Below, one piece after another: positions 1 through 64,000 of a stretch of DNA of 64,000 nucleotides (position 1 is the first letter of the stretch; each line of letters opens with the position of its first letter). Origin of the DNA: Actinomycetota bacterium (lineage in GTDB: Bacteria > Margulisbacteria > Marinamargulisbacteria > GCA-2716485 > GCA-002719695); the NCBI GenBank assembly GCA_002697535.1, contig NZWE01000008.1:5796-69795 (forward strand). The letters run 5' to 3'. The notes beneath the pieces were generated by a model. The model was given only the letters and a program-made list of their open reading frames with translations, made no database searches and was not told the origin of the DNA. A program made the translations under genes and the position numbers.

Positions 1-264
1 CTTGATAGTGTCATGCTCTTTTCTACCTGGGAAGTTGAACAACATAAATTGTTACATAAATTATTATCTCAAAAGAAATTACTGATCATTCAACACTGCA
101 TTTCTAACTGCGAGGATCCTCAGGGTGTTACTAAAGCTTATATTGAATCTTTGTATGGAGCCAGCTTAAGCTCATTTAAACAGGATCTATCCTCATTAAT
201 TGGGATTGAATCTATTTCATTATCAGCGTTATCAGTGGTAATTAACAAATTAACATTACTATAA
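1..264 (+). CDS. hypothetical protein; 3' end of an ORF open to the left window edge
   Basis: Frame 1 has no stop from nt 1 to the TAA at 262-264. The listed ORF (13..264) merely starts at an internal Met. No recognisable motif. Confidence 0.3.
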   Translation, partial: LDSVMLFSTWEVEQHKLLHKLLSQKKLLIIQHCISNCEDPQGVTKAYIESLYGASLSSFKQDLSSLIGIESISLSALSVVINKLTLL

Positions 265-478
265 AACTATAACGATACGCATTGCTCCTGACCAACTATC
301 TAAATTAGTAGAAGTGTAATCCAGTGTAACTGGATGTCGACAACCGTTCTCCATACTTTCTTCACTATATCTACCTCTTTTTCTATGTGCACATTTGCTG
401 TCATTCACTTTATAGATTGATCTGGCCTATCTTTGATTTCTAATTTTGTGTTCGGTTTTTTATAATATCTTTGTATGA

Positions 479-631
479 TTAGTTTTTAGAAATAAACTCA
501 TTCATATCTTTTAAGGCTTCTTTGGCTATTTCGGTCTTATTTTTTATAGCAGATGCACGAACAAAGAAGACACCTTCTAAAATGATGATATCATTTGATG
601 ATTCTAATTTATCTTCTTTACTAGATTGCAT
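479..631 (-). CDS. small hypothetical protein (50 aa), below the ORF-track size cutoff
   Basis: Hand translation gives MQSSKEDKLESSNDIIILEGVFFVRASAIKNKTEIAKEALKDMNEFISKN. On the minus strand the ATG is preceded by TATAGT-AAGGAG-TTGCAAG, a strong Shine-Dalgarno with a 7-nt spacer. Divergent from miaA. Confidence 0.4.
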   Translation of the reverse strand: MQSSKEDKLESSNDIIILEGVFFVRASAIKNKTEIAKEALKDMNEFISKN

Positions 632-693
632 CTTGCAACTCCTTACTATAAAACTGTATAGTTATTGATTGTCTTATTAAAAAAGTACCGAAA

Positions 694-1593
694 ATGAGCC
701 ATTTTAAAACATTGAATTTTTTTGATATAAATTTCGACAAACCAATAATTTATATTATTGGACCTACGGCAATTGGCAAATCTGAACTTGCGTTATCGCT
801 TGCTCAACACCTTAAAACTGAGATTATTTCGGCTGATTCATATCAAGTTTATCAAGGTATGGATATTGGCACTGCAAAAGTATCTAAGAATGACCGCTTA
901 TTAGTACCTCATCACCTTATTGATACCCACTTACCAGATCAACCTTATAATGTTACTGATTTTTTACGCTATTGTAATGACTACCTTCAATCCAATAAAC
1001 AAGTCATTATATGTGGGGGAAATGGCTTATTCTTACGATCATTTCTCTATCGTTATGAATTTCCTAAAGCAAAAAGTGACCCTAATATACGTCAATCGCT
1101 TATGCATGATTATGATAAAGGCCTTAAGCAATCCTTATGGGACAAGCTACATTCCGCTGATCCTAAAGCAGCGGCTAATATCCATATTAATAACAAACAT
1201 CAATTAATTAGAGCTTTAGAAATTTATCATATTACTCAACAACCTCCATCTTCTATTAAGCTCCAAAATGCTACCCCTCGCGATGATGTTACCGTTTTAG
1301 GTTTAACATGTGATAGAAATGTGGTAACTCAACGTATAGATGAACGAGTTGATATTATGATTAATAATGGTCTTATTGATGAAGTTAAACACTTACTTGA
1401 TGTTGGTTATACACCAAGTCTTCCTGCACTCAACTGTATTGGATATAAAGAAACCATTCAGTATTTACATGGTAGTATTACTCGAGATGAAATGATAAGA
1501 TTAATTAAAATTCATACTCATCAATTCTCAAAACGTCAAATGACATGGTTTAAAAAAATAGATAATGTTTTCTGGAATGTTTCATCTAAATAA
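694..1593 (+). CDS. miaA: tRNA dimethylallyltransferase
   Basis: P-loop IIGPTAIGKSELAL followed by ISADSYQVYQGMDIGTAK and HHLID, the typical MiaA N-terminal signature. Length 299 aa. Confidence 0.9.
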   Translation: MSHFKTLNFFDINFDKPIIYIIGPTAIGKSELALSLAQHLKTEIISADSYQVYQGMDIGTAKVSKNDRLLVPHHLIDTHLPDQPYNVTDFLRYCNDYLQSNKQVIICGGNGLFLRSFLYRYEFPKAKSDPNIRQSLMHDYDKGLKQSLWDKLHSADPKAAANIHINNKHQLIRALEIYHITQQPPSSIKLQNATPRDDVTVLGLTCDRNVVTQRIDERVDIMINNGLIDEVKHLLDVGYTPSLPALNCIGYKETIQYLHGSITRDEMIRLIKIHTHQFSKRQMTWFKKIDNVFWNVSSK

Positions 1594-3685
1594 AGATCAA
1601 TTAAAGCAATATATAATATATGCTGTCTTAGCATTGGCAGTGCTTATCAACACGGCTATTATCTACAGTCCTTTTATCCCCAAAAATATTAATTTAGAAG
1701 TCAATGATACAGCACTTAGCACCATTACCGCTCCTCGTTATATAGAATTTGAATCTCGCCAAGATAAAATAGCAAATAAAAAAACCCAAAATCATATTAA
1801 AAACACCATCCCTCCCGTTTATTCAATTAATCAAACGATTAATAGCGCTATCATTGAAAATATAGCTTTATTTTTTGATGATATTGCATCTAACCCTATG
1901 GATAAATTAAGTATCTATATTTCTCAAATTTTATCATCAGAGGATACATTTTATTTAAAATCCATTTCCAATGATATGTTTCAGCAATTAAAAAGTGATA
2001 CTCTTTCTATAACAAACACCTTATTATCTAGCGGAATTAAAGAAATTAATCATGCCGTTGTCAAAACATCTGTTTCTGAATCATTGCAATCTTACGATCC
2101 TAATCTACAAAATATTGCTTATCATATTATTACGCATTACTTACAACCTAATCTTACTATTGATCAAGAGCAAACCAATCTTATTATTAAACAAGCATTA
2201 TCATCTCAAATAAAACAAACATCCATTTATAAAAAAGGACAACCGATTATTTATCAAGGAGAGCGTATAAATGGAGCTCAAATTGAAGTCTTTAAAGCAC
2301 TGAATATGTACCATAGCAAAGCTAGTTATATTGAACTTTTTGGTATCTTTATTTTTACCCTAATTGGCATTCTTATACTGGATCGATTTATTTATTATTT
2401 TTATAAACGAGCTTACTTTCTAAAATATATCTGCTTAAGTTTATTGGTTTTAACCCTTCTCGTTTTAATTGGGCGTTTAAGCTTACTTCCTACTTATCTT
2501 CCTTCTGATGTACTTATTTATCTACTTATCCCCATATCTATCTCTTCTATGCTATTAACCTTTCTTGTTTCATCTAATATTGCTCTAATTACAGGAACTT
2601 TAATTAGTATTTTTATTAGTCTTTTATTTAATATGAGTTTTGACGTCTTTATATTTTTATTTCTTAGTACTTGTTTTACGACCTTTACCGTTTTAAAAGC
2701 CTATAAACGATCTGACTTAATTTTATCTGGATACTTCATTGGCGCATTTAATATTTTTTGTATAATTGGGATTGGCCTTCTATCTAAAGAAACCAGTTAT
2801 TCTTGGTATGGTATTAATGCTCTTTTTGCCTTTGGAAATGGTGTTTTCTCAGCAATGGTTACGCTTGCAATTTTACCTTATTTTGAACTTTTATTTAAAA
2901 TTACAACGAACCAAACATTACTTGAACTTGCTAATTTAAATCATCCTTTACTAAAACGCCTGATGATGGATGCCCCTGGTACCTATCAACATAGCTTGAT
3001 GGTTGCTAATCTTTCGGAAGCAGCAGCCGAATCTATTGGTGCTAATAATATTTTGTGTCGTGTTGGTAGTTATTTTCATGATATTGGTAAATTAAAACGA
3101 CCTGTGTTTTTTTCTGAAAATCAATTTTCAGAAGATAATCCTCATGAAACAATAGCTCCTCGTATTAGTAAAATGATTATTCTATCTCACGTTAAAGAAG
3201 GTGCTGATTTAGCTATTAAACATAAACTGCCTACTGTACTTAAAGATCTTATTGAACAACATCATGGCACCTCATTGTTGTCGGTATTTTATACTCAAGC
3301 TATATCAAAAGAAGGTCAAGTCCCTACAACTGATGATGAATTTAGATATTCAGGGCCAAAACCACAAACCAAAGAAGCAGGCATTCTTATGTTGGCTGAT
3401 TCTGTAGAAGCGGCTACTCGTTCTATTGAAAAAATAACACCTCAAAAAATCGAAAATATGATTAACAAAATTTTTAAAGATAAAATGGATGATTTACAAC
3501 TATCTGAATGCCCTCTTAGTTTAAATGAAATTTTTACGATTAAATCTAGCTTTTTATATTTATTTAGAGGCATTCAACATAATCGAGTTGATTATGTTAA
3601 AGAAGTCGAAAAACTTAATTCTCAAGATAATTCTCAAAAAAATTCTGATGATGATATTACATCTACTGACATTAAAAAATCATAA
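1565..3685 (+). CDS. pgpH: 7TM-receptor/HD-domain membrane phosphohydrolase (PgpH/YqfF family, cyclic-di-AMP phosphodiesterase-like)
   Basis: Extracytoplasmic N-domain, multi-pass hydrophobic core, then an HD domain with YQHSLMVANL, YFHDIGKLKRP and EQHHGTS. Sits in the conserved pgpH-ybeY-dgkA-corC arrangement. Confidence 0.8.
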   Translation: MFSGMFHLNKDQLKQYIIYAVLALAVLINTAIIYSPFIPKNINLEVNDTALSTITAPRYIEFESRQDKIANKKTQNHIKNTIPPVYSINQTINSAIIENIALFFDDIASNPMDKLSIYISQILSSEDTFYLKSISNDMFQQLKSDTLSITNTLLSSGIKEINHAVVKTSVSESLQSYDPNLQNIAYHIITHYLQPNLTIDQEQTNLIIKQALSSQIKQTSIYKKGQPIIYQGERINGAQIEVFKALNMYHSKASYIELFGIFIFTLIGILILDRFIYYFYKRAYFLKYICLSLLVLTLLVLIGRLSLLPTYLPSDVLIYLLIPISISSMLLTFLVSSNIALITGTLISIFISLLFNMSFDVFIFLFLSTCFTTFTVLKAYKRSDLILSGYFIGAFNIFCIIGIGLLSKETSYSWYGINALFAFGNGVFSAMVTLAILPYFELLFKITTNQTLLELANLNHPLLKRLMMDAPGTYQHSLMVANLSEAAAESIGANNILCRVGSYFHDIGKLKRPVFFSENQFSEDNPHETIAPRISKMIILSHVKEGADLAIKHKLPTVLKDLIEQHHGTSLLSVFYTQAISKEGQVPTTDDEFRYSGPKPQTKEAGILMLADSVEAATRSIEKITPQKIENMINKIFKDKMDDLQLSECPLSLNEIFTIKSSFLYLFRGIQHNRVDYVKEVEKLNSQDNSQKNSDDDITSTDIKKS

Positions 3686-4107
3686 TGGCTGTTTCCTATT
3701 CTGTTCATTACCAAACACCTTTTTCTCATACCTTTAATGCCGATTTATTTATTAAGACAGCATTTAACTTAAAACATATCTGTGACGGTTCTATAGAATT
3801 TACTTTTGTTGATGATGACTTTATGGTTTCACTTCATAAATCTTACTTAAATGATACATCTAAAACAGATATTATGACGTTTAATTTAAACTCATTAATC
3901 AATCCTATTGGAGACATTTATATTTGTATTAACGAAGCTGAACGTAATTCACATCAATATCACACATCATTAGATTATGAAATTCAATTTCTTATCTTAC
4001 ATGGCATTTTACATCTTATTGGCTATACCGATGAAACTGATTTTGAAAAAAACTATATGCTTGATGAACAAAATCGTTTATTAAATCTTATCCACCCCCT
4101 CATTTAA
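3685..4107 (+). CDS. ybeY: rRNA maturation endoribonuclease YbeY
   Basis: Motif HGILHLIGYTDE matches the YbeY metal-binding signature HGxLHLxGYDH (third His position differs). 140 aa. ATG overlaps the pgpH stop. Confidence 0.85.
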   Translation: MAVSYSVHYQTPFSHTFNADLFIKTAFNLKHICDGSIEFTFVDDDFMVSLHKSYLNDTSKTDIMTFNLNSLINPIGDIYICINEAERNSHQYHTSLDYEIQFLILHGILHLIGYTDETDFEKNYMLDEQNRLLNLIHPLI

Positions 4108-4110
4108 GTT

Positions 4111-4497
4111 ATGAAACTTCATTCTTTTTTATACTCACTTAAGATGGCTATTAATGGATTGCGAACAGCCTTACATAGAGAAAATAACTTTCAAATTCAG
4201 GTTATGATAATGATTACTGTTCTATTACTTAGCTTTCTTCTGTCTTTGTCTATTATTGAATGGTGTATTATACTTTTTTGTATTGGAATGGTATTATGTA
4301 TTGAATTAATGAATACATCAATTGAATATTTAGCTAATCTATATAATTCTCATTATGATTTAAGAATAAAACGAATTAAGGATATATCTGCTGCTAGTGT
4401 CTTATTGGTTAGTCTTATTTCAGGTATTATAGGAGGGCTTATTCTAATCCCAAAATGTTTAAACTTTGCTAAAAGTTGGAAGGTTCTACTATATTGA
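4111..4497 (+). CDS. dgkA: diacylglycerol kinase (prokaryotic DgkA family)
   Basis: RENNFQIQV, three TM helices and IELMNTSIEYLAN ... IKDISAASVL match the DAGK_prokar pattern (E-x-x-NT-x-IE ... KD-x-x-A-x-x-V). Confidence 0.8.
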   Translation: MKLHSFLYSLKMAINGLRTALHRENNFQIQVMIMITVLLLSFLLSLSIIEWCIILFCIGMVLCIELMNTSIEYLANLYNSHYDLRIKRIKDISAASVLLVSLISGIIGGLILIPKCLNFAKSWKVLLY

Positions 4498-5780
4498 TTG
4501 ATATACTTTTTGTTAAAACCATAATATTTGTACTTTTTATTTTCTTGTCAGCCTTTTTTTCTGCTGCAGAAACAGCCTTTACTGCTATCAATAGAATTAA
4601 ACTTCGTTCAATAATCCAAGCACAAAAAAAACAAGCACATCATATTGAATTTTTACTTCAACATCCTAAAAAACTATTAACGGCTATCCTGATTGGCAAT
4701 AATCTTGCCAACATTGCAGCAACTACTTTTGCTACTGCCTTTTTTATTGACCTATTACGTTCTATCGGGTTTACCAATATAGCAGCCATGCTAGGTATTA
4801 TTACTGTTTTAGTCACCTTTATTTTATTAGTTTTTGGAGAAATCACCCCTAAAACACTAGCTATGAAAAACCCGTCTAAGTGGGCCTTTAATATTTCCTC
4901 TATTATTTATTATATCTATTTTATCGAATATCCATTTATTTGGCTGTTTTACTCTATTACCAAATTACTTAGTTCTATTTTTGGGATTCAAACTACGGGT
5001 TCATCTCAACTTTCTGAAGAAGAAATTAAACTCCTTATTCAACTAGGCCAAGAAGAAGGCATTTTAGAAAAAGAAGAACAAAAAATGCTTCATGGTGTTA
5101 TTAATGTTTTTGATAAGGTTGTTCGAGAAATTATGACACCTCGTACTGATATGATCTGTTTAGAACGATCGAGTTCCATTGCCGAAGCTATTGATATTAT
5201 CCGCTCAAAGGGGCATTCTAGAATCCCTATTTATGAAGAAAAAATTGATAATATTATTGGGTTTGTTTACGCAAAGGATCTTCTTTATGCCAATCATTCT
5301 AATCAAGCTAATCTACTTCATAATTTTATGAGAGAAGCTGTCTTTATTCCTGAAACAAAACAAATTCAATCTTTATTACAACAAATGCGTAAAAAAAAGT
5401 TTCATTTATCAATTGTTGTTGATGAACACGGTGGTGTTGCTGGACTTGTTACAATGGAAGATATTATTGAAGAAATTGTTGGAGAAATACAAGATGAATA
5501 TGATAATGAAAAACTATCTATTAAAAAATTAACATCATCTCGTTATATCATTGATGCCGCTGTTCGTATTGAAGAACTTTCTGAAACATTAGGATATCAA
5601 TTTCCAGAAGATGAAGATTATGATACGGTTGCTGGTTTTATTCTTGCTCAAATTGGATCTTTTCCTAAAAAAAATGATAAAATTTCTTATAAACATTTTG
5701 ATTTTATTGTAAGAGACATTAAGAATAGACGTATCATTGCTTTTGATGTCATTATTCATAAAGAAAAATCTAGTTCGTAA
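4476..5780 (+). CDS. DUF21/CBS-pair/CorC_HlyC transporter-associated protein (hemolysin C / CorC family)
   Basis: N-terminal DUF21 TM region (FFSAAETAF, GEITPKT), a CBS pair (VREIMTPRTDM ... HSRIPIY) and a C-terminal CorC_HlyC domain. The track start is a TTG, so the start is uncertain. Confidence 0.85.
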   Translation: MEGSTILIDILFVKTIIFVLFIFLSAFFSAAETAFTAINRIKLRSIIQAQKKQAHHIEFLLQHPKKLLTAILIGNNLANIAATTFATAFFIDLLRSIGFTNIAAMLGIITVLVTFILLVFGEITPKTLAMKNPSKWAFNISSIIYYIYFIEYPFIWLFYSITKLLSSIFGIQTTGSSQLSEEEIKLLIQLGQEEGILEKEEQKMLHGVINVFDKVVREIMTPRTDMICLERSSSIAEAIDIIRSKGHSRIPIYEEKIDNIIGFVYAKDLLYANHSNQANLLHNFMREAVFIPETKQIQSLLQQMRKKKFHLSIVVDEHGGVAGLVTMEDIIEEIVGEIQDEYDNEKLSIKKLTSSRYIIDAAVRIEELSETLGYQFPEDEDYDTVAGFILAQIGSFPKKNDKISYKHFDFIVRDIKNRRIIAFDVIIHKEKSSS

Positions 5781-5821
5781 ACCGTTGCTCAATTAGGTCT
5801 TAACATTGTATCCTTTACCAC

Positions 5822-8146
5822 ATGAAGGATTCGTCTAAATTAAATTTATCATTATCACGTTTTTTAAAAAAACAGTATCCTGATAGCTTTAAATTTAATC
5901 AAATGATTGTCCAAAAAGGAATTGCTAATGCTTCTATTATTTCTGAACATATGTACCGATCATGGCCTTTTTGGATTTCAAAACAATTAAAACCTGATCA
6001 AACTCCTCATATCAGTGATACGAACCTACTAGGTCTTATCAATACAAAACATAGAAACTGGACCTATATCAGTAGCCCTAACTCTGATAATGCCGCCATT
6101 ATAGATCCTGCTGGACTCATTTATGTAAAAGGAAAATCATACTCAATAGATTTTTGGATTAGTAACTCTAATTCACTTTTTATCCCTTCTCATAAAGATG
6201 ATATTCGCCAGCAATATATCCCAGAATCAAATAGCGTTTTAACATCATTTTCTTTGTCTCAACTTGATATAGAATCTCATGTTATGTTTAACCAATTGCC
6301 CAGTAATCTTGATTTTGTATTTTGCAACTATAAACTTACAAATAATACCAAGAAAAACATTAAATTTTCTTTTTATATCGCTATTCGTCCTTTTGATTTT
6401 GAAGGTGTCACTGATATTCAATCGATACAATACCTACAAGATGGTATTTTTATGGTTGATAAACAATTAGGAATCGTTTTAGATAAACAACCCGATAATA
6501 TTGTTTGCCTGGCTCATCACGAAGGTGATGTTAGTGAGCATTTTAATAAATTAGAAATGATTTTTAATGCCTCTTGCCCACTTAAAAAGGTGTCTGCGTT
6601 TGCTGAATATCGTCTAGTCATTGCGCCTAACAAAGATATCTCTTTAACATTTAAAATTCCGTGTATGACACGTCTCTTTCCTCAACTAAAAATACCTTTT
6701 TTAAATCAACAATCACCTTCAGATTTAGTTCAAAAAACATATCAATCGTTTACATTTGATAAATCACTTAAAGAATTATCATTTTATAACTCTGATTTAC
6801 GTAATCAAGATATGTCATTTTCATTTCCGGATGCTCACTTAACACAATTTATTCATTCTCAATTTTCATTTTTAATTTCCTCTCTTCATACGAACTCCTT
6901 TAAACATGGTTATTATCAAGAATTAAATCATTGTCCATTTGATCACCTTTTCTTTATGAATTCACTTTATCTTGCAGGATACAAACCATCCTTATATTCT
7001 CATATTTTTTCAGTAAAATATCTTAATAAGGTTTATTCACATTTAAAATCTAAACAACTTTCTTTTACTGACTGCTCTTCTTGGTTTGAAAATTTATTAG
7101 GCTTATTCAATAGTAATGTTATTACTATTACTCATGATATGTATAAAGTATTATTTAAAATTATCATGCTGGGCTTAAATCAATTTAAATTTTATGATGA
7201 TCTTGAATTTAAAACGCTGCCTGCTCGCTCTAGCTCTAAGCATCCACCCTCTTTTTTCTTATCTGATGTTATAGGGTTATTTGGTTGCTTACATTTTTTC
7301 AAACTACTATCTCAAAAATTACCTTATGGGAATTTAGACATTATTAATAACGCTAATTTAAATCATTATAGTGCCTTATTAGAGGATTCTATCGAAACGT
7401 TTTGCAGTGCTGTTTCTAGTAAAATTGCTTTAAATAATGTTGTTCCTGTTTCTTCTACCCAATATATTTCCTTAGATTTAATTAAAACACTTTCTTTATA
7501 TGTTACATTTTTTCCAAACAAAAATAACTATATCAAAAATACAATTTTAAATATTCAAAAGCATTTAGCTTATAACCAATTAATCTTTTCCATGATTAAC
7601 CCTTCTGGATTTCCATTATCTTACAATTTAGATTATATACAATTACTGATTAAACTAGATCCTAAAAATGTATTTAATATCATCACTAAGCTTTTATCCT
7701 ACGCAACCTCTACCTTTACATTTCCAGATACTATCCATCCAATTACAAAAGGTGGGAGTGAAGGTGATGGCCATACTATCAAACATGGTGTTTTACTTAC
7801 GCAGTATATCTTTGATACGATTCTTTCTCAAAATGATAAAAACCTTATCTTGTTTCCTGCAATACCAGCTGAATGGTTAGCTAACCATTCTTGGCATATT
7901 AATAACTATAAAATAGGTAAAGAAACTATATCCTTATCTATTAAACAATCCCCTACTGAAACAACACTTGATATTACGTTTTCAAACAAAAAATTATTTA
8001 GTTTTTTTATAATTCATACCCATTCTCACTATAAGTCTTTTATACTTAATGATACTGAAATTGCTATCAAATCTCCTACGATTAAAATACCTGGATCTGA
8101 AACATGTATCCGTCTCATTAAACATGATGTCAAATCAACCTTCTAG
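5822..8146 (+). CDS. hypothetical protein (774 aa orphan)
   Basis: Long uninterrupted ORF with no signal peptide and no motif I can name. The C-terminal pattern (LILFPAIPAEWL ...) vaguely recalls (alpha/alpha)6 glycoside-hydrolase tails, but this is not supported further. Confidence 0.55.
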   Translation: MKDSSKLNLSLSRFLKKQYPDSFKFNQMIVQKGIANASIISEHMYRSWPFWISKQLKPDQTPHISDTNLLGLINTKHRNWTYISSPNSDNAAIIDPAGLIYVKGKSYSIDFWISNSNSLFIPSHKDDIRQQYIPESNSVLTSFSLSQLDIESHVMFNQLPSNLDFVFCNYKLTNNTKKNIKFSFYIAIRPFDFEGVTDIQSIQYLQDGIFMVDKQLGIVLDKQPDNIVCLAHHEGDVSEHFNKLEMIFNASCPLKKVSAFAEYRLVIAPNKDISLTFKIPCMTRLFPQLKIPFLNQQSPSDLVQKTYQSFTFDKSLKELSFYNSDLRNQDMSFSFPDAHLTQFIHSQFSFLISSLHTNSFKHGYYQELNHCPFDHLFFMNSLYLAGYKPSLYSHIFSVKYLNKVYSHLKSKQLSFTDCSSWFENLLGLFNSNVITITHDMYKVLFKIIMLGLNQFKFYDDLEFKTLPARSSSKHPPSFFLSDVIGLFGCLHFFKLLSQKLPYGNLDIINNANLNHYSALLEDSIETFCSAVSSKIALNNVVPVSSTQYISLDLIKTLSLYVTFFPNKNNYIKNTILNIQKHLAYNQLIFSMINPSGFPLSYNLDYIQLLIKLDPKNVFNIITKLLSYATSTFTFPDTIHPITKGGSEGDGHTIKHGVLLTQYIFDTILSQNDKNLILFPAIPAEWLANHSWHINNYKIGKETISLSIKQSPTETTLDITFSNKKLFSFFIIHTHSHYKSFILNDTEIAIKSPTIKIPGSETCIRLIKHDVKSTF

Positions 8147-9470
8147 TGAATCAATAGAAGTTACCAAGCTTGTCAATGGCGGTTATGGGTTAGCTTATTA
8201 TCATAAAAGACCATTGTTTATTCCTAAAACTGTTCCGGGTGATCATGTCCAGGTTTTGTTAACTCGCAAAAAAAAATATTACTCGTTTGCAAAAGTTATT
8301 CGTTATATAAAAAAATCTCCTTTAAGACAACTCGATACATGTATCCACTCTAATGAATGTGGTGGATGCCAATTTCAAGATATTGACTATTCAAACCAAC
8401 TTAATCTAAAACAAGATTGTCTTCATGACACAATTACGCATGATGCCCCATTTTTATTACCTTATTTAAAGCCAATTATTCCTTGTAAAACAACTCATTA
8501 TCATCGAAATAAAATGGAATTTGCTTTTTATCAATCGGAAAGCTTAGAGCTAGGGCTTAAAGAACAACTAAACCCTACTTCGGTTATTCCTGTTTCACAA
8601 TGTCTCTTAATGTCAGAAACCTCTAATGATATTCTTAACTTTACACGAAACTTCTTTGAAAAATCTAAATTAAGTGTTTGGAATTCTCGCAAACAAATGG
8701 GCTGCTTAAGTCACTTAATGATTAGGCATTCAAAAGCATTTGATACTTACATGGTTAATATTTTAGCAAGTTCCTATGAACCCTTATTTTCTGATTATGC
8801 ACTTTCTTTAAGTCAACAATTTCCTCAGATAAAATCTATTAATTTGTTAAAATTCATACAAAAGAAAGGTATTCCATCCTCTACATCTTGCCATCACTTA
8901 CATGGTGATTCCTTCATTTTTGAAACTATTAATAATCTTACCTTCCGTATTTCTCCACTATCTTTTTTTCAAACAAACAGTCTTCAAGTTGGAACCTTAT
9001 ATGACATTATTAAGGATTCATGTTCTTTAGAACCCGGCCAAACGCTACTGGATTTATATTGTGGAACCGGCACAATTGGTCAATATGTTAGTCAAGGTAA
9101 GTATAACTTAATAGGGATCGATGAAATCTCTGAAGCGATTGAGGATGCAAAAGAAAATGCTCGTTTTAATAATATTGATAATACTACCTACTTTTCTGGT
9201 AGAGTGAAAAATATCTTAAAGTTTAACTCGTTCTCTCCTGATTGTGTTATTATCGATCCTCCCCGATCTGGGATGGTTCCAAAGGCACTTAAGCGTGTTT
9301 GTGAACTTAATTGCAAGCAATTAGTTTATGTTTCTTGTAACCCAGTTAGCCTTGTACGCGATCTTAAATTGCTAAGAGACTATGGGTATCATGTTACTAA
9401 TTTTACTCCTGTTGATATGTTCCCTCATACTTATCATCTTGAATGTGTGGTTTCTCTTACACTAAATTAA
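8124..9470 (+). CDS. rlmD: 23S rRNA (uracil-C5)-methyltransferase, RlmD/RumA family
   Basis: N-terminal TRAM-like domain, Fe-S Cys cluster CIHSNECGGCQFQ, SAM motif DLYCGTGTIG, DPPRSG and VYVSCNP. Start moved to the ATGATG at 8124 (MMSNQPSS); the track start at 8049 lies inside the upstream gene. Confidence 0.8.
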   Translation: MMSNQPSSESIEVTKLVNGGYGLAYYHKRPLFIPKTVPGDHVQVLLTRKKKYYSFAKVIRYIKKSPLRQLDTCIHSNECGGCQFQDIDYSNQLNLKQDCLHDTITHDAPFLLPYLKPIIPCKTTHYHRNKMEFAFYQSESLELGLKEQLNPTSVIPVSQCLLMSETSNDILNFTRNFFEKSKLSVWNSRKQMGCLSHLMIRHSKAFDTYMVNILASSYEPLFSDYALSLSQQFPQIKSINLLKFIQKKGIPSSTSCHHLHGDSFIFETINNLTFRISPLSFFQTNSLQVGTLYDIIKDSCSLEPGQTLLDLYCGTGTIGQYVSQGKYNLIGIDEISEAIEDAKENARFNNIDNTTYFSGRVKNILKFNSFSPDCVIIDPPRSGMVPKALKRVCELNCKQLVYVSCNPVSLVRDLKLLRDYGYHVTNFTPVDMFPHTYHLECVVSLTLN

Positions 9471-9566
9471 AAATTCTTTACCCATATATATGCAGGATTA
9501 TGCTTATAAATCTATCGCGTATTTACTTGAACATGATAGATAAACTAAGTTACACTGAATTGACGT

Positions 9567-10370
9567 ATGAAATATAATAATGAAATTCATCAACTGGATG
9601 AACATAATGACGAATTATTAAACCTCTCAACAATGCTTAATAAAGCGATACAAACGTGTCGACGTCAAGAATTAAATTTAATTATTAAATTTTTAGAAAA
9701 CTTTTCAAACGATACAAATCAAGATCAAAGCTCTCTTTCAGAAAGTCCTGATTATATTAGTTATTCTTCAGATAAAGCTGAACATGAAAAGTTCAAAAGT
9801 ATCGTCACTGATTTAAGAACCTTATATGATACAGATCAACCAGCTGCACATCTTATCTTTTTTATGAGAAAAAATATCGATCAGCTAATGTCTCATATTC
9901 AAAATCTTGCTCTTACTACTCAAGAGTCTACAGAAATAATGGAACATAGTAATCCTCATGAGATATTTGAGGCTTATCTTAAAAACAATGATAGTCGTTA
10001 TACCAAAACTAAGCGCTTTATTACTGAAGAAATTTTTAATCTAACAGATCATTTTGAAGTTGAAAATTTTATTGATCACTTACGTTCTCAAACAAAAGAT
10101 ATTTCTCGTGCTACAGTCTACCGAACTATAAAACAATTATTAGATGCCAATCTATTACAAAAGATTACTACCTTAGATGGAAAAGTATTTTACGAGCATT
10201 CTAAAGCTCAACTTCAACATGCTCATATTATTTGTAATCAATGTGGAAAAATTACTGAAATGCATGATGATAACCTTCAGGATTTAATTACTAAGTATTG
10301 TGATACGATTGATTTTACAATGTCATATCAGTCTATCCATATTTATGGAACTTGCAAGAATTGCTCTTAA
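9567..10370 (+). CDS. Fur-family metalloregulator with a 124-aa N-terminal extension (or a canonical 143-aa Fur if translation starts at 9939)
   Basis: The C-terminal 140 aa are canonical Fur: wHTH ISRATVYRTIKQLLDANLL, HAHIICNQCGKI and a terminal CKNC (two CxxC pairs). The upstream 124 aa are in the same ORF and have no recognisable domain. Confidence 0.75.
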   Translation: MKYNNEIHQLDEHNDELLNLSTMLNKAIQTCRRQELNLIIKFLENFSNDTNQDQSSLSESPDYISYSSDKAEHEKFKSIVTDLRTLYDTDQPAAHLIFFMRKNIDQLMSHIQNLALTTQESTEIMEHSNPHEIFEAYLKNNDSRYTKTKRFITEEIFNLTDHFEVENFIDHLRSQTKDISRATVYRTIKQLLDANLLQKITTLDGKVFYEHSKAQLQHAHIICNQCGKITEMHDDNLQDLITKYCDTIDFTMSYQSIHIYGTCKNCS

Positions 10371-10444
10371 GCTAGGTCATTATATCCTACATACTATATG
10401 TAGCCCTCTGTTTATATGCGATATGTTTGTGGTATAAATAAACT

Positions 10445-10672
10445 ATGGAAACACTTATTGGTACGTTTATTATTATGTGCTTAGCTTTTTTAGGCTTTGG
10501 TGTTGGTGTTTTATTTTTTGGTAAAACAGCAAGCCATGATGCCTGTGGTAAGGTTCCTGAAATTGATCCTGAAGAGTGCTTATCTCAAAAAGCTGGTTTA
10601 TGTCCTTTTGAAGATGAATCAGGGGGTCTCAAAATGCAGCGTAAAGCGCGTGTTAATTACCCTTCATCATAA
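10445..10672 (+). CDS. small single-pass membrane protein with a Cys-containing tail, NqrM (DUF539)-like candidate
   Basis: 75 aa: one N-terminal TM helix (IGTFIIMCLAFLGFGVGVLFFG) followed by ACGK..10 aa..C..7 aa..C and a basic tail. This is the architecture of the Na+-NQR maturation factor NqrM. The Cys spacing is not the classical CxC. Confidence 0.35.
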   Translation: METLIGTFIIMCLAFLGFGVGVLFFGKTASHDACGKVPEIDPEECLSQKAGLCPFEDESGGLKMQRKARVNYPSS

Positions 10673-10765
10673 ATGTTATAAAGTTGGCATGTAGTATGTA
10701 GTTGATTTGGCGATACACCACTAGCATAATCGTTCCTATTTTATTATACCCTTTTTTATAAAAAC

Positions 10766-10999
10766 TTATCTAGGGTATGGTGTAGGGGCGTATGTAGGAA
10801 TAGGAATAGGGTTAGGATTAGGATCATGAAGGTTAGGAATAGGGTTAGGAATTGGTGTAGGCTTGTATGTAGGAGTATAATTAGGTTCTAATCCTCTTAT
10901 TTCTGCCTTTAATGCTTGCCGTCTTCTAACATTTTTCTGAATTATTGTTGCTGCTTTATTTCTCTTAGCTGCTTCATTATCTATATTTATATTCATCAT
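10766..10999 (-). CDS. small proline-rich protein with an IQ-like motif
   Basis: 77 aa. AATIIQKNVRRRQALK resembles the calmodulin-binding IQ motif (IQxxxRGxxxR). The C-terminal half is made of PNPIP/TPxP repeats. On the minus strand the ATG is preceded by TATAAT...AAAGGA. Confidence 0.5.
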   Translation of the reverse strand: MMNINIDNEAAKRNKAATIIQKNVRRRQALKAEIRGLEPNYTPTYKPTPIPNPIPNLHDPNPNPIPIPTYAPTPYPR

Positions 11000-11113
11000 T
11001 TTAATTTTTCCTTTCTTATTTATTATACCCTTTTTATGTAAAGGCTTTATCTAGTTATCGTGTTTTAGAGATAAAAAATTTTAGTTATTTTTTAAGCCCC
11101 CCTTTTTTTGTGT

Positions 11114-11131
11114 CATAAACGATCGTTTATG
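11114..11131. promoter_or_regulatory. perfect 18-bp palindrome CATAAACGATCGTTTATG in a divergent intergenic region (candidate operator)
   Basis: Read directly: cataaacga/tcgtttatg are exact reverse complements. Lies 88 bp upstream of the LMF-like gene ATG and 115 bp upstream of the IQ-motif ORF. Confidence 0.3.
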
Positions 11132-11218
11132 TTATAAAAATATGACAAACTTATTTTAGATATCGTCGCATATTATGAGCTAAATGGGAGAAAAACGTTT
11201 CTCAGGCTATAATAAAGT

Positions 11219-12706
11219 ATGTCTTGGCGTTATGTATTTTCTTTCTTTTCGTATCAACAAACCTCTCTTACTCATTTCTTATTTTTACGTTGTTTAGGCC
11301 TTATCTATTGTTTTGGATTTTTAGTTTTTGTTAACCAATGGGAAGGTTTACTTGGCTCTAATGGGCTTTCTCCTGCTTATTTATTTCTTGAATCTGTTAA
11401 AGAATCCATTTCTTTTTGGGATCTTCCTAGCATTTTTTGGCTTTATATATCGGATTCATTTTTATTTTGGTCAGGTTGTTTTGGGTTAGTCTTATCCGTT
11501 CTTGTTGTGTGTGGTCTCACCAATGCTATTGCCATGTTTATTTTATGGGCTCTCTATATGTCCATTATTCATATCGGCCAACAGTTTTATGGTTTTGGTT
11601 GGGAAACATTACTTTTAGAAACTGGATTTTTAGCTATTTTTTTGTGTCCTGTTTTTGACTGGAAACCTTTTTCTCCAAAAATTCCTCGCCCTACCCTTAT
11701 TTTTATTCTTATTTTATGGCTTTTATTTCGTAATATGTTTGGTGCTGGTTTAATTAAAATACGTGGAGATGCTGTTTGGAGCGACTTCACAGCGTTGATT
11801 TATCACTTTGAAACACAGCCCATTCCAAATCCACTCAGTTGGTTCTTTCATCATCTACCCATTCCTATTTTAAAATTTGGCGTTTTATTTAATCATTTTG
11901 CCGAACTAATTGTTCCTTTTTTCTTGTTTGGACCTCGTTTATGCCGTCATCTAGCTGCTCTTATTATTATTGTATTTCAATTCACCCTAATTTTAAGTGG
12001 TAATCTCTCTTGGTTAAATTGGCTTACCATTGTTCAATGTATTCCCGCTTTTGATGATAGCCGATTCTTTCTCTTACAAAAATTATCATTATTTAAAATA
12101 ATATCCTCATTGAAACGAACTAAATTACAGCTGATATCTCAGCTTAGCTTATGTGTGCTTATTGCAGGTTTAAGCATATTTCCTATTCATAATATGCTCA
12201 ATCCTCATCAAAAAATGAATGCCTCCTTTAATTCCCTTCATTTAGTGAATACCTATGGCGCCTTTGGCTCTGTTGGAAAAACACGATATCAACTTGTTTT
12301 TTATGGAACAACCGATACAACGATTACAGATACTACCATTTGGATCCCTTATCAATTTAAAGGACAACCTAGCTTAATCAATGATAGGCCTCCCTTTTTT
12401 TCACCCTATCATTACCGTCTGGATTGGCATCTTTGGTTTGCAGCTATGTCTGATTACCGTTATCACCCCTGGCTAGTTCATCTCGTTTATAAATTACTTC
12501 ATAATGACCCTATCATCAGTAATTTGATTAAACATAACCCTTTTTCATCATCACCCCCCACCTTTATTAAGGTTGATCGTTATGATTATCAGTTTACAGA
12601 CTCATTATCTAATGGCTGGTGGTCATCTACGTTTTTAAATAATTATTTACCGCCACTATCAAAAGATAATCCATCTTTGTTACGATTTGTAGAGCAATTG
12701 CAATAA
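11219..12706 (+). CDS. lipase maturation factor (LMF1/DUF1222) family membrane protein
   Basis: Polytopic protein with GWETLLLETGFLAIFL, YHFETQPIPNPLSWFFH, NTYGAFGSVGKTRYQ and YHYRLDWHLWFAAM, blocks I recognise as typical of the LMF family. Confidence 0.65.
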   Translation: MSWRYVFSFFSYQQTSLTHFLFLRCLGLIYCFGFLVFVNQWEGLLGSNGLSPAYLFLESVKESISFWDLPSIFWLYISDSFLFWSGCFGLVLSVLVVCGLTNAIAMFILWALYMSIIHIGQQFYGFGWETLLLETGFLAIFLCPVFDWKPFSPKIPRPTLIFILILWLLFRNMFGAGLIKIRGDAVWSDFTALIYHFETQPIPNPLSWFFHHLPIPILKFGVLFNHFAELIVPFFLFGPRLCRHLAALIIIVFQFTLILSGNLSWLNWLTIVQCIPAFDDSRFFLLQKLSLFKIISSLKRTKLQLISQLSLCVLIAGLSIFPIHNMLNPHQKMNASFNSLHLVNTYGAFGSVGKTRYQLVFYGTTDTTITDTTIWIPYQFKGQPSLINDRPPFFSPYHYRLDWHLWFAAMSDYRYHPWLVHLVYKLLHNDPIISNLIKHNPFSSSPPTFIKVDRYDYQFTDSLSNGWWSSTFLNNYLPPLSKDNPSLLRFVEQLQ

Positions 12707-12789
12707 CTTCTATTTAATCTTATACCGTTTCATCGCTAGCTAACTTTATTCCTTTTTACATACTTCTTTCATTTCTATCTTATTCATTT

Positions 12790-12806
12790 AATGATTATGA
12801 TATAAT
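12790..12806 (+). promoter_or_regulatory. Fur-box-like AT-rich element overlapping a TATAAT -10 hexamer upstream of the FTR1 permease gene
   Basis: AATGATTATGATATAAT resembles the GATAATGATAATCATTATC consensus. TATAAT (12801-12806) ends 6 nt before the ATG at 12813. Shares the core GATTATnATA with the element upstream of the P19-like gene. Confidence 0.35.
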
Positions 12807-12812
12807 TTTTTT

Positions 12813-13718
12813 ATGAGTGAATTTATCATTGTTTTTAGAGAAACATTAGAAGCTACACTAATCGTTGGTATTATCTACATGGTATTGATTAAAAATAGTT
12901 TGAATAATGTTCTTAAAAAAGTATGGCTTGGTGTTGTCAGTGCTATTTTTGCAAGTATCGGTATTGCTTTCTTAGTTTTAAACTTAAAAAATACGTTTGG
13001 AAATAATTCCTATCAATCATTATTCGAAGGTATTTTTATTTATTTAACCGCTATTTTTATTTATTATGTTATTTTCTGGTTATCTCAACATATTAGTGAT
13101 ACTAAGGAATTGGAACAGAAAACGGTTCATTCCTTATCGATATCATCCTGGGGTATATTTTTACTTGTCTTTTTTGCTATTCTTAGAGAAGGTTTTGAAA
13201 CTGTTATTTTTTTAATCTCTAGTTTTTCAATGCATGGTTCATTTTCTTATACTGGATTTATCCTTGGTATGGTTTTAGCAATTATTATTGGTTATGGGAT
13301 TGTTATTCAAGGGAAAAAAGTCCCTTTAAAACGTTTATTTCAAGTTACGACTTTATGTTTAGTATTTATTGCGTCAGGGATGCTTGCTTATGGTACTCAC
13401 GAAATTGAAGAATATTTAGTTAAATCTAATAAAATTCAAGAATCTCAAATTATGAGACCTTGGAATATTTTAAAACCACAAGATACTATTCATCACAATC
13501 AGTTTAAATTTATCTATAGTTATAATGAACAAAAAAATAAGTACATTCATTTTTTACATGATAAAGGTAATGTAGGCGTCTTTCTTAAGGGATTTTTAGG
13601 ATATAATAGTAACCCCAACTATCTTGAATTTATCATATGGCTCGTATCATTATTATTTGGCTTTAATCTATGGCGACGTGTTTATTATCCAAAACAGAAA
13701 CCAGTAATGGCTACTTAA
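12813..13718 (+). CDS. high-affinity iron permease, FTR1/EfeU family
   Basis: Two REXXE iron-binding motifs in TM helices (RETLEATLIV and REGFETVIF); polytopic topology. Confidence 0.85.
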   Translation: MSEFIIVFRETLEATLIVGIIYMVLIKNSLNNVLKKVWLGVVSAIFASIGIAFLVLNLKNTFGNNSYQSLFEGIFIYLTAIFIYYVIFWLSQHISDTKELEQKTVHSLSISSWGIFLLVFFAILREGFETVIFLISSFSMHGSFSYTGFILGMVLAIIIGYGIVIQGKKVPLKRLFQVTTLCLVFIASGMLAYGTHEIEEYLVKSNKIQESQIMRPWNILKPQDTIHHNQFKFIYSYNEQKNKYIHFLHDKGNVGVFLKGFLGYNSNPNYLEFIIWLVSLLFGFNLWRRVYYPKQKPVMAT

Positions 13719-13719
13719 G

Positions 13720-14991
13720 TTATAATTGATTCTTAGATCTATAGACGTTAATTAATCTTACTGATCGTTTGTGGGTAAAGTAACTTGTAACCCAGTCTAG
13801 CAAAACTAGTATTTTATTTCTCATATTTACTAAAAATAAAATATGAATAATGCCCCATAATACCCATGCGAAAAACCCCCTTATTTTGAACCCGGAAATA
13901 TAAGCAATGGCTCGTGATCTACCAATTGTAGCCATCATACCTTTATCTTTATATATAAAGGCATCTCTACCTTTATTTTTTTGATCATTCATTATCTGCT
14001 TTGCAACAAACTTTCCAGCTTGAATTGCTCCCTGAGCTACCGCTGGGACGATACCCCCCTTTGCATCTTCTAAATAGGCACAATCTCCAATACAAAATAC
14101 GGTGCTATCTTCCTGAATACTAAAATCTAACTTAACATTAGCCTGCCCTACTTTATTAGTATGTTTTGTAATTTTTTTTATAAAAGGTGATGCCGTATTA
14201 CCCGCTGCCCAAATTATATTTTCAGTTTCAATAATGTTGTCTCCAATATAAACTCCATCTTGTGTAATGTTACTAACCATAGAATTTAATTTTATTTCTA
14301 CTCCCATCTGTTCTAAATCTTCTTGTGCCTTGATAGATAGTTCTTCTGGATATTGACTTAAAACTCTATTACTAGCTTCAATTAAAATTATTTGAGATGT
14401 TTGTGATTGAAATTCTGTAAAATCAGACACAATAGACTTTTTTGTTACTTCGGCAATCGCTCCTGCCATTTCAACTCCAGTTGGTCCAGCTCCTATGATA
14501 ACAAATGTACTAAATTTTTTTCGCTTGCTTTGATATCGCGTTCTCTCAGCTTTTTCAAAGCTATATAACATTCTCTCTCGAATTTTCAAGGCATCTTTTG
14601 TCGTTTTTAACCCCCAAGCCAATTTCTCCCATTCTGGTTTACCAAAATAAGAATGTCTTGCTCCTGCCGCAATTATTAAATAGTCATATTCAAATTTTTG
14701 TGAAGATCTTTTTAACGTTATATATCTCTTCTCTACATTAACATCATTTACATTTCCAATTAATACTCTTACATTGTTTAATTTTCTAAACATTGATCGT
14801 ATAGGATATGCTATTTGTGCTGGAGATAACATGGCTGTTGCAACTTGATAAAGTAAAGGCTGAAAAACATGATGATTCCTTTTATCAAACAAAACTATTT
14901 CAAAATCTTGCTTTGCTAAATGTTTGGCTGCCATGCATCCACCAAAACCACCACCAATAATAATAATTTTTTTCTTAACCTTCTTTTCCAT
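13720..14991 (-). CDS. ndh: type II NADH dehydrogenase (NDH-2)
   Basis: Two Rossmann dinucleotide motifs, IIIIGGGFGGCMAA and FVIIGAGPTGVEMAG, plus CIGDCA and a C-terminal amphipathic membrane anchor. Confidence 0.9.
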   Translation of the reverse strand: MEKKVKKKIIIIGGGFGGCMAAKHLAKQDFEIVLFDKRNHHVFQPLLYQVATAMLSPAQIAYPIRSMFRKLNNVRVLIGNVNDVNVEKRYITLKRSSQKFEYDYLIIAAGARHSYFGKPEWEKLAWGLKTTKDALKIRERMLYSFEKAERTRYQSKRKKFSTFVIIGAGPTGVEMAGAIAEVTKKSIVSDFTEFQSQTSQIILIEASNRVLSQYPEELSIKAQEDLEQMGVEIKLNSMVSNITQDGVYIGDNIIETENIIWAAGNTASPFIKKITKHTNKVGQANVKLDFSIQEDSTVFCIGDCAYLEDAKGGIVPAVAQGAIQAGKFVAKQIMNDQKNKGRDAFIYKDKGMMATIGRSRAIAYISGFKIRGFFAWVLWGIIHILFLVNMRNKILVLLDWVTSYFTHKRSVRLINVYRSKNQL

Positions 14992-15085
14992 AAAGATAGG
15001 ATATAGTAGTTTACTTTTTCTGTTAATTGATCTTGGCTAATCTTTATACTTAATGTTGCTTAATTTATAAGTTAAACCTTACTTT

Positions 15086-15634
15086 TTAATTTCTACTCGC
15101 GTTTGCAATCTCTTCAAAATCAACATTTTTATAAGTAAAAATGGTCTCATCAAGCAGTTTTTTCTCATATTGCTTAGCCCAATCTTTATGATAGGATAAC
15201 TCCAAACGTTGTGGTGGTAAAATAGTAAAAATGACTGTATATCTATCTGTAATCTTTCCGGGCAAAGTCATATTTCTAGCATAATGAAAATTATCTATTA
15301 AATTTAAATGTGGTAATAAATCAATAAAACTACTTAATCCTGTCCGCTCATTGATAACCTTTCCTGTAATATGCAAATATGGAATAAACCCACCTTCTAC
15401 ACTTCCTTTAGGAATATTACGTGTATCCCAATTTACACGAGCTTCTATATGTACATGTGTATTATTTTCAGCTAAATGTAAGCTTTCAGGAAATACTTGG
15501 TCTTTTATTGCTCCTTCAAAAATAAATATAATTCCTGGTTCCACTCTTTCTTCACCAATTACCAATTCTAATGCATTAAGTTGAGTTCCGATTATTATCA
15601 AACAGATTAAACTTGCTATTACTTTTGAAATCAT
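15086..15634 (-). CDS. periplasmic iron-transport protein, P19/Tpd (COG3470)-like
   Basis: Signal peptide, then GIIFIFEGA ... HVHIEARVNW ... GGFIPYL ... FHYARNMTLPG. This resembles the P19/Tp34-type partner of FTR1 permeases. Confidence 0.6.
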   Translation of the reverse strand: MISKVIASLICLIIIGTQLNALELVIGEERVEPGIIFIFEGAIKDQVFPESLHLAENNTHVHIEARVNWDTRNIPKGSVEGGFIPYLHITGKVINERTGLSSFIDLLPHLNLIDNFHYARNMTLPGKITDRYTVIFTILPPQRLELSYHKDWAKQYEKKLLDETIFTYKNVDFEEIANASRN

Positions 15635-15677
15635 ATTTAGGCCCCTTGCTTTACTATTGATTGATGCTTCCTAAGAA

Positions 15678-15699
15678 AAAGATTATTATAACAATCTTT
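15678..15699. promoter_or_regulatory. Fur-box-like palindrome overlapping the -10 region of the P19-like gene
   Basis: The plus strand reads AAAGATTATTATAACAATCTTT. The arms AAAGATT/AATCTTT are exact inverted repeats. On the minus strand the spacer contains TATAAT. The site lies about 45 nt upstream of the ATG at 15634. Confidence 0.4.
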
Positions 15700-15803
15700 G
15701 TTATTTTTGCTTAGTAATTTCTCATAAGCTATAGCCTTACCGGCTTATCATACCTATAACCTATTACTATGTTTTCAAGTCGTATTACGTCCTGTATATA
15801 TTT

Positions 15804-16979
15804 TTAAAAATCAAGCGCTACAGATAGATATAACGCTTCTGCACTAAAATTATTTAATGGTTGATCATAATCTTCTAGTTGATACTCACACTTATAAACG
15901 ATAGATTTTATGGGTCTAAAATTAAAGCCAATCATGGCACGATGTGTAACATAATGAGTGTCTTTATCTGTGTTGACAGTTCCAATTCTTACAAAGGCTT
16001 TAATACTAGGAGATTCTAACATTGGTAAAAACCGTATTAATTCTTTTTGTAATACATCGGCTCTTACTTCTAAATAACTTCCACTCATCTTATTAGGAAC
16101 ATCTTCTATTCCATCTAAATTAACCATTGCAACTTCCGCTACTACTTCATACTGATCATATTTGTAGAAAACGTCCGCACCCAACATGAACATTCCATTT
16201 CTACCATTATCATCAAAATTTCCGTTATACATACTTGTCCCCACTTCTAAACCTTTCATTGGAGATGCCCATAACCTTGTAACAACTGCCTTATCTCCAT
16301 TATTATCTTGTTGAAAGCCAGGCCTGGCATTCCTTAAGCCATTTCTTGCATCTATCGATGAATCTAACCCATTAATTATATAAGCTTGATAATAAATCTC
16401 CATATTAGCGTATTCACTTGTCCCAATTAAGCCTTTGCCACTTTTAAACCAATTAGCATAGCGAGTTACACCATGTATACCAATACCACTATCTACCCAT
16501 GTAGAGGGGACAATATAGGTTAAATATAAAGGTCTTTGAGTTGTATCTCGATGGTTAGAATTATAGATACTGCTTGTACGACCAAATGGAACCATAAAAA
16601 TCCCTGTACGCTGTGTTAAACCATCATTAATTTTAAAATCAAACCAAGCTTGTTGCATTGTAATCTCACCGGTATTATTATTGTTTCCACCATTTACTTT
16701 ACCGCCATAATCTAAAGCAATTTCAGAATTTATCAGCAATCTTTTAGATAACCGTGATGACATTCCTAATACAAAATGATGCGCTATAAATGATGAGTCT
16801 AAAAGTTCTCTACCAAAAAACTCCGAATCAAAATAACCACTAATTACCCTACTTCCGCTACTACTATTATTTCTTATATCATTTTCTGCTGGCTGTGCAT
16901 AAGAGATTAAACTAATATTGATTAATATTGCTAGTATCCATACTATTTTTTTCCTACTTCTTATTACATATTCTATCAT
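15804..16979 (-). CDS. outer-membrane beta-barrel protein (porin-like)
   Basis: Signal peptide (ILAILINISLISYA/QP), alternating amphipathic strands rich in G/Y/N, and a C-terminal aromatic residue (...LSVALDF). Directly upstream of the P19-like gene. Confidence 0.45.
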   Translation of the reverse strand: MIEYVIRSRKKIVWILAILINISLISYAQPAENDIRNNSSSGSRVISGYFDSEFFGRELLDSSFIAHHFVLGMSSRLSKRLLINSEIALDYGGKVNGGNNNNTGEITMQQAWFDFKINDGLTQRTGIFMVPFGRTSSIYNSNHRDTTQRPLYLTYIVPSTWVDSGIGIHGVTRYANWFKSGKGLIGTSEYANMEIYYQAYIINGLDSSIDARNGLRNARPGFQQDNNGDKAVVTRLWASPMKGLEVGTSMYNGNFDDNGRNGMFMLGADVFYKYDQYEVVAEVAMVNLDGIEDVPNKMSGSYLEVRADVLQKELIRFLPMLESPSIKAFVRIGTVNTDKDTHYVTHRAMIGFNFRPIKSIVYKCEYQLEDYDQPLNNFSAEALYLSVALDF

Positions 16980-17060
16980 TATATATCTCTAATTATTTTA
17001 CTAGCTTATTTAATACTCACTTATTTTTAATAGGCTTGTCAAGTTTTACAAAATTTTATT

Positions 17061-18098
17061 TTATAAAGATGTATAGGATTGATAATTTACTTTTTGTAAG
17101 CCAGATGACTGATACATTTCTAATGAGTTATCATTATTACGAACAATTATTAATCCCTCCACATCAGAGTAAGACTCAATTAAGCTTAGCCCTCTATTAA
17201 CACCCATTACCATAATAGACGTTGCTAAGCCATCTGCTAAAATACAATTCGGAGCGATAATGGATACCGATGTAATTTTTGATTGTGAAGGACTTCCTTT
17301 TTTTGAATTTATAATATGTGAATAAATAACACCGTTTTTCTCAAAGAAGTTTTGATAATCTCCACTCGTTGCTAAAGAAGAGTTGGTTAAATCAACTGAT
17401 CCTAGTAAACTTTGTTCAATATCATGGTACTTTGGTTTATTAATGCCAATTTTCCATGGCTTATTTTTCTTTGTTAAAACTCTTACTTCTCCACCAATTT
17501 CTACCATATATTTTTTTGAACCAACACTTTCTAAGAGTAAGGCTATTTGATCAACAGCATATCCTTTTACTATAGCAGAAAGATCTAACTCTACATCAGG
17601 ATTTAATTTTCTAAGCTTATTATCAGCTAAAACAATTTTATCTAACCCAATATTTTTAGCTATGCGATCAAGCTCCCTTTGATTTGGAATAGAAAAAAAT
17701 GACTTATCTGAACCAAATCCCCATATATCTGATAATGTTTTTATTGTGGGATCAAAATAACCGGTTGTATCACGATTTAATTTATATGATAATTCTACCA
17801 ATTTTTTAAAATCATCGGATATCTCTACATTCTCTAAACTTTTCAACTGATTGAAGGTACTAATCTCAGATTGAGTATCCCATGTTGAAAAAATAGCACT
17901 AATTCTATTAAGTTCATTTTCTATTTTTGATTTAATATTATTTTTTGTAATCCATTTTGGGCTATAACACTTAATGGTATAGCTTGTTCCCATGGTTTCT
18001 CCATTAATAACCATATATTTTTTCTGAAATGTCCATACCAGTAACAATGGAACTATTACTACACATACAAATATCAATAATCTTTTTTTAATACTCAT
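17061..18098 (-). CDS. apbE: FAD:protein FMN transferase (flavin transferase ApbE)
   Basis: MGTSYTIK, DPTIKTLSDIWGFG, DLSAIVKGYAVDQ, ATSGDYQNFF and ADGLATSIMVMG. Immediately downstream of nqrF. Confidence 0.9.
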   Translation of the reverse strand: MSIKKRLLIFVCVVIVPLLLVWTFQKKYMVINGETMGTSYTIKCYSPKWITKNNIKSKIENELNRISAIFSTWDTQSEISTFNQLKSLENVEISDDFKKLVELSYKLNRDTTGYFDPTIKTLSDIWGFGSDKSFFSIPNQRELDRIAKNIGLDKIVLADNKLRKLNPDVELDLSAIVKGYAVDQIALLLESVGSKKYMVEIGGEVRVLTKKNKPWKIGINKPKYHDIEQSLLGSVDLTNSSLATSGDYQNFFEKNGVIYSHIINSKKGSPSQSKITSVSIIAPNCILADGLATSIMVMGVNRGLSLIESYSDVEGLIIVRNNDNSLEMYQSSGLQKVNYQSYTSL

Positions 18099-18135
18099 CT
18101 TATCTCTACCGCAACGTCACCTTTATTAATCTATT

Positions 18136-19356
18136 CTATCCAAAATCATCAAAATCTATCATTTCTTTTTCAACACCTATATTATCTAACATCTCCATGA
18201 CACATTTTAACATCATAGGCGGTCCACATAAATAATATTCTACTTCGGTAGGATCTTCATGAGTGTTCAAATAATTATCTAGTAAGGCTTGATGAATAAA
18301 ACCTGTCATCCCAGCCCAATTATCTTCGGGTAATGCATCAGATAAAGCTACATGATAGGAAAAACTAGGGTTTTCTTTTTCTAATTGCTTAAATTCATCA
18401 TCATAAAACATCTCTCTGGCTGATCGAGCCCCATACCAAAATGTTATTTTTCGTTTTGATTTAATTCTCTTCAATTGATCAAAAATATGACTCCTCATAG
18501 GTGCCATACCCGCTCCCCCTCCAATAAAGCACATCTCTCTCTCTGTTTCTTTCGCATAAAACTCTCCAAAGGGACCACTGGCTGTAATTTTGTCACCAGG
18601 CTTTAAATTAAAAATGTAAGTTGATCCAATTCCAGGAGGTACATCTAAACCAGGAGGTGGTGTTGCAATTCTAACGTTTAAATAGATCACACCTTTTTCT
18701 TCTGGATAATTTGCCATTGAATACGCTCTAAAAATTTCTTCATCATTTGATCCTTTAATATCCCATAATTTAAATTTATCCCAATCTTCACAGAATTCTT
18801 TCTCAACATCAAAATCTTTAAATGTACAATTAAATGGAGGAATATAAAGTTGAGCATATCCTCCTGCTCGAAAATCAACATCTACACCTTCTGGCAATTT
18901 TAATCGTAATTCTTTTATAAACGTCGCTACATTATGATTTGAAACTACCTCACATTCAAACTTCTTAATACTAAATATTTCATCAGGAATTTTTATTTTC
19001 ATATCATTTTTCACTTTTACCTGACATCCTAACCTAACATTTTCTTTTCGTTCACCTAATGTTAAATGAGGTAACTCTGTTGGCAAAATATCGCCACCAC
19101 CATCCTCTATTTGCAACTTACACATTGCACAGGTTCCACCCCCACCACATGCTGAAGGCAAAAACAAACCATTATTAGATAAGGCTGATAATAAGGTTGT
19201 TCCAGAGCTAACTGTAGGGCTCTTTTCTTCATCCCCATTTATGACTACCTTGCAATCACTACTACCAATAACATTTTTTTCCACAAGATATAAAAGTGTC
19301 ACTAACGACATAATAATTAATAACACAGTTAAGACACTTATAATGTAAATCATCAT
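18136..19356 (-). CDS. nqrF: Na+-translocating NADH:quinone oxidoreductase subunit F
   Basis: N-terminal TM helix, 2Fe-2S ferredoxin motif SACGGGGTCAMCK ... LGCQV, and FAD/NAD domain RAYSMANYP, GGGAGMAPMRS. Confidence 0.95.
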   Translation of the reverse strand: MMIYIISVLTVLLIIMSLVTLLYLVEKNVIGSSDCKVVINGDEEKSPTVSSGTTLLSALSNNGLFLPSACGGGGTCAMCKLQIEDGGGDILPTELPHLTLGERKENVRLGCQVKVKNDMKIKIPDEIFSIKKFECEVVSNHNVATFIKELRLKLPEGVDVDFRAGGYAQLYIPPFNCTFKDFDVEKEFCEDWDKFKLWDIKGSNDEEIFRAYSMANYPEEKGVIYLNVRIATPPPGLDVPPGIGSTYIFNLKPGDKITASGPFGEFYAKETEREMCFIGGGAGMAPMRSHIFDQLKRIKSKRKITFWYGARSAREMFYDDEFKQLEKENPSFSYHVALSDALPEDNWAGMTGFIHQALLDNYLNTHEDPTEVEYYLCGPPMMLKCVMEMLDNIGVEKEMIDFDDFG

Positions 19357-19967
19357 GTTAGTTTTATCCCTGCAAAAGCCATAAATGCCATGGCTATCAA
19401 CCCTGTAACCACCATATTAACGGCAAATCCATCTAAACCTTTTGGTAAATGAGCATACTTTAATTTTTGTAATACAGCTGAGAAACAAACAATCGCTAAA
19501 AACCAGCCAATCCCAGAACTAAAGCCAAAGACTACAGACTCTATAAATGTATAGGCTCTTTGTTCCATAAAAAGAGACGTTCCCAAAATTGCGCAGTTTA
19601 CAGCAATTAACGGTAAAAATATCCCTAATGATGTATATAATCCAGGACTAAACTTTTCCATAAGCATTTCAACTAACTGAACCTGAGATGCAATAACGGC
19701 TATAAATGCTATAAATACCAAAAAGCTTAAATCAGCTTCAGGAAACCCTAACCAAGCTAAGGCCCCAGGTCTTAAGAAAAAATGATTAATTGCCCAATTA
19801 ACAGGTGTTGTAATCGTTAATACAAAAATAACAGCAATACCTAGTCCAGTAGCTGTTTTAATATTTTTTGCACACCCAAGAAAAGAACACATTCCTAAAA
19901 ATAAGGCTAATAAAATATTATTAATAAAGATTGATTCAAGCGCTAAACTTGCTAAATGTGCTACCAT
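19353..19967 (-). CDS. nqrE: Na+-NQR subunit E
   Basis: 204-aa polytopic protein of the NqrDE/RnfAE family, in operon position between nqrD and nqrF. Confidence 0.95.
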   Translation of the reverse strand: MVAHLASLALESIFINNILLALFLGMCSFLGCAKNIKTATGLGIAVIFVLTITTPVNWAINHFFLRPGALAWLGFPEADLSFLVFIAFIAVIASQVQLVEMLMEKFSPGLYTSLGIFLPLIAVNCAILGTSLFMEQRAYTFIESVVFGFSSGIGWFLAIVCFSAVLQKLKYAHLPKGLDGFAVNMVVTGLIAMAFMAFAGIKLT

Positions 19968-19968
19968 C

Positions 19969-20598
19969 TTAATGCTCTACTCCTTGACCGGTAAATATAT
20001 TTTGTATCCATACCAATATACCAATTAATATAAAAGCTCCTGGTGCTAATAACATAAGTCCCATATCTACATAGCCTATTTGATATAAAAAATCAGGCAC
20101 AACTTTTATTCCAAACAAACTACCTGCTCCAAATAATTCTCTAAAAAAACCAACTACAATTAAGATATACCCATAGCCTAACCCATTTCCTAACCCATCC
20201 CAAAATGATAGCCAAGGTCCATTTGCTAAGGCAAAGGCTTCTGCTCTACCCATAATAATACAGTTTGTAATTATCAATCCGACAAAAACACTTAATTGTT
20301 TACTAACATCAAATAAAAATGCTTTTAATAACTGGTCCGCTAAAATAACTAATGATGAAACAACAACTAACTCTACAATAATTCGAATATTTTTAGGAAT
20401 AACATGCCTTAATATAGAAATAGTAATATTGGAAAATGTCAAAACAAATGTCATGGCTAAAACCATAATAATTGATGGAAAAATCTGTGTTGTAACAGCT
20501 AATGATGAACAAATTCCTAATATCGCAATTGATATTGGGTTCGCTTCAATTAAAGGCTTTTTAAATGTCTTATAAGCTTTTGATTTTAAAAAACTCAT
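19969..20598 (-). CDS. nqrD: Na+-NQR subunit D
   Basis: 209-aa polytopic protein of the NqrDE/RnfAE family (GLIITNCIIMGRAEAFA), in the expected operon position. Confidence 0.95.
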   Translation of the reverse strand: MSFLKSKAYKTFKKPLIEANPISIAILGICSSLAVTTQIFPSIIMVLAMTFVLTFSNITISILRHVIPKNIRIIVELVVVSSLVILADQLLKAFLFDVSKQLSVFVGLIITNCIIMGRAEAFALANGPWLSFWDGLGNGLGYGYILIVVGFFRELFGAGSLFGIKVVPDFLYQIGYVDMGLMLLAPGAFILIGILVWIQNIFTGQGVEH

Positions 20599-21284
20599 TA
20601 TCCTTTTCTCCTTAATCGTTTTGCAAATGTTTCATAAGCTGATAAATCTTTACGTAAATAATCTTCTATTCCTTTACTTGTTATAGTCGCTCCACTCATC
20701 CCGTCTACATAATTTTTCTCTTTAATCTTACTAAAACCTTTATCAGCTACTTTTCCTTTAACGACACCAATTGAAACAAATTTTCCATTTATGTCTGTTA
20801 TTTTTTTACCAATAAATTGATCTTGAAACCATGGTTTTTCACATTCGCCTCCAAGCCCCGGTGTCTCTCCATGACTATACACCGTAAACCCCACAATTGA
20901 ATCTCCATCTCCATTAAAAGCAATATATCCATACATCCAACTCCATAATCCATAGGCTTTAAATGGTACCGCATATGTCTTTATGTTACTTGCATCTCCA
21001 ACTAAAAAAAGCGCTCTAGCTGTTTCTTCTTCTGTTAAATTCCCCTCACTATCTAAATAAAATTCTTTTACATTACCATTATAGTTCTCTTTAATTTCAT
21101 CACCCGTATATTTCTTATCTTTACTAATTAAATTTAGGGCTTTTAATATATTTTTTTGTCTATCAATTAATTTATTTTCATCTTGCCTTTCTTTTAATCC
21201 AACAGAGGCTGCTGTTAACGCAATGCTACAACAGACACACATAATAATCGCAAATCGAAATGTTTTTTGAGCTTCAGACAACAT
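20598..21284 (-). CDS. nqrC: Na+-NQR subunit C
   Basis: Single TM helix plus the FMN attachment motif VDGMSGATITS. Confidence 0.9.
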   Translation of the reverse strand: MLSEAQKTFRFAIIMCVCCSIALTAASVGLKERQDENKLIDRQKNILKALNLISKDKKYTGDEIKENYNGNVKEFYLDSEGNLTEEETARALFLVGDASNIKTYAVPFKAYGLWSWMYGYIAFNGDGDSIVGFTVYSHGETPGLGGECEKPWFQDQFIGKKITDINGKFVSIGVVKGKVADKGFSKIKEKNYVDGMSGATITSKGIEDYLRKDLSAYETFAKRLRRKG

Positions 21285-22461
21285 TAGGAATCCTTTTCTT
21301 TATCTTCATAGAAATCACAACATGATCAATTAAAGGTGCAAATACATTCATTAATAAAATTGCTAACATCCAACCTTCTGGATAAGCCGGATTAATAACT
21401 CGAATAATAATGCCCAATATTCCTATTAAAAACCCATAAATAAATCGTGATATTTCTAAACTTGGTGATGATACTGGATCGGTTGCCATAAAGACCGTGG
21501 CAAAAGCAAAACTTCCAATCGACATTTGCCAAATGGGTGATAAACCTAAAAATGGATTACTTGATGGGCCTGCTATCAGATTAAATATCAATGTCATTAA
21601 GGTTGCACCAAGCACACTCCCAATCATTGTTCGCCAACTTCCTACCCCTGTAATAATTAAAAATATCGCTCCAAATAAAATTAAGGGAACACTTGTCTCC
21701 CCTATACTTCCAGGAATTAATCCAATAAAACTTTTTTCTAAACTAAATCCCGCATTAGTTAATACTTCACTTGCTTTCATGGGAGCTTCTGTCGCTGCGG
21801 CTACAGCTAACGCTGTGGCTCCACTCCATCCATCAACTATTTGATCTTTACTTTTTAAAATTGATGTCCATACTTCACCACTAATATAAGCAGGGTATGT
21901 AAAAAACACAAAAGCTCTTGCTGTTAAAGCTGGATTTAAAAAATTTCGTCCAGATCCCCCAAATACTTCTTTTCCAACAATCACACCAAAGGCTATCCCA
22001 ACCCCAGCCTGCCATAAAGGCAAGGTTGCAGGCAATGTTAATGGATACAAAATACCGGTCACTAAAAAACCTTCATTAATTTCATGTTTTCTTATAATTG
22101 CAAATAATAGCTCAATCGTTCCTCCAACAGCATACGACACCAAAATTAATGGTAAAACAAGCTTTGAACCTGTTAATAAAACAGGTATTAAATCCAATGA
22201 TAAACCAACAGCTTTATGTGCTTGATATCCTGAATTATAAATACCAAAAAGAATACAAGGTGTTAATGCCGCCATTACCATACTCATAAATCGTTTTGTA
22301 TCTAATGAATCTCTAATATGAACACTTGACTGTGTCGTTTCTTTAACACTAAATAAAAAACTTGCTCCTGCTTCATACAAAGGATAAAGTTTTTCAAACT
22401 TACCACCTTTCACAAAGTGTTTTTCTTGCTCATTTAAGAAATCTGCTAATTTTTTTATCAT
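21274..22461 (-). CDS. nqrB: Na+-NQR subunit B
   Basis: Polytopic protein with the FMN attachment motif DGWSGATAL. Follows nqrA. Confidence 0.95.
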   Translation of the reverse strand: MIKKLADFLNEQEKHFVKGGKFEKLYPLYEAGASFLFSVKETTQSSVHIRDSLDTKRFMSMVMAALTPCILFGIYNSGYQAHKAVGLSLDLIPVLLTGSKLVLPLILVSYAVGGTIELLFAIIRKHEINEGFLVTGILYPLTLPATLPLWQAGVGIAFGVIVGKEVFGGSGRNFLNPALTARAFVFFTYPAYISGEVWTSILKSKDQIVDGWSGATALAVAAATEAPMKASEVLTNAGFSLEKSFIGLIPGSIGETSVPLILFGAIFLIITGVGSWRTMIGSVLGATLMTLIFNLIAGPSSNPFLGLSPIWQMSIGSFAFATVFMATDPVSSPSLEISRFIYGFLIGILGIIIRVINPAYPEGWMLAILLMNVFAPLIDHVVISMKIKKRIPNVV

Positions 22462-23810
22462 TATTTTCCAACTTCCTTTGCAATTATATTTTTTGCATTG
22501 GTTACAATCTCATCTAATTCAATTTTGGATGGACATACATAGGTACATAATCCGCACTCTACACAATCTAATACCCCTTGCTCCATCGCAGTCTCAATAT
22601 CATTTACATTTAAATTTTTCATTGTTACTTGAGGATACGTTTCTACAGGGCATACTGCTACACAAGATCCACATGATATACACGCTCGGTGTCCTCCATT
22701 AAGCGATGTATTCATTTCCCATTCTTTATCTTTTAATAAGGCAGACATATAGGTTCTAGAAACCGTTGGTCTATGAAATCCGGGTTTAAAAAAATGTAAA
22801 AATTCCTGTTCTCTTCCTTCTGGTAATACTTGCAATGCAAAATCTCTATAGCTAACGTAATCTTCCTTGTCTATTTTCTGTCCTGTTAATGCGCCTCCGG
22901 CAATAATTCTAATCTTGCTAAAATCGTCTATTCCCTTTAATACAGCTTCTACCGGTATTCCATCTTGAACCCAAGCATAGCAAGCATCTTTTAAGATATT
23001 ACCCGAAACGGTTATCAATCGCTTATTTGGATAAACCCCAGACTCTAACAACATCCCTATACGAATAACATCTTGAGCTTTAATTCCCCATGATTTATTT
23101 TCATCTGATGATGTTTTATTGTAATAAAGTAAAACACCTGGATCATTAGCAGGATAATCCCCCACTAATTGATGCGTCGCTTCTTTCCTGACGGAAGGAT
23201 CATTGACTTTACAATTAACTGACATTCCTAAATATGTTTTTTTACAAATACGCTTAATTGCACTTAAACCTGTTAAAAACTCAGATTCATGCCCTTTTAT
23301 AAACATATGCGATTCGGGTAAAAAAGGTTCATCATTATCTAACCCAACATAAATCGAAGGCGGGATTTCATCTTTATCAGGAGCTCTATTAAATGGATAT
23401 TCAAGAAATGAAGACCATAATCCTCCTTTCTGAATTATTGATCTAATATCTGCTACTGATTTTTCTTTAATATCATTGATTGAAAGTGGATCACATATTT
23501 TTTCTTTTTCGTCTTTATTATCTGACGTAATAACAATGGCTTTAATAATGCGTTTATCCCCATAAATTATCTCTTTAATAGTCCCACTTACAGGTGATAA
23601 AAACTCATTAACTTCATTTTTTTTATCAAAAAATAAACGCGATCCTATTTTTACGGCATCTCCAATTTTAACAACTACTTTAGGTTTTATATATTTAACT
23701 CGTGAAGGGGCTACTCCATACTCTTCTGATTGTGTAATATCAACAATCTTTTCTTCAGGACTACCTGCTATTTTTAATTTATATGTATTCTTTACGTTAA
23801 TTTTTTTCAT
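22461..23810 (-). CDS. nqrA: Na+-NQR subunit A
   Basis: 449-aa soluble-type subunit at the head of nqrABCDEF. N-terminal barrel-sandwich-like region and a C-terminal Cys-rich segment. Confidence 0.9.
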   Translation of the reverse strand: MKKINVKNTYKLKIAGSPEEKIVDITQSEEYGVAPSRVKYIKPKVVVKIGDAVKIGSRLFFDKKNEVNEFLSPVSGTIKEIIYGDKRIIKAIVITSDNKDEKEKICDPLSINDIKEKSVADIRSIIQKGGLWSSFLEYPFNRAPDKDEIPPSIYVGLDNDEPFLPESHMFIKGHESEFLTGLSAIKRICKKTYLGMSVNCKVNDPSVRKEATHQLVGDYPANDPGVLLYYNKTSSDENKSWGIKAQDVIRIGMLLESGVYPNKRLITVSGNILKDACYAWVQDGIPVEAVLKGIDDFSKIRIIAGGALTGQKIDKEDYVSYRDFALQVLPEGREQEFLHFFKPGFHRPTVSRTYMSALLKDKEWEMNTSLNGGHRACISCGSCVAVCPVETYPQVTMKNLNVNDIETAMEQGVLDCVECGLCTYVCPSKIELDEIVTNAKNIIAKEVGK

Positions 23811-23901
23811 ATTTTTTTTTGACTATAATTAGGTTTAATTTTTAAATTAGCTATTAATAATATTCGATTTATCTTTGTGCGTAAATATTATTTTTTTTCA
23901 C

Positions 23902-24189
23902 TTACTTTTCTAGCTCTACCTCATAATTCAAAATAAAGGCAAAACTAGCACAAAAACCAATTAATCCTGGAGCAAATAATAAAAATATAAATCCTACATT
24001 TAATGGGAATGTCGCTATAATTTTTCCATTACTATTTTTTATATTAATTTGAATTGCATTACTTTTTTTTAAAAACTTCTTGATCTGTTCTTTGCGAAAT
24101 GACAGTCTCTTATCTAAATTTAGTTTATTTAAATTAATTTCATCAGACATTACAAATTCATTATATGATCTGTCTATATCATGTGACAA
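23902..24189 (-). CDS. hypothetical small membrane protein
   Basis: 95 aa with one C-terminal hydrophobic stretch (FIFLLFAPGLIGFCASFAFIL). Located between rlmN and nqrA. Confidence 0.4.
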   Translation of the reverse strand: MSHDIDRSYNEFVMSDEINLNKLNLDKRLSFRKEQIKKFLKKSNAIQINIKNSNGKIIATFPLNVGFIFLLFAPGLIGFCASFAFILNYEVELEK

Positions 24190-24198
24190 TAGATAATT

Positions 24199-25233
24199 TT
24201 AGTTCAAATAACTTTCACCTAATTGACCACAAGCAGCTGTAATATCCTGTCCTTTTTTGTATCGAATTGTTACAGCACATTTTTGCTTTTTTATCACGGA
24301 CTGAATAGCATGTATTTTATCGATACTCACCGGTTTATAAGGTATTTTTTTATGAGGGTTTAAGTTAATTAAGTTTATTTTTGCATTTAAATATTTGGCT
24401 AAATTTATCAGTGATTTAATATCATAATCGGTATCATTAACCCCTTCTAGCAAGGTATATTCCAGTGTTAATTTGCGATTGTGTTGTGATTGATATTCTT
24501 TTAAGACTTTTACAAAGTCTACAATGGGATTTCTTTTTTCAACAGGCATTATCCGTTCACGCTTTATGGGATCTGCGGACCCAACCGAAAATGCTAAATT
24601 AACAACTCTATCGTGCTTCTTTAAATATTCAATTCCTTTAATAAATCCCGAGGTTGATACGGTAATATTTCTCTTTGAGATATTATATAGTTTTGGATGG
24701 GTAAGCATATCAATTGCTTTAAATACCTGATCTGCATTTAACAAAGGTTCTCCCATTCCCATAAACACAATATTAGTGATGGGTTGATTAATTGAAAACG
24801 CATAAACAACTTGCTTCACAATCTCAGAAGCTGTTAATTGCCTCTTAAATCCAACAACTCCCGTTAAACAAAACTTACAATCAACCGGACATCCACACTG
24901 AGATGATATGCATAACGTATTATAGTTTTTTTCTTTTAAGACAACACATTCTAAAAAGTTTCCATCCTCTAATACACAACTGCTTTTAATAGCATTTTCT
25001 TCTTCTGATGTTACCGATTGAACATTCTTAAATATGTTAAAATCAATATGCTCAGCTAAAACAGCCTGATTTTTTTTGGAAATATTTTTCATCTTATCTA
25101 TGCTTAGTTGATGTTTTTTATATACCCAATCTAATACCTGATCTGCGATGTATTTAGGTAGCCCTAAACCAACACAGTATTCCTTTAACTCATCTATATC
25201 CATTTCAAAAATAGATTTTTTTTGCTTGTTCAT
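24199..25233 (-). CDS. rlmN: 23S rRNA/tRNA adenine-C2 methyltransferase, radical SAM
   Basis: Radical-SAM cluster motif CPVDCKFCLTG, plus GMGEPLLN and the C-terminal catalytic Cys in AACGQL. Confidence 0.9.
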   Translation of the reverse strand: MNKQKKSIFEMDIDELKEYCVGLGLPKYIADQVLDWVYKKHQLSIDKMKNISKKNQAVLAEHIDFNIFKNVQSVTSEEENAIKSSCVLEDGNFLECVVLKEKNYNTLCISSQCGCPVDCKFCLTGVVGFKRQLTASEIVKQVVYAFSINQPITNIVFMGMGEPLLNADQVFKAIDMLTHPKLYNISKRNITVSTSGFIKGIEYLKKHDRVVNLAFSVGSADPIKRERIMPVEKRNPIVDFVKVLKEYQSQHNRKLTLEYTLLEGVNDTDYDIKSLINLAKYLNAKINLINLNPHKKIPYKPVSIDKIHAIQSVIKKQKCAVTIRYKKGQDITAACGQLGESYLN

Positions 25234-25292
25234 ACTTACTTCCTTGCTAGGCAGTGTATGTTAAATATTACTATCTGACTAGAGGATTACGC

Positions 25293-25520
25293 TTATCCTG
25301 GAGATTGAATAAATGGCTCTGGCTCCCCTTGGTCACTATCAGCTGTTTGATTATCCTCCTGCGATACTTCCACAGACTGTCTATTTTGGTTTGATTGAGT
25401 GGTGGCCTTTTCAAAAGCTTCACTGGGCTCTGATACATAGTCTTCTTTCTTCTTCGACTGCCCGAATAAAGCAGCAATCAGTGAGGATGCAAATATTAGC
25501 TTAATTAATTTTGAAAACAT
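25293..25520 (-). CDS. hypothetical small secreted acidic protein
   Basis: Signal-peptide-like N-terminus (MFSKLIKLIFASSLIAALFG) followed by an acidic, Q/E/S-rich tail. Chosen over two overlapping ORFs in this locally stop-poor patch. Confidence 0.35.
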   Translation of the reverse strand: MFSKLIKLIFASSLIAALFGQSKKKEDYVSEPSEAFEKATTQSNQNRQSVEVSQEDNQTADSDQGEPEPFIQSPG

Positions 25521-25719
25521 AATTACTATGTAATTGTATCATACATTTTAGGTTTTGATCTATTTTCAACTACTGTCATCTAATTTTTTACATGTCACAG
25601 TTCATTATTAACTCTTGGATATGCTTTCATAATTTATTTTAAAACTTTACTATTGGTTTGCTACTGTTTTCTATATTATAATGTTTTTTGCAAAATTTTT
25701 TATATTCAAAGGAATTATT

Positions 25720-26757
25720 ATGACAGCTACCCACTATAACCAGTCTGAACTTGAAGATTCTATTAATAATCTTTCTACTAATCTTTGTAACATTAGTACG
25801 GATGAGCAATTAAATTTTTTACAAAACAGTCTGACCAGCTTAACTAATCTTCAAGCGGGTGATCCTGAATTAAGTGATATGAACTTGATTCAAAAAGCAA
25901 TTGATGAACTTGTTCAATCTTTTCTTTTATTCAAAGATTATCGTGACACAAGAAAAGTAACTATTTTTGGCTCTTCTCGTACAGAACCAAAAAACCCAAA
26001 TTATACACTAACAGAAGAAACGGCTAAACAACTTGTTGAATCAGGCATGCTAGTTATTACGGGTGCCGGTCCAGGCATTATGGAAGCTGGTAACAAAGGA
26101 GCCGGTGAAGGAAATAGCTTTGGCCTTCATATTATTCTTCCTTTTGAACAAAAACCTAATGAGTATATCTATAATTCTGAAAAAATGATTCCTTATAATT
26201 ATTTTTTTACTAGGAAATTAATTTTTGTTAAAGAATCGGATGCCTTTGTTTTATTTCCTGGAGGATTTGGTACTCAGGATGAAGCATTTGAAGTTCTGAC
26301 ACTTATGCAAACAGGGAGATGTTCTCCTAGACCGTTTATTATTATTAACCATGATAATAGTACCTACTGGGAAGAATGGAAAACATATGTTCATACACAC
26401 CTTTTAGATAAAAATTATATCTCTCCTGAAGATATGAATCTTATCAAAATTTTAAAATCGTCTACTGAAGTAGCCAGTTGTATTAATCACTTTTATTCTA
26501 CTTATCATTCTATTCGATATATCGATAAAACCACATGTATTCGACTTAACAGCCCTCTTTCAGAAGCAACTGTGAATCAGTTAAATGATACATTTCCACA
26601 TTTATTAGATTCCGGACGGTTTGAACTTTCTGATAATACCTGTTTTCCCAAAGAGGAATCTCTTTATCCTGATAAACAACGATTACTATTTAATTTTAAC
26701 CATAAAAGTTATGGCGGTTTAATATCCTTAATTGATTATATTAATGATAACGCGTAA
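25720..26757 (+). CDS. LOG family (TIGR00730) nucleotide phosphoribohydrolase-like protein
   Basis: TGAGPGIMEAGNKGA and the PGGFGTQDEAFE motif (PGGxGTxxE). Start moved to the ATG at 25720, preceded by AAAGGA with a 6-nt spacer. Has extra N- and C-terminal regions compared with minimal LOG proteins. Confidence 0.75.
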   Translation: MTATHYNQSELEDSINNLSTNLCNISTDEQLNFLQNSLTSLTNLQAGDPELSDMNLIQKAIDELVQSFLLFKDYRDTRKVTIFGSSRTEPKNPNYTLTEETAKQLVESGMLVITGAGPGIMEAGNKGAGEGNSFGLHIILPFEQKPNEYIYNSEKMIPYNYFFTRKLIFVKESDAFVLFPGGFGTQDEAFEVLTLMQTGRCSPRPFIIINHDNSTYWEEWKTYVHTHLLDKNYISPEDMNLIKILKSSTEVASCINHFYSTYHSIRYIDKTTCIRLNSPLSEATVNQLNDTFPHLLDSGRFELSDNTCFPKEESLYPDKQRLLFNFNHKSYGGLISLIDYINDNA

Positions 26758-26777
26758 TTATATTTAAAGGAGTATTT

Positions 26778-27395
26778 ATGTCACAATTATTATCTCAAGG
26801 TGGGCCTATTGTTATTTTGTTACTTGCTTGCTCAATTACAGGGGTTTATATTATTGCTCAAAAAATTTTATTTTTTAAATTCCATTTTTTTCAATTTAAT
26901 AAAACCATTCAAATTGTTAAAGATAGACTGATTTCTTTTGGAACAAAAGAAACCTTGCTATATTTTAGATCTGACAGGACGATTCCTGTAAATATTTTAA
27001 TATCCTCCATTAAATTACATAATCGTAATCGTGATGAAATTCAAGATGGTATTCGAGAATCTCTTTATAACCAAATTCCAAAACTTGAGTTTATGATGCC
27101 AATTTTATCAAGTATTATTACAGCGGCTCCTATTTTAGGTCTTACAGGAACAGTGTTAGGTCTAATGGATATTTTTAATGTTATATCAGGAGGATCTATA
27201 GGTGACTCTCAAGCATTATCTGCCGGTATTGCTAAAGCACTAGTTACCACCGTTATGGGTTTAATCATCACACTTCCGTTTGTATTCTTTTATCAATATT
27301 TTTCACAAAAAATTGAACATAGCTTGCTAGAACTTGAACGTATTAGTTATGAAATCATCCATTTTTGCCAGTCTAATGAGTCGATCAAACATTAA
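26778..27395 (+). CDS. MotA/TolQ/ExbB proton-channel family protein
   Basis: Three TM helices with the C-terminal conserved block PILGLTGTVLGLMDIF ... AKALVTTVMGLIITLP. AAGGAG Shine-Dalgarno upstream. Confidence 0.85.
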   Translation: MSQLLSQGGPIVILLLACSITGVYIIAQKILFFKFHFFQFNKTIQIVKDRLISFGTKETLLYFRSDRTIPVNILISSIKLHNRNRDEIQDGIRESLYNQIPKLEFMMPILSSIITAAPILGLTGTVLGLMDIFNVISGGSIGDSQALSAGIAKALVTTVMGLIITLPFVFFYQYFSQKIEHSLLELERISYEIIHFCQSNESIKH

Positions 27396-27398
27396 CCA

Positions 27399-27806
27399 AT
27401 GTTAATAAAGTACAGAAAAAAAAATATTACTAATGTTGAGTTAGCGCCATTAATTGATATTGTATTTATCCTGCTCATCTTTTTTGCCGTTAGCTCTAGT
27501 TTAATTTCAAATAACCAATCTATTCCCCTTGATCTTCCCACAGCATCTAGTAGTGAAACTAATGCTCCTGATATTATTATTTCTGTCAAAAAAAATCGAG
27601 ACATTTATATTGATTCTCAAAAAATTAGTTTTGCACAAATCCCCCCACTCATTATTCAAGCTATGTCTCAAAACCCAACTACTCAAATTATTATTAATGC
27701 TGATAAAAAGTTAGATTATGGATTTATTATATCGTTACTGGATAAAATTAGATTATCAGGATGCTCTAATATAGCGCTACAGGTTGAAAAAAAGATCTAT
27801 AAATAA
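27399..27806 (+). CDS. ExbD/TolR biopolymer transport protein
   Basis: 135 aa. The N-terminal TM helix carries the conserved Asp (LAPLIDIVFILLIFF), followed by a periplasmic domain. Confidence 0.85.
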   Translation: MLIKYRKKNITNVELAPLIDIVFILLIFFAVSSSLISNNQSIPLDLPTASSSETNAPDIIISVKKNRDIYIDSQKISFAQIPPLIIQAMSQNPTTQIIINADKKLDYGFIISLLDKIRLSGCSNIALQVEKKIYK

Positions 27807-27814
27807 TATCTAGT

Positions 27815-28333
27815 ATGCTAAATGACCATAAAATAAATCGTATTTCTTTATTTTTTAGTATTATTATCCATGTTGGCTTAGTGATCTTTTCTTTAATTAT
27901 GCTTTCTAATCCTATTGAAATTTCCCATGATCTACCTCCTGTTCCCATTGAATTTTCAATAAAAGAAATCATTATTCAAAAAACGATATCAAAACCTACT
28001 ATACAAAAACCGCCACCCATCACCAAACCATCTAAAGCGCCTCCCGCTAAATCGAACGATGATCGCCAAAAACCTTTGCTAGAATCACATAAAGATCCTT
28101 ATTATCCTAAAGAAGCTATTAACTTCTCTTTGGAAGGTACTGTTGTTGTTAATGTACTAGTAAATACCCAAGGACGTGTATCTGATGTTACGATTGTTAA
28201 GAGTTCTGGCCATACTATCCTTGATGAATCTTTTATATCAACGATAAAATCTACTTATATATTTAAACCTAAACACATTGATGGAGTTAATGTGATTGAT
28301 ACCGTTACTCTATCACATACATTTAGCTTATGA
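27815..28333 (+). CDS. TonB/TolA-like energy transducer (TonB_C domain)
   Basis: N-terminal TM helix, proline/lysine-rich spacer (KPPPITKPSKAPPAK), and a C-terminal domain YPKEAINFSLEGTVVVNVLVNTQGRVSDVTIVKSSGHTILDES. Confidence 0.75.
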   Translation: MLNDHKINRISLFFSIIIHVGLVIFSLIMLSNPIEISHDLPPVPIEFSIKEIIIQKTISKPTIQKPPPITKPSKAPPAKSNDDRQKPLLESHKDPYYPKEAINFSLEGTVVVNVLVNTQGRVSDVTIVKSSGHTILDESFISTIKSTYIFKPKHIDGVNVIDTVTLSHTFSL

Positions 28334-30288
28334 AATTAAAATACTTTATTATATTTTTTATCACGCTATTTTCAACGTCCTCTTTAGGAGATATATCAAC
28401 GTTATCGATTCATAATGAATTTATTAAAGCTGTTGTTAATAATAAGGATGCAAAAGGTCGTTTTTCACTTGAAACAACATTAGGAAATCCTGATAATAAT
28501 AATGATGATTATAAAGATCTTATTTATGGCAAACCTGTTCCTTGGACATCTTATACAACACTGTTAATTGATAACAATCCTTTTATTTTTGGTAATACTG
28601 ATAAACGACTTCAAAAACGTACTAAAACTAATTTTAATTACGCGCCCTTATATGAACAATTTGTTTCAAATAACAGTATTATCTCCTCTTCTATAATTAA
28701 AGATTTTGATATATCTCAAAAAATAGGATTTTATCGTAATCCTAATACTAATATTAGTGATTCAATATTTATTGAGTACCATGTTACTAATACATCTGAA
28801 GAAACTCACTATTTTGGTTTACGAATTATGCTTGATACGAAACTAGGTAAAAATGATGGAGCTCCATTTCGTATGGGTCGTGATCAGATTCAAAGTGAAA
28901 TACAATTATCTAAAAAAGACTTATATGCCTATTGGCAAGCGTTTGATAGTTTATCCAATCCTAATATTATTTCTCAAGGTTTATTAACTGACTCTTCTAA
29001 ATCATTAACACCCCCTGACTCAATCCATCTTGCAAATTGGGGTTCTCTAGTCGATCAACCATGGAATGCAGCTTATGAACAAGACCGCTCTTTCATTCGT
29101 AAAGGTGAAGATCAAAAAGATACAGCACTGGCACTCACCTTTAATTCAAAACCCATCAAACCTAATCAAACTAAAATTTTTAAAACGGTTTACGGGCTTG
29201 GTGGCATTGCTATTTCTTCAGGTGAGCTTAGTTTAGGTCTTACAGCCCCAAAATCATTACTACAAACACATGATTCTCCTATTCTAATTATTGCCTACCT
29301 ACTTAATACAGGAGGCTATGATGCCTATAATGTATCCGCTTCATTTACATTGCCCAAAGATGCTGAAATTGTTAAAGGTAATCTCAATGAATCGCTTCCT
29401 ATCTTGCAAAAAGGACACCAAAAACAATTCCCATTATTAATAAAATTCAAAAAAAGACTTACGTCTGATGTCTCACTTTCATTTTCAGTTAAATCTAGCA
29501 CCTTTAAATCTAATTCGATTCGTCATTTAATTGATATTATTGATCCGCCCAAACTAACGCTTACCATGCCCAAAAAAATTATAATCCCACCTAATAATCC
29601 TTATATCACTATCTCTCCTACGATTCACAACCATACATCTATTCCTATTAACACTATCAATGCGTTTATATCAGACGTTTCAGAATCAGCTCTCCCAGCT
29701 TTTGAATACCCTGCTAAGATGATCCAGGAATTATCTCCCTACTCTTCCACATCTTTATCATGGTCTATTGATACATCCAAGCTACAATTCCCTTTTTCTT
29801 TTTACATATCAGCTACGTCTGAACATGCTGTTAATGCGTCCCAACCTATTTTTCTTTATCAAAGCTCGTCTGAATCATCGGAGCCTTTGAGTGTTCACTC
29901 TAAATCTCAAGCAGAGGTCCCTTATTACCTAACTCTTAAACTTGAGAATATATCTCCTAAAGATACTCATCAATTTATTATTAATCATCCAAAAAAATCA
30001 GCTACATTTATTCATTATGCGTCTTCCAATCAAGTTAATATGCCTCTTCGTTATAAAAAGTCTGCTGGGGATGTTCTCTTTCAACCCTCGATATTAATGG
30101 ATGATTATATATATTTTAACTACTATGTTACGGATGATAGTACATTAAACTTTATTTTATCTGAGACAACGATGCAGTCAAAGAATGAGGCTACTGAATT
30201 ACCCAATATACGTTCTGTCATTCAAACTTTAGATTTAACCGTTCCATCAAAAAATGCTATAGTTAGTGCTAACTATCGAAAGGAGTAA
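28330..30288 (+). CDS. hypothetical secreted protein (652 aa)
   Basis: Signal peptide (FIIFFITLFSTSSLG), beta-rich S/T/N-rich sequence, no named motif. ATG overlaps the tonB-like stop (ATGA). Confidence 0.6.
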   Translation: MKLKYFIIFFITLFSTSSLGDISTLSIHNEFIKAVVNNKDAKGRFSLETTLGNPDNNNDDYKDLIYGKPVPWTSYTTLLIDNNPFIFGNTDKRLQKRTKTNFNYAPLYEQFVSNNSIISSSIIKDFDISQKIGFYRNPNTNISDSIFIEYHVTNTSEETHYFGLRIMLDTKLGKNDGAPFRMGRDQIQSEIQLSKKDLYAYWQAFDSLSNPNIISQGLLTDSSKSLTPPDSIHLANWGSLVDQPWNAAYEQDRSFIRKGEDQKDTALALTFNSKPIKPNQTKIFKTVYGLGGIAISSGELSLGLTAPKSLLQTHDSPILIIAYLLNTGGYDAYNVSASFTLPKDAEIVKGNLNESLPILQKGHQKQFPLLIKFKKRLTSDVSLSFSVKSSTFKSNSIRHLIDIIDPPKLTLTMPKKIIIPPNNPYITISPTIHNHTSIPINTINAFISDVSESALPAFEYPAKMIQELSPYSSTSLSWSIDTSKLQFPFSFYISATSEHAVNASQPIFLYQSSSESSEPLSVHSKSQAEVPYYLTLKLENISPKDTHQFIINHPKKSATFIHYASSNQVNMPLRYKKSAGDVLFQPSILMDDYIYFNYYVTDDSTLNFILSETTMQSKNEATELPNIRSVIQTLDLTVPSKNAIVSANYRKE

Positions 30289-30291
30289 TCT

Positions 30292-30780
30292 ATGAAAGTG
30301 CATCAGTTTGTATCGTTAATCTTATTACTCGTTTACCCCTCCCTCCTTATAGCGCAACCGATACAAGATATTAGTAGTGATGATCCTCATCATAGTATTA
30401 TTAAACAAGCTATTAATAATGGTTATTTATCTCTTTATAATGATAATTCTTTTAAACCTAACACCCCCTTATCAAGACGTGATGCCGTTATGATTATTCA
30501 TGAACTTGACAAAAAATTGTCAAATAATGTTAATCACTTAAAGGCTAATGATTTTCAAGAACTTACTGCCTTATCAAAATCATTTAAACAGCTCTATAAT
30601 TCAACTAACAACTCTTTAATATCGGTTCAAAATGATAATAAAATGTTGCGATATGAACACAAATTACTACTACATCAAATAACGGCACTACAACAATCTC
30701 AAAATAAGTACAAAAAAGAACGAAAGTTGCTTTTTGGGCTTATTGCCTTTTCGACACTTATTGGATTTCTATATCCATGA
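30292..30780 (+). CDS. SLH-domain / coiled-coil protein with a C-terminal hydrophobic anchor
   Basis: Signal peptide, then DDPHHSIIKQAINNGYLSLYNDNSFKPNTPLSRRDAVMIIHEL, which fits the S-layer-homology consensus (D..HWA...I.....G.....DG.F.P...ITR.E.A). A heptad-like region follows, and the protein ends in LLFGLIAFSTLIGFLYP. Confidence 0.6.
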   Translation: MKVHQFVSLILLLVYPSLLIAQPIQDISSDDPHHSIIKQAINNGYLSLYNDNSFKPNTPLSRRDAVMIIHELDKKLSNNVNHLKANDFQELTALSKSFKQLYNSTNNSLISVQNDNKMLRYEHKLLLHQITALQQSQNKYKKERKLLFGLIAFSTLIGFLYP

Positions 30781-31508
30781 TTGCACAATCCATACAATCT
30801 CAATTTTCTAACACGATATCTCAAAATTTATTTGCACACTCCTATTTATTTTATGGTATTAACGCTCTTGATTTAACTGATCTTTGTATTGGATTAATCA
30901 AAGATTATCTCAATCATCATCATGACTTCTCTTTACAGCCTGATGCCCCCCTCCCTCTTCATCCTGATATTCTCTTTCTAGAAACTGAATCATCTATCAA
31001 AATTGATCATATTAAACAGATACAAGATAAAATTAAATATGGCCCTTACCAACTGAACTATTTTTTTGTCGTTATTCCTAACTGCGACCTCTGTAGTCTT
31101 CAAGCGGCCAATGCTTTCTTAAAGACACTTGAGGAACCTATTGATAAGGTTGTTTTCTTTCTTACATCAGCTCATTTTCAATCTATTCTACCAACCATTC
31201 GCTCTCGATCGCTATGTGTTTATACACCCACTAGCTCCACTCATCATCTTGATGATGAGTTTCTCTCCTTTCATTCATTTCAATCTATGGATCTTAATAC
31301 TCGACTTAATTCCTGTATGGATCTGGCTAGTAATAAAACGCAACTTATTACTCAACTTCATAACTGGCTAACTGAATTAAATGATTATTCCATCGCTAAA
31401 AACACATCCAATCATATCTTAATTTTTAATCTACTAGAAACTCTTCAATATAACGTTAATGTTCGCTTGCAACTAGAAAATTTTAGTATTCAGCTACCTT
31501 TTGATTAG
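30777..31508 (+). CDS. holB: DNA polymerase III delta' subunit (short form)
   Basis: AHSYLFYG and the clamp-loader box ANAFLKTLEEP, plus the SRC-type motif TIRSRS. At 243 aa it is shorter than typical HolB. Confidence 0.7.
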   Translation: MIAQSIQSQFSNTISQNLFAHSYLFYGINALDLTDLCIGLIKDYLNHHHDFSLQPDAPLPLHPDILFLETESSIKIDHIKQIQDKIKYGPYQLNYFFVVIPNCDLCSLQAANAFLKTLEEPIDKVVFFLTSAHFQSILPTIRSRSLCVYTPTSSTHHLDDEFLSFHSFQSMDLNTRLNSCMDLASNKTQLITQLHNWLTELNDYSIAKNTSNHILIFNLLETLQYNVNVRLQLENFSIQLPFD

Positions 31509-31585
31509 ATCTCTTAGCTTTTATGTTAATCAATGTTACACTATTGAGATTAATGATAAAATAAACATCATTTGGAGTGTGTATT

Positions 31586-31783
31586 ATGGTTTTACAAGAA
31601 AGACGTGATGGGGAAACAATCGATTCCTTACTAAAAAAATTCAAGCGTGGTGTTAAACGTGAAGGCATCTTACCACGATTAAGAGAGAAGGAGTTTTTTG
31701 AAAAGCCTTCTGATAAAAAGAAACGTGATAAAAAAGCAGCTTCTAGACGTAATAAAATACAACAAAAGGCTGATGAACTTTAG
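31586..31783 (+). CDS. rpsU: 30S ribosomal protein S21
   Basis: ETIDSLLKKFKRGVKREGIL ... EKPSDKKKR, typical of S21. Start set at the ATG at 31586, which has GGAG 8 nt upstream (the track start is a GTG at 31577). Confidence 0.85.
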   Translation: MVLQERRDGETIDSLLKKFKRGVKREGILPRLREKEFFEKPSDKKKRDKKAASRRNKIQQKADEL

Positions 31784-31803
31784 TTTCTTTTTTCTATGAT
31801 TTT

Positions 31804-32919
31804 ATGCTTAAAAAAGGGGTTTTAAAATTCATCCATTTACGAATATTAGATAAATATCTAATTCGGGAATTTTTTTACCCTTTTTTATTAGCTCTTTTTG
31901 GCTTTGCGATTATTGGTATTGTTGACATTTTATTTTATGTTGTTGAACTCTCTGTGTTATCGGGTGTTTCGCTTATAACTACGATTAAATTACTTCTTTA
32001 TAAACTTCCGGCTGTTATGGTTTTATTTTTTCCTATGGCTACCCTATTTGCTTGTATGCTTTTATTTGTTCGTATGGCAAAAGATAATGAATTAAGTGTT
32101 CTTAGAACATCAGGTATTCATGCGGCTCGTATTATTTTTCCTGTGATTATCATTGGTATTATCATTAGTTATTTTTCATATATGTTTAATGAAGCTATTG
32201 TACCGATGTCAAATCAAGCCGCTGATACTTTAATTAAGCGTGAGTTACGCCGATCTCCACCTCCTAATATTGCTGAAAATACGGTTTTTAATGATTCTGA
32301 TCGATTTTTTTATATAAAAACCATTCGTAATGATTCGATGGAAAATATTATGGTTATAGAAAAAACATTTCAAAACCCACGCTTAATTATTGCTAAGGAA
32401 GGATCATGGAAAGATTTTAAATGGACACTATTTGATGGAACCCTTCAAGAATTTGATGAAAATGGCCATTTAAAATATTCAAACAAATTTGACGAAATGA
32501 GAATTCATGTTCAACAAAATATTCGATCTTATTATTCACGTCAAAAAAAGGCCAAAGAAATGGATTCTAATGAATTAAAAGAAAAAATTGATCGGTTAGA
32601 TGAAAGTGGTTTAAGTTCAAACTATTATCAAATTGAATATCATCTTAAAAAAAGTTTGCCAACCACATGTTTAATCTTTGTATTACTGGGGATTGCCTAT
32701 TGTTTTAGTTTTGTACGTACAGGAAAAGACTGGTGGGGTGTTATAATTGCTATATGTGTTTCTGTTTTAACGGTTGGTTTATATTTTGTTTTGTTAGCTA
32801 TATCCCGAGCTTTTGCAAAAGGTGGGTTCATTTCCCCCATTGTTGGCGCGTGGTCTCCTAATCTTATTTATGGCACAATTGCAAGCTATCTAATTTATTA
32901 TCAATGCAAGTACAGGTAA
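31804..32919 (+). CDS. LPS export ABC permease, LptF/LptG (YjgP/YjgQ) family
   Basis: ILDKYLIREFFYPFLLALFGFAIIGIVD at the N-terminus, a central periplasmic beta-jellyroll region and C-terminal TM helices. Confidence 0.8.
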   Translation: MLKKGVLKFIHLRILDKYLIREFFYPFLLALFGFAIIGIVDILFYVVELSVLSGVSLITTIKLLLYKLPAVMVLFFPMATLFACMLLFVRMAKDNELSVLRTSGIHAARIIFPVIIIGIIISYFSYMFNEAIVPMSNQAADTLIKRELRRSPPPNIAENTVFNDSDRFFYIKTIRNDSMENIMVIEKTFQNPRLIIAKEGSWKDFKWTLFDGTLQEFDENGHLKYSNKFDEMRIHVQQNIRSYYSRQKKAKEMDSNELKEKIDRLDESGLSSNYYQIEYHLKKSLPTTCLIFVLLGIAYCFSFVRTGKDWWGVIIAICVSVLTVGLYFVLLAISRAFAKGGFISPIVGAWSPNLIYGTIASYLIYYQCKYR

Positions 32920-35273
32920 GAAAGGAATCTACACTACCGTTTATCCTTAACCTTGTAAAACGCAAGCAATATTTAGAAGCTCTTGATCGCTATAAAGCAT
33001 ACTTAACTCATCATCCTGATCATTTAGCACTCATTTTAATTGATCTATATAAAACACTTTATCAAGATCTTAACGATATTAATATTAGGCTCATTATTTC
33101 AGAATTATATATTAAATATCATTATTTTTCTGATGCTTGTATTGAGCTTGAAGAAATGTTTGAAATTAATCCCAATTTTTCTCAAACTTACTTTTTGTTA
33201 AGTAAAGTTTATACTCAAAATATGGAAATAGATACTGTTTGTCGCTTATTTGAAGAAGCCTTTCAATCTGGTATTCGTGATTCTGTTATTCTTGATTTTT
33301 TACCAAAAATTTATCTTGATACAAATGATATCTTTAAAGCAATTTCATTTTATGAATCTCTTCTAGAAGAAAAGGATTGCCTTCCTCATCAAAATAAAGT
33401 TTTAGCAGAACTTTATAAACGTGTCGGTAAATATGAAAAATGTGTTTGTATTTATCAAGATCTTGTTAAATCTGACCCTCAATTTTTAAAAGATGCCTGT
33501 TTATTACTAGAAAATATTTTAGTGTCTCATGCTAACTTACATTTTGTTAGAGAAGCGCTCCTTCATTTTTATATTACTTCTTGTGAACCTGATCAAGCCA
33601 TTGAGCATCTTACTTTTTTATGTTCATCGGCTGATTTTTCTCTTCAAAAATCTCAACCTATCTTTTTGAAAGTTATTGAAATTTACCCTTCACATATTCC
33701 AACACTGTTACTTTATTGTGAATGCTTAATTAAGGAAGAATCCATTACTGATGCTATTCCTCTTTTATCTGAATTGGCTACTTATAATCAAGATACGTTT
33801 ATTGAAACCGCTATTAATCTTATTCGTGAATCAAATCCAAATCATTTTGGATTTAATTTATTTTTAATTAATCGATTTATTACTCTTAACAACTATCAAG
33901 CTGCTCTTGATATTATTTCTACTTTAATTGAATCTCATTATACTCATGATATTTTTGATGATTTAAAATCATCTTGTCTTCAAATTTGGGATTCTGAAAC
34001 ATCAACCATTAAAATTCAAGCTAGCTATAATCTCGCTTTAATCTTATTTCATGAAGAAAAGCTTATTGACTCTATTAACTACTGTAATAACTGCGGAGAT
34101 GATCATCTTGATGCGATATGCTTAAAAATCTCTATTTTAATCAAACAAGATAATCTGATTGAAGCTAAAAAACTTGCTCTTCATCATCTTAACCAACATA
34201 TCAATTCAAAAAAATTACATGAGTTAATGTACCTTATTCACCAAAAGAATACAGCCTTACAACATGCTCAAACATCTATCCATTCTTTTAATTCTATTAT
34301 CAGTGATTTATCTTTAGGTAATACACACGAGGCTATTGATACGATCCAGCAAATTGATTCTGATCATTTTGATTATAATATTGCTCAACTTCTATTAATC
34401 CGTTGCTTTTATACTGAACAAAAGATTGATCATTCGCTCAATATACTTAATCAACTATCCCCTTACCTACGTGAAAAGGTTCCTGACCTTTATATTGATT
34501 CCCTTTTCTTAACAGCCATTTGCTTATATACATTAGGCCACTTTGAAGATGCCTCTAATATGCTTAATCAAATTGAAGAAATTAATATATCTCATTCTTT
34601 TACAAAATCCATGAAACAATATTTATATCGTATACCCTTTTCACAACATAAAGGGTTTGCTATTACAGGATTAATCAATGTTTGGAATAATTCTATTACT
34701 TATACAGCCATTCAGAATCCCGAAGAAGCCTTATCATCAAAAACGACACAATCAACAATTAGTTTTGGACTTAATCATAATGAAAAAGCATGTTTATATA
34801 TGATCAGAAAAAATTATAATAGTGCGCATTCTGAATTTAATTTATCATTACAACTTGATCCCTCCTTAACTATTTCTTATTGTAATTATTCCTTATATTT
34901 TACAGAAACTAACTCTTATGAAGAGGCTTCTTCTTCTATTGATAAAGCCAAAGAATCTAATAAAAATTTGGATATTATTTTTATCAATGAAGGTCTGTTA
35001 TATTATAAACAAGGCAAGCTTCAAGATGCGCTTATTTCTTTTCAGGAAGCCATTCGACTTAATCCAAAAAATTTACATGCTCAGTTTAATTTAGCTATGA
35101 TTTACTTTTTAAATAATAATATCGAATTATGTTTTCAATACCTTAAATCGCTATTACCTTATGGCTTATTATTTATTCCTATTCATCAATTTCTACATTA
35201 TTTAGAAGATGATCCGTTTATTATATCCCATTGGATTTCTCCTCAAAAGAATTATGATGTCTCTATTTTATAA
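32904..35273 (+). CDS. TPR-repeat protein
   Basis: Repeated 34-aa TPR-like units, for example ALISFQEAIRLNPKNLHAQFNLAMIYF. Translationally overlaps both neighbours. Confidence 0.6.
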   Translation: MQVQVRKESTLPFILNLVKRKQYLEALDRYKAYLTHHPDHLALILIDLYKTLYQDLNDINIRLIISELYIKYHYFSDACIELEEMFEINPNFSQTYFLLSKVYTQNMEIDTVCRLFEEAFQSGIRDSVILDFLPKIYLDTNDIFKAISFYESLLEEKDCLPHQNKVLAELYKRVGKYEKCVCIYQDLVKSDPQFLKDACLLLENILVSHANLHFVREALLHFYITSCEPDQAIEHLTFLCSSADFSLQKSQPIFLKVIEIYPSHIPTLLLYCECLIKEESITDAIPLLSELATYNQDTFIETAINLIRESNPNHFGFNLFLINRFITLNNYQAALDIISTLIESHYTHDIFDDLKSSCLQIWDSETSTIKIQASYNLALILFHEEKLIDSINYCNNCGDDHLDAICLKISILIKQDNLIEAKKLALHHLNQHINSKKLHELMYLIHQKNTALQHAQTSIHSFNSIISDLSLGNTHEAIDTIQQIDSDHFDYNIAQLLLIRCFYTEQKIDHSLNILNQLSPYLREKVPDLYIDSLFLTAICLYTLGHFEDASNMLNQIEEINISHSFTKSMKQYLYRIPFSQHKGFAITGLINVWNNSITYTAIQNPEEALSSKTTQSTISFGLNHNEKACLYMIRKNYNSAHSEFNLSLQLDPSLTISYCNYSLYFTETNSYEEASSSIDKAKESNKNLDIIFINEGLLYYKQGKLQDALISFQEAIRLNPKNLHAQFNLAMIYFLNNNIELCFQYLKSLLPYGLLFIPIHQFLHYLEDDPFIISHWISPQKNYDVSIL

Positions 35274-37761
35274 AATTAGTATTCTTTTATTATTATGCAG
35301 CGTTTCTTGCTTAGGTCGTTCGATGACGTTAGTTAGCGACTCTCTTGTTTTTGACGATTATCTTAGACGTGTTGATGCAACTGGTAATGTTCGTTTAATT
35401 CTTGATGAGGCCACTATCATGGGTGATCATTTAATGTTTTATGTTGATGATAATATGGTTATTAGCTCAGGTAACGTATTGATTAAACGTAAGGATAATG
35501 AATTTAATTCAAGTTCTCTTATTATTAACTTAGATGAAAAAAAATTACATTTAAATGATATTAAAATTGGTATTACCCCCTTTGGACAAAAGGGGAAAAT
35601 TTATATCACTATTAAAAAACTTATTGATACCCAGCAACGTAAAAAGGGTTATTTTGCTCGTTTTACAACCTGTAATGCTATTAAACCTCATTACTACCTT
35701 TCGAGTTGGCGTTTTCTATATTACCCTGACAAAAGCATTCATTTATTTGCTTCTCATTTTCGAAATGATTTATCATTTTTTCCTTTTAATATTATTCCCT
35801 TCCCTGTTCCTTTAATAGAATGGATCCCTATTCCTTACTATTACTATCAACTAGGGAAACGAAAAATAGTATTAAATTTTCCGACTATTGGGGAGAAAAA
35901 AAATTCGGGTTGGGGTTTATTTGTTCAGAATAAACTTGATTATCGTTATCATAATGATAAAGAATCATCATTATTTTTAGATTGGTACCAGGCTAAAGGA
36001 AATCGATCAGGAGAATGGGGGTATGGTCTCCATCATTATTATGGCAATAATTCAATTAATGGCGATATATACTTCTATAATTATGATTACAAGCTGGGTA
36101 ATGATAATAAAAAAAACCTTACGTATAAACTGAATCAAGAACTTTCTTTTAAAGATACCACACTGAAAGCGAGTTATTCATTAGTTGATGTAGATGAACG
36201 TATTAATTCTACGGGATCGTCTCATTCTATTAATAAATCTGTTTCATTGGACCATTCTCCTAACTCGTTTCCTTTATCAACATCCTATAAAGAAAATCGT
36301 AATATTTCTAACCAGTTTCAATCACAAAATTTTATCTTTAAAAAAGATTCTTTGCATCAAAACTCCTCTTTCTCATTAGATAAAAAACATTACGCTAGTA
36401 CCAATCGTTATACGACTCAATCTAAGCTCTCTCATTCTATTACCTTTCCTTTTAATATTAACATCAAACAGGACTTTAATTTTAAGGAGTATGACTATCG
36501 TGATACAGAAAGCTCTCCGGAACAAACATTAACATATGCCTCTTCACTATCAACAACATTACCACATAATATTGCGATGTCTGTTCAGATGAATTATTTA
36601 TATGATTTAGATCAAGATAGTGTTACAAGTGATATTAAAAGTGGAGTTAATAACTATTTATATAAACTTCCTGAAATTAAATTTTCTCAAAATCAGACAT
36701 TCTTTAAATCAAAACCTATTTATACCTTTCAAACCAATTCTATCGCTAGTCTTGGTAACTATCGTGAAGTTCGTTATTTTGCTGATGATCCTGATTATTC
36801 CTTGCCAGAAACCCTTAATGTTCTTGAACCCAATATGTATTTTTTCCGTCAAAAGTTTTCTAAATCTGTTGCGTCCTTACCTGCATCATCTAAATTAACG
36901 TTTAGTTCAACTTATGAGCAATATATTTTTAAAAATGAACATAAATCTCTTTTTGAAGGAGATGCTCAATATAGTTTAAATTATAATATTGCCTTAACTT
37001 CAACATTTTTATCCTTTATAAAACATTCTTCATCTTATTCAAGACAACATGGGCATAAAGATAATAACTCTCCTTTTTATGCATTTAAAAAATCTTTGTC
37101 TGAAAGTAATCGTTTAACCGAAAAAATTACGTTGTTTTATAATAAGAAACGATCGATATTATTTCCTTTTACACTTGATTTTAACTGGGATCATAGCACC
37201 TCTTATAACTGGCTATTATCCTCAAATCCTTACTCTAATTATGTCTCAAAACTTACGATGTCACTTAACAAAGTTTATAAACTGACGGCACAATCATCTA
37301 AAAATCTTAATAGATCTTGGAAAAAAGATAATAATTTATTTACGCCGTTAATGCTTACATTAAGTGGTAAAACAAAAGATAAACTTAATTTTAATTATTC
37401 CTTACACTTAAACATGAATGATCTTGTTTTTGATCAAACCTATATTGTTAATAACTCTGATTTTAATTTTAATTTTCCTCTTGGTAAAAACCCTGATTTC
37501 CAATGGAAACTTAAAGGATATTTTAAATATATTGAGCCAGGAAAAGCATTGCAGCTAAAGCATTATCAATTTCAAAAATTTTCTATTATTAAGGATGAAC
37601 ATGAAAGACAAATTGAAATTGGGTATAATAAAACTATTAAAGAATTCTTTTTTAAATTTCATTTTAAAATGTTTTCAAAAGATCCATTGATTATACGTAA
37701 AACTAATAATGTTGTAAAATTTGAGGGTCGTCTTAATAAAAAATCACAAGAAAGGTTTTAA
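35254..37761 (+). CDS. LPS-assembly outer-membrane protein, LptD/OstA-like
   Basis: Signal peptide, then an OstA-like N-domain (DATGNVRLILDEATIMGDHLMFY ... SSGNVLIKRKDNEF) and a long Y/N/S-rich beta-barrel-like region. Start set at the ATGATG at 35254. Confidence 0.55.
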   Translation: MMSLFYKISILLLLCSVSCLGRSMTLVSDSLVFDDYLRRVDATGNVRLILDEATIMGDHLMFYVDDNMVISSGNVLIKRKDNEFNSSSLIINLDEKKLHLNDIKIGITPFGQKGKIYITIKKLIDTQQRKKGYFARFTTCNAIKPHYYLSSWRFLYYPDKSIHLFASHFRNDLSFFPFNIIPFPVPLIEWIPIPYYYYQLGKRKIVLNFPTIGEKKNSGWGLFVQNKLDYRYHNDKESSLFLDWYQAKGNRSGEWGYGLHHYYGNNSINGDIYFYNYDYKLGNDNKKNLTYKLNQELSFKDTTLKASYSLVDVDERINSTGSSHSINKSVSLDHSPNSFPLSTSYKENRNISNQFQSQNFIFKKDSLHQNSSFSLDKKHYASTNRYTTQSKLSHSITFPFNINIKQDFNFKEYDYRDTESSPEQTLTYASSLSTTLPHNIAMSVQMNYLYDLDQDSVTSDIKSGVNNYLYKLPEIKFSQNQTFFKSKPIYTFQTNSIASLGNYREVRYFADDPDYSLPETLNVLEPNMYFFRQKFSKSVASLPASSKLTFSSTYEQYIFKNEHKSLFEGDAQYSLNYNIALTSTFLSFIKHSSSYSRQHGHKDNNSPFYAFKKSLSESNRLTEKITLFYNKKRSILFPFTLDFNWDHSTSYNWLLSSNPYSNYVSKLTMSLNKVYKLTAQSSKNLNRSWKKDNNLFTPLMLTLSGKTKDKLNFNYSLHLNMNDLVFDQTYIVNNSDFNFNFPLGKNPDFQWKLKGYFKYIEPGKALQLKHYQFQKFSIIKDEHERQIEIGYNKTIKEFFFKFHFKMFSKDPLIIRKTNNVVKFEGRLNKKSQERF

Positions 37762-38447
37762 TGAAATACTTTATTATTGTTTTGTCTTTATTACTATTAA
37801 CAGGATGTGCTAGAACTATTTCGTCTGGTGGTGACGTTATTAATTTAGAATTTAAAATCTCCACACAAGGTCCTATCAATACTAGTAACACTATTTATCT
37901 TCTTGTTTTCTCATCAACTCAATTAATTCTTTCTGAAAAAGCAACCCTTGATGATTACTTTATCTTTCCTGGTAAATACTTTGACGATTCAAGATTAGCT
38001 ACTTTACCTGGTAAAGATATTAATTATTACTACACTTCTTATTTTAAATATTGGAAACAGTTTCTTTACCTGACTAATAATTCTATTGAACTTACTACAG
38101 CCTCTGCTAATAGTTTTGATGCTTCTATTGCCACTATTGAAGATCATCAATCTATTGAACCTTCTCAGGGCTTTGAAGGTATCCAGTCCATTCATGCAGA
38201 TACACTTACGATTACTGTTGATATTACCCAATTAGGTTACGAAGAATCTGATACCGTTTATTTTAGTATCTTAACATTTGAAAAAGATACTTCTTCAGAA
38301 GCTGGCATTATTAAAGATTTTTTAACGAATGATTCATCTCATGTGATTGATCTTACTAAAAATCAACTTAATTCTGGAAATAATTCTGAGAATACATCGC
38401 TTGATACTCACCACGACATTGTTCAATGGCAATACAGAGTTTATTAA
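37761..38447 (+). CDS. lipoprotein of unknown function (positional LptE candidate)
   Basis: Lipobox LLLTGC at residues 11-16. Its ATG overlaps the lptD-like stop (TAATG). Confidence 0.6.
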   Translation: MKYFIIVLSLLLLTGCARTISSGGDVINLEFKISTQGPINTSNTIYLLVFSSTQLILSEKATLDDYFIFPGKYFDDSRLATLPGKDINYYYTSYFKYWKQFLYLTNNSIELTTASANSFDASIATIEDHQSIEPSQGFEGIQSIHADTLTITVDITQLGYEESDTVYFSILTFEKDTSSEAGIIKDFLTNDSSHVIDLTKNQLNSGNNSENTSLDTHHDIVQWQYRVY

Positions 38448-39937
38448 TTTTAATATCAGCGAGTTTATGCTTTTTAGCATTTCCTTCGTTTGATAGTTAT
38501 TGGCTTCAATGTATTTCATTAGTCCCCTTATTATTTGTCTTTCATAAATCGTACTTAAACTGTTTTCAGCTTCCTTATTTCACACAACTTCGAAATCTTT
38601 CTTTACTTGGTTTTATTTTTGGCTTAGTTTATATGGGATTGACTAACCTCTGGGTTTTTGAACTTATTGAATTTTCTAACCTCCCTAAGATTATTAGCTT
38701 GTTTATTATCTATACCATTTATGAAGCACTCTTTTTTGGACTGATTGCCTGTTGTTATCGATTGTGTCACTGTAAAGCGTTCTTACTCCCCTTTATTTGG
38801 ATCGTATTTGAATGGCTTAAATCATATGGACCCTATGGCTCTCCTAATGGTGTTTTAGGCTATAGCCAAGCTAATAATATCCTTATCAATCATTTTGCTA
38901 GTTTAGGGGGTGTTTATGCTGTCTCTTTTATCTGTGTTTTTATTAATAGTTTACTCTTTCTAACAATCTTATCCATCACCCAAAAACATCACCGTCGTTC
39001 TTTTTTGTATTTATTTACTATTATTTTAATATTATTTTCATCACATTTTTATCACCTCCCCTCTGCATCATCACCTCAGTCTTTTAATGTTGCTAGTGTA
39101 CAAGCTAATCATCCTATGCCATATAAATTTAAACGTAAAAATAGAGCTGCTATTCGACAAGATTATATTCAGATCTCACAAGATGCTATTAAACAGCATA
39201 AACTTGATCTTATTATCTGGCCTGAAACAATTACGGCTAGTTTAAATTTAAATTTTAAATCGCTGATGAGCCCTATCCAAACTATGACACAGCATGATAC
39301 AGCTTTTATCTTTGGCTCACCTCGTAAAGAAAATGGTCATTATTATAATACAGCAGCCTTTATTACTTCTAAGAATAGAGTTACCTACGATAAAATTCAA
39401 TTGATGCCTTTTGGTGAATATTGGCCACTAAAGCGTGTATTTCAATTTTTTAAGCTAGATAATATTATTCCAGGAAGCGAATTTACCCATGGAAAAACGC
39501 CAACCTTATTTGATCTTAATGCTATTCAAATAGCACCGATTATTTGTTTAGAATCTACTAATTCATGTTTATCTCGTACTTATGCTAACCAAGGTGCTGA
39601 TATTCTTGTTTCATTGGTTAATAATGCCTGGTTTAAAGGCAGCTCTATAGCAGCTAGACAACTACAAATGTTACAGTTTCGTTCTATCGAAGTAGGCTTA
39701 CCTAGTATACAATCCGCTAATATGGGCTTTACCTGTTTTATTAATGCTTCTGGTAAAATCACAGGCATATTAGATAAATATCAACAAGATTATCTATTTC
39801 AAAGCATTGATTGTGTGAGCATTAATACTCCATTTCGAAATTGGGGTAATGGTGTTGTGTTGGTAGCCTTTATAATTACTTTGGGCTATTTATTACGTAG
39901 TTATTACTACTATCTAATGGATAGGGGTAGGTTATAG
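38426..39937 (+). CDS. lnt: apolipoprotein N-acyltransferase
   Basis: N-terminal polytopic domain plus a CN-hydrolase domain with DLIIWPET, LMPFGEYWP, ICLES and NNAWF. Confidence 0.85.
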   Translation: MAIQSLLILISASLCFLAFPSFDSYWLQCISLVPLLFVFHKSYLNCFQLPYFTQLRNLSLLGFIFGLVYMGLTNLWVFELIEFSNLPKIISLFIIYTIYEALFFGLIACCYRLCHCKAFLLPFIWIVFEWLKSYGPYGSPNGVLGYSQANNILINHFASLGGVYAVSFICVFINSLLFLTILSITQKHHRRSFLYLFTIILILFSSHFYHLPSASSPQSFNVASVQANHPMPYKFKRKNRAAIRQDYIQISQDAIKQHKLDLIIWPETITASLNLNFKSLMSPIQTMTQHDTAFIFGSPRKENGHYYNTAAFITSKNRVTYDKIQLMPFGEYWPLKRVFQFFKLDNIIPGSEFTHGKTPTLFDLNAIQIAPIICLESTNSCLSRTYANQGADILVSLVNNAWFKGSSIAARQLQMLQFRSIEVGLPSIQSANMGFTCFINASGKITGILDKYQQDYLFQSIDCVSINTPFRNWGNGVVLVAFIITLGYLLRSYYYYLMDRGRL

Positions 39938-39939
39938 AA

Positions 39940-39960
39940 CTGAAAACTAATTGTTTTCAG
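39940..39960. terminator. bidirectional hairpin terminator candidate between the convergent lnt and fliG-like genes
   Basis: CTGAAAAC-TAATT-GTTTTCAG forms a perfect 8-bp stem with a 5-nt loop, followed by TTT on the plus strand and TTCT on the minus strand. Confidence 0.5.
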
Positions 39961-39968
39961 TTTGATGA

Positions 39969-40595
39969 TTAAAAATCAAAGTTTTCAACTTCAGTTTCTT
40001 GCTCTTGATTTGTCTCTGCTTGCTTTTTTTCTTCTTCAATCTCTTCTGCTGTTTTTAATACAATCAAATCAAATAATCGTTTAAATATACGTTCAGCCAT
40101 CGGCGTAGCTTCTACTTTACATGTTTGATACGCTGCTATTTTTTCGTCTGCCATATGTTCTTGGATAGCGTTTCCCAATTCTTCTTCAACATATTTAAAG
40201 AAAAATGCAATCATCTGGTTTTCTTGAGAACTCAAATGTGATGCTATGGTTTCTAATGACCGATAATTTTCCGGAAAGAGCTTCTCTTCTGGGATCACTT
40301 CTTCTTCCTCAGGTTCTTCTTCTCTATCTTCCATTTCTTCTTCTTTTTCTTCTTCTTCTTCTGAAAATAAATCGTCTTCACCACTATCTGATATTTCAAA
40401 TTCTTTTTCGCTAACTCCTTCTAATACTAATGTTAAAAACTCTCCCATTTCTTCATCATTAATCGTTGGTACATCATCTAAAGTTGAGGTTAATATGGTA
40501 GCACTTTCCTCTGATAAATGTTTTAAAACATCCGTACTCTTTTCTTCAATTAAACTAATTAATAATTGAGATTTTTGCTTTCCTGTTAAGTTCAT
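39969..40595 (-). CDS. FliG-like protein, truncated (N-terminal domain plus an acidic insert; no C-terminal torque domain)
   Basis: LTGKQKSQLLISLIEEKSTDVLKHLSEE matches the FliG N-domain signature (LTGxEKAAILLxxLGEExAAxVxKxL). Followed by an E-rich tract (EEEEEKEEEMEDREEEPEEEE). Total 208 aa, compared with about 330 for FliG. Start overlaps the fliF stop. Confidence 0.6.
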   Translation of the reverse strand: MNLTGKQKSQLLISLIEEKSTDVLKHLSEESATILTSTLDDVPTINDEEMGEFLTLVLEGVSEKEFEISDSGEDDLFSEEEEEKEEEMEDREEEPEEEEVIPEEKLFPENYRSLETIASHLSSQENQMIAFFFKYVEEELGNAIQEHMADEKIAAYQTCKVEATPMAERIFKRLFDLIVLKTAEEIEEEKKQAETNQEQETEVENFDF

Positions 40596-42220
40596 GATGC
40601 AACCTCTTCTAGCACAAAATCTTCTTCTAATTCAGTTTGAGCTTCTTCAGTTTGCTCATTGCTATCGTCCTCTTTTTCCTTTAACCAATCTTCCATAATA
40701 GCCGCTAATTTTTCTGGAAATTCGACTGCTAATTCTCTTAATTTCTCTAATTTTGTATCATTATCAAGATCTTCGTCTTCTTCTAAATCACCATCATCCA
40801 GATTATCAAATTCATCTTCATTGATATTTTCAACAACTTTATTTTCTTCACGTCGTGCTTTTCGTATAAATCGTATTACAAATATAATGATGGCAATACC
40901 CACTATAATGCTTGCTGCTAACAAAAGATAATCTAATAATCCTTGTCTAGTATGCTTGGCTATTAATGCTTTTTTCTCGCTCTCTGTATAAATAGGAAAC
41001 TCAGCAATACTTAATTGTATGGAATCTCTACCTCTGATATACCCTACTGATCCAGCTACTGTTTGAAATACCTGCTGCTTAAAGGCTTTATCTACAAAAA
41101 TATCATCATTTAATCCATCAATTACAATACTTATGGTTTGTCTTTTTATATCAACTATATTTCCATTTTCAAGTGGTCCTAAATCTGATGTTACCTCAAC
41201 TTTAAACGATGCAATTGGCATAATTCCAAATAATTGTTTTTCTACTTTTTGTTTTAACGTATTCTCAAAATTCCACTTTATTTCAAACCATTCTTGTATA
41301 CGATCATAATTAGGGATTATAGGACTTCCCATTGCCTCTTCTCGACTAATGGCTGCTAAAATAGGGGCTCGGCTTTTTTCTTCTGCTACATATGTTCCGG
41401 CTCGTTTTGATGCTAATCTTTCAAAAAGACTATCCGATAATAGATTTCCCTCTGTATCAATAACGGATACATTTTCTACTTGCAAATTTTCAACTGCATT
41501 TGACACTAATTGAATAATACTAAAGACAATTTCATCCGTTATCTCACTTCCTTGAATAATTCGTATAATAATCGATGATGTCACAGGCGGTTGAGTTACT
41601 GTAAATAAACGCTGTTCTGGTAATACAATTTGTACTTTTGCTGATTCAATAATATCTAATTGTGTAATTGCTTTTTCTAATTCGCCTGACAAGGCTCTTA
41701 AAAACCGAATCCGTTTATCAAATTCTGTTACGCCTAAGGTTTGAGCATCATCTAATAATTCATACCCACTCTTTGCTTTTCCTGATGGAATTCCTTTAAT
41801 GGCCAACAAATTTCTTGCTAGTTCCGCTTCATCTTCTGCTACTAAAATTGTAAATTTTTGACCATTTTGTTCGGTTTTAAATTGTATTTCTGCTAAACTA
41901 ATTTCTTTTAAAATTTTGCTCGTATCGCCACCATCTAACTGACTAAATAATTTTACATACTTTATTTTTTTTCTACTTTTCTTACTTTTATCTACTTTAT
42001 TTTTTGATACCATTATATTTTTGTTACTATGCTTACTAACGGATTTATTTGACTCATTACCTCTTCCTAACATTGTTAGCAATATCACAATAATAATAAC
42101 GCCTGCTATTAATCCCCCAATAATGAATTGTCTATTTGACTGTTTTGGAGGCAATGGCTCTGGTTGGGAAACTGGTTCCTCTAATGTGGGTTCTTCTTGA
42201 ATTATTTCTTCTTCAGCCAT
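40592..42220 (-). CDS. fliF: flagellar MS-ring protein FliF
   Basis: N-terminal TM helix, YscJ/FliF-type periplasmic domains (YVKLFSQLDGGDTSKILKEIS ... ILVAEDEAELARNLLAIKGIP), a second TM helix and an acidic C-terminal FliG-binding tail. Confidence 0.9.
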   Translation of the reverse strand: MAEEEIIQEEPTLEEPVSQPEPLPPKQSNRQFIIGGLIAGVIIIVILLTMLGRGNESNKSVSKHSNKNIMVSKNKVDKSKKSRKKIKYVKLFSQLDGGDTSKILKEISLAEIQFKTEQNGQKFTILVAEDEAELARNLLAIKGIPSGKAKSGYELLDDAQTLGVTEFDKRIRFLRALSGELEKAITQLDIIESAKVQIVLPEQRLFTVTQPPVTSSIIIRIIQGSEITDEIVFSIIQLVSNAVENLQVENVSVIDTEGNLLSDSLFERLASKRAGTYVAEEKSRAPILAAISREEAMGSPIIPNYDRIQEWFEIKWNFENTLKQKVEKQLFGIMPIASFKVEVTSDLGPLENGNIVDIKRQTISIVIDGLNDDIFVDKAFKQQVFQTVAGSVGYIRGRDSIQLSIAEFPIYTESEKKALIAKHTRQGLLDYLLLAASIIVGIAIIIFVIRFIRKARREENKVVENINEDEFDNLDDGDLEEDEDLDNDTKLEKLRELAVEFPEKLAAIMEDWLKEKEDDSNEQTEEAQTELEEDFVLEEVAS

Positions 42221-42309
42221 ATTTAATAATTGTTATATGATATATATGTTTATTTTACATTAGACTTACTACATAAGTCACGTAAATAGACTGATTTATT
42301 ATTAATTTT

Positions 42310-42873
42310 TTAAATAGCTAACTGCGTTATTTCTTTAAATGTTTGCGTAGCAGATGATAAAACGGTTGTTGCAAATGATACGGCTAAATTTAACTTCATT
42401 GTCTCAACACTCACTTCATCTAACGAAACTTTTCCTTCAATATATTGCTCTGTTAAATCATTTACTCGATATTCCATTGTACTAATACTTTCTAGCACCT
42501 CTATTGATTTATCTAATAACATTTGAAATGGTGTTACTTCTACACGATTCGTACTCAGATAAACATTTTCATCATCTTGTCCTTGAACATTTTGACGTCT
42601 ATTTTGATTATTTTGAACTTCACGAAATATGTTTTCTATTTCTTCCGGTGCTAATGCCTGCGCTAACAGCTCTCTATTTTCTTCTTCTGATACAATTCTT
42701 GGTTTTTGATTAAAGTTATAATCAATTCCATCGACATCATTTGGATTAACCCCATTTAATGCTTCATCAAAAAAGTTTTGAAATGGTACCTTTGGCATCA
42801 TTTCTTTATTAACAGCATTTGCCTTTTGAGGTTTCATTTGCATCATATCCAAAGGGTCTAATTTCTTATTCAT
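42310..42873 (-). CDS. fliE: FliE-like basal-body protein with a long N-terminal extension
   Basis: The C-terminal 75 aa (…FQMLLDKSIEVL…VSVETMKLNLAVSFATTVLSSATQTFKEITQLAI) align to the FliE pattern. At 187 aa it is much longer than the usual ~100. Canonical position after flgC. Confidence 0.65.
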   Translation of the reverse strand: MNKKLDPLDMMQMKPQKANAVNKEMMPKVPFQNFFDEALNGVNPNDVDGIDYNFNQKPRIVSEEENRELLAQALAPEEIENIFREVQNNQNRRQNVQGQDDENVYLSTNRVEVTPFQMLLDKSIEVLESISTMEYRVNDLTEQYIEGKVSLDEVSVETMKLNLAVSFATTVLSSATQTFKEITQLAI

Positions 42874-43319
42874 TTTAATAATTCCATTGTAGACTGGTAC
42901 ATCGCTTTTGTCAGTTTAAATGCATTAATATTTGCTTCATACATAGCCTCTGTGTGCTTTAGTGTTACCATTTCATTTGGCATATTAACATTCGGCAAAT
43001 AAAAATATCCATCTTCATCGGACTGTGGCGCCGCTGGATCAAAGTATCGACTAAATGGCTCTGTACTTCGTTCAATATCAACTACCTTTACACCAATATC
43101 GGAGGCTTCTAATACTAAATATTTTTTTTGGTAGGGCAATCCTGTTTCTTCATCTTTTAAAGTCATTAAGTTGGCAACATTTTCTGCCGTCATTGTCATT
43201 TTCATCCGCTGAGAAACAATACCACTCATATTGATCTGGAATGCATCTTCTAATGTACTTAACTGTGCGGCTATTGGTGATAGTAATATTAAACTGATAA
43301 TGATTACTTTAATCAACAT
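42870..43319 (-). CDS. flgC: flagellar proximal rod protein FlgC (with a hydrophobic N-terminal extension)
   Basis: QINMSGIVSQRMKMTMTAENVANLMT (rod N-motif) and C-terminal VNMPNEMVTLKHTEAMYEANINAFK. ATG at 43319, 2 nt after the flgB TAG (the track start is a GTG at 43322). Confidence 0.85.
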   Translation of the reverse strand: MLIKVIIISLILLSPIAAQLSTLEDAFQINMSGIVSQRMKMTMTAENVANLMTLKDEETGLPYQKKYLVLEASDIGVKVVDIERSTEPFSRYFDPAAPQSDEDGYFYLPNVNMPNEMVTLKHTEAMYEANINAFKLTKAMYQSTMELLK

Positions 43320-43321
43320 CA

Positions 43322-43708
43322 CTAGCGTTTTCCCATTGTAGCTATCTGCCGATAGGTATCAAACCGTTTTTTATATAACGTCAAGTAACTTGCTTGTAAA
43401 TTTCTGTTTTTTGCCATGCTCGCTGACATATGCTCTAATAATACTTTTTTTCTTAACTCACTATTATTTGGAATAATTTGATTTAATTCTTCCTGGTCTT
43501 CTGGATACAGAACCGGCTCAAAGCCAGGAGTGGTAATATTAGCAATATTATACGAAAAAAGCGCATGCTTTTTTGTTGCTTTATAAATTGCTTTTTCTAA
43601 TTTTTGATCAGCTGGATACAATGCCAATTTACCTTCATTTTGCTGTGCCCATATCGATCCACTTAAATATATAAGTATACTTATGGCTATTAATTGATAT
43701 TTATTCAT
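43322..43708 (-). CDS. flgB: flagellar proximal rod protein FlgB (with a hydrophobic N-terminal extension)
   Basis: Rod motif SYNIANITTPGFEP. Position upstream of flgC. ATG overlaps the fliA stop by 8 nt. Confidence 0.8.
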   Translation of the reverse strand: MNKYQLIAISILIYLSGSIWAQQNEGKLALYPADQKLEKAIYKATKKHALFSYNIANITTPGFEPVLYPEDQEELNQIIPNNSELRKKVLLEHMSASMAKNRNLQASYLTLYKKRFDTYRQIATMGKR

Positions 43709-44423
43709 TCTGTTTCAATCCTTCTAATCGATGTTTTAATCTATCTAAAACATTCATATGAATACGACATATTCGACTTTTAGATAACTTTAAATGCTTA
43801 GCAATTTCTACTTGCTTAAGTCCATGTATATAAAATAATTCTATAACATCTTTGTCGGGATGTTCTAGATCATAAATCTCTTTCCATAAAAAATCATAAT
43901 TTTCATCCACAACTTCTATCTCAGGGTCTTTTGTTCCTTTACTTTCAGATATATTTTGCTTCATATCGCCTGATATATAATGAACAAACGTCGCTGATTC
44001 AACTGCCTCATTAACCTTTTCTTTAGGCTTACTATTAGACTCATTTATAGTATCTTCGATAAACTCTGATAATGTTTCTTGTAATTTTTTTCTTCTGTCA
44101 CGGTACTCTTGAGGAATTCGTGAATTCCATTCATTACGAATTGAATCCAATATTTCACCTCTAATACGATAATAAGCATAGGTTTGAAATTTAGTTTTCA
44201 AGTCTTTCTTAAACCCTTTTTTAGCTTTTAATAATCCTTCAACTCCCCAACTAATTAAATCTCCATAATCAATACAACTAGGAACTTTCCCTGCATGTAA
44301 AATTTTTGATGCAATGTTTTTTATTAATGGCATATGCTCATTAATAAACTCTTCAGAATGCCCTCTATCTTTTCGAGCATCATTATATTGTAGTTTAGTT
44401 ATATCAACGTTTTTCTTTGACAT
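43701..44423 (-). CDS. fliA: RNA polymerase sigma factor, FliA/sigma-28 family
   Basis: Region 2 FQTYAYYRIRGEILDSIR and region 4 HTH LKQVEIAKHLKLSKSRICRIHMNVLDRLK. Embedded in the flagellar operon. Confidence 0.8.
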   Translation of the reverse strand: MSKKNVDITKLQYNDARKDRGHSEEFINEHMPLIKNIASKILHAGKVPSCIDYGDLISWGVEGLLKAKKGFKKDLKTKFQTYAYYRIRGEILDSIRNEWNSRIPQEYRDRRKKLQETLSEFIEDTINESNSKPKEKVNEAVESATFVHYISGDMKQNISESKGTKDPEIEVVDENYDFLWKEIYDLEHPDKDVIELFYIHGLKQVEIAKHLKLSKSRICRIHMNVLDRLKHRLEGLKQNE

Positions 44424-44426
44424 TTT

Positions 44427-44759
44427 TTATTCCCTAAAATATTCATCTAAGTTTAATAAATCTTGATCTGCTAAATATTTAGATAGTTGCCTTGCATAAA
44501 TTACATTCATTAATTCATTTGATTGTTTTGTATCATAAATGGCATCCTCTTCAATTTCAATAACACTTGTTGATTTAAATAACGGTTGTACAAATATTTG
44601 TTGAATAAATAATGCTTGCATTTTTTTCATAGCATCTTCCTCACTGCCAATTTCATAATTTGGATTTAATAACTGATAATAACTCATATCAGGCATCTGT
44701 CCTACTACACTAGCTGTGAATATTAACATCAAACTTATTATATAAAAAATTGTCTTCAT
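44427..44759 (-). CDS. rod-binding protein (FlgJ N-terminal-domain-like)
   Basis: 110 aa located directly after flgI. AMKKMQALFIQQIFVQPLFK ... MNVIYARQLSKYLA resembles the Rod_binding domain. There is no muramidase domain. Confidence 0.45.
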   Translation of the reverse strand: MKTIFYIISLMLIFTASVVGQMPDMSYYQLLNPNYEIGSEEDAMKKMQALFIQQIFVQPLFKSTSVIEIEEDAIYDTKQSNELMNVIYARQLSKYLADQDLLNLDEYFRE

Positions 44760-45826
44760 AATATTTCTAAATCAGCTACAAGAGCTCCTGACTCTTTTAA
44801 TGCTTGGATAATATTAATTAATTCTTTAGGTGTTACACCTATTTGGTTTAATGAATTCACTAAATTTGATAAGGTATCAGCTGCCTCTAAATAAACTAAC
44901 GGTTTTTTTGATTCATTTATTGTAATAGGATCTTCTTGTGCCCCAAATAACCCTCCGGCATCATTATTAATTTTTATTGAAACGCCTCCATGAGTAATTG
45001 CAACAGGAAATAATTTAACATTTTCTCCAATAATGATCGTTCCTGTTTTTGAATTCACAACAATTCGTGATGATACATCAGGTGTAATTTCTATATTCTC
45101 AATTTCAGATATAGCTGTTATTAAATCGGAAGACTTTAAATCTTCTAATGGAATTTTAATGGTATTGCCATCTATTGCTTTGGCGCCCTTATAGCCTTTC
45201 TCTTGTAATGCTTTCATCGCTTTTGCTACTGTAAAGAAATTTGGTCTATCTAAAACCATTGTAATATTATGTTGATCTGTAAACGTTACTGGCACCTCAG
45301 CTTCTACTATAGCTCCATTTGGTATTGAGCCTACCGTTGCTTGATTTCTATAAAGCTGTGTTGTCGCAGATACTTCACTTGCTCCATCAATGACTATATT
45401 TCCTTGCGCTACAGCATATGTTTTCATGTCAGGTCCCATCATTGGGGTCATAATTAATGTTCCCCCAATCAAAGAACTTGCATCTCCTAATGCTGATACC
45501 GTTACTGATATACGTTGACCCTTTTTTAAAAATGATGGTAAATTGGCTGTTACTAAAACAGAGGCTGCATTTCTAGCATTTAAATTTACGCCACTTATTG
45601 AAACTCCCATTTTTGATAATAAGTTTCTTAAAGCATTATTTGTTAAACCGGCAGCTCTAGAATCACCACTTCCTCTTAGCCCCACAACAATCCCATACCC
45701 TGCCAATTGATTGTCTCTTGATTCAATTAATTTCCCAATATCTTTTAATCGTACAGTATTAGACTGAGAATAAGATAGACTCCCTAACAAACTTAACATT
45801 ATTAAAATAGATGTTAAAATTTTCAT
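44756..45826 (-). CDS. flgI: flagellar P-ring protein FlgI
   Basis: Signal peptide followed by RLKDIGKLIESRDNQLAGYGIVVGLRGSGDS, with FlgI-like sequence conserved along the full length. Confidence 0.95.
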   Translation of the reverse strand: MKILTSILIMLSLLGSLSYSQSNTVRLKDIGKLIESRDNQLAGYGIVVGLRGSGDSRAAGLTNNALRNLLSKMGVSISGVNLNARNAASVLVTANLPSFLKKGQRISVTVSALGDASSLIGGTLIMTPMMGPDMKTYAVAQGNIVIDGASEVSATTQLYRNQATVGSIPNGAIVEAEVPVTFTDQHNITMVLDRPNFFTVAKAMKALQEKGYKGAKAIDGNTIKIPLEDLKSSDLITAISEIENIEITPDVSSRIVVNSKTGTIIIGENVKLFPVAITHGGVSIKINNDAGGLFGAQEDPITINESKKPLVYLEAADTLSNLVNSLNQIGVTPKELINIIQALKESGALVADLEIL

Positions 45827-45827
45827 A

Positions 45828-46436
45828 CTAAAACAACCAATTAAATACTTTCGTCATAATACCAGGAGATTGCTTTGAAGCTACTACCCCACTTCCATGT
45901 ACTGAAATTTCAGCTTTAGCAACTTGATATGAATAGACTGAATTCTTTGGAGAAATATCTTGAGGCCGAATAACACCTGCTACTCGAATTGTCTCCAACT
46001 CATCATTGACTTTTACTTTATGAATTCCTTCAACATATAAATTTCCATTATCTAATATTTCAGTGACTACTGATGAAACGACCGCCTTAACCTGACTTCT
46101 ACGCGAGGTTTGTCCCGATCCTTCATACTTATCATCACCATTTAACCCATATTGTCTTTTTTGATTTAACGTTTCATTTCCTAATAAATTTCCTACTTGC
46201 TCCCAATTATTTTGAATTGAAGCGCCTAACCGCGATTCTCTTTCTGTACTGGTTGATGCTTGCTGTGCCGCTGATGTTGATTCTGACACATAAATCGTAA
46301 TGATATCACCAACTCGGATTAGCCGTCTGTTAACACCATAAAACGGTGTTTTCGCATTATCAAATAACGAATCTGCGACAACCTCCATAGGCCATAGCAA
46401 ACTAATTAGAACTAATAAGAATATGTTTTTTATCAA
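45828..46436 (-). CDS. flgH: flagellar L-ring protein FlgH
   Basis: SLFDN ... RVGDIITIYVSESTSA ... LYVEGIHKVKVNDELETIRVAGVIRPQDI, typical FlgH. The signal peptide has no lipobox Cys. Confidence 0.9.
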   Translation of the reverse strand: MIKNIFLLVLISLLWPMEVVADSLFDNAKTPFYGVNRRLIRVGDIITIYVSESTSAAQQASTSTERESRLGASIQNNWEQVGNLLGNETLNQKRQYGLNGDDKYEGSGQTSRRSQVKAVVSSVVTEILDNGNLYVEGIHKVKVNDELETIRVAGVIRPQDISPKNSVYSYQVAKAEISVHGSGVVASKQSPGIMTKVFNWLF

Positions 46437-47121
46437 TTACTTTTCCTCTTAATATTTTTTTTGTTTCTGTCTTCATTCGAATCATATCACCTATCATCCC
46501 TGAATCTAATGCTGTAACATCCGATTTAATCTCAAAGCCTGATGATTTGATAACTAATTTTACATGTTCTCCTTTTTGCACATCAGGAACAAGTTCAATC
46601 CATCGATCTGAAAATGCAATTCCTTTTATCATCGATCGTTTTGTTTGCTTTCCTATAATAATATCTTTATTAAAAATATAATCTTCGGATCGTGATGTTA
46701 ACTTAATTCTTTTTTGAGTAATATCATTATTAGAAATAATATCATTTGTTTTTATTTTTCTATTAGATACATAAACATCTCCATAGACGCTGGTTTCTAA
46801 AGCACATTTTTCTGTTTTAATAATTGTATTTTCTTCTGATAAAAATGCCGTATCTAATATAATCTTTCCCATTAAGGTTTGTGGTTTTGCTAAATCTACA
46901 AAGATATAAAAGACATCTTTAGAAATATCATTAAAAATTTCTGAGTTTTTTATCTCGACATTCACGTCTGGATTTTTTACATCTCCCATTTGTCCTAGTA
47001 TTTGATTTTCAATTTCAGTCTCTAATATTGTACTAGAAAAATTAGCAACACTATATTGCTTTGCAGATAGATTAACTGAAAAAAATACTGCTAATAAAAT
47101 TACCCAAAACACTCTCAACAT
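46402..47121 (-). CDS. flgA: flagellar P-ring assembly chaperone FlgA
   Basis: Signal peptide and a C-terminal SAF/FlgA pattern GEHVKLVIKSSGFEIKSDVTALDSGMIGDMIRMK. Position between flgG and flgH. Confidence 0.75.
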   Translation of the reverse strand: MLRVFWVILLAVFFSVNLSAKQYSVANFSSTILETEIENQILGQMGDVKNPDVNVEIKNSEIFNDISKDVFYIFVDLAKPQTLMGKIILDTAFLSEENTIIKTEKCALETSVYGDVYVSNRKIKTNDIISNNDITQKRIKLTSRSEDYIFNKDIIIGKQTKRSMIKGIAFSDRWIELVPDVQKGEHVKLVIKSSGFEIKSDVTALDSGMIGDMIRMKTETKKILRGKVIDKKHILISSN

Positions 47122-47124
47122 TAT

Positions 47125-47928
47125 TTATTTTCCTATATCACTCGCTGCCTTTAACATTGCATCTGCTGATTTAATGGTCGAGTTTACTAACTCAAATGTT
47201 CGCTGACATAACAACATATTCATCATTTCTTCAATGATATTAACATTTGAAAACTCTAATGCTCTTTGCTTTACCATCCCAACACCATTTTCACCAGGAA
47301 TTGTTAACTCTGGATCGCCTGATGCAGCTGTTGCTCTAAATAAATTTTGACCAACGTCTTTTAATCCTCCTGCATTTGGAAAATTCACTAAATAAACCTG
47401 ACCTATTTCTGTTGGCTGGACAGTATTTGCTGTTTGAGCAAACACCTCACCTGCTTCATTAATAATAATTTCAGTCGTATTAGCTGGTATTGTAATAGCT
47501 GGATCAAGTGGATGCCCATTTGGATTTAATACATTACCTTCTGCATCTGCATGCAGGTTTCCAGCCCTACTAAACCCATAGGTTCCATCTGGCATTAAAA
47601 ATTGTAAAAATCCTTTTCCTTCTATAGCAACATCCAGTTGTTGATTTGTCATTTCAATTGATCCGGTTGTAAAGTCTTTTGTTACATCAACAATACGTAT
47701 TCCTTGACCATACTCTAAGTATTTCTTACGTTTTCGTCCTGCACCCGGTGATACCTCATCAAACTCTGAATAGGCTCTTTCTAATACTAATGGAAATAAA
47801 CTCTCCATTTCCATACGCTTCTTTTTATATCCAACCGTTTGCGCATTCGCAATATTGTTTGCAATAACCTGCATTTTTCTTTCATAAGAAAAATATGCTG
47901 ATTTTGCCATAAATAACTGTGATAACAT
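47125..47928 (-). CDS. flgG: flagellar distal rod protein FlgG
   Basis: N-terminus MQVIANNIANAQTVGYKK and C-terminus LEFSNVNIIEEMMNMLLCQRTFELVNSTIKSAD. The N-terminus is canonical, with no hydrophobic extension. Confidence 0.9.
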   Translation of the reverse strand: MLSQLFMAKSAYFSYERKMQVIANNIANAQTVGYKKKRMEMESLFPLVLERAYSEFDEVSPGAGRKRKKYLEYGQGIRIVDVTKDFTTGSIEMTNQQLDVAIEGKGFLQFLMPDGTYGFSRAGNLHADAEGNVLNPNGHPLDPAITIPANTTEIIINEAGEVFAQTANTVQPTEIGQVYLVNFPNAGGLKDVGQNLFRATAASGDPELTIPGENGVGMVKQRALEFSNVNIIEEMMNMLLCQRTFELVNSTIKSADAMLKAASDIGK

Positions 47929-47951
47929 GTTGCTTTCCTCCTTTTATGTTT

Positions 47952-48773
47952 TTATGGACTCGATAATGTTGCCGCTGTATTTAACGCTCTATTCATTAAA
48001 TGAGCTGTTTTAACACTGGCATCATATGCATTTTTTGCCATTAATATATCCCCAGTAATCCCCTTTAAGACATTATTTTGCTCTAAAGCTCCCTGAACAA
48101 CCGCATAATGCTCTGGGCCTTCTTCTACGGGAACATCTTTTGTCAAAATAAAATAAGATCCATTTAATGATTCAAAGGACTGCATTGCCGCAAATGTTTT
48201 GAATACTACAATTTTCATACTTGAAACAGGCTGTCCATCAACATAAATAAGCCCTGATCGTGATACTAATATATCTTCACCTTCCGGCAAAATTATTTCA
48301 CCTTCTTCTCCTAATACTGGATAATTACCTGATAATGTTACCAATCTTCTCTTTGAATCTAATAAAAAACGGCCATCTCTTGTAAATGCAATCGTACCTG
48401 GTAACTGCACCACAAAAAAACCTCTACTATTAGCATCAATATAAAAATCTAGCTCTTTATTGGTTTCAATCATCGGACCAGCTCTCCATCTAAAAAAAGG
48501 CAAATAATCTAAATCATAGCCGTCTTCTGTCTTTTTTCTAGAATTATAAACACCTGTCTCAATAAATCCTGGCGTTCCAACATTTATCGTATAAAACATA
48601 AAGTTTGTATAATGCACCTGAAACATTCTCATAGCTTCCAATGTTGTTGACACTCCTTCATCTTGCACCTCACCAAAATTGGTATATCCATATAATGATG
48701 ATGTAACACTTAAAATCATTAGTAATATACCCATCGTGACATTTCTATAAACATTAAGTTGTTTTTTTATCAT
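47952..48773 (-). CDS. flgF: flagellar rod protein, FlgF-like (with a hydrophobic N-terminal extension)
   Basis: Rod motif TINVGTPGF and C-terminus VVQGALEQNNV ... AKNAYDASVKTAHLMN. Upstream of flgG. Confidence 0.7.
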   Translation of the reverse strand: MIKKQLNVYRNVTMGILLMILSVTSSLYGYTNFGEVQDEGVSTTLEAMRMFQVHYTNFMFYTINVGTPGFIETGVYNSRKKTEDGYDLDYLPFFRWRAGPMIETNKELDFYIDANSRGFFVVQLPGTIAFTRDGRFLLDSKRRLVTLSGNYPVLGEEGEIILPEGEDILVSRSGLIYVDGQPVSSMKIVVFKTFAAMQSFESLNGSYFILTKDVPVEEGPEHYAVVQGALEQNNVLKGITGDILMAKNAYDASVKTAHLMNRALNTAATLSSP

Positions 48774-49135
48774 TTTCTCTTCTTTCTTTTTAATTTTTTC
48801 TTTTTTGCCAGTCTATCTAATCGATACACAAACGATAATACTTCTGCCACCATATTATATAAATTAGGCGGTATTTCAGAATTTATAGCTAACTTTGATA
48901 ACAACTCCACTAAAGAAGAATCTTCATAAAATGGAACCTTATTATCTTCGGCAACCTTAAGTATCTTTTCCGCAATTTGACCTTTTCCAAACCCTGTAAT
49001 TTTTGGTGCCTTACTATTTTTCGAATCATACTTTAAAGCAATAGCTTTTAAATTATGCTTATTTTTAACATCAAGTTGATGTATATTTCGTTTTAATTTT
49101 ATATTTTTTGGCTTATCACTTTTTTTTGCATTCAT
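48770..49135 (-). CDS. stand-alone FlhB C-terminal-domain protein (YlqH / EscU-YscU-HrcU family fragment)
   Basis: AIALKYDSKNSKAPKITGFGKGQIAEKILKVAEDNKVPFYEDSSLVELL ... VAEVLSFVYRL aligns to the part of FlhB_C after the NPTH cleavage site. No TM domain. Confidence 0.75.
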   Translation of the reverse strand: MNAKKSDKPKNIKLKRNIHQLDVKNKHNLKAIALKYDSKNSKAPKITGFGKGQIAEKILKVAEDNKVPFYEDSSLVELLSKLAINSEIPPNLYNMVAEVLSFVYRLDRLAKKKKLKRKKRK

Positions 49136-49138
49136 AGT

Positions 49139-50326
49139 TTATACTTCCGTACTAATTCGTTTCATATTATTTAAATTAAATGTTGGTAATAATAACTTTT
49201 CGATATTGATGATCTTTTTTAATGATTGCACTTGAGTTACTTCATAATTTAATTCTTCCATAGATTTTTTTAGTTCAGGAACTTCATCTAAAACAAATTT
49301 TTGAGTCAATTCATTACTGCTATAAATCTTATATGCCATTTTTTTATCATTAATTTCAATAATGATCGTTAAGTCCCCTAAATCTGATGTTTCACACTTA
49401 ATCACAATTGTTGTGTTATTAGGATTTACTTTTCTCTTATTCTTAGGATCCTTACTTACCATAACCTCAATATCTTTCAATGCTTTTGCCATAGGATTTG
49501 GAATCATCCAATAATGAAAAAACTCCTCCGAAATTTGTTGATTTGAAGGACTTTTAGATAAAATTAATTGTGTCAATAAAACATCATGAAAGGCTGACGA
49601 ATCTTTTTCAACACTTTTAATTATTTTTTTTAAATTATCGGCTATTAAGTTATTAGATGATGATAACTTTTTATTAATCCCTTTTAAAAAATCTTGTAAA
49701 TATCTTAAATCTTGCACTAAGTCAGATTGCTTGTTGATCAACCCCTTAATATCTAAATTATCAGCATGCTTTTTCATGGTCTTTGTATCTTCTAAAAAGT
49801 CATCTAAAAACCCCGCAACCCCAGCGATCAATGACGGATCTAAAAATGCGCTAAAACCAGGCAATCCATTTTTTAATCCCTGCAACCCCTGAGACAATCT
49901 TGATAAACTTCCTGATAACTGAACATTATGCGATAAAAACTTTGAAATCAAATCCACAGCCTTAGCATTACCATCAAGTCCTTTTGAATAAGCAACGACA
50001 CTTGCCTCCAACTTGTTCCCCTTCTTACTCCCCTTAACCGCCTGCTCTATTAAATCAAAGGCTTCTGGAGATGCTTCGACTCCATACAATAACATAGTTG
50101 TTAAAATCTGCTTATTTTCAGGTGTAACCGCTTTTTGCAAATTTAATAAGGCCTGACTAATATCTTGTGAATTTAATATACGAACATACTCTGGTGTTTT
50201 TTGTAACGGCTGATCAGCACTCTTAATATTTGATTGATCACTATTTATATCCTGAATACTTTTAGGTAACGATTTTGAGTCGGTTGTCTGCTGAGGCTTA
50301 TTAACATCTCCACGTATATTTTGCAT
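49139..50326 (-). CDS. FliK-like hook-length-control-type protein (tentative)
   Basis: The C-terminal block IKCETSDLGDLTIIIEINDKKMAYKIYSSNELTQKFV...LKKSMEELNYEV resembles the Flg_hook domain (LxPxxLGxVxVxL...). Pairing with a FlhB_C-only gene is common in other genomes. Confidence 0.45.
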   Translation of the reverse strand: MQNIRGDVNKPQQTTDSKSLPKSIQDINSDQSNIKSADQPLQKTPEYVRILNSQDISQALLNLQKAVTPENKQILTTMLLYGVEASPEAFDLIEQAVKGSKKGNKLEASVVAYSKGLDGNAKAVDLISKFLSHNVQLSGSLSRLSQGLQGLKNGLPGFSAFLDPSLIAGVAGFLDDFLEDTKTMKKHADNLDIKGLINKQSDLVQDLRYLQDFLKGINKKLSSSNNLIADNLKKIIKSVEKDSSAFHDVLLTQLILSKSPSNQQISEEFFHYWMIPNPMAKALKDIEVMVSKDPKNKRKVNPNNTTIVIKCETSDLGDLTIIIEINDKKMAYKIYSSNELTQKFVLDEVPELKKSMEELNYEVTQVQSLKKIINIEKLLLPTFNLNNMKRISTEV

Positions 50327-50441
50327 CCAGCTCCCTTTTCTTAACTCAATAAAGCTTGCAAAATTATATCAAAAAGTTTCTTAAATTTGAATAGATAGCT
50401 CTTTTGAATTACTTTTTTAAAAGGTGGTAATTTTCATTAAA

Positions 50442-51293
50442 TTAAATAAAAACTTTGCTTTTTTTAAATATTTCCACTACCTTTTCTTGAATAATCAATG
50501 TTTGATCTTGAGACCGTAATGTTAATTCAAACCCACAGGATTCTACCAAAATAATGCCACGTAATGAATTTGTTAGAAACATTTCATCAAATTCTTCCAT
50601 CTCGGTTACCAATACCTCTCTTACATCACAATCATACCCAAACTCATTAGCATTCTTAATCACTAAATCCCTAACCGTGCCTTTTAAAATCACATTAGAA
50701 TCTGGCACAATTAATGTTTTTCCTTTGATAAAAATAATATTAGATCGCGATGTTTCAAGCAAAACTTGGTCTTCATCATATAACACCACATCATCAAAAT
50801 CGTTGCTTAATCGATTTTCTAGCATATTCTTCATCCAAGATAAGGATTTAAATTGATCTAATTGTATTTTTTGAAAGGATTGCTGCCTTAAATCTAATCG
50901 TAATCGCTGATCCAGTTTATATCCTGGCCATTTTCTTAATACACATAAAAAAAATGGCTGCGTAACAATACTTTTAGTAGGATCTTCTGTTCTATTACCT
51001 GGTGTTAAATAGATATTTAAAATACCTTCATCGCTATCATTTTTTTGAATTAATTCTTGAATTGTATTCGTAATCTCCTCATCTGAATAGTCTAAGGGAA
51101 TATCCAGTATAATAGCTCCCGATCGTATCCGATTAATATGCTCTTGCAATAAGATTGGACTTTTATTTTCTACACGTATTGTCTCAAACAATCCATATCC
51201 ATACAAAAATCCATAATCCATGAACGGAAACTCAAGATCTTGTTTTTGTTTAATTGCTAAATTTTCGGAAATATAATTAAAAATGCTGTCCAT
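50442..51293 (-). CDS. pabC: aminodeoxychorismate lyase / class IV aminotransferase
   Basis: Class IV fold signature (GYGLFETIR). Located immediately downstream of pabB. Confidence 0.7.
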   Translation of the reverse strand: MDSIFNYISENLAIKQKQDLEFPFMDYGFLYGYGLFETIRVENKSPILLQEHINRIRSGAIILDIPLDYSDEEITNTIQELIQKNDSDEGILNIYLTPGNRTEDPTKSIVTQPFFLCVLRKWPGYKLDQRLRLDLRQQSFQKIQLDQFKSLSWMKNMLENRLSNDFDDVVLYDEDQVLLETSRSNIIFIKGKTLIVPDSNVILKGTVRDLVIKNANEFGYDCDVREVLVTEMEEFDEMFLTNSLRGIILVESCGFELTLRSQDQTLIIQEKVVEIFKKSKVFI

Positions 51294-51320
51294 ATAATTA
51301 TAAGTGTAATCAATAACCCC

Positions 51321-52679
51321 TTACTTCGACAAGTACCGCCTTCCCTCTGACTGCATCAAACTTTCCAACATACCTTTCGCTTTTATCTTACATTCATGCC
51401 ACTCAACAGCTACATCTGAATCAGCAACAATCCCTCCCCCCGTATGAAAAAACAAAGTATTTTTCTTGGAATACAAGGTTCGTATGGCAATATTAAACGT
51501 CATATTTCCATTTCCAGATATATATCCTATACATCCCGTATATGGCCCTCTCTCACTTAATTCACATTCTTGAATAATTTCCATAGCTCTTTTCTTTGGT
51601 GCGCCTGTAATAGACCCACCTGGGAATAAGGCTTTCATAATCGTAGAAAAACTAACGTTTTCTTTCAAACACCCCTCTATTGTTGCTACCCCATGATGCA
51701 CATATTGATAGGATTCAATATCTCGTAACTGCTTTACTTTAACCGTATCTGTTTGACAAATTTTATTTAAATCATTTCTTTCTAAATCAACTATCATTAA
51801 CAACTCAGCTTTATCTTTAGCAGATTGACTCAATACTTTTTTTTGATACTGATCCTCTTCCTGATTATTGCCTCGCTTAATTGTTCCTTTTATAGGTTTT
51901 GTTACAATATCATCGCCTACCTTGGTAAAAAACAATTCTGGAGAAGAACTTAATACACTGTAATCGTCATAGTTTATATAGGCACTATAGGGAGCGGGTG
52001 AAACTTTTCTTAATGTTTGATAAACCATACTTAAATCTCCCTCAAATTCTACCGAATAAGGCATGGATAGATTTACTTGATATACATCTCCCTGCCTAAT
52101 ATAGGCTAATACTTGTTTAATTGCTTTTTTATATACATCATTATCTGGCTCGATGACAGCTGACTTGATCTCAAACTCTTTTTCTTCATACTGCAACGTA
52201 TCTAATATTGACTGAAATGTTACATGATCACGGCCATATAATTTACTAGATATAAAGTATGCCTGTTTAACTTGATGATCAATGATAATATAACGATCAT
52301 AAATCCCTCCCAATACTTCTGGATACCACCCTCTGTTTAACCACTTAAAATCATCTAAATATCTAGCGGATTCATATGTAAACATCCCAATAAAACCCGA
52401 TGAAAACCCTTGCTTATCACACGCTTCATCTTCAACAACATACGACTGAATAACATCATAAATATTCTTATGATCATGACATACTGTCTTTTCTTTTGAT
52501 TTTACTACAACCTGACTTTCGTCACTTAAAAAAATATACCTAGGATCTACCCCTATGACTGACTGCTCCAATTCTCCTTCTTGGACACTATTACAATCTA
52601 AAAAGGCTGTCTCTTTTTTTCTCAACAAAGCATTTAATAAGGCCTCTGTTACCGTTATTGGCTCTGATACAAACATCAC
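51321..52679 (-). CDS. pabB: aminodeoxychorismate synthase component I (chorismate-binding enzyme)
   Basis: SPELFF, DRNDL-type block ERNDLNK, PGGSITGAPKKRAMEII and RGPYTGCIGY. Confidence 0.8.
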   Translation of the reverse strand: MMFVSEPITVTEALLNALLRKKETAFLDCNSVQEGELEQSVIGVDPRYIFLSDESQVVVKSKEKTVCHDHKNIYDVIQSYVVEDEACDKQGFSSGFIGMFTYESARYLDDFKWLNRGWYPEVLGGIYDRYIIIDHQVKQAYFISSKLYGRDHVTFQSILDTLQYEEKEFEIKSAVIEPDNDVYKKAIKQVLAYIRQGDVYQVNLSMPYSVEFEGDLSMVYQTLRKVSPAPYSAYINYDDYSVLSSSPELFFTKVGDDIVTKPIKGTIKRGNNQEEDQYQKKVLSQSAKDKAELLMIVDLERNDLNKICQTDTVKVKQLRDIESYQYVHHGVATIEGCLKENVSFSTIMKALFPGGSITGAPKKRAMEIIQECELSERGPYTGCIGYISGNGNMTFNIAIRTLYSKKNTLFFHTGGGIVADSDVAVEWHECKIKAKGMLESLMQSEGRRYLSK

Positions 52680-52682
52680 TAA

Positions 52683-54476
52683 CTAGTCACTTGCTTTTAA
52701 TACGCTCAAAAAAGCCTCTTTTGGGATCTGAACACTACCAATTTGTTTCATTTTTTTCTTACCAGCTTTTTGCTTTTCTAATAATTTTCTCTTTCTTGAA
52801 ATATCGCCCCCATAACATTTTGCTGTTACATTTTTTCGCATCGCTTTAATTGTTTCTCGTGAAATCACTTTTGCACCGATTGATCCCTGTACCGCCACTT
52901 CAAACATTTGTCTGGGAATAATATCTTTTAATTTTATCGCTAAATTACGTGCTAAAGGACTTGCCTTTTTTCGATGCGCAATAAAGGATAAGGCATCGAC
53001 AATATCACCATTAATCAACATATCTACTTTTACCAAATCAGCTGGTTTATGATCCTTATACCAATAGTCCATACTGGCATATCCTTTGGTTCGTGACTTT
53101 AATTTATCAAAAAATTGCGTTATGAGTTCATTTAAAGGGATTTCAAATGTTAATACCTGTCTATTACTATCAATAATCTCTGAATTTTCAAACTCACCTC
53201 GTGACTCTTTAACCAACTCGATAATAACACTTATGTACTCATTAGGAGCAATGATCGATAATCCCATACAGGGTTCAAAAATAGTATCAATATGCGTTAC
53301 TTCAGGGTATTGATTTGGGTTCTCCATCTCAAATGCGTCACCATTGTTTAACGCAACCTTATAAGTCACATTTGGCGCGGTTACAACAATCTCGATATTA
53401 AATTCTCGCTGAATACGCTCTTGAATTATCTCCATATGCAACAACCCCAAAAATCCACACCGATACCCAAATCCTAAAGCTTGTGATGATTCAGTTTCAA
53501 AGGTCAACGAAGCATCATTTAACTGTAATTTTTCCAACGCTTCACCTAACATCTTATACTCATCGGTATCTACAGGATACAAGCCACAAAATACCATAGG
53601 CTTGGCAATCTGATACCCTTCCAAAGCTTCTTCAATCGGATTATCCTCTTCTGTTATCGTATCTCCAACACGAGCATCTTTGATCGATTTTAAGCCTGTA
53701 ATAATATAACCAACCCCTCCCCTATGAATGGATTCGGCTGGTGTCATATTAGGTTTAAAATAACCACACTCTAAAATATCTACTTTTTTCTTCGATGCCA
53801 TAAGCCGTATCTTTTGTCCTTTTTTAATTGAACCATCAAACACACGCACATAATTAATAACACCACGATAATCATCATAACTAGCATCATAAATTAAGGC
53901 TTTTAATTGATCACTTCCACTCTCTTTCGGTCTTGGAATTTTAGCAATCACAGCCTCTAAAATTTCTTCTATACCCTGCCCTGTTTTGGCACTACATAAC
54001 AAACATTCCTCTTTTGGAATCCCAAATGACTGCTCAATTTCAGCTAAAATACGATCCGGATCTGCTGCTGGCAAGTCAATTTTATTTACTACCGGAATTA
54101 TCTCTAAATCATGTTCTAGTGCTAAATAAAAATTAGCCATACTTTGAGCCTCAATTCCCTGCGCGGCATCAACAAGCAACAACGCCCCTTCGCAGGCAGC
54201 GAGAGATCGCGATACTTCATAACTAAAATCGACATGACCTGGCGTATCAATTAAATTTAAAACATAATCATTACCATCTTTAGCCTGGTAATCCATTCTT
54301 ACCGCTTGCATTTTAATGGTAATTCCACGCTCTCTTTCAATATCCATGGAATCTAATAATTGATCCCTCATATCACGATCTGCCACCGTCTTGGTAGCTT
54401 GAATAAGCCGATCTGATAAGGTGGATTTACCATGATCAATATGTGCAATAATACAAAAGTTTCGATTTTGTTTCAT
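52683..54476 (-). CDS. lepA: translation elongation factor 4
   Basis: RNFCIIAHIDHGKSTLSDRL, DTPGHVDF, NKIDL and the LepA-specific C-terminal domain. Conserved over the full length. Confidence 0.97.
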   Translation of the reverse strand: MKQNRNFCIIAHIDHGKSTLSDRLIQATKTVADRDMRDQLLDSMDIERERGITIKMQAVRMDYQAKDGNDYVLNLIDTPGHVDFSYEVSRSLAACEGALLLVDAAQGIEAQSMANFYLALEHDLEIIPVVNKIDLPAADPDRILAEIEQSFGIPKEECLLCSAKTGQGIEEILEAVIAKIPRPKESGSDQLKALIYDASYDDYRGVINYVRVFDGSIKKGQKIRLMASKKKVDILECGYFKPNMTPAESIHRGGVGYIITGLKSIKDARVGDTITEEDNPIEEALEGYQIAKPMVFCGLYPVDTDEYKMLGEALEKLQLNDASLTFETESSQALGFGYRCGFLGLLHMEIIQERIQREFNIEIVVTAPNVTYKVALNNGDAFEMENPNQYPEVTHIDTIFEPCMGLSIIAPNEYISVIIELVKESRGEFENSEIIDSNRQVLTFEIPLNELITQFFDKLKSRTKGYASMDYWYKDHKPADLVKVDMLINGDIVDALSFIAHRKKASPLARNLAIKLKDIIPRQMFEVAVQGSIGAKVISRETIKAMRKNVTAKCYGGDISRKRKLLEKQKAGKKKMKQIGSVQIPKEAFLSVLKASD

Positions 54477-54674
54477 TCTGCCTGATAGGATAGCATATTT
54501 GCACTATCTCATCATAGATCTTACTAGAACTAGTATTCTATTTTGATATAGCTTACTCTTAATCAACTTCCATTTATCAATACTTTTCATGCATATGGAT
54601 AAGTACCAATCGATCGGTAAAAACAACTTATTTTGTGACTTAATTTTTGTCTTGATTTTTTAATAATATATAAA

Positions 54675-54703
54675 TTGCAAGTTTATAGTTAAAACGGTAT
54701 TAT
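54675..54703 (+). promoter_or_regulatory. sigma-70-type promoter candidate for hldA
   Basis: TTGCAA (54675-54680), a 17-nt spacer, then TATTAT (54698-54703), 13 nt upstream of the ATG at 54717. Confidence 0.3.
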
Positions 54704-54716
54704 TTTTGGAAATCTT

Positions 54717-55712
54717 ATGAGCCATTCATTATTACCTATCTTAACTCAATTACAATCGTTATCATCGTTACGTATTCTTGTGGTAGGCGATATTATGCTT
54801 GATGAATTTCATTGGTGCCATGTGAATCGAATCTCTCCAGAAGCGCCTGTCCCTGTTTGTAATATCCAAAATACAACACTTGCTCCTGGAGGTGCCGCTA
54901 ATGTAGCTGCGAATTTAGCCTCGTTAAATGTCGCTGTTGATTTAGTTGGCTTCTTGGGATCTGATAGCTCCGGTGATAAGCTTATCAAAACGCTTCATGA
55001 TCATCATATTAATACTGATAATCTCATCAAAACTAATCAACCCACGATCTTAAAATCGAGAGTTATTGCTCATCAACAACATGTTGCACGTATTGATCGT
55101 GATCCCCCTAGTCATTACTCAGATCATGATTCTCAAAGTTTACTCAAACAGATTCAACATTCTATCAAAGACTATGATGCAGTTATTATTTCGGATTATT
55201 TAAAAGGCTTATTAACGCCAGCTATAACACAAGCGATTATTCAATCTGCTAAAGAAGCAGGATGCCTTGTTGTTGTTGATCCAAAAGGTGATTCTTATGA
55301 TAAATATCAAAATAGTGACTACCTTACCCCTAATTATAAAGAATTTTGCCTTGCTACTAAATCATCCTACACCAATGATGATCAGATTAAAGCTGCAGCG
55401 CAGTCTCTTCGTGACCAACTTAAGCTGGATACTTTAATTATTACTCGTAGTGAAAAAGGAATGAGTATTGTTACATCCGATTCATTTGATACAATTCCTA
55501 CTCAAGCTCAAGAAGTTTTCGATATTACGGGTGCTGGGGATACAGCGATTGCTTGCTTGGCCATAGGTTTATGCTTAAATCTTTCGGCACACAATGCAGC
55601 AACATTAGCCAACTATGCAGCTGGGATTGTTGTTAGTAAAGTTGGAACGGCCTTTGTAACCCCTGATGAGCTATGCTCGGTTATTAATCATGACTCAGCT
55701 ACAAAATCCTAA
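54717..55712 (+). CDS. hldA: D-glycero-beta-D-manno-heptose-7-phosphate kinase (RfaE domain I, pfkB family)
   Basis: ILVVGDIMLDEFHWCHVNRISPEAPVPV at the N-terminus and DITGAGDT near the C-terminus. Confidence 0.85.
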   Translation: MSHSLLPILTQLQSLSSLRILVVGDIMLDEFHWCHVNRISPEAPVPVCNIQNTTLAPGGAANVAANLASLNVAVDLVGFLGSDSSGDKLIKTLHDHHINTDNLIKTNQPTILKSRVIAHQQHVARIDRDPPSHYSDHDSQSLLKQIQHSIKDYDAVIISDYLKGLLTPAITQAIIQSAKEAGCLVVVDPKGDSYDKYQNSDYLTPNYKEFCLATKSSYTNDDQIKAAAQSLRDQLKLDTLIITRSEKGMSIVTSDSFDTIPTQAQEVFDITGAGDTAIACLAIGLCLNLSAHNAATLANYAAGIVVSKVGTAFVTPDELCSVINHDSATKS

Positions 55713-56175
55713 ATTAATTAGCTCTAATAAGAGTTTAGATCAGGCTAACTCTATCCGTGCTAACAACAAGTCTATTGTCTTTACTAATGGCTGTTTTGAT
55801 GTTTTACATGCAGGGCATGCTTATTATTTAGCAGCAGCTAAAGCACATGGAGATTATCTATGGATTGGTCTTAATTCAGATTCCTCGGTATCTACGCTAA
55901 AAGGTTCTTCACGCCCTATCCATGATCAAGAAGCAAGAGCCTTTCTTTTATCTAACCTAGAATGTGTTGATTATATTACCATCTTTGATGAAGAAACCCC
56001 GATTTCATTACTGAGTCAAATTCAGCCTAATATTCATATTAAGGGAGGCGATTATACTAAAGAAGAGCTTCCTGAATACCCTGTTGTTAAAGAGTATGGG
56101 GGAGACGTCATTATCAAACCATTTTTACCAGGCTATTCAACAACAGCTATTTTAGCTAAACTACAATCCTCATGA
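55690..56175 (+). CDS. hldC: D-glycero-beta-D-manno-heptose-1-phosphate adenylyltransferase (RfaE domain II)
   Basis: Cytidylyltransferase motif FTNGCFDVLHAGH. Start set at the ATG at 55690, overlapping the hldA 3' end. Confidence 0.85.
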   Translation: MTQLQNPKLISSNKSLDQANSIRANNKSIVFTNGCFDVLHAGHAYYLAAAKAHGDYLWIGLNSDSSVSTLKGSSRPIHDQEARAFLLSNLECVDYITIFDEETPISLLSQIQPNIHIKGGDYTKEELPEYPVVKEYGGDVIIKPFLPGYSTTAILAKLQSS

Positions 56176-56870
56176 GTATTCAGATTATTACGAAACGAGT
56201 TAGTCACTTTGAGCAAAATGCTCGTCTTATCATTGATACAAACACAAACCAGTCGATGCTAGTTGATCCAGGGGCTGATGCAGAGATATTATTTAATCTT
56301 CTTGGTGATTCAACGCTTACAACAATTTTTTTAACTCATTGCCACATTGACCATGCAGGAGGTGTACAAGCGTTACTTTCTTTAATTGAGCATCATAAGC
56401 TTCCAAAACCAACGTTGTTATATCATTCCAATGAAATTATTATTGGAGAACATATTGACGTATTTGCAACTCAATATGGCTTTTCAGCTGCTGATTATCA
56501 AAACCCTCCTAAACCTGATCAATTAGCCGATGATCTTACAGAACTTACGTTAGGTTCATCAACGTTTAAGATTTTATTTACACCAGGACATGCCCCTGGA
56601 CATTTAGCCCTTTATTATGATCAGGATGATTTTAGTTTATCGGGAGATTATCCAGAAACATTACACTGTAATCGTTTATTAATTGCGGGTGACACCCTTT
56701 TTCAAGGATCAATTGGCCGAACTGATTTACCGATGGCTAATCATGATCAATTAATTGATAGTATTAAAACACAATTATTAACACTGCCTGAAACAACGTT
56801 GGTGTGTCCAGGACATGGTGCTAACACTACGATTGCAACAGAATCTCAGACCAATCCTTTTTTACATTAA
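56172..56870 (+). CDS. MBL-fold metallo-hydrolase (glyoxalase II-like)
   Basis: THCHIDHAGG metal motif, TPGHAPGH, and GDTLFQGSIGRTD. Confidence 0.8.
   Translation: MSIQIITKRVSHFEQNARLIIDTNTNQSMLVDPGADAEILFNLLGDSTLTTIFLTHCHIDHAGGVQALLSLIEHHKLPKPTLLYHSNEIIIGEHIDVFATQYGFSAADYQNPPKPDQLADDLTELTLGSSTFKILFTPGHAPGHLALYYDQDDFSLSGDYPETLHCNRLLIAGDTLFQGSIGRTDLPMANHDQLIDSIKTQLLTLPETTLVCPGHGANTTIATESQTNPFLH

Positions 56871-64000: not shown

Follow-up and report, generated by a model that had tools for sequence, protein, structure and literature searches.

The proximal-rod proteins FlgB, FlgC and FlgF and a FlgJ-like rod-cap protein of an uncultured marine bacterium, represented by a 76%-complete MAG of the class Candidatus Marinamargulisbacteria, begin with signal-peptide-like N-termini. 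By comparison with related genomes, these predicted signal peptides are shown here to be translated, kept, canonical in anatomy and gained by a clade. The window (the whole 64-kb stretch of DNA analyzed) carries a flagellar cluster on its minus strand, to which all coordinates below refer: FliK, hook-length control (49139..50326; Pfam Flg_hook, weak), a stand-alone FlhB C-domain protein (48770..49135; TIGR00789; upstream of flgF and conserved in gene order), FlgF, FlgG, FlgA, FlgH, FlgI, FlgJ-N, FliA sigma-28 (43701..44423; Sigma70 r2/r4), FlgB, FlgC, FliE, FliF of the MS ring (40592..42220; Pfam YscJ_FliF) and the N-terminal part of FliG (39969..40595; Pfam FliG_N).

All four N-termini are found in the sequence as a sequence-only reading of this DNA had described them. 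In each a positive n-region is followed by a 10–17-residue hydrophobic core and a small-residue (A/G-x-A/G) cleavage site, with predicted cuts at ...SIWA/Q in FlgB, ...PIAA/Q in FlgC, ...SLYG/Y in FlgF and ...SVVG/Q in FlgJ. FlgB (128 aa, 43322..43708) was identified by a weak match to NCBIfam TIGR01396 (E=0.0025, under the curated cut-off; PF00460 gave no match), by the rod motif YNIANITTPGF at residues 53–63, by fliA-flgB-flgC-fliE synteny and by an AF2 model, in which the signal peptide forms an additional N-terminal helix preceding the rod-subunit fold and whose best Foldseek matches were Salmonella proximal-rod chains. Its predicted signal peptide (residues 1–21, 43646..43708, MNKYQLIAISILIYLSGSIWA/QQ) has n/h/c anatomy and is present, with variable sequence, in 11 relatives. 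FlgC (150 aa, 42870..43322) was recovered as such by the profile TIGR01395 (E=6.7e-28, score slightly under the cut-off) and matched PDB FlgC chains (E=3e-14), with query residue 26 corresponding to Salmonella FlgC residue 5; the predicted cut of its signal peptide (residues 1–19, 43266..43322, VMLIKVIIISLILLSPIAA/QL) aligns with the sister-lineage FlgC start MGLD.... FlgF (273 aa, 47952..48773; TIGR02490, E=1.1e-19) carries the rod motif TINVGTPGF, with TPG at 67, behind a predicted signal peptide of n/h/c anatomy that is kept in relatives (approximately residues 1–29, 48687..48773, MIKKQLNVYRNVTMGILLMILSVTSSLYG/Y). The fourth protein (110 aa, 44427..44759), which is without a muramidase domain, gave no Pfam or NCBIfam family matches even at E<=10, and was identified as FlgJ-N solely from its location, with flgI on one side and fliA on the other, and from its motif FIQQIFVQPLFK, which matches EFMAIFYKELLK of a signal-less FlgJ-N at the same place in sister lineages. 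Its predicted signal peptide (residues 1–20, 44700..44759, MKTIFYIISLMLIFTASVVG/Q) likewise has n/h/c anatomy and is found in relatives.

Signal peptides were called by a hand-made rule and by comparison; the rule in its rough form flagged about 20% of all genome ORFs of at least 150 aa. Under the hand-made rule the four N-termini have the features of class I signals (positive n-region, a core of 7–15 or more residues, small residues at -3/-1). Other signal types were considered and rejected. There is no Cys near the cleavage region of FlgB, FlgC, FlgF or FlgJ and thus no lipobox ([LVI][ASTVI][GAS]C) for a lipoprotein (SPII) signal, no RR motif for a Tat signal (S/TRRxFLK) in any of the four, and the core sits ahead of an A-x-A-type site, so that the G/F cut before a retained core of a class III (prepilin-type) signal does not apply.

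Other genes of the same operon served for comparison. FlgA, the P-ring chaperone (46402..47121; Pfam ChapFlgA), FlgH of the L-ring (45828..46436; Pfam FlgH; no lipobox on reading of the N-terminus) and FlgI of the P-ring (44756..45826; Pfam FlgI; canonical signal) are known to be Sec-exported, and their signal peptides are alike in style to those of the rod proteins. The control FlgG, a distal-rod protein (47125..47928; TIGR02488), has no signal peptide, with a canonical MLSQLFMAKSA start in 13 relatives, nor does FliE (42310..42873; Pfam FliE at 112–187). The ordinary N-termini attributed to these two by the sequence-only reading hold across the class, in which 1/13 FlgG and 0/39 FliE orthologs were flagged (FliE 0/19 in the phylum), and the absence of a signal peptide on both matches the proximal/distal division of the rod.

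Conservation of the extensions was assessed in approximately 40 Ca. Marinamargulisbacteria genomes, with sister families of the same phylum as contrast. By the rough rule the segment is kept class-wide, more often than chance would give, in FlgB of 32/39, FlgC of 37/40, FlgF of 10/13 and FlgJ of 11/16. Pairwise identity is 27% in the signal region versus 54% in the mature protein, yet the hydrophobic core is present in every one; the cleavage-site residues are conserved (often A/G then Q), and Q at +1 is nearly invariant among class FlgB proteins. The sister families have identical genes in the same order, yet their rod proteins have canonical N-termini, and these canonical starts coincide with the predicted cleavage sites, at the 'GLD' column in FlgC and likewise in FlgB and FlgJ-N. 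In a FlgC tree the signal-bearing rows come together as one large group, with a total of 3 changes versus a shuffled mean of 13.5. The signal-bearing clade takes in all sampled members of the class together with the phylum families f30, f32 and f37. An artefact of AT-rich genomes was rejected, since signal-bearing lineages span 31–53% GC (signal-less lineages, 35–59%). Because the canonical N-termini of the sister lineages line up with the cleavage site, the signal peptide is something that a single clade has added to the N-terminus.

The sequence-only reading had called for a search of the rest of the genome for type III gate genes; the premise that the gate might be missing proved incorrect. 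FlhA, full-length FlhB and FliP were found in the genome by Pfam, FliH and FliI are also present, and FliQ- and FliR-like ORFs, assigned by position only, lie next to gate genes on another contig, so all seven gate components looked for are accounted for. FlgD was not found in the 76%-complete genome. Flagellin is absent from most of the class, several members lacking it entirely, and its absence showed no link to the signal trait, being seen in signal-bearing and signal-less lineages alike. The genome also has, outside the cluster, another FlgF/G-like paralog that stands alone, bears a signal peptide and is conserved.

By a narrow balance, the best reading of these data is Sec export and signal-peptidase cleavage of FlgB, FlgC, FlgF and FlgJ, with the proximal rod then assembled from the periplasm; these steps we infer from sequence. 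In outline, cleavable Sec signal peptides of class I would have been gained by the three proximal-rod proteins and the rod cap FlgJ in one Margulisbacteria clade. SRP/SecA would bring them to SecYEG and signal peptidase I would cut at the A-x-A-type site, leaving canonical N-termini on mature proteins that reach the periplasm, where the proximal-rod proteins, with FlgJ, would build onto FliE within the MS ring. The flagellar type III gate (FlhA/FlhB/FliPQR/FliHIJ) would continue to export FliE, FlgG of the distal rod, the hook and FliK; since FliE, FlgG and the hook cannot do without it, the Sec route would replace the gate only for the proximal rod and rod cap. The difficulty is that proximal-rod proteins delivered by Sec would need to reach the lumen of the MS ring from the periplasmic side and be put together on FliE in the correct order, for which we know of no precedent.

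A small but real chance is given to the alternative that the hydrophobic N-termini are translated while the proteins still leave by the flagellar type III gate. The segment would then act as, or tolerate, an export signal, with no part for Sec in vivo. The gate is complete, FliE and FlgG still need it, and the rod is put together inside the MS ring, into which the gate delivers directly. The N-termini of type III substrates are normally hydrophilic and disordered, however, and the conserved positive n-region and A-x-A/Q-type sites are traits of Sec substrates rather than of flagellar export signals; one would expect SRP/SecA to be engaged by so large a hydrophobic core at the N-terminus, and the segment is placed exactly ahead of the canonical start. 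Membrane anchoring, proposed in the sequence-only reading alongside Sec delivery, would make the segments uncleaved signal anchors that tether the four proteins to the inner membrane as a collar or platform. The hydrophobic cores that it calls for are real, but at about 10–17 residues they are short, as is typical of cleavable signal peptides, and conservation of the A-x-A-type cleavage-site residues, with the +1 Q of class FlgB, and alignment of the mature N-termini with canonical rod starts also argue against it. Anchoring is thus considered unlikely from core length and cleavage-site conservation, and of the two proposals Sec delivery is the better supported, by class I anatomy, conservation in the clade and sites at canonical starts. 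A similarly low probability is assigned to a separate periplasmic rod-like structure, built of the signal-bearing proteins and unconnected to the flagellar basal body. The conserved signal-bearing paralog outside the cluster and the absence of flagellin from most of the class would suit such a structure, but the signal-bearing rod genes lie within a conserved flagellar operon (with FliE, FliF, FliG, FlgG, FlgI, FlgH and FlgA) ordered as in signal-less sister lineages, and the operon copies of FlgB and FlgC are the only ones found in the genomes that carry them.

Start codons were inspected for the possibility that the extensions are untranslated. The gene junctions are as the sequence-only reading gave them: the ATG of flgB and the stop of fliA overlap by 8 nt, an in-frame flgC ATG lies 2 nt past the flgB stop, and flgF begins within the end of the flhB-C-domain gene upstream, its ATG and that gene's stop overlapping by 4 nt as ATGA. 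The flgC ORF itself begins with a GTG that shares one base with the flgB TAG. The same reading was mistaken in placing no Met between the FlgF hydrophobic segment and the rod motif, as Met48, Met50 and Met59 precede the TPG at 67; a start at any of these would delete most of the canonical N-terminal helix, and so they give no help to a short form. Real starts downstream, such as TTG at FlgB Leu28 or FlgC Met32, are highly improbable and were rejected: metagenome gene callers do sometimes choose other starts (FlgH was called at 186 aa instead of 202) and TTG exists at FlgB codons 28 and 30, but the signal region stays open and hydrophobic in about 40 genomes, the aligned post-signal region of several orthologs offers no start codon (L010, L013 and L017 lack any ATG, GTG or TTG across FlgB residues 18–41), canonical sister starts map to the cleavage site and not to Leu28 or Met32, and a start at FlgC Met32 would cut the canonical N-terminal helix.

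Textbook rod assembly proceeds by ordered export via the flagellar type III gate, the subunits passing the growing channel and folding under the FlgJ cap. Compared with the canonical proximal rod of Salmonella enterica (FliE, FlgB, FlgC, FlgF and the FlgJ cap), the gene set and order here are alike, the mature FlgB, FlgC and FlgF align from their start onward, the FlgB model matches the Salmonella chains, and FliE and FlgG are signal-less in both. All canonical rod subunits and FlgJ go through the gate with no Sec signal, whereas here FlgB, FlgC, FlgF and FlgJ carry signals of the cleavable Sec type; FlgJ is moreover the N-terminal rod-binding domain alone, as it is in the signal-less sister lineages. 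FlgI, FlgH and FlgA bear class I Sec signals of similar style and are assembled in the periplasm around the rod, but throughout the flagellated diderms they serve as ring proteins or as a chaperone, whereas the proteins described here are rod subunits, for which no precedent with Sec signals is known to us. The type III injectisome is likewise of mixed build, with some parts delivered by Sec (secretin) and others by the type III gate (inner rod, needle), but Sec never handles its axial rod or needle, and the split proposed here would put part of the axial rod on Sec. In the archaellum and type IV pilus, axial subunits are Sec-inserted and then built into an envelope-spanning polymer. This analogy is one of working only, as their class III signals are cut on the cytoplasmic side and the hydrophobic segment is kept, whereas here the signals are class I-like, with the core before the cut, and the mature products belong to the flagellar rod.

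A literature search brought up no account of flagellar rod proteins that carry Sec signal peptides, in keeping with the suggestion of the sequence-only reading that the route is undescribed, and no study of flagella in Marinamargulisbacteria. A wider proposal for Marinamargulisbacteria and some sister Margulisbacteria, possible but put at somewhat less than even likelihood, is a proximal rod made from the periplasmic side of Sec-exported, processed FlgB, FlgC and FlgF, with Sec-exported FlgJ capping and guiding it and the gate left to serve FliE, the distal rod, the hook and FliK alone; as no flagellin was found in many of these lineages, the product may be a flagellin-less, flagellum-derived envelope machine with a new assembly order. 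The gain on one branch, the canonical sisters and the clean proximal/distal split lead to testable predictions about where the proteins are cleaved, whether they reside in the periplasm and in what order they assemble. A Sec route for part of the flagellar rod is not known to have been described for any flagellum and would be new. If true, the rod could be built from the periplasm, separating rod assembly from the early-substrate programme of the gate, and this clade would offer a natural comparison for the way in which FliE opens the FliPQR gate and for whether a channel cap in the form of FlgJ is required at all.

The window lies on contig C30 of a 1.57-Mb MAG (76% complete, ~31% GC) most closely related, among public sequences, to marine MAGs and Tara scaffolds; its class, Candidatus Marinamargulisbacteria, is placed in the phylum Margulisiibacteriota, within the Cyanobacteriota/Melainabacteria group. 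ORFs were called and scanned against Pfam and NCBIfam, which revealed that the minus strand carries a flagellar gene cluster. In 5' to 3' order this encodes FliK (49139-50326), a stand-alone FlhB C-terminal-domain protein of 121 aa (48770-49135, TIGR00789), FlgF (47952-48773), FlgG (47125-47928), FlgA (46402-47121), FlgH (45828-46436), FlgI (44756-45826), a 110-aa FlgJ-N-like protein (44427-44759), the sigma-28 factor FliA (43701-44423), FlgB (43322-43708), FlgC (42870-43322), FliE (42310-42873), FliF (40592-42220) and FliG (39969-40595). The FlhB-like protein keeps its position directly upstream of flgF across the order, and a full-length FlhB is present on contig 9. FliE is 187 aa long (typically ~100 aa), with a long hydrophilic N-terminal region and a Pfam FliE match limited to residues 112-187.

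Signal peptides were called by a simple n/h/c rule, which is positive for ~20% of long ORFs across the window genome. The proximal-rod proteins FlgB, FlgC and FlgF and the rod-cap-like FlgJ were scored as signal-peptide-like, as were FlgA, FlgH and FlgI, which are established substrates of Sec; FlgG, FliE, FliA, FliK, FliF and FliG were not. On re-reading, the four N-termini and the gene junctions were as described in the sequence-only reading, with one correction: FlgF was said to have no Met between the signal segment and the rod motif, and in fact Met48, Met50 and Met59 precede the TPG at residue 67. The FlgH signal peptide (LIKNIFLLVLISLLWPMEVVA/DS) lacks a lipobox Cys, FlgH normally being the L-ring lipoprotein. 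Public gene calls on Tara contigs L022-L024 give a 186-aa FlgH that lacks its signal peptide and a 100-aa FlgJ; the starts annotated for these genes in metagenome databases are unreliable.

The proposed extensions were looked for in orthologs and proved to persist in relatives at the genus, family, order and class levels. Within the class the rule flagged 32 of 39 FlgB, 37 of 40 FlgC, 10 of 13 FlgF and 11 of 16 FlgJ proteins, and among the controls 1/13 FlgG and 0/39 FliE, so that the retention of the segments exceeds chance. Mean pairwise identity was 27% in the signal region versus 54% in the mature part; despite this drift, a positively charged n-region and a strongly hydrophobic core are retained in every copy, and the predicted cleavage context '...A-Q' is nearly fixed (Q at +1 in ~90% of FlgB). 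In class alignments of FlgB and FlgC, Gln nearly always follows the predicted site, and as the N-terminal residue of the predicted mature protein it could cyclise to pyroglutamate.

FlgC was further aligned with sister families of the phylum, in which the order FlgI, FlgJ-N, FliA, FlgB, FlgC, FliE, FliF is unchanged and the N-termini are canonical (FlgC begins 'MGLDQALxISVSG'; FlgJ-N carries 'EFMAIFYKELLK'). The predicted cleavage site of the signal-bearing forms coincides exactly with the canonical start of the sister families and, as an independent check, residue 5 of Salmonella FlgC corresponds to residue 26 of the window protein. FlgJ consists of the N-terminal rod-binding part without a muramidase domain in signal-bearing and signal-less lineages alike. 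In a quick ML tree of FlgC the signal-bearing sequences grouped as Marinamargulisbacteria plus phylum families f30, f32 and f37, the few exceptions being mostly mis-called starts; in two further lineages, f36 and f38, FlgC alone bears a signal peptide. This tree requires 3 changes of signal status in all, versus a shuffled mean of 13.5, which argues that the signal peptides were gained by a clade. An artefact of AT-rich codon use was rejected because lineages with the trait range from 31 to 53% GC and those without it from 35 to 59%.

An AF2 model of FlgB (11-sequence alignment, pLDDT 83) shows a rod-subunit fold preceded by an N-terminal helix that the signal peptide forms, and the top PDB matches in Foldseek were Salmonella proximal-rod chains (7cg0, 7bin, 8wk3, 8z5s; probability ~1.0).

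Neither the 76%-complete window genome nor 19 of 20 near relatives yielded a flagellin (PF00669/PF00700) hit. Only 15 of 121 phylum genomes contain flagellin, although FlgC, FliK and the genes for rod and hook occur almost throughout the phylum sample, and the absence of flagellin was not seen to track signal status there. The pattern points, for much of Margulisbacteria, to hook-basal bodies that lack flagellin or to a filament protein not yet recognised. Three stator-like proteins with MotB_plug domains (PF13677) are nonetheless encoded on contigs C22 and C7 of the window genome. A second FlgF/FlgG-like protein of the rod family with a predicted Sec signal peptide lies on contig C5 (locus L046, 6165-6956, minus strand; relatives at loci L106-L113), outside any flagellar cluster and among housekeeping genes; protein and signal peptide are kept across the order, and a conserved 'DLPDDGTRE' motif replaces the TPGF rod motif.

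The literature search returned neither an account of flagellar rod proteins that bear Sec signal peptides nor any analysis of flagella in Marinamargulisbacteria; genomes of the class, including the Trichoplax symbiont Ca. Ruthmannia, have been described without discussion of flagella (PMC6349859, PMC6784892).

The type III export gate is intact: the genome encodes full-length FlhA, full-length FlhB and FliP, adjoined on contig 9 by FliQ- and FliR-like ORFs (assigned from location and sequence rather than by a family search), with FliH and FliI on contig 13. The signal peptides are therefore no substitute for a missing gate. That this gate simply tolerates the hydrophobic segments, or that they serve as uncleaved membrane anchors, is not favoured by the data. 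Nor is a downstream translation start, since in several orthologs the stretch that would have to hold it contains no ATG, GTG or TTG; the extension is translated. We consider it quite probable that FlgB, FlgC, FlgF and FlgJ-N carry real, cleavable Sec signal peptides. For the whole route, our best-supported reading, belief only slightly outweighs doubt: the four proteins would enter the Sec pathway and be cut by signal peptidase I, leaving mature forms with canonical N-termini; FliE would receive the proximal rod from the periplasmic side, with FlgJ acting as a periplasmic cap or chaperone; and the type III gate would still serve FliE, FlgG, the hook and FliK. The lack of signal peptides on these last proteins is consistent with continued use of the gate, and the split between a changed proximal rod (FlgB, FlgC, FlgF) and an unchanged distal rod (FlgG) fits rod assembly by way of Sec.
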